Source of the DNA: Zancudomyces culisetae HAW-14-8
Lineage: Eukaryota > Fungi > Kickxellomycota
DNA length: 64,000 nucleotides
Reading direction: 5' to 3'
NCBI GenBank assembly: GCA_052426225.1
Contig: JBNJNM010000008.1
Coordinates: 62,001 to 126,000, forward strand
The stretch's first letter is position 1. The number at the start of each line of letters is the position of its first letter. Both the position numbers and the translations under genes were made by a program. Below the pieces are notes generated by a model. The model was not told the DNA's origin. It saw only the letters and a list, made by a program, of their open reading frames with translations, and ran no database searches. This document shows, piece by piece, positions 1 to 64,000 of this stretch.

Positions 1-2550
1 ATTACTTTATAGCGTAGCTTAGTTGGTAGTAAAGTCATTTTTATTTATTTGGGAGGTATACTTTAATAAAGTATCAATTGTTTCCAAACTGATGAGCATA
101 TTAACTATAACTAGTTGAAAATATGACTAGCTCACACAAAGATGAATTTCACTTTGCCATAAATTTAATAAATATCAAAAAGATTAGTAGGTAAAAAATC
201 CCATATAATATCTACTATGTAATTCTTTGTCGACTTTCTAGAAGATTACATACCTACTGGTTGTTCGTTCAAAGAGAATATTCTATTTTGAGTAGATCTA
301 TGATAATAACCTTGGCTTGAACGATTCTATGTCAGAAACTCAGTATGTTCAGCTAAACTAAGGATAGTAACTTTGATCATGCCTACACTACCACTTTCCT
401 TCACTTTTTTTCCTGTCTTTATTATTTCCGGAACATGTTCAAAGAATATTAACTGGTCTGAAGTTCATTCATTTGACTCGGTAGAAGATCTTATTGCCTT
501 TTATTTTGTTAGAATTATATCTTCAACCTTTAATACAACTATTAAATTTTAAATTGTAGGTTAATTCAGTTCTGTTAATTTCATGACATTATACGTTGTA
601 TTTCTATTTAAAACCAAATATTAGAATTAATAAAGCATATTTTATCAATTAGTCTATATCCATGATTTAAATAGTCAAAAAAAATACAACGAGACACAAG
701 CATAGTATGCAGATAGCTTGTTTTTTCTTTTCTATTTCCAGTACAGATGTACGGTAAATGATGAAAATGGTGTGATCTGGTTTATATGATATTTGTATAA
801 AAAAATAAATACCAATTAAACGTATTTCGGTCTTGTGTATTATTTTTATTATCAATGTTGAGTAATGTACCAAAATGAGTTTGAATAGGAACCAAAAAAT
901 AAATTTTATTGATTCTGGCTAGATATAATGATATAAAGCTTGATTTAAAAGTATCGTTTATCCTACCATCCCAAACTAAATCCGTGGGATCTTTTCTCAT
1001 TTCAGTTCACGACAGCTGTATAAGATACTGTAATTAGTTTTAAATCTACAAGGTATTAAATATATTTTTATTATCGAATGAAACATACAAATTCTAATAA
1101 TATCAAAAAAAAACTATAAGAATTGATTATCTAGTTATAGCTAGAGTTGTGTATCTATATTTTAACAGTGCTTTTCTGATAGAATGGTGTTTTTCTTACA
1201 ACTACATACCAGATTAGTTAAATAAGTAAAGATAAAATATTTTAGGACAAACGAGAATATACAACTATCATTGGCATTGGAATTGATTTGTCTCCAGTGC
1301 GATAGAAATAAATTATTTTTAGGGATAACCCTATAATATTAAACATTCTTTCCGATATGAAATTAAAATCTACTAAAAAACAATTTATGCTAAAAGTTAA
1401 AAGAGTAAAAGAAGCATTTTACACATCCAGTACATAACTTTGTATGATATTGGTTATATGTGTTGTGGTTAATCCATTTCAAATATCTACTTATATGTCT
1501 AGCGTTAATTTCAAATTACGTTTATCTAGTCGATAAGGTACAATCAAGACATTTGCATTGCTAGTAATCTACAAAGAGATGGATACTCTACTCAAAATAT
1601 CAGACCAACAACCCAAATGATTTTCATTTAAACACTTTGAATTTTTGTGTAAAATTTAGAGGAAATTAGTGTATCTGTACCAACCACGATCAGTATGTTG
1701 TTATAATAATAGACTGCAGTGTTCAAATCAGTAGTCATTTAGCTTGAAGCTATTTTCTAAGGTCTAATCCACCTGTCGATTGATGCTGAAAAAAAATTTT
1801 ATAAGCATTTATATAGGATATGACATACTATTCTGCAAAAATCTGGTAAGAATTGTGTTGAATCATCAAACCTATCCCAATAGTATTAGTCAAAATAAAA
1901 CTAAACTCATAAATCAGCCACTTTTGTAAACCCTTTTAATTCTACCGGAATATATGCCACTTGAAAAGAGCATGTAAAGTAGATAAATTGAGCAATACTT
2001 TACAGGGGCATTATAAATTGCTGCATAGATTATGCAAATAATTTAATACACAATTTATGAGAGGTTAGGTGCATAACCCATAAGCTAGGAAGACCACTAA
2101 TTCTCAAGAAATAATAAAAAGCAAATCAAGCCAATTCATTTTATTTACAGTTGGTGGATAATTAAGATGCCACTCTTATGGAACAACTGCTACAAGTTTA
2201 GAAAAAAATTACATTGAGCCACTCGAATAACCATTTATTATATTAAAAAGAGTGGATATGCAAACTACCCTTAATATGGGTAGCTTTAAATGCTTGGATG
2301 TGGATTTTTATGTTATTCGATAATTAAAACCAACATAAACTGTTTTTTTTCTAAATGGAAATACCAGTATTCTTAAATTCATATATTCCAATACACTGCT
2401 AAACCTCAGCAAAGCTGGAAAATATGTACAGCACCATAATTTTGAACTTGTCATTTTACACTGTTGAAGTGTGAATTTGCGGATTATGACGCACTTTAAA
2501 AAACAAAAATATAAAGTATTAAGCTAGTTGGAATATTCAAACCAAAAAAG

Positions 2551-2558
2551 TATATAAA
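2551..2558 (+). promoter_or_regulatory. Putative TATA box of the LPMO-like gene
   Basis: TATATAAA about 170 bp upstream of the ATG at 2723. Weak evidence given the AT-rich background. Confidence 0.35.
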
Positions 2559-2722
2559 TCCCTGGTTTCCCTCCAATTTTTCAAGTACTTTATCAATTGC
2601 ATTCATACTTTGCATAACATAGTAGCAATCTTAAAATATATTTTTCAAAGTTGAAACTGCAGGTAAAACACCTCGACTGACAATAAAAAAACAACAGTAC
2701 AGCATATAGTAATAAATACAAA

Positions 2723-3535
2723 ATGTTTTCAAAACTCAATCTCGGTGTACTCGTAACCCTATTTGCAACAGGTGTATACTCCCACATGGCTATGATTAAG
2801 CCATGTCCAAGATTATCACCAAACAACTCGCTGTGTCCGGCTGGTGATCCTGTGGATTACGATATAGCTAAACCGATTGGTACTTCATCTGGAGTCGGTC
2901 AACCACTATGTAAAACAGATAAAAAATCTTCCAAAAATGTTGAAACATGGACAGCTGGAAGCACAGTAACAGTCAAGTTCCAGCCAGGCGGTGCTGCTCA
3001 TAGTGGTGGACATTGTCAATTTGCTCTGTCGTATGATGGTGGAAAGACATTTGTTGTGCTCAAAGATGTGCTCAGGTACTGCTTCTTTAAAGGTCAGACA
3101 TCTGGAAATAATGCAGAGGTATTGTCATATGATATTCCATTACCATCTAATCTTCCATCAAGTAACAGTGCAGTATTTGCATGGACATGGATAAATGCCA
3201 GCGGAAATCGCGAGTATTACATGAATTGTGCAGATATTGCTATCAAGGGAGTTGATGGGGGTAGTTTTACAGGAAAGAAGTTGTTGATAGCTAATTATGG
3301 GCCAGGAACACCAGTAGTTGCAGAATTCAATGGAAACTACGAAAACGGCGTTGATCTGCTAAATTCAAGACCAAGTATCACTGTCAATGCTGGTGGAGCA
3401 TCACCACCACCCGCAGGTAGTAGCACCTCTGCATCTACAAAGGCTGCTACTAGCACTCCAGTATCACCAAGCAAGTCAACCAGTAGTCCAGGAACCTCAG
3501 CATCCGCCGAGTGTTGTGCCTGTCCATGCAAATAA
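2723..3535 (+). CDS. Secreted AA11-like lytic polysaccharide monooxygenase (putative chitin-active, copper-dependent), 270 aa
   Basis: A 20-aa signal peptide is followed directly by His (VYS|HMAMIKPCPR, His1 of a histidine brace). Family motifs: HSGGHCQFALSYDGG and FAWTWINASGNREYYMNCADI. Ser/Thr/Pro linker and a C-terminal ECCACPCK. Confidence 0.85.
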   Translation: MFSKLNLGVLVTLFATGVYSHMAMIKPCPRLSPNNSLCPAGDPVDYDIAKPIGTSSGVGQPLCKTDKKSSKNVETWTAGSTVTVKFQPGGAAHSGGHCQFALSYDGGKTFVVLKDVLRYCFFKGQTSGNNAEVLSYDIPLPSNLPSSNSAVFAWTWINASGNREYYMNCADIAIKGVDGGSFTGKKLLIANYGPGTPVVAEFNGNYENGVDLLNSRPSITVNAGGASPPPAGSSTSASTKAATSTPVSPSKSTSSPGTSASAECCACPCK

Positions 3536-5758
3536 ATGTTTAGTTTTTCTGTTAGTTTTCAGTATCGACTTTATCTTTTTTTTAAAGTCTGCTACTTTAA
3601 TTCAGATTGTGAATATCGGATTTTATGTCCGCAGTTTTACCACTATTAGCACATAATAAAATTTAATAATATACCATTATGATTTGGTTGGAAACTTGCA
3701 CTGTTCTTCAGATAAACTCAGTTATTGTACCTATCTTATATATTTTGGTTTTTTGATCCATAATGTGTTTATACAACTGTGCATTAATCCATTTCAAAAA
3801 GAATAAAAGCAAAATAAAATAATTTCAAATAACAGTTTCTGTACAGCTCATTAGCCTATTTTAGCGATAATATCGCCAAATATGGGAAGAACAAAACCCA
3901 AAAACGAGGAAAATGATGAGGATTCGAAACAGCCTTCATTAGTGGAGAATAAATATATTAGTATAGCTTTTTTTGACTTTTCTATAACTGAAATGGGATC
4001 GTTATACAAATTCCGATATACAACAGTCGACTAAAGCATTAATAGTAGGAATTTAAATTATGAAGATTGTCATACTTACGGCTAGATTCTAATATTTTAT
4101 CCTATATTTTCTGTCGAACATTGTTTTTATTCGCCTACATACATATTTCAATATGTGAAGATTATTGAGAAAACCATAACTAGTACTATACTTATTCTAT
4201 ACCCCACTACTTTGGTAGCACTATGCGCGATATCCTCAATTCTATCATCTCCAACTACTATTAAAATGAATATTCAACTTAATTTGCACACCACATCCAC
4301 GTATTTTTTTTTTTTTTTGTATAATATCTATATATTACCGCTTCTTTTACTGGATTAAAGGCAACTAATCCTTCTTGTTCTATGTATCTGATTTTTTGGC
4401 GTATGTTTTTTAGTTTCTTGTAGTTGGTTGAGTTCATCAACGTCTCATTACCATTGAAAGCAGGTTATTTTTACACTCATCCAGTATAAACTTGGCAAGA
4501 AAATATTTACTGAATTTGCTAGTTAGATCTGAGGATTAGCAGTTTTCCTATTTTTCCTTGGCACTATTCTAATTACTAGGTTTTGCTGTGTTTATTTTTA
4601 CTTGTTTTAACCGCAATGCATAGACACAAAAAATTATACTTTTGGTACTAGCACTAAAAAAGGATAAATAAACGTTGGTATAGAAATAGTACTACTTCAT
4701 CATGTAATTTATCAAGTATAATAAAGTTTATAATCGTAATGAAAGAGTGTTAATTAAACAAAAAACCAACTTAGTACCAAGGCTCTCTCATCACCCTGCA
4801 TTCTCCAGAATATTCAAAAGCACTCATTTAAACGTAACTGAATCTCGGCTCTTCTAATTTTTTTTATTTTCCTTTCTTTTTTTAGTAGAATTATAGTCTC
4901 CAATGATAGCAAAGTAAATGATATTGCGGTAGAAATGAAACCCCACCAAAATGAATACCGAAGTACTAGTTTCATTTTCTCGAAAGTCTTCTTATTTCAT
5001 TCTGTTGATTATAGGGTAGCTCTTGACTTTTAATAAATAAACTGGCTAGGTTATCTTATTTTTTAAAGTTAATACAAAAAATGATCTACAAATTCACCTT
5101 TCTAGACTAGCTATAATAGAATGAATACAACATTGAAAATTATATTATAAAGAGTAGATTCCACCAAACGGAAAAGAGCCAGAGTATTAACTACTACTCT
5201 CATTCTATAACCGGAGTTTTCCTTATTTTGTGGTTTTTTTGAAGCTCAGATAGCGTTTAGCCAGTACAAAAAATAGATTGATGGTTTTTCATTCAGTCAT
5301 CATGGTTTTAATTTAGTGAAATGTCTAGAGTAGTGTAGCTCAGCTAAAGATAGCACATAACAATAACAACAGATATCCCTGGAACTTATGGATGGGTTTA
5401 TTCAAATAAACTAAATGTAAAAAGTGACCGAGAATGCAGTATTATTGCAAAAAATAGAAGTGTTCAAAGGTATTTGTGATATTGCTACTACTCTAGACTG
5501 TAATTTTAATAAACTGGATTTACTTCAATAGAGTTTCACTTGTATAATACAGTTTATACAAATTATTAGAATTCGAGTTCGTTATATCATGTATTAGTGT
5601 GAAAATATTTAAACTATCAGAATATCACCTCACTCAAAAGTGTGTAGAGGTAGGGTTCTCTCCACATAATTTAAAATACACGGCAGCATTCCACCAGAAA
5701 AAAAGCAAATACATCAGAGCAACCCAAATCAAATCAAAGAAAATCAAACAAAATTAAA

Positions 5759-6220
5759 ATGTTCAAGTCAGTCTTAGTCAGTGCCTTACTTTTCGGTTCA
5801 ACCTTAGCCAGTGCAGTAAACATGAGTGGTAATCAACAGAATCAGAACAATGATCTTGCTAATTCCGAATACAACAACAATCTCTCTGGCTGTGAATTCA
5901 ACGATATGCATCGTCGCTGCAAGGCCAAGAGAACAACTGTTAGATTGTACAAGGCTGCCGGTTTTGTTAATAGATACGAAAAGCGCAGTATCAGACGTGG
6001 AAAGTGCTACAACACAAGAAAATTCGGATCAATCAAGGTCGGAAGAAAAAGTGGGTTGGATAAACCAGGAAAGGGAGTTATCTTGGTATGCGGGGATAAG
6101 GATTGTACCGGTAAATGTCAGATAGTCCGTAGATCATCAGCCAAGACTATTTCCAATATATCCGAAGTTGTAGGAAGAAGAGCTATTTCATTCGCTTGGC
6201 TCAGGGTTAAGAGAACCTAA
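5759..6220 (+). CDS. Small secreted cationic Cys-containing protein, 153 aa, paralog of 10571..11017, possible beta/gamma-crystallin-like fold
   Basis: AAAATG start, signal peptide MFKSVLVSALLFGSTLA, N/Q-rich pro-region, basic junction RRCKAKR, and a mature region with CY...C-x4-CTGKC...ISFAW. Confidence 0.8.
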   Translation: MFKSVLVSALLFGSTLASAVNMSGNQQNQNNDLANSEYNNNLSGCEFNDMHRRCKAKRTTVRLYKAAGFVNRYEKRSIRRGKCYNTRKFGSIKVGRKSGLDKPGKGVILVCGDKDCTGKCQIVRRSSAKTISNISEVVGRRAISFAWLRVKRT

Positions 6221-8542
6221 TCTATAGGTTATAGATTTCATTCATCCAAATAGGCCATTAGATGCATAGTACTTTAATTTTTGCTACAGATTTAAAAAAA
6301 CATTACCTGAAAAATAGATTTTAAATAAAATCGTTTTATAATTAACTCAACTTGCGTTAAAATGGAGATCATGGTATAGAAAGACGGATATGATAATATT
6401 TTTATAGTGATTGGGTAGATTTTTTGTAATATAGGTATGAGTACTAGCCAGAGAAAGAGATAATTGAGTTAATGTTCTTTGGATAGTATTTAAAATATAC
6501 ATGTGATGGATCTTGTTACAGAGCCAATGACAATACTATTGAAGTAGGATTTGGTGGGTAGCACTAACATGTTTTGAATATATTTGCACAAAGGATAAAC
6601 AAATCCAGCACCACTACTTATGATCGCATTTCTAATAAACAGGTCAAAATCAAATGGGTTATCTCTGTGTTTTGAATCCGCTGAGAATGAGTATTCAGTT
6701 TTGAATACACAGATATTTAGATTATCACTATTGAGCTGTTGATAATAGATATCTAGTTTCTGAGGCTTACTTCTTGAGAAGAGGCAATAGATTATGACAA
6801 ATTAATTTTGCAAACAAAACGTTTTTTATTTGAGTCAGAGGGCAGATTCTGGATATATTACTGTGTTGACATTAATAAAACTACTGGTTTTAATGAATCT
6901 GTTTAATTCGCTGGTACACTCAATTAAAGATAAAAGTCTGCAGAGGTTACAAAAATCTATAAATACACACCACTAGCTACTTATAGTTCTATATTATTTA
7001 ATACAACAAGACATATTCACACCAACATATTCGATGTCCAAGATCCAATTGTCAGATTAACATGGGCAATAAAAAAATAAGATTCTTTGGTCTAACTTGA
7101 TCTTTGCGAGAAACCGTATACAATACAGAAAATTGGACAAAAAGTTCTAACCAGACCAACAATGGATATAATAATTACAATCATACGACCTCGTTTTACA
7201 ACGTTAGAAGTATTGATGTGAATACCCTCTGTATAAAAGAGCACTGGATAACACTTTTGCTAGGATCAACCAGACTTAAGTATGAATGAAAACTTTATCT
7301 TTATTTTAATATTAACAATAATTTCACCTACCAGAATGCAACTATGTGAGTACCATTTTATGTCTCTAATAGCATATTTAACTAATTACTCGTTTTTTTG
7401 ACGATCTTACCATAGCAATACTAGGTTGTTAAAACTGAATAAACAGATTTAAAAACTGTATACAAACCGATATTCATTTTTTCTATTTTTTCCCAATATT
7501 AAAACTAGGCTGGGCATAATTGTATGTGTGTTTGCATAACAATACCAGATTTTAACTTTGTCCTACTAAATATATTTCAATTTCAAAAATATTTACTTGG
7601 GTAACATTCGCCTATAAATAGTATAACTTTACCAAATAAAAACAGCACTAGTATTTATACTCCAACCCATACCAGTATATTCTTGATTCAACACCAATAT
7701 TGTTATTTTGAGCTTGACGCATAGTTATTCGAACTGAACAATCTAGATTTTCTGCTACTAGTTTTTCCAGATTCTTAATCTAGTTAATTCATCTACTCTT
7801 TTCAAGGTCAATTGTACCTGTCAAATAAAAAATTCAACTATATAACTCGGCTTGTGAAAACATCAATCTAAACGTATTTTTTAGTCTCATAAAATTAAGC
7901 TTCACAAGAATTACTACTCCAAGGGAAATGTTTTACAACACCCTGCATCTCACTCGTTTTTCTAAAGATATGACAACTACACGAAAATTGTAGTATTCGC
8001 CTTATCTAAATTTATATTTATTACGAACCAACTCATATATATGAATACCTGAATTAATGGATTCATTGAACTATTTTAGAGACAGATTGAAAAAAAAGAA
8101 TATAAAGCTAGTATGAAATAATATTAGATATTTTCACAAACCAATATTTCCATATCTTACCATACTAAATTTGATAGTGTTGATTATTGATTTAATAGTA
8201 CAGATAAGGCTTGAAGGTTTTGGATGGTAAAGATTTACGCTTTGCTTACTATGAGAAAGTTTAAAGTAGTAATTAAATCATTCTGAGCAAAAGAAATGCT
8301 GCTTTTCTCCAAACAACACAACAATATAGCAATAGGCAAAACCCTGTAGAAAAATGGGGTTAACGAAATACCTGTACACAACATTATTAACTCGTAATGC
8401 GTTTATTTACTATTTGTGCGAATATATACATGCATTCTAAAAAAAGGGAGCATATGATTGAAAAAAAGCAAAACTCATTAATTCTAATTTAAACAGTGTC
8501 GATTACTTGGATGCTACCACCACCATAACCACTTTTTCCAGC

Positions 8543-8953
8543 TTAGTGACGACCTCCTCTGTGTCCACCTCTGTGACCCCATCTGTGGCCGTGTCTGTGT
8601 CTGTGTCTTCTACCAAATCTGTCAAAGTAAAAGCCATCATAGAATGGGTAGTATGATGGGTATGTTTCTACACCAACAACTCCTACTCCACCAACTGCTC
8701 CAGCTCCGTATGCAGTGTTGACAGCACCAACAGCTCCAACAGCTCCAACGGCTCCAACTGTAACTGGTACTGCTACTGCGTATGCAACTGGGTAATCGTA
8801 CCAGATTCCATTTCTCCAGTATCTGTGTCTGTGTCCTCGGTGACCGTGACCGTGGCGGCCTCCATGGTGTCCTCCGTGACCACCGCTACGTCCTGCAATA
8901 GCGGTTCCAGCTGAAAGTGCTAATACGGCTAGGGAAAGGGTTAATGATTTCAT
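8543..8953 (-). CDS. Secreted Gly/His/Arg-rich block protein with Tyr-rich flanks and a central (VGA)n segment, 136 aa
   Basis: AAAATG start, signal peptide MKSLTLSLAVLALSAGTAIA, higher GC than the flanks, clean single ORF, TATA-like element upstream. Confidence 0.85.
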   Translation of the reverse strand: MKSLTLSLAVLALSAGTAIAGRSGGHGGHHGGRHGHGHRGHRHRYWRNGIWYDYPVAYAVAVPVTVGAVGAVGAVGAVNTAYGAGAVGGVGVVGVETYPSYYPFYDGFYFDRFGRRHRHRHGHRWGHRGGHRGGRH

Positions 8954-9026
8954 TTTACTTTTTTTGAGTGGTTGATAATTTGAGGGTTAGGTTTGTCTGA
9001 TAAAATGGTAAAGAAACTAATTCCTC

Positions 9027-9033
9027 TTATATA
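9027..9033 (-). promoter_or_regulatory. Putative TATA box of the His/Gly-rich gene
   Basis: TATATAA on the minus strand about 75 bp upstream of the ATG at 8953. Confidence 0.35.
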
Positions 9034-10570
9034 GTTTTTTTTTGCATTTTAGAATATCAAGATCCAAAACATACTACAACTATTGCTAATTTAGACTATG
9101 CTTTTGTTGTAAAGGAGTTGGGTTTGAATGCTTCTATGTCGAATTTTTGTTATAAATCACAACATCACCTTGATGGTTTATTGCGCTAACAACAAACCGT
9201 GAAAGTATTATTTTTAGTACAAACACTATTATGGTTATAGTACAGCCACGAAAATGCAGAACGTTTTGATTTATTTTGTTTAACAGCTAGCCGTCGTTTT
9301 TAATATTTCTAAACATAATTGTAAAATACATGCTCGTAAGAACAGTCGAACACCAACATATTTGACAAATTTCAATTGAGGTATAAATATGTAGAAGGTG
9401 AGCAAATGATAAAAGTAAAATAATAAGTAAAATAAAATGATAACAAGCATTCCGGAAAAAAGAAAAGAATTGAGAACAAATATTGTTACAGGTTTTACAA
9501 AAGAAAAGTGTTCTAGCACTGTAAGTACAATACAGTTATTGTAAATTTGCTTCAAACGAACAATAGGAACATATAGATAACAATACAATTAAATTTTTTT
9601 ATTGTATATTTACAAAATATTGTTTTTCTGACTGAGTAATATTTATCTAGATATCAAAAAGTTCATAAAAAAACAATCAACTAAACTAAGTTCATCGCAC
9701 CTTCATCCCAACTTTCTAGAATACTCGGTACCTGAGGGATATTAGTTCAAGCGGAGTGGGACTACACTTAATGCTTTTCACTGCTAGGTAACAAGGTGAA
9801 AAAGACTTTGTTCAGAAACCTGCATGTGGAATCCACTTCTTTAGCTCAAGAGGTCTTAGTATCCCTAATAATTCCAGAAAGCTTAAGGTTTAACTCTTTC
9901 CTCCAGAAGCTTATCTATGATTTTCCTGCAAAACTCACTATACTCGAAAAATGTGTTAGTCAAAAGAGAACCAAAAATCTATAGATTCAGCAAGTAAATC
10001 ATTTCCGTTTTCATCCTGTAATATTGAACTTAAAAGCATTGATTTGGTTGGTTGAAACTATGCTTATTATTATAGATGAACAAACACAATTATCCACACT
10101 TATTTTCTGCCCGATTAACTCAAATAATTGAAATTGAGTTAAAACAACTAGATTATCAATTTAAATCTTATTTTAAATATACTTTTTTCATTTTAAAGCA
10201 AACTATATTTGATATTTTTAATTCGCACGTCATTATGTATTAGATTTTGAACCCAACTTCATTATTACATCTTGTGTGTTTTGTCCAAAACTATTTTTAA
10301 AACTAATCGAAAAAAATGAGTATCTAGAAAACTATTTTATTAATTAATAGAGTAATACACACAATACTGTGTCTGGTGATTGTGAGACTTCTGATTGAAT
10401 TTATTTTGAATTAAACGATTGATTTGAAAATATCTCTCTAACCTCAATCTGAAGTTAATATTGGAAACCACACTTAAATTGAAAAGTTGATTAATGTATG
10501 TAATTTATTTATCTAAATATTCTAATTAAACTACATAACTCAAAAGCGGTAGCAGCTATTGCTTCAAAAT

Positions 10571-11017
10571 TTAAAAGTATGGAGAAATCCATGAATAAGA
10601 TGTTGCACGGTTACAACCAAGTTGCCCGTAAATACCACTAATTTGGCTTCCTGCACTTCTAAGTGCGACAAAGCATCTACCTGTACAATTAGCCTGGTTG
10701 CAGTACAGCATGGCACCTCTAGTTCCACTCACACCACTCATTCTTACTGATGAAAACTGTGGTGCCGCATAGCACCTGTTTGGTTTGGCTTTGAAAGTAC
10801 CTTGGGGAACGTTATAGTTATCGTTGTAAAACAATTCAAGTGTCAACTTTCTGACTCTTCTGCGTCTGGGTCTGTACTCGTCGTCCATTTCATTGAAGTT
10901 GGATTCCAAGATATTGTTTTCACCTGATGCTTGTACATCTTGGTTCTGTGCATTCTGTACGCTGTAAGCAAAGGTTGAGCTAACTACCAAGGCGCTAAGG
11001 ATTACTGATTTGATCAT
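10571..11017 (-). CDS. Small secreted Cys-containing protein, 148 aa, paralog of 5759..6220
   Basis: Signal peptide MIKSVILSALVVSSTFA, N/Q pro-region ending FNEM, polybasic RPRRRRVRK, and a mature region with CY...C-x4-CTGRC...TSYSW. Confidence 0.8.
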   Translation of the reverse strand: MIKSVILSALVVSSTFAYSVQNAQNQDVQASGENNILESNFNEMDDEYRPRRRRVRKLTLELFYNDNYNVPQGTFKAKPNRCYAAPQFSSVRMSGVSGTRGAMLYCNQANCTGRCFVALRSAGSQISGIYGQLGCNRATSYSWISPYF

Positions 11018-11112
11018 TTTTTAGTTTTTCTTTTCTTTATTCTATTCTATTTTGAACTGTTAGGCTTTAACGGAAAGCAGATATAGATTTTTTTGTAAGA
11101 AAAAAGCAGCAG

Positions 11113-11120
11113 TTTATATA
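11113..11120 (-). promoter_or_regulatory. Putative TATA box of the 148-aa secreted protein gene
   Basis: TATATAAA on the minus strand about 95 bp upstream of the ATG at 11017. Confidence 0.35.
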
Positions 11121-13572
11121 CATTTTCACGAGCTACGTGATGTATCCAAAAGCATTGTACTATGAAAATAAATTCACCAGAAGCATTAAGTTTATGAACT
11201 TGGCAATATAGTTATTTTCTATTATACTTAGGGCAGAATTACCTGTTGTGACTCTCGATATTCATATTACAAGCTGTCCAGACCCAATTTGTTTTTAAAG
11301 TATGCTAAAACTATACTTTTTTCTTTAAATATGCGCAGTGATCGGCAACATAAAATTCAAACCTAAATATTGACAATAATCTAGACCAAGTTTTGGAAAA
11401 AAATTATTAGCTTTGCAGGAATTACTAACTCTTCTTCTATATTAGAATAAAAAACGATTCTCTTAAACTAACATTTGGGCTTACAACCCAATTATATGCA
11501 TAGTGAGCGTTTTATCATATCTCGCCTATTTCATTTTATGAGTGCACTCTGTTCTAGAAAAAAATGTACACGAATTTAGAACTACTGCTTGCAAAGGCTT
11601 CTCTTATTCGTTAGGATAGATAAACTTTAGTTTATCTACAAATTCATAAAATACCAATTATTTGGCTAAAAACACTTTTTTTTGCTAAACCTTGGTTATT
11701 TTGTACTTAATTGGGAATATCACTACAAACCCCTTATCCTTTTATTTAATTTTAAATACATTCATCTAGACTAGTTCAAAAAAGTTTTTTAAATTATCAA
11801 AAACTCGAGACTACTATGCAAACTCAACTATAGGTGCGTTCCACCCTATCCACAATTTTCTAGCTCAATAGTAATACAGTTTCAATAATCAATGGCTATA
11901 GGATTACAAGAGTTGATACTCAAAAAACCGAGTTTGTTACATGTCCTTTTCTATACTACTATTTCAGTATTAAACTTGGCTATTTCTGGTGTTAATTCTG
12001 TTATCAGCACAGAAAAACCAGTGTTAATGCGAAAATAATTATATTAATTGGTTATTTTTGGGAAAACTCTAACCACTTGACTTCCAATAGCTTTACCGTA
12101 AATCTTCTCTATTAAATTAGTGGTACACATAATTATTTATGGATTCGAAGTAAAAGTTCACTTTTTTGTATTGCATTTTTTTAGTGGATTTGAGTTAGGG
12201 TTTATCACCTATATTACTGAAAGGATATCTAGATAGAAAAACAAAATTTTAATGAAAGGAACTTCATATCCTAGTAGTAGTGGGTTGCCAAAGCCATTAA
12301 TCCTTAACTTATTTTGTTGTATTTTTATGCTCTTTTATGCGACTGTAGTACTTATAAAAATATTATAATCATTTAGAAACGAATTCTATTTAATATTCCT
12401 CTAACCGATTTCCCTTCATTCTACAGTTGTTCCACATACCAAGACAATCATAGACTGATTGAATACATGAAAATTATTAACAAATACAGGAGTAGAAAAG
12501 TTTGCTTGATGTGTTTACACTTTATCATCTTTAAAAATACCCAATCAAATGACCAAACTAAGTTCAAATAAATTGCTTAAAGATTTCGGAATCTTTATTA
12601 TGCCGAGTATACTGTTGTACTACGCGTCAATTTCAAATAAATTCAAGCTTAATTTTGGGTAGTAAATTTGTGTGGTAGACGGGTATCAAGTTTATTTTTC
12701 TACTCATACAACTATAATTGGTTTTCATAATATTCATAAGCTATAACTGTAACACTATATTTTATAAATCTTCAGTGATTTTCCAATTCATCAACTATTT
12801 TTTATACCTACTAGGTAAAATAATATATAATATCTACATCCTACAATGTAGATTCTTACCTTTATAGAAAAAGATTATACAATTTCTAAGATACAAACCC
12901 AATAAACAGATTTTTCATTTAGTTACACTTTCTTGATTAGTGTTTCTTTCAATTTAATTTATTTGCTTTTGGTAATATATAATAACTATTAAAAAAGATT
13001 ACCATCACAAGTCATGGCTAACAAATGAATAAACCACTACCAATGTTTGAATGACCTCAATGCTAACAGTTGCGACTTTATTATTGATAAAATTTAATAA
13101 ATAAACGCTTGTAATGCCGAGATGACATGTCCACTTTTTTTTTTCATGGAACCATGAATGTGGATTTTCCTTGATATCAGTGTGTCAAGTAATTAGCAAA
13201 TTAAGGAACAAAGACCTATCAAAACTCACTTTGTGTTTTATAAAGGATATGTTTGTCAAATAATATTCATTTTGGAGCGAAATTTTTTTTTACTGCCAGA
13301 TCGATTTAGTCATAATCACTGGTCCAGAACAAAATGTAATCAATTATAAAATATACCAATTGATTTGTTCTCTATAAATTCGCCGCTATAAAAGCTTTAA
13401 TACAAAATTACACCGAAGGATTTTTTTTTTAAAAAAATGAGAACCCTGAAGAGGTTATTTTCATTTAATATTTCGATATATTACCTCTTGAACTCGGCAA
13501 TACTTGATTATTTAAACAATCTCAAATAATACGTTGCGGAACCAGTGCTACAGTTATAATATAGTAAGACCA

Positions 13573-15642
13573 ATGGCTGCAAGAAAACCAATGATCCGGA
13601 GGAGTAGGATGATGACCATCAACAAGGTCAGTGACATTGTTGCTAGTGTAGAAACCAAGGCTATTGAGATACATACCACTTTATGCTACAGTAAACGGTT
13701 TAAACTGGATAGCAGTAGTTCAAGGGTTAATTTTGATAAGATTTACGAGGAAATATATGAATACGTGCTGATAAAAAAGATAGATAACAGAGATTTTAGT
13801 TATGAAACCTACTACGATGAAAACGTCAAAACACACATGGTAAAGCTGGTGAACTTCATGGTAGAAACCACAAAACTCTGTGTGTTTGCAATACCAAATC
13901 TGATGATACCCGTTAGAGTACCCATGTTGATAGAAAATATCAAAAATTTGAGACTTCCTAGATACATGGTTTACACAATATTGATTCTTGGAACACAACT
14001 GTTGCCGGAATCCAGAGTAACAAGGTTTCTGAGCGCTAAAAAAGTGGGAGAAATGGTGAATTATGTGCGCAAAGTGCTTGAAGATAGACAAAATAAATTC
14101 AAAATGAATCACTTGTGGTGTCTCCAAGCTTTGCTTGAACATAAAACCTGTAATAGGTTTAGTCATGCTGCACATATAGATCAAATGAAATGTTACAGCG
14201 CATGTATCATGCTTGGATTGCACAAAGTTGATTCAAGTGCTTATTTCGGATTACATCAGTCTAAGCAGAAACAGGATGTAATGGAGTTTAAGCGGAGGAT
14301 GTTTTGGATGATATATCTTAACAACAGCGTTCAAGCAGGACTGGTTAAACACACTATTTATGATGGTTTTTTTAAAAGCGCAAATAAGCTCCCAAAAAAC
14401 GATTATGAATGGAGAAATGGGGTTGAATACAAAACGCAAACACTTATACTAGTGGAAAATCGACAACTAATCAGGACCAGCGAAAGCAGAAGGGTAAACC
14501 CGGATGTTACAAAAATGAGATGTATAGTATTTGGTGTATATAACAAAATTTGTGCTTTTCGAAACCAAAGAAGCTATATGATTAAACGGGGCTATCAACT
14601 TGACTTTAAAAGGTACACGGATCTCTCAAAGCAACTGAATAATATTTCAAAGATGCTGAGAAGGTATACATTTGACACACTTCAAAAACTTCAGTTATGT
14701 GAGAACGCAAACTTTCTTATAATTGATGAAGCCACTGTCAAAAATCTGATATTCCAGCTGTGGAGCTTGCGCCTTTCCTTGATAAATGCGGCTGTCCATT
14801 TGTGCATGGCTGAGATATTGTTTCTAGAGTATTTTTATGATGAACCCTGGCGCGTCCAGGTGGCAAAGATGTTATGTATTGATCGCTCTTTTGAAGGTGT
14901 AAAAATCTTGAAATGGGGTTATGCTAATATTCCAACACAATATATGGATTTGAATCTTCCTTTATTAATTTTTTGGATATCACTGACACTCATTAATGCA
15001 GCCTATATCATAGATCATTCAAAGTACAGGGATATTATCGAAAATAGAGATTTTATTCTCATGCTGCTACAAAAATTCGAACCACAATTTCCAAATAGGG
15101 GAATATTCCAAGAATTTTTTACACAGATCGATAATATAAAGCAGCATTTTTACAATACCAATAGGATGGTCAGCCCTGTGCCCAGCATTATTTTAAACAG
15201 TGCAATAACTGAGGAAGATATGAATCCTTGGATTATTTTAGGTCATCATTCAACTATGGGAAGCAGGTGTTGTCTTTCATCAAACAACACTGCCGTCTTA
15301 CGCGTATTATCGCTAACACACTATATGGATTATCCTAGTACACCTGAATGTTTTGTTCAACACAGTAGTTATGCGAATTTAGTGCAATCAGTCAAAATTT
15401 CTTTGGATTTTATTTATCAAAAACCCAATCTTGACACGAGGAAAAAAGGCCAAGACAAACGCAAACCATCAAACAACGCCAGCATCTTATTAGGGGGGTA
15501 TGACAATATTAGTACAAATAATTTTCATACACTTTATATTCGTAAATCACCAGAATATTATTCATGGTCAAAGCGGAGTACTAGAGCATCAATGAAATCT
15601 TTGTTTAGATTGATTTTTCCCGACTATGGAGTAACTGGATAA
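13573..15642 (+). CDS. Fungal-specific transcription-factor-like protein (Fungal_trans/middle homology region); no Zn2Cys6 domain visible
   Basis: 2-kb open frame with the first in-frame ATG at 13573 (the track starts at a TTG, 13534). The motif ACIMLGLHK...EFKRRMFWMIY resembles the A..LGLH...E.RRR.FW..Y signature of Fungal_trans. Confidence 0.6.
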   Translation: MAARKPMIRRSRMMTINKVSDIVASVETKAIEIHTTLCYSKRFKLDSSSSRVNFDKIYEEIYEYVLIKKIDNRDFSYETYYDENVKTHMVKLVNFMVETTKLCVFAIPNLMIPVRVPMLIENIKNLRLPRYMVYTILILGTQLLPESRVTRFLSAKKVGEMVNYVRKVLEDRQNKFKMNHLWCLQALLEHKTCNRFSHAAHIDQMKCYSACIMLGLHKVDSSAYFGLHQSKQKQDVMEFKRRMFWMIYLNNSVQAGLVKHTIYDGFFKSANKLPKNDYEWRNGVEYKTQTLILVENRQLIRTSESRRVNPDVTKMRCIVFGVYNKICAFRNQRSYMIKRGYQLDFKRYTDLSKQLNNISKMLRRYTFDTLQKLQLCENANFLIIDEATVKNLIFQLWSLRLSLINAAVHLCMAEILFLEYFYDEPWRVQVAKMLCIDRSFEGVKILKWGYANIPTQYMDLNLPLLIFWISLTLINAAYIIDHSKYRDIIENRDFILMLLQKFEPQFPNRGIFQEFFTQIDNIKQHFYNTNRMVSPVPSIILNSAITEEDMNPWIILGHHSTMGSRCCLSSNNTAVLRVLSLTHYMDYPSTPECFVQHSSYANLVQSVKISLDFIYQKPNLDTRKKGQDKRKPSNNASILLGGYDNISTNNFHTLYIRKSPEYYSWSKRSTRASMKSLFRLIFPDYGVTG

Positions 15643-18600
15643 AATGGGTTATACTTTAGATTAATCAAAGTGAAAAGCGACCACTATCAAATTATGATGT
15701 GCAAGTGATCAATGAATTTAGTGAAAGATGTAACTCTTTTTTCAACTAATAGTAACTGCTATATTTAATTGGTTGTGTATTAAAGGAAGGCGGTGCTTTT
15801 GATTGATGTAAAATTGATTAATAGGTATTGATAAATCGATTAATAAATAATTTAAAGCTAAGATCACAAACATCTTCATACACTGCTGAGTACTACTGAT
15901 AGATGGGCAGTAGGCAATTGTTGTTTTAAATTCGCTATTAAAGTATATTTTGCAAAATATTTACGGATTTTAGCTTGGAAAAATTGAAGTAAAACGATTT
16001 TTCAAAGTTTTAAAAAACAAAAGCACTACTGGTATAATTCACAATCGATCTATCAAATAAACACTACAAAAAAACAACACTACAAAATATCTACCTGAAA
16101 ATCACCCTTATACCACTCTATAAACTTTGTACCCACCATATTCCGATTGAAAGTATCATAGAAACAAATAAAACTGTTGTAAATCATAACCCCATCACAC
16201 ATTGTAACTCGTTTCAGGTTATAAAAAGCATTAACAGAACATTTATTACTGCTACATTTATTTTTAATATGTAAACCAAAACTCAACTTTCACCAGAGCC
16301 AGAAATGTATCAGCGCACAAGATTACAAAGGGCAACCCGATAAGCAAAAGAAAAATTAGTAAAAGTAAGTTGGCTGATTATTATTGTTTCAAAAAGTATT
16401 GGCAAGTTAAAAATAATATAACTTTACAGAGAATATTCAGGTGCTCACATATAATATACAATCCGATGTGAAACCAAAGAATTACATCAAATCCAGAAGT
16501 TAAAGCGAATAACCTCGTAATATTCTCAACTTTTTATGCTTTCTAATCCTCACAACACCCTTTCCAAACGTCTCGTTAATAGATGAAATAATTACCCATA
16601 CAGAAAAAACTACATTGAATCATTTTTTCAATATAAATGTCAGGTATGGACTTTATCACCAGTTAATTTTATAGACACTTGAGTACTGAGTCCCATTTAA
16701 ATTGCAAATCCTTGTAAAACCAGCACCAGCAACAATAGATACTTTTTATTTTTCATTTTACGTAATTAAACCCGAGAAATTAATCACATGTACATTAATA
16801 TTATTCAAAGTATAAATAGTGCAACCCATCAGTGAATTAACCATGTATTCTCATCTATACCAGATGATATGGCATTTGGTTAAAACTAATCCAAGTAAAT
16901 ACGGATTTTTAATAATATTAACATAATACTGATAAATATTCTGTGTAAATATTGAAATAAGAACAGGCAAATGTTAAGAACTAGATAACATTGATGTATA
17001 CAACATAATACAAGAAATTGGTAAAGAATTTGGCGAGCACTTGCACTTATTATCGAAATTTTGGAATTTGATGTCAAACTAAATCCATTCTAATCAAATT
17101 AAAAAAGTCTAATTTATTGAATTAAATAAACAAGGTATGGTGAAATATGTATTCTATTCATCATTTTTGTGTAGATATATACCTAAAAAGTATAAAACTT
17201 GTAAAAACAACTCTTTAAAAAACTCAAAGCGTTTATTTAATAGCTAATAGTTTGAGGTGCTCTATATAAGCAGATATTAATGAGATGAAAAGAAACAAAC
17301 TCAGAAAAAATAAAACAGATTATAAAAACCCATTCGGTATTTCATTCTAGAAATAATTAAGAAAAACTAATGTGTAATGAAGATAAACACAATTAACAGC
17401 CATTTATACTTTGCATTCATAAACTCTTGAGTATTAGCTAAACGATCTAAAAAAAAAGAAAACCATATCATTTAATAACCCCTACAAACGAGAAGCATCA
17501 AGGCTATTCCACAAACAACCCGCTGATCAAACATAATCATCCCTGACTTTATAGTCGATAATTTGCCTATTCTTGGTACCTAAATCTCAAAATTTAAAGT
17601 AGCTGTCACAAAATAAACCTAACTACAATTCTTTAATTGACAATCCCAGGAGTTGATGCAATAGATGGATTCGCATCTACAACCTCCTCAGCACCAACCA
17701 CACCCACTCCTGTCTCAATTTTGCGTCAATTCTTTTGTATTGGATTGTCTTGAAGTACCAATACTGCCCACTTTCAACAAATTTAGCGCTATACATTGTG
17801 TTCCCTATCAACCTATACGCCATGGTAGATTTTTTGGTTCATTTGCTTGGTTGGGTTTGATTATATACATACGAAGTTATTGAATTCAGAATTTATTGAC
17901 TTGAAATAATACACAATCATTATATAGTACAATAATATGTTTAGTTTAATGAAATGTAAGCTTATTTATGATTGATTGATCGGCTAGAACTATGACCCAC
18001 TCGATCCCCACCTATACCTAGCTCAAGTAATAGTAAAAAAACAACAGAGAATCAGGTGATATCGGTTAAAGTTTAAATTTCCTCTATTTAGCTAGGTTAT
18101 TTAATTTCTAAAAAATTATACAGATATCTTTGGTTGTATATATCATTTAGTGCAAAAACTCTAAAATTAAATTTTCATTATTGGTTTAATTTTTTTTTAT
18201 TGATATAGAAAAAATTATATATTAAAAAGAGAGTATCTAATAAGGAATTATTGGTCTATAATAAAGATTGATAACATAGTTGTGTTTGGATGTTTGCAAA
18301 TTAATATTATGACCATTTCATTCAACTAAACATATTATATAGTATTTTCAGAATACCATTTTTTGGGAAATGTAATATAAGACTTGCAGATTAAAAAGCA
18401 AGAATGTTATAACATTGAGCAGGGCACTTCAACGCTATTTCCTAAACTCATACTTAGACCAGGAGTAGCATTAACGCATTGTTAAAGAAACTGCATGGTG
18501 TGACACAGTCAATTCGAGATTTTTAGAGGTGGGTATGTTGAATTACCCAAAGAATTTCAAGCCAGGTCTACATTCAACTCAATGAGTATCTATGTAATCT

Positions 18601-19240
18601 GATCATGACTATAAACATTTTTATCTTTATATCTATACAAAATATACTTTAGAAACAAGCCTTTTTAGTAGAAATACTATTTTCTACATTTAATTAGCAG
18701 TGAATAAATCTAGCGACAAACTTTCTGCCTATATTAAATACACATTTTACTAAAATTTGGTTCGTAAAAAGATATACACCCATCAGTTCTAGTTATCTTT
18801 GAATAAAAGCGAGTATTGTTGTGAAAAACACTATTAAATATTTTTTAGACTTGTAGATATATGATCCTAGATTTCATGAAGCTATTAAGGCATGTTTTTT
18901 ATTTCTAGATATTTAAAACCTTCCATTGTTTAGTGCGATTTTTCTCTTTTAGATTGGACCGAGATAATTATTTCAGCCCAAAATAACCAAAATAAATTAT
19001 CTTTTAGAAATAAGCTAATTGTAGGAATTTAATACACTGTAGAGTGTAAACCAATTTATAAATATTAGCTAGTTTCTAACCACGTATTAGAAATCTGAAT
19101 TTGATAAATGATGCGGGTGGAAAAAAACTTTACATGCTTAAATAAAACTGCTAGATATTTTTATTTAAATAGCAGTATTATTATATAGAAGCGAGTAGTA
19201 TAGGGTGGTAAATTTTTTTTGATTTTTGGGGAACAACGAG

Positions 19241-19810
19241 TTACCAGTAGCTATCGTAGTATGCACCATAGAATTTATAGGGATTGAACCCGTACCAACG
19301 GTCATCGGTTTCGCTTCCTGAATTGATTTTGTATCCTGGAGAATTAATAATTTGGGCAGGACTGTCTTGAGCTGAGACGGGTTTGTCGGCTGGAGCACCG
19401 CCCTCTTCGTCTGCGCGCTTGCGGTAGTATTTTCCGTAGTATCCGCTGTAGTATGGGTAACGGTATCCGTAATATCCTCCATAGTATGGGTAACCGTAGT
19501 ACCCCCACCAACGATCATCGGTTTCATCTACTGCATCACCATCTTCTGGAGCATCTGCAGACTGAACTAGTGCTGTATCATCTGCTGGAGCAGCTTCTTC
19601 CTCTTCATCAGCACGCTTTCGGTATGGTGGTATAGCGAAACGTCTATTAAAAGCAGGGCGAGCAGGAGAAGCAAATCTTCCAAGATCCTGAACCTGTTCC
19701 ATTGGTGGTTGCATGGGTCCGACATTTTCTCTTGGTCTTGGAGCGTATGCAGCATTTACTGATACTGTGGCAACTGCGACGGTGAGGAGTGCGAGTGTTG
19801 ACTTTACCAT
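19241..19810 (-). CDS. Secreted multi-peptide precursor (Kex2-processed repeat protein, KEP-like) with Tyr/Gly/Trp-rich cores, 189 aa
   Basis: Signal peptide, then two repeats of Y-RKR|ADEE..AP AD..(acidic spacer)..ETDDR|W-core. The cores are WWGYYGYPYYGGYYGYRYPYYSGYYGKYY and WYGFNPYKFYGAYYDSYW. Confidence 0.85.
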   Translation of the reverse strand: MVKSTLALLTVAVATVSVNAAYAPRPRENVGPMQPPMEQVQDLGRFASPARPAFNRRFAIPPYRKRADEEEEAAPADDTALVQSADAPEDGDAVDETDDRWWGYYGYPYYGGYYGYRYPYYSGYYGKYYRKRADEEGGAPADKPVSAQDSPAQIINSPGYKINSGSETDDRWYGFNPYKFYGAYYDSYW

Positions 19811-21322
19811 TTTTGATATTTAGTTTATAATGAGAGTTGTATGTAGCTGATGAACAAATGCCAAATTGTATTGCTAATACTAATGGTGATTTTAATGCTA
19901 ATTGTAGTTCTAATAATTATTCCTTGTTTGTTGTACTACTTGAAAAATTTTCTACAGATGATCTTTTTTTTTAATGATATTTTGAATCTTTTATACTTTA
20001 TCTTTTCTCGATCTGACTTGTAATATATTTTTGTTTTCTAGTAAAGAGACTCAAGTTATTATTTTTTTTTAGAGACATTATAAGTGTTCTAATTATAGAA
20101 ACGTAAAAAACAACCTGTCATTTAATAACACCAAGTTGGATCCAAATATACTATTTTTTGGTATATTTTAGCAATTTAAGCAACAAACTATTACTAATTT
20201 TGGTACTTTGAAACCTTTTCACTATCCAACCATGATAGCTAGATATTAGTTTTTTCAGATTAACCACCAGTGGCTTTTATTTTTATTTTTTGGTATATGA
20301 ACATTTTATTCTGTGCTAATTCAATAATCATAACTGATATAGAATTAAATTTATAACCATTTTCTAATTTTGCTGATTGTTTTTAGTATTGGTTTGTCAT
20401 TATTTTAAGGCTTGGGCATCTACTTAGGTAAATTTAATATTTTTAGAAGCACTTTCCAAATCAAAATGATGGTATGCTCATCAAAGCCATTAGAAAAAGA
20501 TTTAAAACTGAAAAAAACCCCTTCCTACGAACACTCATAATACACCACAATTTATTTTGTCTAGATACATTATGAATAAGCATCTATTTTTTGGACAGCA
20601 CATATTCAACGTTTAGCCAAGAACCTAAAATGACCAAAGTAAGGGTACTACTTCATTAAATCATCAATAATACAAAGAGAATTAGAGATTTTAAATAAAC
20701 AAGTAGAAAATTCAAGTTGCTGATCCCTTAGGGGTGAAAAGTTTTTATATTCAGATTATACAAAAGCAGCTCACTAAAAATAAATTTTCATAATTACAAT
20801 TTATAAAGAAAATACGGTTGTTGTAGTGTACAATTATATCTATATCGGTTACACTCTTTGTTTATAAAAATATACTTTTTAGTAGACGTTGTTAGAAACG
20901 TTTATTTTTCAGCCTAAAATGTCGTACCAGACCTCCATTGCAGGGTATATAGCTTTATATTTACCAGAAACCCTCGAAATACCTACCTACGAGCTTTTAT
21001 ATTCTTGTTTACGCACTCCTTTTGTGGTCCATATGAACATGTGATTACAATCTATAAGCATTTACATTTATGATTATACAATCAAGAACCATTTTTACAA
21101 TTTTTAAACTAATAAAAAAAAGTTTTGGATGTTTCATACTAGGTTATTTGGTGCGGCTATTTTGAACTTTTCTTTCTCATTGTGTTCTATAGATATAATA
21201 TAAATACCACAAAATCAAAATATCAGATTCAATAGTTTGCAAAAAAAAAACCCTCTCTGTGTTCCTCAAGGTACTCCAATCCCACCAGGTTTGTTAAATG
21301 GCACTAAAAAAATTATTGAATA

Positions 21323-21850
21323 TTTTTTTTCGTTTATTTTTTTGAGAGTTTATTAGTGTCCTGAACAAAAAAGTCAAATTGAAAGAAATACTAGTCAAGT
21401 AAGTGTAGCTGAAAGAAAGCTCAATTCATAAGTTTTATATCCTGGGAAAAGCTGAGATTCTCTGATAAGATAGAGAATCCGTTTATTGAATTTGTGGTTG
21501 TTAATTTTTGTATTTGGGGAGGTTGTTATTGGAAAACTGTTGTGAAAATTGAAGATAGTTAGGAGATTTATAAAATGTTGGAGTGACATTTTTTTTTGGT
21601 CAATCAGGTTCAAATTCAAACAAGTTTTTCTCCTCATCATTGTTTTTGTTGTATACTTTGTAGTACATCCGCATGTATTCTTTCCATCTCAAGAATAGTT
21701 GAAATGCGTTGTAGTTTTTTTCTGATAGTGCAGCCTCAGTTCTCGCTCTGAAAATATTCCAGATAGCTGATGCTAAAATAATTTTTATGTCTTTAATACG
21801 GTGCCTAATTTTGTTGCATCCAGACATAATTTTTTCCCAATTGAAGTCGA
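21323..21850 (-). mobile_element. Probable 5'-truncated non-LTR retrotransposon (L1/Tx1-like LINE) 3' remnant
   Basis: The minus-strand frame IILASAIWNIFRARTEAAL resembles the W.IW..RN...F motif at the C-terminus of L1/Tx1 ORF2. It is followed on the same strand by AATAAA and an A-rich tail near 21323-21355. No RT domain remains. Confidence 0.4.
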
Positions 21851-24800
21851 ATTAAAGAATTTTAAATAGGTTTAAATTTCGATAAATTACATAAATTGGT
21901 GTCAGTTATTATTACTGATCTTTAATGTGGAAAAGGGCTTAAATGAAAGTAGAAAATGAGTATGGTAAGCTCTGATCTAATAATTTGAGATTTTATAAAT
22001 TTATTGAGTGAGGAATATAGTGTGAATTGACTATTTACTCAGAAAGAGTGTAAATCCGCTGTACATGATCGGTTTATTTATAGATTATTATTATTTTTAA
22101 TAATATTCTATAAAAGACATCTTTCATAGTTTTAAATAAAGTACAATATTGTATTCACAACATTACAAATAATTATAAATGAGCTTAAATGTTCGAATTA
22201 AAAACCAAAATTATAAAATTTTTGAGAAAGAATGCCTTGCACCTAGATTCCAAGATATGACTGTCGATTAAATTAAATTATTAGTTATCTAATGCTGTTT
22301 GCCCAAAACGAAGACAATCATAAAATTAAACCATAAAGTCTCAAGTCAAAAGCTACTCAAAATATATGAAAATAAATAGTTCAGCCAAAATATTGTAATA
22401 TTATAGCGAGTAAATAAAATGGAAGCTGTATATCACTATAAGTATCTTTTCATCGGCTATTGAAATATAATAAATTACTGTTTAGTGGTACTTTTGTTTA
22501 TCTTCTAAAGAATGGTGCTTTGAATTAACAATCGTAGATATTTTTAATATACTTTAAAGCGAGAAAACACCAATACTTTCGGCTTTTTTCTTCAAATAAG
22601 ATCATTCAAAAAAAAGTATCTAGTTATTTGAACAGATAGCATTTTTATTGTATTAAGCAGGTATGTAATAAAATAACTGGAATGTGAATAAAAACCGGAC
22701 CAGTTCAAAGTAATTTTTATAAATGATAGTATATTTATAAATATACATGTGTGTGTATGTGTGTATATGTGTTTATATGTGTATGTTCACTAAAATTTAC
22801 TTTATTTTCATAAAGATGTGTCAAACACCAAATGTTATTGGTATTGCGAATTACACTGTAAAGTTATTATACTTCATTTTGAACCAGATCTCGCGTTTTA
22901 AACCTTCGGTAATCTAGAGGCAATGTTCATTTTCGTAAAGATTAGTTTTTATTTAGTCAACCATTAAAAGGATGTAGAAAATCAATAAAACTAGAAAGTT
23001 CAAAAATTTTGCCAAAAACTACAAGATTCGTCTTAAAATGATTATAGTAGTTTATATTATTACGCTATCTACCCTGAAATTTGAATTAAAATTTGTTAAA
23101 AAACATGCTACTATTACTAAGCTGGTTATAAACTTTGTTGTTTCAAGGTGCGGCAAGATTCGTGCCTTCTTTAAGCTAATATTTTTTTATCCGATTTTGT
23201 ATACTGAAAAACTGTCTAGTTCTGCTTCTTTAACAATTCAAAAGATATTAATACAAATAATGATATCACAAACTGTACCAAGGTGTCAACAACTGTTTTA
23301 ATTATGTCTTTCATCATATTTTCTAATACTAACTTTAAAATATTCTTTGCGAAACCACCCACTATATAAAACGAATGCAATCAAGAGTAAAACCTTAGCC
23401 GCCATCGTCAAATTGCCTTTTAATCCACTATGTTTAAATTTACTTGCTGAGTTTCCATTTTTCAAAAATTATACATGATGATTGTAAATGATGTGTTAAA
23501 GAATTCATGACAAGGAATTCGCTTTAGCCATCAGTCGGTTATGGCTGCTTATAAAAGTATATTTATACAAAAAAAAAAGATTAAAAGTACCCTACATCCA
23601 ATGAACACTTTACCGTTATTTTTCTAAACATAATTATGTATTATTCCATTTTTATAACTGTATCGCTTGTATACAAAAAAGCTTAAACTTTGAAAACCCA
23701 AGGTTTTCATGTCAATAATAAGCCCACTCGAGAGGTTAGAAGTTGGCTAAGCTCAAACAATTAATTTATAGTCGCAAGATAATTATTTCTTCTACCAATG
23801 TGTAGTTCAATTTTAGTGCTTGCATCACTTTACATCTTTTGCTCTATTATATTTTTACGAGTTATGCATAGACTATATATTTATAATATTTTCTGAGGAG
23901 TAAGAGTAAATTCAAAAAATGTATTTAAATACTTGATTAGTCCATTATTGGTATAAAATTGTCTGAACCAAATCACCTGGGTATATATTTGGGTATCTGA
24001 ATCCCCAAAGGTACATCTACAGATTTCTGACTGAAGCGATCTAAAATTTTCTTTTTCTACTGAGCTACATTTGAATTAAAAGACAGATAAATCAGTTCAT
24101 TCAAAGCTTCTTTAAAAATGGAGTTTTATTGGTAGCTTCACCATATAATTATGCACTTTTGAAGCCATATCTGAATAAAAGTGCACAATATTGTTGAAGT
24201 TCGAGTGATTTATCACATTATCAAATGTAGATGTACGCTTATAAACATTTTTATAATTCTAGATCGAATGTGCCAGACAGTTTGATTCTTAATAAAAGGA
24301 GCAATCCTGGTGGGTAATCATTGTATAACTTTATAATCAAGAAATACACAATTAAAAGTATGTCAACTCACTGCTAAAACTAGTGTTTAATTTCCATTTG
24401 ATATTATCACACTGCTATTATGCTAGAATTTGTTTTTTTTGTACCAGTTTGAAATTTGGTATTTACCCGCCTACTCTGTCAATTAACGATTTATTATTAA
24501 TACACTTGGTTTTACAACCAGTCGGATATTTTTTGATAATAATAATAATAATAATAAATCACTAATTCCGTTATTTACACTTGATTACTGCCACTTATCT
24601 TCAACCAGTAAACAAATCACATTAATTTTCCACTATAAGACAAAGTCTTAAAGCTTGTGCTGGCGCAAGGCTCGCGTACTTTGTTGCATTTGTTCTATTT
24701 TTCTTATTTTACCAGGAACAGTAATCAAATAGCTGGGAAAAAAAGTATTATAGCTCACAGTATTCGTATATAACTTTAATTTATGTTTGGGGAACAGCTC

Positions 24801-25569
24801 AATGCATCATAAACGAGCTAAGACACTTTTTTCTTCGTTTGGTTCAAACTCGCACTTGTGACTGTACCCAGAGAGCTTCTTCTGATGTGCCACAAATACT
24901 AGACAGCTTTTTTTCTATTACTAGCTGTGCTTCTAGCTGTAAGAGGTTTATGGTTATGGAGCTCAATCAGGTCCCACATTTTGTTATAAATTTCGCTTTA
25001 TACTAAATTTGAAATTCAAATATTTAGTGGATACAATTTTAAAGGAACAAGTAATTATTAGTAATTCGAATCAATATTATTTTTACTAGTCAAATCCCAA
25101 AATGCGAGCCTAAAAATAGAAAACTTTTTTCATTTAATGATGGGCTAATTATTGTATTAATAAAAAATAAAAGCCATACAAATCCCATAAAAAAGCAATG
25201 CCACATAACAACCACCTAAATAATTTCTCTCTATCAGTCTAAGGATTTCATCTCATTGTAAAAATAGAACCAGAATTATAAATACTGGTAACACCATTAA
25301 ATTTCATTTTCTTCGGGGCTAAAGCTATTCTCATTTTGCATTTACAGATTGCTGTAAAATAAGGCTAGTGTAAGTAGTTTATAAATTTAGAACTGAATGT
25401 CCTTAATCTAATCCTCTGTTTTTTATTTTATTTTATGTCTATTTTTACAAAAATCACCTTATAATATAAAAGAAAAGAACATAAATCAGCAAAATATTAA
25501 ATATATAATTCTCCCCTAAAAATCCGCTCATTTGCATATAAAGAAACAATACTATATAGAAAACCATCA

Positions 25570-26445
25570 ATGATCAAGTTGTTAGAATTTGTGGCATGTT
25601 GCACTTTGCTTTGCCTTTTGACTACTTGCTCACTGGGCGTGCGTTTGGACGAACCCTTTTATGAAAAGAGAAGATTGGAAAAGCGAGTAATCGGAGGGGT
25701 ATCGGCATCTGATAAAAACTACAAATTCATTTCAGCAATAACTACAGCGAATCGGACATCAGTCAAGTGTACGGCTTCTCTTATCGCACCAAATGCAATA
25801 TTGACTGCGGGTAGCTGTATACGATCTCTTGAAAATGATGTAGGCTCAGATTCTAGTAAGATTTTAGTGAGGTTTGGGGTATCAGATCCAACCTCGTCAT
25901 CAAAAGAGAACTACCCAATAGAGTCCATCAACTACCATCCCGAAATTCAATTCTCAACATTCACTAACGACATTGCAGTAATTGTTTTGAAAACATGTGT
26001 GCCAAAATCTGTAGCAACTCCTGTGCACGTAAATACCGACGATTTTCAAGAGTTTCTTGCATACAAACTAGCAGGATTTGGTATTTCTAGCACCGATGGG
26101 ACCTATCCAAACACGCTTCAACAATTAACTCTAGTACAGGGCAGCAGAAGATTATGTGAGATTTTTTTCAATTCCAAGGATGTTAACAACAAAATATTTT
26201 GTGCAGCCCAATATAAAGCTAGCTCAATTTGTACAGGAGATGCTGGTGCACCATTAACGACCGACGACTTTCAAAGCCTTGTTGCACTAGCCAATGCACA
26301 GCTAACTACCAAGGAAAATGTATGCAACCAAGACAACTCTGTCTCTATTTTTACTATTTTGTCACCACATTGGAAAAACTTTATTTCGACCTATGCACCG
26401 TGTACTGGATCTTCCTGTGATTATTCTTCATTATGTCCAAACTAG
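25570..26445 (+). CDS. Secreted trypsin-like (S1A) serine protease homolog, predicted catalytically inactive, 291 aa
   Basis: Signal peptide and propeptide ending EKR|VIGG. LTAGSC replaces LTAAHC (His lost), NDIAVIVL keeps the Asp, and CTGDAGAP replaces CxGDSGGP (Ser lost). Confidence 0.85.
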   Translation: MIKLLEFVACCTLLCLLTTCSLGVRLDEPFYEKRRLEKRVIGGVSASDKNYKFISAITTANRTSVKCTASLIAPNAILTAGSCIRSLENDVGSDSSKILVRFGVSDPTSSSKENYPIESINYHPEIQFSTFTNDIAVIVLKTCVPKSVATPVHVNTDDFQEFLAYKLAGFGISSTDGTYPNTLQQLTLVQGSRRLCEIFFNSKDVNNKIFCAAQYKASSICTGDAGAPLTTDDFQSLVALANAQLTTKENVCNQDNSVSIFTILSPHWKNFISTYAPCTGSSCDYSSLCPN

Positions 26446-27865
26446 CCTCACAAATCATCTACATCTGACCAAAAGCTTTGACACATATTTACATATATTT
26501 ACTCGCAACAATCCTTCTTAGTATTTGGTTTTTACATATTGAAAAGGCAATACTTGTAATTAATTTTGGATGAAATAAAATATAAAATAAAATGCAAATA
26601 ATGTTGATAAACATACAGCTACATTTGGCGATTAAATACACTTTTACCAACTAGAATCCTAGTTTACTAGTAATAATCTATTAATATAAAATTTGCTGTA
26701 CATCTTGGCAAGATATACAAAAGTTAATGTAGTAACAGAATAAAAACGTATCTCGATAAAAATTTTCATATATCGTTATCTCGGAATTCGTACCACTTCT
26801 TGGCTGTTAGACTATTAAAATTTTGGCAAGTTTTATCTTTTAAATACAGGAAAATGTGTCTAAAATAATGCTGATCCTACTAATAAATTGCCTCGATATA
26901 CGCGTTTAAGAGGATATTTTCTTACAAATCAACCTCTCGTTTTACCAGATACATACCAAACTCAATCTCGCGTTATTGTTATTAGTAACGTGTTTCTTGA
27001 ATTGACCTGAATTTTTTGTCTTTTGATCTAATTGTACTATTTGCACTGATACTCAGCATTACTTTGTGTGTACATTCTCAAAAGGAAATTGGCCAATCAA
27101 ATTACACTAATACGAACATGGTGAATATTGTGCTTCGATACAATTCATTTACTAGTAAAAAAAAGAAAAAAAAGCACAACACAACACAAAACAATACAAT
27201 CGAGTTGCTCTACTTGTATAACTTTTGGGGCTTGGTTTCTAGTCAGGATACTCGTATATCTAAAGTTTGACACCTTAAATATAAATTTAAGGGAAGTGTG
27301 TTTAATTCTAAAGCTGGTTCGTATAATAGCTGAGAATGTGAACTACGCGCCCGCTACTTTATTTACATTTTCTACTAAAAAAAAAAAATACAAGAAGCTA
27401 AAAACCCAAGCGGGATTTATACCAAATACCTTGGTGTTGACATCATTAAATGTAAACAGAAAGAATGGTACAGCTAGGCGTCACGCGATAGTTATTTGAA
27501 AAAAATGAATGCAAATCCAATTAAAATAGTGCACCTTAGGGAAAGGGGAAAAGGAAAAAGGAAAAGTAGGGATATTGTTAAGTATATATACTTTAGTAAC
27601 GTTCAATGTTTTTCTTTTACATTTGTTTAATTTATGATAAAACACTATAAAATATATAATAATATAATATAATCATAATTTTTGTAATAGTATAACAGAC
27701 TAAAGCCTATAGAGGAGAACGAATAATTCCAACAATAAACATAGATAATACAAACATTAAACCACAAGCAAACCTCTTAATCCTCAGTGGAAAACATCAG
27801 GGTTGTCCAAAATACACGCCAAAAGATAGAAGAACAACACGGCACAGTAAAAATAAAGCTATAAA

Positions 27866-28219
27866 ATGAGCGGTAATAGTATACAAAGGCACAAAGTTCA
27901 TACACCAACTTTTATGACTTGCAAACATTCAAATGGTGAGTTGTGCGCAAAGTCCATTTTTATGTGCAAAACGGGATTACAAAAGCTGTTTAATCCAAGA
28001 AATTCAGAATTTACACGAGTGTTGAGAAATCAATTGTACAACAGGATAAGCGAGATAGCTGTCTCTCGAAAAAAATTTATAAGTGTAAGAGAGAGTTTCC
28101 AAGTAGGAAAAGGTGCTACTGGTGACAAACCGCTTATCACAAGTTACTACCAATGCCCCCGATGCAAAACAGATACCATGAGTTGGGATAAACATGTGGA
28201 GCATTTTTTGAAGTGCTAA
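27866..28219 (+). CDS. Small protein with a C-terminal CCHC zinc finger, 117 aa
   Basis: AAAATG start with an upstream in-frame stop. The C-terminus YQCPRCKTDTMSWDKHVEHFLKC is C-x2-C-x12-H-x3-C. Confidence 0.55.
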   Translation: MSGNSIQRHKVHTPTFMTCKHSNGELCAKSIFMCKTGLQKLFNPRNSEFTRVLRNQLYNRISEIAVSRKKFISVRESFQVGKGATGDKPLITSYYQCPRCKTDTMSWDKHVEHFLKC

Positions 28220-28447
28220 CTCAATATACTTAAATTTAACTGTTCAGTTTTTCGTTAACTTCCTTTCCTGTAAATTTCCAAGAGTTTTGTGAATTAGAAA
28301 CATAACTTTTGGATCTGTTTTACTGTTTAGATATTCAATTTGCGTTAAATAAAAAGTTCATACTCAAAATCAATACTAAAAGAATCCTTATTTCAGCAAG
28401 AAAAGTTTATACTGGATGAAAATATGTTAATAACAAAGGTTCGTAAG

Positions 28448-30051
28448 TTAAAAGAACAGCCAACCTATGAAAAATGCAACAAAGGCAAGGAAAATGGCTG
28501 TCGGAAGAGAAATACCATCTACTTCTTTTGTATTTAGCAGACCGAGGTTGTTCAAAGGTGTTTTATCAGAAGAATCCAAATGTCCTCCTAGTAGCCCATT
28601 CTCATTTAGTAATTTCGTGAGTTCGGCTATCTTTTGGTCCTTCTATTGACGTGTATTATTATATTAGGCCTTTTCAAATATGAATTGGTTGTAGTAGTGT
28701 CACAAAAAATACAAGAAAAGCATAAATTCAATCACAACGAAAACAAAGATCAATACAAATAAAAATACAAATACAAATACGGGGGTATTACCTCTTTGAG
28801 TTGACCAGCCAAATCGAGTTTATTTTCCGCTTTTTTAGGCTGCTCCTGTGCAATCTGGTCCAAAATTTCGGATTTTTTTTCAATGTTGTTGCTTTCCTTT
28901 GCCTTTCATAAAAAGTAGTAAAAGTATTTGCTTGGTTAATAAGCTTCAAATGGGTTTGTTAAATGAATAACATATAAAAATAAAATAAAACCCCGGAAAA
29001 AAAAAAGAGTTACCTCTAGCGCAGACAATGGAACATCAGTAAGAGGTGTAGTTGGAGGTGGAGTTATCGGCTCTGATGGCTTAGATGGGGGAGTTGATTT
29101 TTCGGCTAGTACTGGCTGGGCTCTAGTAGTGTTAGCAGGCTCTGTCGTTTTTTTCAATGCTGATGTGGAAACTGATTCGTCATTTGCTGATTCGGGCTCG
29201 TAAGAAACCCGTAGTTTCTTCTCCTTGATTTGGTCTTTCTTTTCATGCTCAATAGATGTCCACTAATAATGAAGCACCGATAGGTAAGTGTAGTAGGAAT
29301 TGTGCAAAATATCTAACTTCGATAAGCCGCATAGGCAAATGAATAATTCATGATATAAATGGGTGAATTTTGATTTAACTCTTATGGCAAGATGTATGAT
29401 CAAAGATACCCTCAATTTAAACTACATCTATAATAAAGGGCTTACCAATGCTGCTAAATCTGCAGTTGATTGATTCTCGTCGATCTGGAAACTCTGAATT
29501 AAAAATTTATCTTTACATTTGAAATCATCTTGGACGTCATTTCGTGGTTGTAGACCAACTAACAAGTAAATAATCGTGTAAATTGCATTAAATATTGAAA
29601 ACAAGCATTTTTATGCGCAATTTTCTTCATTCACGTCCCTCTCTACTCATCATCTCCAGAAAAAAACTAAAAAACATATGTTTAAATAGAATATGTGAAT
29701 GTTTATGAATGGAGAGACTTACCCAAAACCTCGACGGTACTTCCCGGCTTGATAACGCCAGAATTGGGCCTCACAAAGTATAATTTTGGAGCTGTAGTTT
29801 TTATTTTATAGATTGTATCTCCTTCGTTTGGATTGGTTAAAGAGAGTCTGGCCTCTTTTACTTTGTCAAAGGGTCCTAAATTTATAAAAAGAATACCTTA
29901 TTCCTGAATCGTTTTTTGTTGATTTTTTTTTTCTATGACTCTCCGAGTATTAGCAACAGAATCAATGTAACGTGGTAGTGTAGTAGTTCAAATTATCAAT
30001 GTACTTACTAGTGAACCTTATAAACTCCTCGGGCGCTATGTTCAATGCCAT
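28448..30051 (-). CDS. SCS2: VAP/Scs2 ER membrane-contact protein (MSP domain plus tail anchor), about 6 exons, not captured by the ORF track
   Basis: Spliced by hand. Exon 1 (30051-30009) is MALNIAPEEFIRFT. Exon 2 is RPFDKVKEARLSLTNPNEGDTIYKIKTTAPKLYFVRPNSG, containing the VAP signature. Then CKDKFLIQS, KKLRVSY, a Pro/Thr linker and a C-terminal TM ISLPTAIFLAFVAFFIGWLFF*. Canonical GTAAG donors. Confidence 0.9.
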
Positions 30052-31174
30052 TTTGAATTTAGCTTTATTTGAGTTTTACTTGCTATTTCTTTTGTCTGAG
30101 TTTTTTAATTTTAATTTTAATTTTCATAAAGCTATTATGAAATTTCACAAACCACATTGTTTTTCAACATTTGGAACTGAGAATCAAAATATGGAAGGAA
30201 GCTGACCATGAATTACAGAAATATTTTACATGTATTTTCCTAATTTTCAATTGGCCGAGTGGCGGATTTTGCTATGATGTAGAAGCAAAATATGGGGTGA
30301 AACTGCTATGTAAAAAAATTAGCGGAAAGTATTGGCAAAAAACAAAACAGCAATTTTACCAAACTAATATCTACTATTTCTATTTTAGCCTGAAACGGAA
30401 TGGCATTGTTGAAATTGGAATTGGTGGAATCACTTGCTGAATTTCAAAAATGCATTACACTATTACACTGGCAAACCAACTTGATATTTGGTTACACATG
30501 CCATTATGCTTGTTTTCAGAGCCATTTTGAAGATATTATGCAAAAAATGCAATAGTGAGAAAAGACAGGTATCAGAATAAATGTAACCCCCCTTGCCCTC
30601 CTTTTTTTTTTGGTGGGTACAACTCTTGCAGAAGAGCTCGTTGCACGTTTTACTGCACAGGTGCAAGCAGGTAAACACCAAATGTGCCAAAATGTAAGAT
30701 GATTACGCAAATCTACATTTAAAGTGTCGCTTGCAACTCACTTGGGAATATAGCTTTTTTTAATTTTAATGTGTCGCTAAGCTGCTGGATATATTAATGT
30801 GTATCGAATATTGGTGTTTTGGGGTGTTGAAATCTCTGGTGTTTCTCTTTTTCAACTCCTCCAAGTACAGGAAATGTTCATTTGATCTTAAAAATAGCTT
30901 TGTTCGGGATATTATAGACTGTTACATAATGGGCTGAATAAAGTTTCCAGATTCAAGAAACATTTTCAACCTAGATAGTGGATATTTGCATTAGACAATC
31001 ATGCAACTGAATTGGTTTTATTTTTCTAGCCAAGAGGCTGATTATGTAAACTCCGATAAAATGTGCTAATGGTGAAAGCGTGTTTTTGTCAAACCATACC
31101 AAGCATACCACAACCACACATCTTTTCCTTCACAAAACTCAAAGTGGAGGAGGAGGGGCAAGAAAGGAGGGAAA

Positions 31175-31210
31175 GAGGAAGAGGAAGAGGAAGAGGAAGA
31201 GGAAGAGGAA
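31175..31210 (+). repeat. (GAGGAA)6 microsatellite
   Basis: Read directly from the sequence. Confidence 0.9.
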
Positions 31211-31551
31211 AAAGCGTGATTCTATGGATGAGGTTATTTATTAAATTATACATATAGCAATGATGGTGGCATGAAACAAAAACACTGATATAACGGTTCT
31301 TAAGATAAAGCAAGTGTTTAGTGAAAAATAGCCACTTTCACTGGGTACGGAGTACACTTTCTACTAACACACTTCTCGTTTATCATTTTGAACTCCACTA
31401 TGCTATCATTTTCACCTATGCCATTAATGCTCAGTAAGTGATACACTGCTGTTTTTAATATAAAAAAATAAGATCCAAGAGAGCAGGCATGGATATTGTA
31501 TTCATAACACCAGCTTATTCTTAGTGAACTGTAACGCACACCCCCTCTCTT

Positions 31552-31581
31552 CCTCTCCTCTCCTCTCCTCTCCTCTCCTCT
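31552..31581 (+). repeat. (CCTCT)6 microsatellite
   Basis: Read directly from the sequence. Confidence 0.9.
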
Positions 31582-31927
31582 CATTTGTTTTCATCTATAT
31601 TTAAATTTTTTATTCAAAAACACCTAAAATATTAACGCTCAGTTACCAAAGATATAGCCAGATGTACAGTGCCTGACAGAAAATTGGTCAAAATAAAAAA
31701 TAGAAACCGTTGTACTAGTTAGACTCTTTTTTTTCTTATGAACAGTGCTATTAGAACTCTTTATATTTGGAAATGGCATTCATCAGAAATGAAAAATATG
31801 AAAAGATCGGGGAATGCGGTAAAAAGTAAAGTAAAAAGTAGTGAAAAACAGTGGGATGAAGCGGGAAACTCAAAGGGGGAAAGAATAAGAAACTTAAATT
31901 AGGCTGAAAATAAAGAAATAGTAAAAG

Positions 31928-33262
31928 CTACAAAATAGTACAGCAACCTGAGGACTTTTGAGAAGGTTTATCGACTTTGCTTAGACAAATCCTAGCAGTA
32001 TGGTAGAATACCTCAGCAACACCTATCTTCTCCTTTGCCGAGCACTCGAGGTATAGACTCGCACCAATTCTTTTCGCCACTGCCTTCCCCTATGATTGTA
32101 TCCAAAACAAAAAGGTAAAGTTAGAATCAAGTAAAGTTGCATGCGTAAAAGTTGAATAGGTATTTCTCCTTTTTGTCCCTGTCTCTCTCTTTCAAAAAAA
32201 AAAAAAAAAGCAAAACAAGAAAGAAAAGGATCAAAAAAAAAAAATCAGAAAAATAATCCAAAACTTACCTCCTCAGTAGTAAGCGGTCGCTGATTATGTT
32301 GAGCCAACTCTGAAATAGTAGACTCATCATTTCTCAAATCAGTCTTGAGAGCGACCAATACGATGGCTACGCCTGGGGCATAATGAATTACTTCGTTTAT
32401 CCACTATGTTATCGTTAGGTTCAGCAGGTTTATTGTTGTTATTTATACCATTGAAATAGCGTCATTGAAATTTAGAATTCGAAATAGAGTGTTGATAATT
32501 TGAGAAATATACATGTTCGATATTTTTATTGACCCTGAGTTCAGGCCATAAGGTACCATATTTCAAGTATATTTCTAGTGTCGTTAAGAATAAATGTATC
32601 AAAATAAAAAAAGACTAAACTTACTTTTTCTTCGACATTCTCTAAAGAGTCTGGAGAATCAACACTAAAGCAAATTAGGACAGCGTTGGACTCGGGGTAT
32701 GATAAATATCTCAATCGATCATAGTCTTCTTGTCCCGCAGTATCCCATAATTCAAGTTCTAGCGGTCTTCCGTCGACTTTCATATCGGCAACCCAATTTT
32801 CGAAAACCGTTGGTACATATTTATATGCCTAATGGGTTAAAGAAGGTTATTCATTATTGTTTTTATGATCTATCGGAGCCAGGGACCAGGGACCAAGGGG
32901 AGGGTCAGGATCCGGTAAATGTAAATTTGGATGTTGGTGACAAGATATAATGAACACCAAGTATACAATTTGGAGGGTGCCAAACCCTCCAAAAATGAAA
33001 TAAGGTAATAACAACACAACAGCTAATAAGAAGTCAAAACAATTTTTGATTGCGCAGAAATTACCGGCTTTGACATGTGAATTAAGGAAAAAATAGCAGA
33101 CAAACAAAATAGATAATTAGACAATGAGACAAAAGGGAACATTCTACTTACTATAGGAAATTCGCCTTCTCTAAAAACAAGAAGTAAGCATGTTTTTCCA
33201 CAAGCACCATCACCAACAATTACTACTTTTCTTCTAGTTATGGCAAGATTGTTGTCATTCAT
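31928..33262 (-). CDS. RHO1: Rho1-like small GTPase; 4 coding exons (33262-33152, 32828-32625, 32403-32269, 32089-31928)
   Basis: P-loop [36 protein letters not shown], and a C-terminal CCTIL CaaX. GT-AG junctions are in frame. Orthology to Rho1 versus a paralog is not certain. Confidence 0.9.
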
Positions 33263-35607
33263 CCTACGGAATATATATATTGTTTTTTTCTTTCGGGATT
33301 GATTGTTTTTCACTAATTGAACTGATTTGACGTGCCGATACTAACCAGAACAAAATTGGTGTATTGGATTTGTACTTTACTCAAGTAGTTATTCCAATTC
33401 TAATCGGTTTTCCTGTATAATGTTCACTATGCAAGCTAAAGTTAAAGTCAGTTTTGTTATTCAAGGTATTTATGAAAAAATCAATATTACTATTATAGCA
33501 AATTGGCAAAATAAAAAAGGAAAATAATATGAATTAATAAACAATCAAGGTAATTCAGTGTTCAAAAAAAAAATCCTGAACTTTTGAAATAATAAAAGCA
33601 GAGCGAGGTTGATGAACATAGGAAAATGAGATGGAAAGGACAAGGTTTTTTGTGACTTTAAAATTTTTTGAATGCAAGCGGGAGCGTGTTGTCTATGTGG
33701 TAAAACCCGCATAAAAACGGGAAACACAAAAAAATTATGGCGGATGAATAAAATCAAACTTTTTAAAATCAAGTACAAATGCAGGTGATAATATAAAATT
33801 TAAACAATAACACAAAAAAATAATTATGGCAATAATATAAAAAATTAGTGCAAAAAAATACTAGCAAAAAAAAACACAAAATTGAAATGGAAATGGAAAT
33901 ATGGTGAAACGACCGTCAAAAAAAAAATCAGCGAAGGCCAAAGTCTAAAACACCAAAATAACTGGCTGATGGCCAATATAAAGATGGTAAAATGCCAAAT
34001 TTTACTAATGGAGAGGATTTTACCAAAAACACACTACCTATTGATATCACTTGATACATTAAAGGTTTCTTTGATACGAGCTCGTCGGATTTTTGTTTAC
34101 AATCGGTGTTTGCATTTTTTCTTATCTTCTCCCTTCCCTTTCCTCTAGCGCCATTTTTTCTCACCCATCACCTCGCCCCTAGTTTGATTTATTTAGTTTT
34201 TGTTTTAGTTTTTTCGTTTTATGCCTTGCTAGGCTAATTTACCAAACCCCATTTTGTTTGAGGTACTCGTGTAGATTTTGATTTTATATCTTGGCTATAG
34301 TTCTTGCTGTTATGTAAAATTTCAATAAATCTCGTTAAATATACTAAAAGAGGTGCTGGTTTATTAAACGAAATAGCAAATAACATCAAAATGCAAGTTT
34401 GTTGGGGGGGAAAAAGTATGGTGAGTTTTTTTTTATTATACATTCTCCCATATTTTGAGTACTGAAATTGGTTTGATATCTTGATTTATAGTCAACTTTC
34501 TATAGTTGTGTATACATATTCATTTTTTTATTTGGAAAATAACGTTGAAAACCAATCAATTGTTACTAAAGCTTAAATTGTAAGGGGAAAAGCAAAGTTT
34601 CGAATACCCAACAAATACAAGATGATTATATAAAATCGCTGACATTTATAGAATGATGGTATATTAAAATATTCACAATACAATAAAGACAAGTACAAAG
34701 CATGCCACCTTATATAAACCAAGTTCACATGTATAACATAAAAGTACACCTAGTTTGGTAAAAGCCAATAAATCAGATGAGCTAGTGTAATGTTCGACAA
34801 TTTTTGGTGGAATATTGTTATTTTATTATCAATATATTGGTAGTGGAAGGTTTGAAAACCAAGAGCAAAAATACCGATAATATTCATAATTAGCAATTCA
34901 ATCTGTAAACCACAAACTGCGAAATAGTTTACGGGTATATGCCCAAATGCCATATATCTTCTTAATGGTGGGTATCATAAGCAAATCTTTAATCTAGAAA
35001 ATTCAATAAAATGAAATCGCCTTTTTAACAAACAAAAATGCTCTTAATCATGTCAAACCAAATATATCTATCGAGACAACGGCTTTTATTTATAACTCTC
35101 CCTGTGTATATTGCGGGATGTATTGAAAAAAAAAAGCCCAATCCTATTGAAGTTCTGGCTAGTTTCCAACTCAACAAAAAGTTGGGAAACCTAATTAAAA
35201 AAAAAGCTTGCGAAAATACTGTCTTTAAATGGCGTTTATTTGCGAGAACATTTTTGAAATTTGGCTTTTAAGCCTGCTCAACATAATTGCCATGAGTTAG
35301 TCATTATAGCCTTAACTAATAACCCAGCCATTAATGCAATATCAACATTATATCTGAGAGAATTTGCCACACATTTACCACACATTAAGATTCTGTTTTA
35401 CATTATCAAATACATTTTGTCCGCAATATGCATAAGCTGATAAAACGTTATTAAATAAGAATTTTAAAACTGAAAGCATTTGCAAGTTTAACTTGATAAA
35501 TGGTACAATATTGAGGGTAAATGGATTTAATATTACTGAGTGTTCGTATCAGCTGTTATTGGATTGCAGTGGTAGTAAAGTGCGAGGTAAATGAATGAGC
35601 AAAGTGC

Positions 35608-35632
35608 AGAGGAGAGGAGAGGAGAGGAGAGG
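35608..35632 (+). repeat. (AGAGG)5 microsatellite
   Basis: Read directly from the sequence. Confidence 0.85.
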
Positions 35633-35828
35633 ACAGGTGTAAACAAGATATAAATTATTCGATCAATATGATATGTATACATACATACTTTGAGAGTTTT
35701 AGGACACCATTTACACACTGTTTGGGCATTGAGATCAAATTAAACAATTACCAAATGTAGAACAAATTAAAGTACACAAAATTACAAATAAAGTACAAGG
35801 AATAAAACCTAAAAAGATAATAAAAAAA

Positions 35829-37892
<2,064 letters not shown>

Positions 37893-38189
37893 TTCGAGCT
37901 CGTTTCTTTTATTATTGTGTATGTTTTGTGTATGATTTAATTTAGCGATTGAATATAAATATTTATTAATAATAAAACTAAAAACAAAATTTTGTTTACT
38001 GTTGTAAAAGAGTAGGAAAATAAAAATGGAGTAAAGAGAATTGCGGGAGGTGTGATGGGCAAGAACTGAAAAAAAGGACAAAAAGAAACAAATAAACTGA
38101 AATTTAGAAATTGGAAAAAGAAAAAAAAAGAAAAAAAAAGAAAAAAATACATGTAAAAATCGAACCAATGGGTGCTAGTTAATTGTTGC

Positions 38190-41100
38190 CTATGCTTCTC
38201 GCTTTCTGTTTTTCAGCTTTTCTCGCTGCAACTGTCTAAACTCGACAATTCTACGTTTGAGATCAGGGATTTCAACAACATCGCAATAGTCCAAGGGCAT
38301 TCTATTAAATGGATCACGTGGATCGTTGAGCAAATATGCCTTGATAGTCTTACGGTCCACCACCATATTGCTTGTAGGCAACATGACGGGGTCGGTCATT
38401 AGAGTGTACATGAGAGGATCAAGAAACTCTTCGGGAACATCAGCATCTTGACCATTACCATCGGCGCCACTAGTAAGTTCATCCAAATCTGTGAATTGTA
38501 AGACCAAGTCGTTTACAGTGGTTCCAATCCTGGCGAGTTGTTGGAGCGAAGAGTAAGGTTTTAGAGAGTACTTAGAACAGAGGTCAATGGCTTTGTAGAA
38601 AATAGATGACGACCAACTACGAGAGTCCTGAGCAAGAGCAGACAAAAACAAGTATGGCGGAGAGGATTCAAGAGATTCAAGGTTTTCGTGGTTGATTTGA
38701 GGGAAGGGGGTGGACAGAGAAGTATAGACAGACAACAGCTCAGAGAGCAATAGTCTTGGGTTGAAACGGAAACGGTCATACATGTTTTTAACCTTGAGAT
38801 CATTACATTTGGGACCGGCCAAGACATCAAGGTTGTAATTGAGCATGGCTGCAAGCCGCAAAACAAGTTCTTCAGCGCGGAAGGGGTCTGGAACCTTGCA
38901 GGCCAGAAAAGCAAGAATGTGGACAGTTTCGTGGGCCAGAGTAATGTAAATACTGGCTTGGCGTTCAGCACTGAGCAGTTGGCTTGTAGCATCGCTGGCA
39001 TTGTTATCATTAGAGTTGTCGTTGTTGTCGTTGTCATTGTTGTTGTTATTTTGATTGATGTAATTGGGATCCTGTTCAATTGATTTGATGGTTGATAGCT
39101 TGGACAACGATTCATCAAGTAGATATGTAGTATCGCTGGTCAGCCTGCTAACAAATCTTTCAACTACAAGAATAGAGGCATGACTATTTTTAGAAGGATT
39201 CAGTGTAAAAAACTCAATTGTCTCATCAAGGTAATGGGATTGTGGCTGTTTCCACAGGCTGCGAAGAATTCGGGCAATGTTATAACGCGTATTGAATTTG
39301 TCGTAAAACGATGAAGTCGATTCAGTATGCTCAACATCAACATACAACCGCAGCAGTGCGCCAACTAGCTGCTTGGCACGACGCGCCGACATCAACGACA
39401 TCATAAACTGCTCAACCACTGGGTGTACCATAAACCGTGGCTGCAGCTTGGCAATGTTTGTATCAACATAATCCGTGTCGTCTTCAGGATCACAATATGT
39501 CAGGGCATGTACTACGTCAACCAGCTTGGACTTGAGATGAGGATTTCGAATCGACTCAGGATTGTTCAATCCCAAACTCACTAGATCAATGTACAAGTCT
39601 CCTAGAAGACTGGGTGCTGGTGCTGGTGGCATCAACTCTGGAGATAACAACACGTCTGGTGCATATCGCGCGGCAAACAAAATCAACGAGGATGGATCCT
39701 CCACCAGAAACTCAGGCAGAAATCTAAATTTTCCCTCCTGATCTTGGTCCTGACCCTGACCTTGATTTTTACTTTCTACACTTGCCGAAAAGACCTGTAA
39801 CACTGCTTTTAGTTGGAATCGCATAAATGCAAGTGCCATACTAAGCTTGTTCCGGTCGCACAGCTGTGTTTCCATGCCTACTCGGTTCCCACAAAGGTAT
39901 TTGTAATGCATTTTCAGCCGTTGCACGCCAAACTGTTGCATATTCATCGGCTGTTGCTGTTCTTGCTGTTGTTGTTGTTCTAGCCGTTCGATCTCTTCCT
40001 TGACTTCTCTAACGTTTCGATTCACCATTTCGTACCGTGACATTGTGGCTAATGGTCCAATATGTAATGCCAAACTTGCTATATAAAAACTATCTGCAAT
40101 AAACCCAATTTCCTGGTTTGCACACTGCCGTTCAAACCGATCTGTCTGTTCAGAGTCTGCTCGAATCCGCGTCAGCTCCCGAAACTTCTGTTTAGTTTCT
40201 TCACAAATCTCCTGCCACATTCCTACGCGCACAGCTATCCACTCGTCCAATACTGCCTTGTCTACTTTTCTTAGCATCACATCCGATGTAAATGGCTCGC
40301 TTAACTTCATAAACACAACCGCCAGATTATCCGCAAACCCATCCCCTGCAACCTCTCGCTTATCTACACGCATTCCAGACCGTTTAACGTTACCTCCAAC
40401 CGCCTCTATAGCCCATCTAACCACTCGATCTCGCGCAGTTTTGCCTGCTCGTACCATCATATTCACAATACGATACTGTGCCTCTTGTACCAACATCACT
40501 CTGTTTCGAATGTTTGTCATCGAACTTATCAAGTCCTCTTTACCTTGATTCTCCATTCCAAAATAATATTCTTTCACTTCGGTTCCCTCCTCGAAATACC
40601 CACTAATCGAAAATAATGGTCCCAACAATGTTGTTTCTTCCACCTCCTTTCCTATATTTCCTCGCCCTTGCCACTTATCCTGTTTCATTACAAACCAATC
40701 CACCTGGGTAATTGCCGTTGCTATTGCTTTATTGCTAACCAACCTCTCCATCACCTTGACTTGTGTCCAGAACTTGCCTTCGATTATCTCTTTATTGCGC
40801 ATCACCCGTTTATTAAGCTCTTCCATAACCTTATCCATAAACTCAACCAATTCTTCACCCTCAAACCTCCTACCTACCTCTTCCATATACCTATTCATCA
40901 AATCTTCCTGATCTTCCCTCTCCAGTTCATTGACAAGTACTTCCTGTGCTTTATATTCGCCTCCACTTCCACTCGGATCCTCAAACATTTGACCATACAT
41001 TATTTCCATCCCACTATACGATATCAACAACTCCTTCAGTGCATCCAAGCTTGAGAGCCGCTGAGCCCGCAATTCTACTGCTAGATTGCGACCTCTACTC

Positions 41101-41530
41101 CCATTTAAATTGTTGTATATTTCAACTGCTCTTTTCCAACTATCTAAAAGGTATTTAAAGGACCCGCTCCCAAAGCCACCGGCTTCTAACCGTTCTACTA
41201 TTACTTGCTCTAGCCGATCTTTGGTTATATACAACTCGCCGATTTCTCCACCGTCTATCAGCTCTTGTCGTGTAGATTTCAATTCAAAGATACTTTGTCC
41301 CTGCCCTTGCCCTTGCCCTTCCTATTTATTTATTTTTTCAGATTTACCATTTTCGCTTATCTTTGTTATTATTTTTACTTTGTTGTTCCCATCCCCCAAC
41401 TTGTAACTATATTATATATAGAAAGAAAGAATCGATTGATAAAATCTTTAGAGAATCCTACCTTTAATGTCACCAAAAGGATTCTCGAGAATGCTCCATC
41501 CTCCCACTTTTCTATTCCCTTTTCACTCAT
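38190..41530 (-). CDS. UFD2: U-box ubiquitin chain elongation factor E4; 2 exons (41530-41462, 41321-38190)
   Basis: Ufd2 core motifs (NPHLKSKL, FYDKFNTRYNI, TTYLLDESL, RLAAMLNYNL..L.GPKC..LKV) and a C-terminal U-box PEEFLDPLMYTLMTDPV...DPFNR. Exon 1 (MSEKGIEKWEDGAFSRILLVTLK) joins in phase 0. Confidence 0.93.
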
Positions 41531-41798
41531 TTCTGTAATTATTTTGTTTTTGTATCACTCTTATTTTATATATTTAAATTTCCCGTTTTCAAGCAAAACA
41601 AAACAATAATAATTCAATGCAAAATTAATTAGTTAGCTTTAATATGCAAATATAAACATGTTTAGGTAATATTTTATAGCAAATTTCACTGAAACTTTAA
41701 ATATCTCGTTTATTGTTTTTATTTAACTTTATAATTACTATAGGAAATGTTTGTGCTATTTATAGTTAACCCTAAAGCTAAATAAAATAACCATAGTA

Positions 41799-44700
41799 TT
41801 AAATCAACGCCTGTTCATATCTAATCACCTCCTCGTCAATCTTCTTGAATTGCCATGTCCAGTTTGGATTAATCAAAAACGGTCGCAAATCAAACCGATT
41901 GTCGTCTGGTGAATACGACTCAGCATGGTATGAAGGTGTCAATGTAGTCATTTTGTGTCGGTTAACTGCATAGTAGTAGAAAAACAACTTGACTTTGTTG
42001 GCAATTTGGCGTGGAGGATATTTCGGTCCACCATTGGCTTTGACTTCGGTTGTGCTTGGATTGGGAGAGTCAACAGCCATACCATCGCCTCCCCAGAGAT
42101 TACACAATTGCGTAAACATTGAGTATGGTCCACATTTTGAGATTTTTCTCAGTCGGCCATATACTGACAACTCTTCATATGTCATTCCCATTTCGACCTA
42201 TTCGTTTTTGTTTATAAATAACACTCCCGTTATAACTAGATACAGATATATTTCTAATCTCATCATAAACACAAATTTACCTCATCACTTTGGATAGTGT
42301 TTGTGATCGGAACAAGCTCGGCAGATGGTGTCGCATCTAAAAACCTATTTACACCCACACGTTCACCCCCACGCAGTACCAACCCGAAGATATTGTCACG
42401 TTTAGTTTCCGGAATCTTGATGATTTCTAATACAAATATTGTGAAAATACTTTAAAAACAAAAAATTAAATAAAAAAAAGACTTACGATGTTAAAATTGG
42501 CATTTTGTAATAGTCGCGGGCAAACGACACAAATCCTCTCAAGTCCAGCTTGCTTATTGATCCAATTGGGTTGACATCTGCACTTGAACAGTCATACTTT
42601 GTGAAGTATCCTCTCAAGCTATTATTTATTTATCGTATTTTTGGCTCTGTTAACGATTTGTAAATAAAATAATAAAAAAGATAAAGCATACCTTTCATCA
42701 GCATTCGATGATCCTAGAACCAGTAATGATTTTGGCCTGTTTCTGACCCAAAGTAACAGTGCTGCAAAAAAGTATGCCAAAACCATCCTAAGTCTTGCCT
42801 ACAGTTTATAATTGGGGATCGAATAGAGTTAAAATCAATCATCATTTATCAATCTTCAATCACCTCGTCTTTTCAATATATATTTTTTTGCTACAAATAT
42901 AAATATTAACCGAATATAAAAGGGTTAAAAGATCTGTATTAACCTCACCTGAATATTTTGTAGAGCTAGATTTTCGACGGTTGAACCCCCTTGCGAAGTA
43001 AACCTGGGCTGTTTTGATGTCAAAATAGTAAATACTGCAATTATCGATGCTACTACAGCGTCAAAGTTCAAGCTCACATGGTAACTATGATTATTTTAAT
43101 ATAAAAAATTTGTAATGGCGTTAAACATCAAACATTTTATAGAGCGCAATAGAAACTAGTGACAATACTGAAAATAAAGTACCTTCCAATTTCATTAGAT
43201 AGAGCGAGAGCTCTATCACGTGTATCTTTGCTAGAATTCTCGGTTCCCATATAGCAAGTGTGAACCAGTTTGTTACATAGCTCCTTTGGATCCAATGGGA
43301 TATAAGTGGAAGTTTGTGGGAGACCCAAGATTTCTCTTACTTCTGAAATCACAGTTTTATCTACCAAATATCATTATTTTCAGCATTTTATAGCATATTC
43401 GAAGAGCGATCAAAATATTTTCTACCCACTTTTGTACTTTTATTTTATACTATTTTTTTTTCTGATAAAATCCAAGTTAATGAACTTACCATTATTCTGA
43501 CAAGCCTGGCATACCAAAAAACACATGGAATACGCAATCATGGCAACAGAACAGCTATCTATCCCTCCACTCAAAGGTAAGAAAAAGCCGCCCATTCTGC
43601 TTCGTCTCAAGTAGTCCCACAACCAACATGCTGGTCCCAAATTTATCTCCTCCTGAGCTGAATAAATCCTAACGTTAGATAGCGTTGACGAAACTGGTCG
43701 TTTTGCCTTGGTTATAAAATCAACTTTGACCCGGGGATACGAATCTGATTGCGAAGCTTGTTGGCCAAGACTGGGAATCGATGCTCTGTATGCTAACACT
43801 TCGCTCAGGTCAGCTGTAGCTACTGTTACTTCCTAATTGTTTTCGTTCCATTTCGATTTTTTTTTAAAAAAAAAAATACAAATAAAAAGGTAAAAACAAT
43901 TAAATTTAGTACAAAAATATACACTAGACATTATTTTATACCAAACTTACCACGTCCTCTAGTGAAAATTGTTTTCCAATTGCCAAAGTTTCGCCATTAC
44001 ATATTATCATTGATGAACCATCAAAATACAGTCTATCGCCATCACATCCCTTTTGGTTACTGTATACATAAACCCCTCCACACTATTTTTTTTTTACATG
44101 AACACGTTTGTAATAAATAGTGTTAGTATACCTGTATTTATTTATTATCATATCCATTAACACAAAGTGAATCCCTATGTAGTTAGAATGGAGGAAAAAT
44201 CTTCTTTTCTTTTTCTCACCTTCATTGTTGCTTCTTTAACTAGCGATATTCTTCTATCTAGTTTTCTCAATTCGTGGTGGCTTCCGCTTCCATTAACAAT
44301 AATCTCTGCGCCATCCAGACTCATTCCAATGTGCGCACTTTGGGGAACAAACAGCTCTTCGCACATTTCTATTCCGATACAGCAGTCTTGCGTTGCTATC
44401 AATGCGTCTCCCAATTTTGTTTTTTCCTATTTGTATAGTTTAGTATGAACATTGTAGATATTGTCGTTTTGGGCTTTTTAAACCTGATTCAAGTTATACC
44501 TAAAGTAACTTGTGATAAATTAAAAAATCCTAGTAATATCAAACTTACCTGTCCATTAACACTTCTGATAATCTCTGGAAGTGTAAAATCAACAACTCTT
44601 TTAACCTGAGTCCATGTAATGAACCATCTATATTCCCTATAGTTTCCATCGCTAGCTAGCCACATCTTTGGCCTGATCAGGACTATCTGTCCATTGTAAA

Positions 44701-45336
44701 GCGCCAGTGTGCAGTTATATCTTCGACTTTTGAATATAACTGGCCTATTTATACCCATACATTCAACAACACCATTATATTGTAAACCACGGTCGTTTAT
44801 ACTTTCATCAATATCCATGCTCTTGTTGGATTTTTACATTAGTAATTAACAAGACTTACATTCCTGTGAAAATAAGTATTCCATACAGGTCTTTATCCGC
44901 TAAAAGCTTTGCCACCATTTCCCATGAATGTGTTACCGTGTCGGCTATTTGCAAATGATTTTTTATTTTTAGTACATACTTCTTGTTCAAATTTAATTTA
45001 CTTGTATACTGAATCTGTCAATCGTAAAGAGAATTGTCCTTTATTCATTAATTAGTACCTTCATAGTAATGATCTTGGCAAGAGTAGCCCCTAGCACGAG
45101 TGCAAAAAAAAAACAGATTTACTTGCCATTAAATTTCAATCGAGTTAGAGAAAGGAATAAGGGATAAGGGATAAGGTTAACACTTACGGGATTTCTAATT
45201 CCGAACCCACTCTGATTGTTGCATTTCTCAACTTTGCTTGGATTATACTTTCTCTTATTCGTTCATAATTTCCAGTGAAATCCAGTGCCCACTGATTCAG
45301 CGAGCATGTGGCTATCGTCACTGTTTCATTAATCAT
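41799..45336 (-). CDS. QNS1: Glutamine-dependent NAD+ synthetase, about 13 exons
   Basis: Nitrilase-like N-terminal domain ([50 protein letters not shown]). Synthetase domain ([85 protein letters not shown]). Confidence 0.95.
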
Positions 45337-47978
45337 TTACAATAATAACAGTCTGTTTTTTTTTTCTTCTTTTGTTTAGCAAATGATATTGCCTAGTGAT
45401 TCAGTCTTGATATCTTTTAAAGAAAAAGTAGAGGGCAAAAATATAATTTGTATAGTTTTGCTATTAGCTATTGTATATATAATATTTTATAGTTTGAATC
45501 GCTATTTATTTACAGCTCCTCTTTTCCCTACAACCAATATCACCCAGCACAATTGAAATCTGTGGTTTTTGTTTGAAAAAAAAAAGAATCATTAAATTCC
45601 TGCCCGAGTTAGATTTTTTTTTAACAGATAGACTATTGCTCTTTCCGGTTTTTTTTTTAAAACGTTTTTACGTCTAAAACGCAGAAATTATTTCATCATT
45701 ATTTTGTATCCGACATTTTGAAAAGTCATGAAATATTTACTTACCTAGGAGGGGAAAGTCTAGAGTCGTTTTATCCTTTGAACATTGGTTTTCATTTGCT
45801 GCTAATACTGCCATTATATTTCCGAAATTCCGTTTGCTTGAATTAAGGCGCTAACGATCCTGTTCACAATTACCGGGATCGTTAAACTTGCCATACACTC
45901 GGAATAACAGTTTTTGTAAAGTTTTCAAGTAATTATGTGCAAAATTCCTGCGCACTTTTCCGTCCAGTTTCTGAATAGGAAACTAACAGGATTTCACGTA
46001 TAAAATATTACGGACTATTTACAAATGCTGAGAAAAAAAAGATTTTGTAATCCTTTCTCGCTGTTTACTCGTTTACATAAACTGTGTAAAAGGAGAGTAA
46101 AAAAAAAAGAGAGTTTCGGAAACAATCCCGGAATTAATTTAACAGACCATCTGGTCTGTTATGAAAAGCTTAATGTGGAAAATCGTGATATGGGGTGATA
46201 CGAGATGATGTGAAGAGGGAGTGTGGGGAGAGAAATAGAGAGTACTAAGCTGACCATCAACATATAGCAAATATCTATTCACACGGTTTTTTTTTCTTGT
46301 TCACGTATATTGTAGATCCCGAATTTTAAGCAGGTCATAACTAAATCTGAGGCTTGAAACCAGATTGCAAATGAAAGACCTTTTAAATATTTTAACGGTT
46401 ATTTTTCGATTGGGGTTTGACCAAAGAATCAAAAATACAAGATAAACACACAAACCCCTCTTGGTTTTCAGACTTTAGGGGGGCAGGATTTGTGGTCTTG
46501 TCTCAGTCCTCCTCGTCCCGCCCCCCCTCCCATCCACACTGATACTTGCAACATAATTCCAAAGAAGGTAAATCGAATAATATAGAGAACTTGTAAATTA
46601 AATGAATATCAAGCATAACATTTTTATTTAGTTTGTAGTAATGAGATCAGATAAAAAAGAAAATACATAAAATACAAATATCATACAAAAAATATACTAA
46701 TCAAATAAAACTACAGACAAAAACGCAAACAACCAGGACACTTGAAATCTACAGACATTAAAGTTGAATAAAAAAAAAGAGTTATTAGTATAGCTGCAAA
46801 TTTCACAATCTACTAAAGACAAGTACCAGGGATACTTGAGGTTAGATTATGTGCACTAGTGCATTAGTGTATGAATTGAATTAATCAGTCATTTAAAGGG
46901 TGTTATCATGGCAAGCGTTTTTAATAGCTACTTTGAAAAAATAATACCACAAAAAAAGCACTTGTAAATTTTAGGCGATTAAGCACTTTTATTGTGATAC
47001 CTACCCGCCCTCCTTCAGCAACCAAAAAGAAAAAGGCAGTGAAAAAGGGGGAAGGCAGACTACTAAAACAACTCGTGTAAAGTACATGATCAAACGCAAA
47101 TTACTTTAAGATCGCATCATTTAAAACATACACGCACATGTACACATCCATGTATAGTAATTTAAAGAAAGAAAGACATACTTACATTAGTTATAAACGT
47201 GTTGTTCTGGATTTAAATCTGGCCTTTAAAATTAGAATAAAATTGAAAAATTACAAAGGTCTCAAGTTTTTTTGATATTTGCCCCTTTTTATACTAATTT
47301 CTGGAATTAAAAAAAAAATTTTTTTTTGTATATTTTTTGGTTTTCCGATTTTTATTTTGGTTAAGAATATGCTGAAAATCAAACAAACAAATAAATAAAT
47401 AAAAATAAATAAAAATTTTTTTACAACTAGAAATTGGGTGATGGGGGTAAAAGAGAGTATCGATTGATTCGCTACTATTCAAATTATGTAAAACGCTACG
47501 AATTCTTTTATTTTGACACCGCCAAAATATATACCAAAAAATAATCTGTTCAATTATTATTGGGGGTGAGGGGGGGGGGAGAGAATAGATAATTGTAATG
47601 ATGAGTATATATTTACACATTATACAAATGTTAAGCGCATAACCATCAACATTTTAAAATATGTTTGAATGTAATATTGGCTATTTGGGCTAAAAATAAA
47701 AAGAATAGGTACCATCCCTCCGTGCTACACTCTAGTTTTAAGAGCGTATAATGACGGATCAAAAGTCAAGCCATTAGACCAACTTCAATATCCGCCTAGC
47801 GCCTGGTTTTTGTATTAAAAAAGAAAAGAAAATGAAAGAGTACTTTGATTAGTATATGACTAGTAGTATATTCATAGCTGGGTATACCATATAAAACAGA
47901 AAAGTAAAAAAAAAAAAAAGACATCTATCAATTATTGGAAAAAAAATAAAGAGGTAATAAATAAAAAAACACTCCAAG

Positions 47979-50900
47979 TTAGTTCAAAGTTAAAGCTGCT
48001 GGTTGCTGGGTAGCAGGGGGTAATGAAGTGGTAGAGTGAGTAAAAACCAGATGTAGCCAAGCATAGAGGGCATTCAACAACCCATCAGTAAACAACAGTG
48101 AGTTGTCAGGGCTGTACATGTTGTGGGAGGCTAGGAACTGTTCGAGCGAAGAGCGGGGCAGTGGGTGATAACAGATGGAGGAAAAGTAGTAAGGGCTGAA
48201 GGAAGGTGCGTTGGCAGCAAGGGCGGGGATGTATGGTGCATAGCGGCGGTATAGGTCGTCGAAAAAGAGGTACCAGCAGAGCCGGAGGGGATGTGGGTGG
48301 GTTTTTGGAGGTGGGGCTAATGGGGGCTGATCAGGTTGCTCAGGTTGGTTGGGTTGGTTGGGTTGGTTTGGTACCATAGTTGGTATTGCGGTTGGCATCG
48401 CGATCGGCATCTGGGTTGGGTATGCTGATGAACTTAAATTGGTGTTTGAAGTTGGAATTTGGTCAAGATTTGGATCTGGCATAGAGATAAAAGTGGGATT
48501 TTGGGCAGAGGAATTATGAACCAAAGAATCAGAAGTAGGAATTCCAGAGATACCCAAAAGCTCATTGTTGGGAGAAAGAAGAGAACTAGGATCAAAATGC
48601 ACAACTGAAGGGTCACGAGGGTGTAGCGAGGGGCGAACAAGATCAAGGCGAATGTACAGAGCCTTGAGGTCGCTGTAGTGGTCGTGGACAAGGTTCTTTA
48701 GATAAGAATTGGATTCAAGTGAGACGAGAGCCATCAGTTCGTTGTATGTAGGCAGAGCATCAAGAGCAAAAGTAGATGCAAGTGGTAAAGATAAAGATGG
48801 TTTTTTCGCGGGGTAGAGGAGGGGTGTAGAAGAGAGTGCGGATGATGGTGGAGAAATGGCATTATTGAGATCAACAGACTCAGCAACAGCAGTATACCAC
48901 GAAACATGTGTCGCAGCATGGCGCAAAGAATTTGTGGGTGCAAGGCCAGGATGTGGTGCAAAGATGGTGCGGAGAAATGCATATGATGATGCGTTAAGTT
49001 TGCTGTAGTGTAGGGAAGAAAGGTATTTTCGACGGCGGTCAAAGCTCTCGAGTACACGTGGGAAGGTAGCAGCAATTGCGTCCGAGTTTGCAGCCAACAG
49101 GTAGTACAGGTTGTCGGTTAGTTGGAGGTCGGAGGTCAAGCCCAGGAGTTTGGCTTCGAGACGTGCCGCTAGTGGAGCAGTCCATGAAGCCCACAAATCG
49201 GTTGGATTAATGCGGATTTTGTCATGTGCACGTGCTGGTGGCGAGTCGGAATTCTCGAGAAGCCGCAGCGCACCAAACAACGCAAATGCGCTCTTTTTCT
49301 CTTGTAGTTCTGCAAAGGATGCGTCGGTTGCATTATCTGCATTGAACCGCTTGGTCTGTAGCATGGCGACGAGGACGGGGTCGATTGCTGAACTGTTGCC
49401 AGCAGCTGGTTTGGACCGAGAAAGTGGACCGCGAGGTATTTTTGCATAAACAAGATTATCATTCGCTTTAGATTTGGATTTGGATTTACTAAAGAACGAT
49501 GCAAAGGTATTATTACTTTGACCAGACTGTTGTTGTTGTTGTTGTTGCTGTTCATCAGACGAGTCCTTGGGGATTTCAGAAATAAAAGAGCTCAGATTAG
49601 ATACAGCTGTCCTTGATACTATTTGATTTTCGGCACTATAGACAACGACATGTGCAGCCAAAAGAGCCAGTCGCACTTGGAAACCAGCACTGTCGGCCGG
49701 CTGCAGATTGTGGCGAACAATGGAAAGTTTTGCCGAAACAACCAGTTTTTTGGAGGGGCTTTCGGTGGCAAACGGGAGAGAAATTGTGGGTTGAAGCTCG
49801 AGAGAGCGTATAGCAAGGCGGAGTTGGCGCCTGCGGATGATTTCGTGGCAGGAGTTCTGAGCTACAAACACACGCCAGGCAGTAACTGAGTAAATACGGA
49901 TGACGTGCTGAGGTGCTTCGTCATAGATGAAATACAGACAGAACGGAAAACTGGTCCATGAAGCCTTGCCGAACCACGATTGGATGCGGTACGTTGTTTG
50001 TTTGTACGGGTTTGCTGCGATAACTTGGTTTTGGATATTGAGAGCTTCTTGAATTTTTAAATCGTTTGAAGATTCAAAAATCACACCAAATACTTGCTTT
50101 TCTGACAATTGTTGTTGTTCAGGATTATTTTCAAAGAGAGCGAGTGGAGGCTTAAAATACATATCAGGACCATTATAGTTGTTTATAATCTGAGTTTGAA
50201 GGTCACGAACCAAAAACGGGTCGTTTAGGAGTGGTGTGGAAATTGAACTAGTCTGCTGTAGATTAATATTATTATTGTTGTTGTTGTTGTTGTTATTGTT
50301 ATTACTATTATCCTGCTGCAAGTCTGGCAGATTCCAACCAAAAAGATTATCGTTGTCTTGGCGTATCGATGTAGGATTGACGCAGTGCTCGGCGCGGCTG
50401 ACAAGGTAGTCATCAATAACTGCCTGTGAGTATTGTTCGTAGCCTATTGCCTGCATAATCAGTACATTTTCAACGTGTCGTTCGGCAGAATATCCACTGA
50501 ACGACGGTAGAGTTGGTGTACGCCCATTATCACGATCAGAGGTGCTGGGGTGGTTGTACAGATACCCTGAAACTGGTAGCGAATAGAAAGCATCAGCTGT
50601 GAGAACTGGCAGCCGCATATCGCGTGATGCAAGCAGGATGGCCGACCAGGTATCTTGCCAGATGCGCTGAGCGGCGAGTAGTTGTAGATTTGAAGAAAAT
50701 GCCGATGTGTCGTTAAGGATACCGGGAGAAAACGAGAAACAGTGTGATGGAGCAGTTGAAGAGAGTGGGATGGTGGCGTAGTGTGGTTCTATTGGGTCTT
50801 GTTCACTAGTAGTAATATCTGTAGTGTTGGTAGTATTAGTAGTGGTGTTGGTAATGGTGATGATCGAATGTGCTTGAGAGATTGAGCCAACAGCAATGAC

Positions 50901-53869
50901 AATGATAGTGAAGGAGCAGAGAACATAGACAAACAACATAAAACAAAGAATGCTAAAGAAAGCATAGTTTCCAGAAAACAAAGGTGTTGAAGACGAAACA
51001 ATATTGAACAGATAGTTTTTGTTGACGTTGTTGACAATGGAAAACAACACAAGTGCAAACACACTGATGATTGCCAAACATACATGCATAATGAAGTCGG
51101 CAGCATTCATCGACGAGTCAAAGTACGGCTTGTTGGAAATACACTTCTTCAGCGCATACAATATACACAGCATGAATGCGACTTGGCGAAACGTATCAAT
51201 AGATTGTACAACAATTGCATTTAACCCACCCAGTTGGGTTGTGGCAGCTGCGGCTGCAGCCATGTCGGAGAATTTGAAAAATGCAACACGAGGTTTGCGC
51301 AAGCACGTATATGACGAAAACAACGAGCCTAGCAGAGCCAGCAAGAATTTGAAGGCACAAGATGCCGCAAACTCGGCAGCAAAGTCTGGATACGTGTTTT
51401 GGTAAACAAAAGCCAGTGGGTTACGGTTTGCATACAGCAACCGCTCATATACCTGAATAGCCAACAACGACTTGAGTTTGCCAACATGCTTGCCCACTTT
51501 GTGGTCAACACCATCGAGCTGGAAATTGTGTTCCTCTAGCACAGCCAGTAATGCCTTGCCTGCAGGAGTCGACGCCACCACGGCATAACAGTGAGTAGAT
51601 GTCAGTAGTTGGTTAATAGTCGGCATGTTTTGGTGAGCCAGGCTGGCAACATACAGTGGGAACGCAATGCCGTAGAACGCCAGCACGGCAGCCGCAAGAC
51701 CGAGCAGTCCACCTGTGGCGTTGACGCCTTCAGAGTCAAAGTAATTGTAGCATGTAGAAGCAGGTAGATCGGAAGTGGTATATTCAGATACTGGCCATAG
51801 CCACGAGTTCCACAGTATCACATTAAGCGCATACTTGATTGTAGGCAGATACAGCAGATACAGAGCCACAAAGAGTGCCTTGCGTATATTCATATGCCAA
51901 TACGAAGTCTTCATGAACCGTTTGGTGAGTAAGCTTAGTCGGGTTGGCGCAGTAAGCGTAAATGTGGTGCGTGTAATGCTTTCAGCAACCGATGGAACTG
52001 TGCGGATTCGATGGTCAAGAAGATTTGTGGTTTGTGTTGTGGCAGTGGTGATGCAGCTAACAGCCGTACTTTTGGTTTTCGTCTGAGCCGATTCGGTAGT
52101 TGTGCGGAGACACTCCAAAAATTCATCAGAGTTTAGCAGGTCCTTGGTGGAATCAAACCAGTGAGCAAACGGGGTAAACCGGCTAGCTTTACGCTTAACA
52201 TTGACCGACTCCAGCAGTTTCTCCTCAGTATCACCATCAAGCGAATCCATTGTGTCAGCAAAGTAGTACTTGTGCTCTTCATTATAAAAGCTAGGATAAC
52301 TGATACTAAGTAACACCCACGACGCCAGCAATAACAACGCAAGAGCCGCGTAGACATAGAAAGCAATGGCTGATGCAGTTTGCGAAACGTGTGCAAACAA
52401 ATCGCCAAACATCAGCCCAATGGTTGTGGTTGGATATAACAACCCTCGGAGTGGCACAAACGGGCCGTAAAAGGAAATGCTTGCATCTCTAGCAAAAAAA
52501 TAATGGTGGATCAATCCGCCAACTAATATTGCTATAATCTGGTTCATATCTACCAACCGGAACACAAATGGCATTGTGCGGTCGCACGCCGGACCGAAAT
52601 GCACCTGCCACCCATCACTGCCTCTTGCAATATGATCCACATAGAAGTGTGCAATGTACTTGGTATATGTCGCTGCAACCGTTGCTTTCACTGTTTCTGC
52701 TGTTATCTTGCTGGCTTTTGCTAGCAATGCGACAAATGTGTATGGTGATGCTAAAAATAATGTCTTTTCAACCGACCAGTTGTCATCAATTTGGTTGGTG
52801 GGTGTAAAAGCATGCATCAGTGCATCCGTACGTAAATATGGAATGTGGCTAAACGGTGCAAACATTCCCTCCTTTTCCATCCCCACTGTGTTTGCTGTTT
52901 CAACATTAACTTTGAACTGTTGTAATATTAATTGTTTGGCTGACTGCTTTGTTCCCAACCTATTCTTTTTTCCTTTCTCCTTTCCTTTACTCCTTTCTCT
53001 TTTCTTTTCTCTTTCCTTTTCTTTTCCATTATCTTTGTTGGCTAGCCCATTGGTATCTGCGCTTCCATATACTGCCAGTGCCTCTGTATCAAATACTGCT
53101 TCACTTGCCCGCGCAAATCGCCGTACCTTAACACTATAACTATTCGCCGCAAGCTCTGTCAATACCACATCAACATCAGGCTGACTAACTCGTGCCGCAT
53201 CTGGTTGAATGTCTTCTAAACTCAACCCCAGATTCTGTGCCGTTGTTTGTTCCGCAGTCACTGCTTCCACTGTCGTTGTTGCTGTTGAAGAGTTTCGATT
53301 GCTTCGTTTGAATAACTGCAAAAATAGTTTTGGATCAAGACTAAATGCTCCACTGCTGCTGCGCTCCGAAAAGTACCATGAACCCGGTACCAATGGCACT
53401 AACATAATTTGTCCACGTATTGGCTTGACCTTTTTACGTGCTTTTTTCACTAGATACGTTATTAGTGCGATTAATGATGTGAATAAGAGCGCTAAAACTA
53501 GCTTGAAATTACTTTTTTTCTTTTCTTTTTCTTTTTCCTTTGCCTTTCCTCCTCCTGCCCCTCCACCTCCCCCTCCACCACCACCACCACCTCCTCCTCC
53601 ACTGTAGTTGTTAATATTACTGTTGTTGGGGTTGTTGTTATAGTTTGGGTTGTTGCTATTGAAATTACCTGTGTTGGTATTGTTCATGTTATTATGGTTT
53701 TGTTGATTAAAATTGCTATTATTATTATTATTATTCATGTTATTATTGTAGTTGGCATTTCCTCCGGCATTCGAAAGCATCGTTCCAATTACCGGCACCA
53801 CTGCTGGTGCTGCACCCAATATTTTACCAAACAAATTATTGTTTTTCTTGTCATCATTGTTACTATTAA

Positions 53870-53906
<37 letters not shown>

Positions 53907-56900
53907 ATTAGTGTTGGTGTTGGTGTTGGTGTTGTTGAGACTTTGTGTAGCAACACTAGGCTCCTCAGGCACCATCGCCATATTCACCTGTACATTTGTG
54001 TTATTTTGTCCATTACCACTATTACTAGGTTGAGTATTTTGACGTACTGCCGCAACTGGTACAGCTAGTGTCGATGTTTGTCGTTGTTCTCTATTCTTAT
54101 TAGCAACCACAAGTACTTGTTGATCACCACCACCACTACCACTACCACTATCACTATTTTTGTTATTTTCTTGTAACCTGTTGTACTGTGGAAACCTCTT
54201 TTCACCAAATGATGATGATGATGCTGATGATTGAAGTTTACCGAAATTACTTGGTTTTTTTTCAACTCCCAAATCATCAACCAAATCAACTTCTCCTGTT
54301 GCTTTGATCTGCTTAAACCGCTCTTGCATACCTTTAAACGCCTCTACCTCTGTCCCGCTTCTTCCATCCAACATCTTGACTTTTTCATTATTTTCTATTT
54401 CTCTTTCTCTTTCTGATTTATCGCTGGTGCGCTTGAATGGGTTCCTAAACACTCTTTTAAATTTATTAAAAAAGTTATCCCTACCCGTTGCAAACCATCC
54501 CTTGTGATCTCCACCCTTTCGTTTAAGTTTTTGGTTTTCCCCTTTTCCTTTTCCATTTTCTTTTGCATCTACATTCTCCTTCCCACCTTCTATCTCATCT
54601 TCGACTTCAACATCCTTGTTCTTGTTTTTTAAAGTATGGTTTTTATAATACTTGGTTTTAATGTTGACATTATTTTCATTATCTCCCAGTTTTGCTATAA
54701 ATTCATCACTTGTATCTGCAGGTTGCTTCTGGTTATTGAACAATATTTTTACCACTTCTTCTTTACTGCCAAGATTACTATTAATATTGCTATAACTATC
54801 ATCAGTACCATTACCATTACCATCAACTTTTCTGTTATTCATTCCATTCCCCTTCCTCTTGTCTCTGTTTTTGTCCATTGCCTTTACTCCTGATTGTGCT
54901 GATAAACCACTATATACCCTCTCACCAGATCCAAGTAGCCGTGAACTGGAAGTATTGTTATCCTCATTGCGATAAATATTATTGCTTGTCTTGGAATTTG
55001 AACCCCGCTGGTACCTGTTTCCAACACCAATTATAGCCACCTGTTTGGCTTTTGAAGCCTTGGAACTAACACTCTTTGAATCATTCTGACTTTCATTTTG
55101 ACTTTCACTTTCACTTTCACCTTCACCATTACTACGTTCTCTGTATTCATACTTTTTGGTACTAACATTCTCAACTGATGTCGGTGCTGAACGCTGTTGT
55201 AGTTTTTGTGGAATTTGTGGAAGTGTCTTTTTTCCAACTACAAATGACATTTTTTTATTACCACCACCACCACTACCACTATTACCACTACTGATTTTAC
55301 TGTTATTATCGTTATTGTTGGTCATTAAAATTGGATTTACAGAGTTTCTGGTACCTGAAATACCGGGTCCTGTTTGGATCGATGAGAGTAAGTTAATATG
55401 GTTGTTAGTTACAAATGGTGGTTTTTCATTTTGACCTTTTGATGTGTTGTTTACTGATTGAATTGCCAATTTATTAGTCACAAGTTTATGAGCACTATTG
55501 TATTCCAAATGTCCTTTTTCATAACCTCCATTATCATTATCATTACCATTACTATCATCTATACCACTCGCTGTTGTTGTAGAACTCTTTGCTATAAGCG
55601 AACTAGTGTACGTTGTAGAGTTATGTGATGGTATATTTGGTATTTTGGATTTTTGCTTTTGCTTTTGTGTTTGTTTTTGTCCTTCCTCGTACTCTGAATT
55701 TGTATTTCCCCTATCATTACCACGATAGTAATCACTAACACCATCACTAACACCACCACCGCTTTTAAGAACCATTTTTGTTGATGATGGGGATCTGGTT
55801 TTCTCTGTTGTCTTTGGCGAATTGAATGGTGGTGTCATGACTTGCTTGTCTAAATACCCCGATACATTTTTTTTATTTTGAATTGTTGTTGATTTGTATT
55901 CAACAAAAGGATTCTCGTTTTGATTCTCCGTTACTAGTACGGTATTCACAATCGGATTAGCTTCAGTCTTAATATACTCCTTTTCATTGACATTTTCAGT
56001 GTTGTGGCTTGAAATATCTGATTGAGACGTCGGTGATAATGGTAATAGTTGGTTAACAACTACTTTTGCTTTAGCTTTAAGTTTAGATTTAGGCTTAGGC
56101 TTAGGTTTAGGCTCTGGAGTATCTGTTGGTATAGAATCTGGTTGTGCTGCCGATTTTATCCGTTCCTTTTGTTTTTCCTTGGCTTTCAATTTCTGCTTGA
56201 TAGTCACATCAATTGGTTGGTTCCACCATTTCCCACTTTCACTGCTATTATTCGAGACGTAGGACGTGTTTTTCTGCTCTCCCTCTATACCAACCTCTTT
56301 TATCTCTATCTTGCTATTGTATGGCTTTGGGCCAAACGAATCGTCTTGCTTCGGATTAACTGGAACATCAAAGCCTGTGCCCAAACTCAGGTTCTCAAAG
56401 TTATCTATTTTTGACCGAATCAGGTTGTTGCTGCTGCTGGTTTGTTCATCAATACTACTATGTTGGTCCAGATTTGTGCGGATATCGCTTGGTTTATATG
56501 AATATCGACTAGGATGTGTCATTGTGCTCAGTAGCGACCTGTTGTCAATGTGCATATTTACCTTGCTGTCATCATTGCTCTTGTAGCTGTCGGTGTGACC
56601 ATCTACCTGCCCAACGCCGTCAATTCCCCGATTGGATGCACCTGGTTCTGTGTGCCTTGTCCTTTTTGTCCTTTCCATATCTTTTAACTCTTGGATTTTT
56701 TTGATTGGTGGTTTGGGTAGTGCCTTTTTTGGTCGAACTTCAGCTTCAACCCTATCCTTATTAACTCCGCCATTTATTTCTCCAATCTCTTTTACCTCCT
56801 CGACTTTGTTTTCTATTTCAGCATTGCTCTTGTCTTTTTTTTCTACCAAATTTGTGTTGTAAACATTTATGTTTTTTACCCTTTCATTTCTCCCAGCTAT

Positions 56901-59414
56901 TGCTCCTATTTTGTCTGGTACAGATGGATACACTCTAAACTCAATACTCTCACCATTTGCCTCTGTTTGGTGCTTTTCCTGTTCCTGTTCCTGTTCTTGT
57001 TTCTGCTCCTCTTTCTGCTTCTGATTCCAAGTCTGCCTCTGGTTCTGCTCCTGCTGTGCTTGCTGCGTTATTATCGACTCAATATACTCAACTTGTGACC
57101 GTCGTTGAAGCACCTTACGCCAATCACCTCGACTCTTACCCGATAATTTATAGATACTATCATTTCTCCCACTTTCCTCCTCCTTCTCGACCACTACCTC
57201 CTCCCCCAATTTTGCATCTCTTGCTTCCTTTACCACTTTTGCCGGTCCAAACGGCGGCCGCTGGAAAAGCTTTCGATTTGCATAGTGTTTGTAATCTTGA
57301 ACTACATTGAGTTCGCCACTTACTGCTGGCGACTCCAACATTTTTGCCGTACTATAGTTGTTCAACCCATCCGCTTTTATATCTACTTGTGAAATCTCCG
57401 AACTTGCATTCGTATCTGTGACTGTCATTGTATCTGCATTCTTGTATATTTCCACGTACTCTTTGTGTTTATCCAACCATGCTTCAACTTTGCTATATCC
57501 TCTTGGTCTATTTGCTCCACCAACCTGTTGACTTTCTACTTCTATCCCATCTCGCTCATCTCGCTCATCCTGGTCGCCTCCCATAGACCCAGCAGCTCCC
57601 TCTTGCTCCACATCTACCGCCAAGACAGCTTCACCCACCTTGTTTTTCTCTATCCTCTGATTAATAGGTAATGATGATTTTGCTTTGCCTTTCAACTGCC
57701 GCTCCGTTCCCTTTAAACTCTCACCACTCGCTGTCTTGTCCCTGGATACTACGCTATTCAGTTCTCCTCCACTGCTATTTTTAAGTTGCGTCTCCAGCCG
57801 CTCAACTATCCTTTCAACATGACACTCTTCAATTTTCCCTGTCGATCTCCGTTCCTTCTTTTTCTTCGTGCCCCCATCTTCACCTGACTTGGGCGTTATT
57901 TTCTCCAGAAAACTCTGCTCAAGCCTAGACCTGCTTTTACTAAGACTTTTCTGTCCCTTTGATATCTCGGATTTTCTACTTTCCTTTGTTGGTGCCTCGT
58001 TAGCCCAACTACTATTTCTATCTCCACAATAGTCATTACTACCACTAAAACTGCTATTCCCATCTCGGCTCTTACCTCTAGACGATAAAACTGGTGGAAA
58101 TTTCACATTTCCAATCCCATAATTGCTTGTGCTCGATTTCGATATGCTTTTGCTATCAATACTCGTGCGTTTTCCTCTCACCACGCACTCCTCATTTTTT
58201 TTATTCATATCCTTGATACTCTGTTGTCTCTGCATTTTCTCCTTTATTTCAGCAACGTCAATTTCTCTAGTTTTTCCAACAGTTTTGTTTGCTATCTCTA
58301 TCTCATCCTTAGCAGTGTTCAGTGATTGTGCATGCTGTTCTAATATATTTTTCACCATATCTCCGCCAATACTACTCCTCGAATAATCCACACTTCCTAT
58401 TGATGCATTTTTCCCTTGTACCCTCCCTGCTCTCCCAGATTTGCGCTCAGTGTTAGGTTCACTTGTTGTCACTACTCTTTTGGACTTTGCGTCCTTGAGT
58501 TCTATATCTCTATCAGGTCGACCTGTGCTTTTTCTGCGCAACGCTGTGCCTCTTTCACTATCAGTATCAATACCAAGTTGATTCCCTTTGCTTTCTTCGG
58601 GCATTCCAGCGGTTCTCAAAATATCTTTACCCGAGCTGTAGCCGCCATTATTGCTACCATTGCTATTTAAATCACCTCCTTTAATTTGTGCCCTATGTTG
58701 AAGATATCCTGTTACTTTTACTTCTTCACACGCTTGAGGTGGCTCACTTTTATTTCCTTCAGTCCCACCGAAAACCCCTAACCTCTCACCTAAACTCGTT
58801 TCGTCAAACGCCGTCTTGTATGATAACCGCTTCACAACATTCGACACGTCAGTTCTTCTATCTTTTACTCTTTCCAACACACTGCCACCCTCAATTTCTT
58901 TTGTCTTTTCCACTGTGCCTCCACTATACCTGTTACTGGACATATCAAGATTACTCTCGGTCGAATAGTACATACTCTTGCCCGATGTTCCTTCAGTCTT
59001 TCCCATCCTACTACTATCATTTTCCGAGTCTTTACTCATCATCGAACTGGTACTTTGCACACTACTCCTATTTCGCTTAGTCGACCGTTTTGGGATCTTC
59101 TTTCCTATAAGCTCAGTGATATTGATGTTTTGGTTGTGAAACTTCGAATCGCTTTGACTGTACTGCTTGCTCTCCAACCCACCACTCTTTCTACCGGTTA
59201 TTCGCTCCAGTGCAAACATGTCGATATCGTTTGCCGAACTATTTTCTTTTTTGTTTTGCGCCTTTGCCGCCCTCATATATTCTGCATATAATGCATCTTT
59301 TATATCCTCCACCACACTGTCTACGTCCAGCACACTATCGCTCCGCTCAGAACTGCTCCTCCTACTCCTATATTTGGTTTTACTATATCTGCGTTGTTTT
59401 ACTTCTTTTTCCAT
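47979..59414 (-). CDS. Giant single-exon 3811-aa protein: about 2000-aa low-complexity N-terminal region, multi-pass membrane region and globular-looking C-terminal region; function unknown
   Basis: 11.4-kb uninterrupted ORF. No signal peptide. Poly-N/G/Q tracts. First TM is FKLVLALLFTSLIALITYLV, followed by multiple further hydrophobic segments. Motifs KPYFDSSMN, QRIWQDTW, SAERHVEN, GPDMYF, WYLFFDDLYRR. Confidence 0.85.
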
Positions 59415-62074
59415 TTCGTATGAATTCTATCTGCTACTATTATGACTAATTGCTATTGCTATTGCTATTGCTACTGTTTATGCATTTGCTCCTATTTTTT
59501 ACTTTGTACATAATATTATTTAGCTTTCTTTTGACCTCCTACTCCAAGCCCCACTCTTCTGTATTTGCTTTTTGTATTCGTCTTAGCCAGTGCTATATGC
59601 TCTTGTTTTTTTTTTAACTTGCCTTCCTGAATGTAGTTACTTTATCCCATCCCTTTCCCAAAAAAAAAAAGAACAGGCTTTAAACTAAAAAGATGAACAT
59701 GTTTTTTTTTCTCTTTGCAAAACTGTACTTTATAAATTCTGTTTTATGCGTGTTGATGTTTTTCAAACACAAATATCTCACAAAATGTCTGTGTTTTGTT
59801 GGTTTGTAAACCCATCTTCGTCTATTTAATTGATACCCGACGTGTTTTCCCTTCCCCCCCTTCCATTAAAATAAATCGCGATCCTTTTTGAAATCCACAA
59901 ATAAGCTGATTTTAGTTCCCATAACAAATTTATCCACCATTTTCATTTGTTTTTCAAATCTTGTTTCCAACTTTTCTCCCTTCCTTTTTCTTCCCTCTTT
60001 TTTCTCCTGTTTTGACCTTTAGAATACTGGCTTTTTTGTTTACCTTTTTCTTTCTTTGATTGCAGCCAATCCACTCTTTCCTTCTTCTCCTCCCTTAATA
60101 TTATTTCTTTTTTATTTTTACTACCATTAGCATTTGTCAATATTTAATTCCGCTTTATTTTTTTTACAGTAATTTTGGCTAACTATGATTTACCAAGACG
60201 TGACTTATCACCTAATTACCACCAGAAAAATAAAACGAATTATAGCAAAGCTGTGTATACAACGCCGTTTTTTTTATTTACTATCTGCACTATTTCGCGA
60301 AACACTGCCAAATACAACCCATCATATGCATATTATCCCCCACATCTCTGGGCTCACTCCTCCATTTCAGCACATTCTGTGTGAGAGTTGGCCAGAGTTT
60401 TAAAGACATTTCGGTTTTGGTTATTTCCAGGATCCATTCACCCTACTATTCAAATCTATTTCATCCTCTAGTATTCCCCACTAGAACCGTCAGAACAGAA
60501 ACACCACTATTTATTTATGCACAATTTCAAGCATTTTCATTTTATTCTCTTTAATCATTTGAGCTGGCTATTAACGGAGTTTTCGCCAACTCTACACTCA
60601 AAGCTCCACCAAATGTGATGAACAAACTAAATGATGGTAATGCCAAGAACTACTTTAAACCAATTTTGTTGGCATTATTCTAGACATATTCTCAAGTTTA
60701 AATGGTACAAAACAATTCATTAATTCCAACATTAAACTAGAAACATTCAAAAAAATAAAAAAACAAGCGCAGAATTTAAACAGCAAGATTTCACAAGTGT
60801 TTACTACGCTATTTTTACTTTTATTGTGACGTTCATGTATTAACCGTTGTTGTATTCTGTTTTTTCAAAAACCATATGCTTCAACACAACCAAACTACAA
60901 TAATTATCTATAACTATATCATCTTTGCTATCTTTTGGATTTTTTTTAATTAAAAAATTAAAAGGTATATTAATTTGTTATTCCCATATATTCATCCAAA
61001 CCTACAAAAAAAATGAATAAATAAAAGTAAATATACCCCATGCATCAACTCTCAAGTACTGCTAAAATTATAGTTTACACTATTGACTCAATCCATGCAT
61101 CCACGATTCAATGTATAACAGTAATTTGATCACAACATTCCGAGTTTTTACTATTTGTTTTTCTGTTGGCTCGTCGATATGTTATCTTGTGGTACCAATA
61201 ATCTGTCCTATTAACATAATCTAATCATACACTTTTATACAAACTAAAAAATAAAATTTGTTGGACTCTTGTTATATTTTTAAATACCATTAAGCACGCT
61301 TTCACCTCTCCTCCCTCCCTTCACCCAACAGGTCGGGTTTTTTTCATTCGATTTCAAATATAAAAAGTTCAATTTGCAATAAAGCTTTAAACATTTTTAT
61401 TCTCTTTTTACCATACTGCAAATTTTTTTTTATTCAACCCCAGAAATGTTCATAAAACTAAAACACAAACCATCAAATGAACTGTAAAAATGGTTTGGCG
61501 GGAAGTTTAACCACAATTATTAACTTTAATATATCCAACATGAGGAGTCACCACAAATTTGCGTATCTTTATATCCACACCGGATTTTTATTATTATTTT
61601 ATATTTCTAGTATTCTCCTGGTTGCTGAAAATAAAGTATTGGACCAATATAATATTCCAATGCTGTTAGAAAATCAATATAGTGTATTTTTTTTATAAAA
61701 CTAATTAACATGTTATGTTTTACCCAATGTTTAATGTTTTTGTCCAACTCAAACTTTAATAACCGCATTTTTAATATTTTTTCTTGAAAAGAAAACTTGC
61801 TGTATTATTTTAATAGCTTATGGTAGATTAAACGGTATTAGCCGTGGTTAACAACGTATATTTGAAGTTTCTAATATATGATTTTATACCATTATCTTAC
61901 ACTTATCTACCGAGCTGATAAAAAAAAGTATAATAACCGACCGTTTTTCCCAAAACTTGAACTTTCTGCAATAAAAAGGTTTACATACATCTTTTTACAT
62001 CATCCACATCATTCAACTTTACGGTTACTTAGTTAACTAAAAAAACAAGAAAACCTACCAAAACAGTAAACAAA

Positions 62075-62506
62075 ATGTTCAAATCAGTATTCGTTGTAGC
62101 TGCACTTACAGCAACATCCCTTGCACAGAATATGAACCAGGTCATCGATTTGGGCAGTAACAACTTTGATAGCTATATGAACTGGGCAAATGGTGGTGCA
62201 TTTGTCAAGTTTTATGCCCCTTGGTGTGGATTTTGTAAAAAGCTTGCCCAACCATTTGCAGAAATGGCCAGCACCACTGGATCCCAGGAAAGCAAGATTC
62301 TTATCGGCCAAGTAAACTGTGATAATGAAAAGGCGCTATGTCAGAGATATAAAGTTAGAGGATATCCTACCATGTTGTACTTTTATAATGGCAATGCCAA
62401 TAACTACATCAAGTACAATGGCGAGAGAGATGCCAGCAGTCTTTCATCATATGTTCGCAGCAACTACGCTAGCTCTGCACAGACTTCTGAAAGTGCTCGC
62501 AAGTGA
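62075..62506 (+). CDS. Secreted single-domain PDI-type thioredoxin, 143 aa
   Basis: Signal peptide MFKSVFVVAALTATSLA, active site FVKFYAPWCGFCKKL, VNCD..K.LC.RY.VRGYPT, Y.GERD. No HDEL/KDEL. Confidence 0.9.
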   Translation: MFKSVFVVAALTATSLAQNMNQVIDLGSNNFDSYMNWANGGAFVKFYAPWCGFCKKLAQPFAEMASTTGSQESKILIGQVNCDNEKALCQRYKVRGYPTMLYFYNGNANNYIKYNGERDASSLSSYVRSNYASSAQTSESARK

Positions 62507-63229
62507 ATCTGTAACCTACTTATTCCAAGTATATTTGCATTTTTCATTATGTTTAGCCATATTTAACATAAATAAAATACAACTCGATTTGTTTTTATGT
62601 GCGTTTATAATCCTTAATTCACAGCTTTCAGAAGATACCAATTATCCCTGAACATACCAAACCCAGCATTCGCTTAAAGCTACAAGTTTACTCACTTTTC
62701 TTGTATAACCTGTATAAATACCTCGGAAATGAAATAACATAATATCAAATAAGCCTTTTTATAGCCTCCATATTTATACTTTTGATTAAAATACAATACA
62801 TCTCATACACGATTAAATTTGATTTCATAAAAGATATGTTTTTTGTACTCAACTCATTCTTTCTACGATAAACCCCAAACATCTATATATTTAGGTAGAT
62901 AAACAATTCAAACTTATTGCACAGTATTTCTCAGGTATAAAGGCAGGTGTAATTAACCAGTATTAAAAAAAAGATATGTCAGTTTGGTAATATACAAGAT
63001 TCTAAAACATTTTCTTTATTGAAAATAAAATGAAATGTGCATTCTAGATAATCCCTGATAAGAACAAAATCGCTATAGTCATCAAGGGGCTGGTAGGGGG
63101 ATTTAGCATAAATGTTTTGCTTTGTTTTTGGATTTTAAAGGCGTTTATTTAGTTAGCATATAAAGATATAAAAGATATAAAAAATTAAAACACATAAAAC
63201 ATATAGAACGTATAAAGCATATAAAACAA

Positions 63230-64000
63230 CTAATCTACACGTATTATTTCCTGGGAGGATTCCGTAGTGTCAATACTATAATCATCTTCTGTAACCTCTG
63301 AATTGTTCGGGGTTATGTTACAGACCAAGTACGTATTCGTACTATATAGTATTACCCTTCTTAAAAGCTCCAAAATATAATACGAAAAATTTCTCGCATC
63401 AGGACTTTCGATCAAATCTAGTTCATTCTCAAACAACACAAGTTTTGTTACCAGATTCGGTAAGTCGTGTGTAGCGTTCTCTCCCTTTTCATGGTTCTTT
63501 AGATTTTGTATTATCTTTGTCTCTATCTCCTCATTAAAGGTCGCCTTGTAAATACAAGGTGTTAGTCCTTGAAAAAGGATTCCGTATACAGTAACATCAT
63601 TGGATTCTTCTGTGCGGAGAGACTTGCTATTTTTAAGGTGGCTTAAGTACAAAGAAAACATCTCTCCGACCAACTGCGCTTCGCCGTTGGAACCTCCAGT
63701 ACTTCTGTCTACCTTGTTTTCAATTGCGATGTTACAATAAAATCCAAACTCGTTATATATCGCCACATCAATTTCGGATACAATATGAATTTCAGAATCA
63801 TCTATTTTTAGATATAGCTGTGCTATACTTAGCTCAGCGCCGTTATTAAATCTGAAGATATCCTGTATGTTTTGTACATAGCTATTTACTACAGACTCAT
63901 AAAGTTCATTATCTCTCATGCTCCTTAATGTTGGATTTATAGCTCGGTATAAATCACTGTTACCAAATTGATTCATCAACCCTGTTATTCCTTCTTTACT
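63230..64000 (-). CDS. 5'-truncated protein with a PD-(D/E)XK (REase-like) domain, resembling Crinkler-type effector C-termini
   Basis: The frame is open to the window edge. Motif series SEIDVAI...IAIENK...EAQLVGEMF...VYGILFQG. Confidence 0.55.
   Translation of the reverse strand, partial: SKEGITGLMNQFGNSDLYRAINPTLRSMRDNELYESVVNSYVQNIQDIFRFNNGAELSIAQLYLKIDDSEIHIVSEIDVAIYNEFGFYCNIAIENKVDRSTGGSNGEAQLVGEMFSLYLSHLKNSKSLRTEESNDVTVYGILFQGLTPCIYKATFNEEIETKIIQNLKNHEKGENATHDLPNLVTKLVLFENELDLIESPDARNFSYYILELLRRVILYSTNTYLVCNITPNNSEVTEDDYSIDTTESSQEIIRVD

Follow-up and report, generated by a model that had tools for sequence, protein, structure and literature searches.

A subtelomeric family of predicted secreted precursors with constrained RKR and DDR-W junctions in the gut fungus Zancudomyces culisetae

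The gene on the reverse strand at positions 19244–19810 of the window (the whole 64,000-nucleotide stretch of Z. culisetae DNA that was analysed) encodes a 189-residue protein that belongs to a family of 31 loci in this genome, the query and some 30 paralogs. Judged by the sequences, the family is restricted to Zancudomyces and mostly subtelomeric, and its most constrained parts are two junctions, RKR-ADEE and DDR-W (hyphens mark the predicted cuts). We propose tentatively, at somewhat less than even confidence, that the protein is a secreted, intrinsically disordered precursor matured by two proteases, a kexin acting at RKR and a monobasic protease acting at DDR-W, and that it yields self-associating Tyr/Gly peptides that contribute to an extracellular material. 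The Tyr-rich peptides are candidates for attachment glue or wall material.

Layout of the gene and its precursor

The gene is a single, intact open reading frame that runs from ATG to a stop codon at 19241–19243. The gene model AX774_g439 of an earlier short-read assembly also encodes 189 residues and is 98% identical, with three substitutions (R45K, Y109C and K127R). Comparison with paralogs gives pN/pS values of 0.2–0.5 for the query coding sequence. Every segment of the layout laid out in an initial annotation (signal, pro segment, QDLGR, cores, RKR, acidic spacers and ETDDR) is present in the translated reading frame. The features are as follows.

19244–19810, reverse strand: complete single-exon coding sequence, 189 aa; a divergent, two-module family member
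19748–19810, reverse strand: predicted signal peptide, aa 1–21; MVK and a 15-residue hydrophobic core, then VNA-A or NAA-Y
19676–19747, reverse strand: Pro/Arg-rich N-terminal pro segment, aa 22–45, ending in QDLGR (R45)
19622–19675, reverse strand: core 1, aa 46–63, Pro/Arg/Phe-rich, with a conserved RPAFNxRF motif and net charge +3; pN/pS 0.34
19613–19621, reverse strand: first RKR, predicted kexin site (cut after KR, before ADEE)
19511–19612, reverse strand: acidic spacer 1, aa 67–100, net charge -14, ending in ETDDR; AlphaFold pLDDT <50
19424–19510, reverse strand: core 2, aa 101–129, a W-initiated, Tyr/Gly-rich stretch of 29 aa
19415–19423, reverse strand: second RKR, the start of a duplicated module; only in the query among the paralogs
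19298–19414, reverse strand: spacer 2, aa 133–171, net charge -5, ending in ETDDR
19244–19297, reverse strand: core 3, aa 172–189, an aromatic C-terminal peptide of 18 aa with Trp first and last
19811–19870, reverse strand: 5' leader or core promoter, ~40–60 bp, common to the paralogs at ~81–84% identity
18338–18594, strand unassigned: degenerate remnant (~70% identity, blastn) of a small secreted-protein gene

The signal peptide was called by rule, with Kyte-Doolittle means over 9 residues reaching 2.7, and the segment is kept in all paralogs. The AlphaFold model of the query is disordered, with a pLDDT of 47.7 and without a fold; its sole helix comprises residues 4–17 of the signal segment. 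Residues 22–63 are Pro/Arg-rich, have pLDDT values of 53–62 and no secondary structure, and lead into the RKR at 64–66. PRPR and RP motifs occur in this N-terminal segment, whose net charge is +3. R45 is invariant in a 12-sequence alignment; it is Lys in the older assembly and Gly in paralog L015. The sequence of core 1, unlike that of the tails, is retained even in the divergent pair of paralogs described below (L029 and L030). Acidic spacer 1 varies among paralogs in both length and sequence. A recount of core 2 agrees with the 15 Tyr in 29 residues given in the initial annotation, and adds 7 Gly and 2 Trp.

The exact repetition of the boundaries around differing cores was likewise borne out: RKR-ADEE and ETDDR-W each occur twice in the query in identical form, and the cores that they delimit are dissimilar. 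At the nucleotide level four changes separate the two RKRADEE copies and one separates the two ETDDRW copies, all of them synonymous, while the spacer between the junction copies has diverged and contains indels. This pattern exceeds what chance would produce, since the same junctions recur in some 30 paralogs and the change between the copies is synonymous only.

The two flanking features were located by blastn of the oriented loci. Matches in the leader begin at oriented positions 1441–1460, with the ATG at 1501. The remnant corresponds to positions 2717–2973 of oriented locus L001, which match 2530–2800 of L008, L009, L011 and others. An intact gene for a small secreted protein lies convergent to and downstream of most subtelomeric paralogs, and the intact neighbour is seen in L057–L059; no long open reading frame is present at 18338–18594 in the window.

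A subtelomeric paralog family

The genome-wide search for RKR-ADEE...DDR-W paralogs that the initial annotation had suggested yielded the approximately 30 family members. A typical member of 134–152 aa has one module: a signal, the Pro/Arg-rich segment, RKR, an acidic spacer, DDR and a W-initiated tail. The second module occurs only in the query. A dibasic site precedes A[DE]EE in 28 of 30 paralogs (RKR in 27, QKR in one), and DDR-W is present in 29 of 30, so that the proposed boundaries are kept in 28–29 of the 30. By segment, pN/pS is lowest for RKRADEEEE (0.22) and highest for the spacer (0.67), and it is below 1 everywhere. Main-clade copies are nearly identical and have not diversified. 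The Pro/Arg-rich N-terminal segment, the best sequence-conserved part outside the signal peptide, may itself be the true functional product.

The tails consist of 49–55% Tyr, contain 0–2 basic and no acidic residues, bear a charge of 0 to +2 at pH 7 and lack amphipathicity. Their length varies among paralogs by (YG)n units; together with the composition, this suits a material whose properties follow from its composition better than it suits a ligand recognised by its sequence. Elsewhere in the genome no such Tyr/Gly tails are encoded. Not every family member has a Tyr-rich tail, however: in the divergent pair L029 and L030, where HKS replaces RKR, the tail is 10 residues long with 2 Tyr.

Of the 31 loci, 25 lie ≤100 kb from a contig end, 20 of them oriented away from the telomere. 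TTAGGG telomere repeats were found at 15 of the 19 contig ends read. Flanking sequences are common within subgroups at 92–100% identity over at least 3.3 kb. Copies near telomeres and duplication in blocks are the marks of a subtelomeric multigene family, and both are present here. The genomic neighbourhood is crowded with genes for small secreted proteins.

Apart from one environmental sequence, P0010, a word-indexed search and an exhaustive profile HMM search of 1.84 billion representatives returned no relatives outside Z. culisetae. P0010 matches the family profile with E = 6e-5 over the tail region only, and the match is compositional. P0010 and its relatives (P0010–P0023) are environmental eukaryotic polyproteins in which cores of the form RR/KR-W...YGYPYYG...WG-KR are set between acidic spacers; as the match is confined to a low-complexity tail, they were rejected as homologs and are treated as analogs. 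A Pfam search of the query protein gave no named relative, a PDB sequence search gave nothing significant (the best hit, RNase T1 at E = 0.09, is noise), and the best ESM Atlas score of 0.76 is below the level that counts as more than a lead.

Proposed maturation and alternative readings

Maturation of the precursor would begin with the removal of residues 1–21 by signal peptidase. Golgi kexin would then cleave behind each RKR, which would free the conserved Pro/Arg-rich N-terminal peptide and part the two modules of the query. Each module would comprise an acidic spacer and an aromatic peptide, the spacer serving to hold in solution a peptide that is very rich in Tyr and almost without charge. 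A second, monobasic-specific protease, which may be of trypsin type (fungal or from the host gut) or a yapsin, would act at the near-invariant DDR-W and release peptides of 18–41 residues with Trp first, Tyr or Trp last and ~50% Tyr. These peptides are predicted to self-associate, and secreted tyrosinases may cross-link them into holdfast glue, wall or spore matrix. Subtelomeric amplification may supply gene dosage and variation in tail length.

Several of the enzymes that this scheme calls for are encoded in the 27-Mb genome. One kexin locus, C15:1061245, combines Peptidase_S8 (E = 4e-46) and P_proprotein (E = 3e-19) domains. Kex2 does not tolerate Asp at P2, and Asp at P3 is unfavourable (PMC8528282); cleavage at DDR-W thus needs a protease other than kexin, as the initial annotation had anticipated when it assigned the monobasic site to a second processing specificity. 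The genome contains at least 86 trypsin-domain loci. Ordinary trypsins are slowed by acidic residues at P2–P3. Proximity to trypsin genes was considered as support for a DDR-W protease of this type: L029 and L030 have an intact trypsin gene ~1.1–2 kb away, and a pseudo-trypsin is situated ~6 kb from the query. In total 4 of 31 loci lie within 8 kb, against 1.4–2.3 expected (4.5–7.3%), and two of the four are mutual duplicates; proximity was set aside as evidence because it does not exceed random expectation once duplicates are discounted. There are nine tyrosinase matches in the genome, and the N-termini of the three that were read are hydrophobic and signal-like. The tyrosinase genes do not cluster with the family; two of the nine are on the same contig arm as a family member, 23 and 43 kb away (C10 and C23). 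Of the tyrosinase and DUF3328 genes named in the initial annotation, only the former were found: UstYa/DUF3328 (PF11807) gave no match in the genome, and neither did it in control genomes, so that the sensitivity of this search is unproven.

For the proposed maturation we count the conserved junctions, the kexin, the tyrosinases, the trypsins, the disorder and the tails confined to this family. Against it we count L029 and L030, with no RKR and a two-Tyr tail, the acidic P2–P3 residues that would slow trypsins at DDR-W, the unclustered tyrosinases, the lack of trypsin proximity, the conserved N-terminal segment as a possible functional product and the lack of orthologs beyond the species. Precedents are the Ustilago repellent protein Rep1, which is processed into 11 peptides forming surface amyloid fibrils (PMC3133707), the K2PP effectors (PMC8528282) and the environmental polyproteins.

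If the secreted protein were left uncut at DDR-W, and perhaps at RKR too, it would act as an intact, disordered tri-block protein of the wall or surface, basic at the head, acidic in the middle and ending in a sticky aromatic tail that binds, for example, chitin or cuticle by Tyr/Trp stacking; the junction motifs would then be structural or serve sorting. The block architecture and the disorder are real, only candidates can be named for a DDR-W protease, L029 and L030 are without RKR, and carbohydrate binding is commonly mediated by aromatic residues. However, the query has gained an extra RKR-ADEE...ETDDR-W module after its tail with synonymous-only change at both junctions, which would be difficult to account for if the junctions had no function of their own, and kexin, which this genome encodes, canonically acts on secretory proteins in which an acidic run comes after RKR. 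We consider an uncut protein unlikely.

It appears quite unlikely that the Tyr/Gly peptides, the Pro/Arg-rich N-terminal peptide or both are antimicrobial or competition peptides directed at gut bacteria or other fungi, with subtelomeric amplification as the outcome of an arms race. The composition of the tails is akin to that of the Gly/Tyr-rich NLP and CNC peptides of nematodes, which are reportedly induced by fungal infection, and the PRPR and RP motifs and net positive charge of the N-terminal segment have a parallel in the proline-rich antimicrobial peptides of insects. The host gut is a microbe-rich habitat and the neighbourhood is rich in small secreted-protein genes. The tails, however, are essentially uncharged and not amphipathic, simple YG slippage sets their length, and neither the near-identity of the main-clade copies nor pN/pS below 1 throughout suggests an arms race. 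None of the profile HMM, Pfam, PDB and ESM Atlas searches linked the protein by homology to a known family of antimicrobial peptides. The near-neutral charge in particular argues against the classical cationic antimicrobial peptide raised in the initial annotation.

The annotation's guess that the DNA comes from a gut fungus was correct, the genome being that of Z. culisetae, a member of the Harpellales from the mosquito gut, and the self-associating peptides of the proposed maturation could be cast more specifically as the holdfast glue of this order. In such a doubly gated adhesive the ~50%-Tyr tail would be soluble while tethered to its polyacidic spacer and also as tyrosinate in the midgut of mosquito larvae, where the pH is above 10; by calculation the tail carries a charge of about -10 to -16 at pH 10.5 and of about 0 at pH 7. 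A trypsin-type cut at DDR-W and the neutral pH of the hindgut would cause the tail to collapse onto the cuticle, secreted tyrosinases would cure it, and the ~30 subtelomeric copies would permit burst expression and supply length variants. We hold this specific version to be improbable.

Least probable is a dikaritin-like RiPP or signalling-peptide precursor, as also floated in the initial annotation, with Tyr cores that would be cyclised or otherwise altered to give small bioactive compounds or ligands akin to pheromones: the signal peptide and Kex2-flanked Tyr-rich cores recall the ustiloxin and asperipin precursors (PMC7329392), Tyr-rich KEP peptides of Rhizophagus have been flagged as possible cyclisation substrates (PMC6339444), and core 3 and the L029 and L030 tails (10–18 aa, Trp at both ends) resemble discrete peptides, but no UstYa/DUF3328 was matched, no oxidase, methyltransferase or transporter adjoins the query gene, the cores are long (26–41 aa), (YG)n-variable and not exact repeats, and ~30 near-identical copies are unusual for a RiPP or pheromone gene. 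A Pfam scan of the 10 longest other open reading frames in the window gave matches for five (trypsin pseudo-enzyme, MOZ/SAS, Ufd2/U-box and thioredoxin) and none for the other five, with no DUF3328 and no oxidase among them.

To our knowledge, no molecular basis has been described for the way in which Harpellales anchor themselves to the cuticle lining the gut of larval mosquitoes, black flies and midges. The family offers concrete candidates for this attachment, with defined predicted peptide termini that would be visible to mass spectrometry, in ~30 copies in the telomere-to-telomere-resolved subtelomeres of a model species. Combining a kexin site with a solubilising polyacidic spacer, a monobasic trigger and a half-Tyr peptide would be an unusual variant of fungal pro-protein processing; the design has look-alikes among environmental eukaryotes and may serve bio-inspired adhesives. 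If the genes are silent or the protein unprocessed, this is simply a lineage-specific, low-complexity subtelomeric family.

Comparison with known systems

The genomic setting recalls the subtelomeric surface and adhesin families of fungi of the FLO, EPA and ALS type, in which telomere-proximal amplification, block duplication and length polymorphism of internal repeats likewise occur. Those proteins are large Ser/Thr-rich glycoproteins that carry a GPI anchor and folded binding domains, whereas the Zancudomyces proteins are of ~140 aa and have neither an anchor signal nor a folded domain.

The likeness to mussel foot proteins noted in the initial annotation holds for composition and fails for charge. 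Mussel mfp-3 and mfp-5 and the cements of the sandcastle worm are secreted and very rich in Tyr and Gly, and the polyacidic partner in the Zancudomyces precursor recalls the logic of coacervate glues. These marine adhesives are, however, strongly cationic (Lys/Arg-rich) with demonstrated DOPA, in contrast to 0–2 basic residues per Zancudomyces tail, and there is no homology. Nematode NLP and caenacin precursors and neuropeptide-type polyproteins also release Gly/Tyr(/Trp)-rich peptides at basic sites, but there the sites are dibasic on both sides, often with a Gly-KR end (an amidation signal), and the nematode peptides are cationic; the profile HMM, Pfam, PDB and ESM Atlas searches gave no sign of shared ancestry.

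The dikaritins (ustiloxin UstA, asperipin-2a and phomopsin) share with the query a signal peptide, Tyr cores bounded by KR and tyrosinases in their pathways. The ust-RiPS definition calls for DUF3328 near the precursor, which was found neither in the genome nor in the 10 window frames (with control genomes equally blank), and for near-identical short repeated cores. No gene cluster is evident, the query cores are dissimilar and of 18, 29 and 18 aa, and those of the family are variable at 26–41 aa, as opposed to exact repeats of 4–6 residues.

KEPs (KEX2-processed repeat proteins) are reported to be abundant in Zoopagomycota, and nine have been counted in Z. culisetae (PMC7329392, Umemura 2020). 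The query resembles them as a secreted precursor whose modules are parted by KR sites with acidic residues next. By rule it has an ER signal peptide and is otherwise free of membrane segments, as the KEP pipeline demands, and the kexin that both KEPs and K2PPs presuppose is encoded at C15:1061245. Cuts at RR 56–57, KR 65–66 and KR 131–132 would give the query the four fragments specified as a minimum, which most paralogs do not reach with their one KR and, in some, one further RR or KR. The pipeline also requires at least three repeats (PMC6339444, Le Marquer 2019), and here the query has two spacer-DDR-W-core modules and the other paralogs one, so that no motif is repeated in three fragments. 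The cores are moreover not near-identical, and each module contains an extra monobasic site. By its sequence the query thus falls outside the formal definition of a KEP.

Rep1 of Ustilago maydis (PMC3133707) is a functional precedent in that a pre-pro-protein is cleaved along the secretory pathway and the resulting peptides assemble by themselves into amyloid fibrils that serve as an extracellular surface material. It has no sequence similarity to the family and carries 11 repeats in one gene, compared with one or two modules in each of ~30 genes, and its peptides are amphipathic and not Tyr-rich, unlike the Zancudomyces tails.

Secreted proteins and effectors with a Kex2-processed pro-domain (K2PPs) form an established class (PMC8528282, Outram et al. 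2021). Its defining feature is an N-terminal disordered segment that lies within the first half of the protein and closes with KR, RR or LxxR (PMC8528282). The query has such a segment in residues 22–63 with RKR at 64–66, and a signal peptide, a disordered pro segment in the first half ending in KR and a kexin in the genome together describe the layout of the typical 134–152-aa members. The part behind KR differs, being an acidic spacer and a 50%-Tyr low-complexity tail with a monobasic DDR-W in place of a folded effector, and the 'pro' segment is here the best-conserved part of the protein. The initial designation of the query as a Kex2-type polyprotein is therefore retained for its modular precursor, constrained junctions and kexin gene, and revised for the family as a whole: with one RKR and a single C-terminal Tyr/Gly tail as the norm, the family resembles Kex2-processed pro-domain proteins more than it does repeat polyproteins.

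Domain layout of the predicted Tyr-rich precursor

The gene at window 19241-19810 (-) is one unbroken ORF of 189 aa. Its translation reproduces exactly the architecture described in the initial annotation, in which a signal peptide and pro segment precede cores bounded by RKR sites and acidic spacers:

aa 1-21 (-), signal
aa 22-45 (-), Pro/Arg-rich segment with QDLGR at its end
aa 46-63 (-), core 1
between core 1 and spacer 1 (-), first RKR
aa 67-100 (-), spacer 1, net charge -14, with ETDDR at its end
aa 101-129, window 19424-19510 (-), core 2, 15/29 Tyr
between core 2 and spacer 2 (-), second RKR
between the second RKR and core 3 (-), spacer 2 with ETDDR at its end
aa 172-189 (-), core 3

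Both the heptad RKRADEE and the hexad ETDDRW are present in two copies. Hypothetical protein AX774_g439 of Z. culisetae, the top database match, is likewise 189 aa long, with three substitutions (R45K, Y109C and K127R). The earlier guess of a gut fungus was correct, the genome being that of Zancudomyces culisetae; the PacBio-HiFi assembly comprises 27.09 Mb in 25 contigs, the largest of 5,239,357 bp (PMC12611240). An AlphaFold2 model of the query, computed with the paralog alignment as input, has a mean pLDDT of 47.7 and a pTM of 0.11. Its sole helix spans residues 4-17, corresponding to the signal peptide, and disorder is predicted for the mature protein.

Searches against Pfam, PDB sequences and the ESM Atlas yielded nothing usable. 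Among 1.84 billion representative proteins, searched exhaustively with a profile HMM, only the Z. culisetae family and one environmental protein, P0010, were detected. P0010 and its relatives are clear polyproteins, in which RR or KR is followed by W-initiated Tyr/Gly/Trp cores with Gly-KR at their ends and acidic spacers between them; some cores contain the same YGYPYYG string. The similarity to the family is limited to the low-complexity core and is therefore treated as a recurring design rather than homology. P0010-P0023 (loci L053, L066 and L067) are eukaryote-like environmental sequences from JGI, MERC and Logan with several units each, and appear to form an uncharacterised class of aromatic-peptide precursors.

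Paralog family and its subtelomeric setting

The genome-wide paralog search proposed in the initial annotation, carried out in six frames with the query protein, returned 34 matches that resolve into 31 loci, most of which keep the A[DE]EE-type and DDR-type junctions. Intact ORFs comprise 29 of 131-152 aa and the 189-aa query; locus L031 is degenerate, and L032 contains a separate fragment. All intact members begin with a signal peptide, a Pro/Arg-rich segment carrying an RPAFNxRF motif, Tyr and RKR, and end with ADEEEE, a variable acidic spacer, TDDR and a W-initiated Tyr/Gly tail that reaches the C-terminus. Among the family copies only the query has a second RKR-spacer-DDR-W-core module after the tail. 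Thus, the repeat polyprotein is not the norm of the family, which is one kexin site and one tail.

Family tails of 26-41 residues contain 49-55% Tyr, 12-34% Gly, 2-4 Trp, 2-3 Pro, 0-2 basic and no acidic residues. Their length differs among paralogs by YG units, detected by TRF as a period-6 array, and a genome search with one tail as query matched family loci exclusively. The tail of the divergent pair L029/L030 has just 10 residues (W...YW) and follows a poly-Glu spacer.

TTAGGG/CCCTAA arrays terminate 15 of the 19 contig ends sampled, the exceptions being the start of contig 10, both ends of contig 16 and the end of contig 22. Contigs 8, 13, 21 and 23 carry arrays at both ends and so appear telomere-to-telomere. 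No more than 100 kb separates 25 of the 31 family loci from a contig end (at most 18% expected), and 20 of these 25 are directed away from the telomere. Subgroup flanks are 92-100% identical across the full 3.3-3.4 kb fetched, indicating that the copies spread as blocks. On contig 8 the query is 81 kb away from the left telomere and has the opposite orientation. It has in common with paralog loci only the CDS, a leader of ~40-60 bp and 257 bp (window 18338-18594) left of the usual convergent downstream neighbour gene, now decayed. At subtelomeric paralogs this neighbour encodes a secreted protein of 130-131 aa that contains a run of His and the pattern FSGYRFSG, and for which no Pfam match was found. 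Small secreted-protein genes are plentiful in Z. culisetae subtelomeres, among them:

L057:1121-1513, L058:1130-1519, L059:1086-1478 (-), convergent FSGYRFSG neighbour, conserved beside paralogs
L055:4946-5302, L058:7508-7864 (+), 119-aa secreted protein

The signal peptide of the 119-aa protein (MVKSTLALLAAVV...) is nearly that of the Tyr-rich family and its mature part resembles the FSGYRFSG neighbours, which suggests a chimera that arose when subtelomeric families recombined or exchanged signal peptides. The window also contains, in a GC-richer stretch, an ORF that is very long at 3811 aa (47979-59414 (-)).

Junction conservation and candidate processing enzymes

In the 30 intact members the first junction reads RKR/ADEE in 26, RKR/AEEE in one, QKR/ADEE in one and HKS in L029 and L030. 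The second is TDDR/WW in 27, EDDR/WL in two and TNDR/FW in one. Nei-Gojobori counts for nine representative paralogs reveal protein-level constraint on the family genes, strongest at the first junction.

Ratios of pN to pS by segment in nine representative paralogs
RKRADEEEE, 0.22
core 1, 0.34
ETDDRWW, 0.36
signal, 0.39
pro segment, 0.44
spacer, 0.67

Within the query, the RKRADEE copies differ by four synonymous and no non-synonymous changes and the ETDDRW copies by one synonymous and none non-synonymous, while the intervening spacers have accumulated indels and diverged. The module duplication is thus old and the junction residues were kept. Of the evidence available, this retention argues most strongly that the junctions are functional sites, and it weakens the alternative that the query is an unprocessed tri-block wall protein.

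A single kexin, with Peptidase_S8 and P domains, is encoded in the genome. Kex2 requires Arg at P1; at P2 it favours Lys or Arg and accepts few other residues, and Asp at P3 is disfavoured (PMC8528282). T-D-D-R/W clashes with these preferences and would not be a kexin site, so the earlier suggestion of a second processing specificity at DDR is sound. Trypsin-like proteases are very largely expanded in Z. culisetae (at least 86 domain matches in the 27-Mb genome, several within ORFs of 750-2400 aa), and family neighbourhoods with a trypsin-domain gene include:

L060:1064-1969 (+), L060:3061-3495 (-), L029/L030 block; duplicate locus L061
window 25570-26445 (+), secreted trypsin-domain protein of 291 aa (Pfam Trypsin E = 5e-23)

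L029 and L030 are arranged tail-to-tail with a trypsin gene at a distance of 1.1 kb. This trypsin is catalytically intact, with its His, Asp and Ser motifs retained, and contigs 21 and 8 carry the two copies of the entire block. The window protein, ~6 kb from the query, has a kexin-type activation junction (EKR/VIGG); it is a probable pseudo-protease because its catalytic His and Ser motifs read TAGSC and GDAGAP. Trypsin neighbourhood was rejected as a pointer to the DDR/W protease, since family-wide proximity is not above random expectation. The genome also contains nine tyrosinase matches; the three examined start with a hydrophobic, signal-like N-terminus. No UstYa/DUF3328 match was found in the genome, in a search whose sensitivity could not be established from the control genomes.

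Proposed maturation and relation to known precursors

The evidence supports a secreted pre-pro-protein, with all steps after translation inferred. Kexin would cut after RKR and a monobasic-specific protease at DDR/W, which together would release nearly uncharged, half-tyrosine peptides. Before clipping, the polyacidic spacer plausibly keeps the tail in solution. The Pro/Arg-rich N-terminal peptide, which is strongly conserved, may serve a separate function. An extracellular material that is composition-driven and self-associates is favoured over a receptor ligand or RiPP core by the tolerated variation in tail length, the lack of charge and the amplification to ~30 near-identical copies. An antimicrobial role, one option of the initial annotation, is weakened by the same neutrality of the tails and by a family that lacks diversification. 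The RiPP option, and with it a pheromone precursor, is weakened by absent tailoring genes and by long and variable cores.

For an extracellular material, Ustilago Rep1 provides a precedent of kexin-derived peptides that form surface material (PMC3133707). A novel strategy is expected for Harpellales attachment, with a fasciclin-domain protein proposed as one player (PMC5954228), and Harpellales spores are reported to release glue in certain gut pH environments. By simple calculation, the tail charge changes from ~0 at pH 7 to -10 to -16 at pH 10.5. Mosquito larvae have an alkaline midgut and a neutral hindgut; we speculate that such a charge switch would suit passage from one to the other.

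The family does not carry the three or more repeats of the published KEP criterion, and matches Kex2-processed pro-domain proteins as these are defined by sequence (PMC8528282). It differs from both groups in its own internal monobasic junction, its extreme Tyr content and its subtelomeric amplification.
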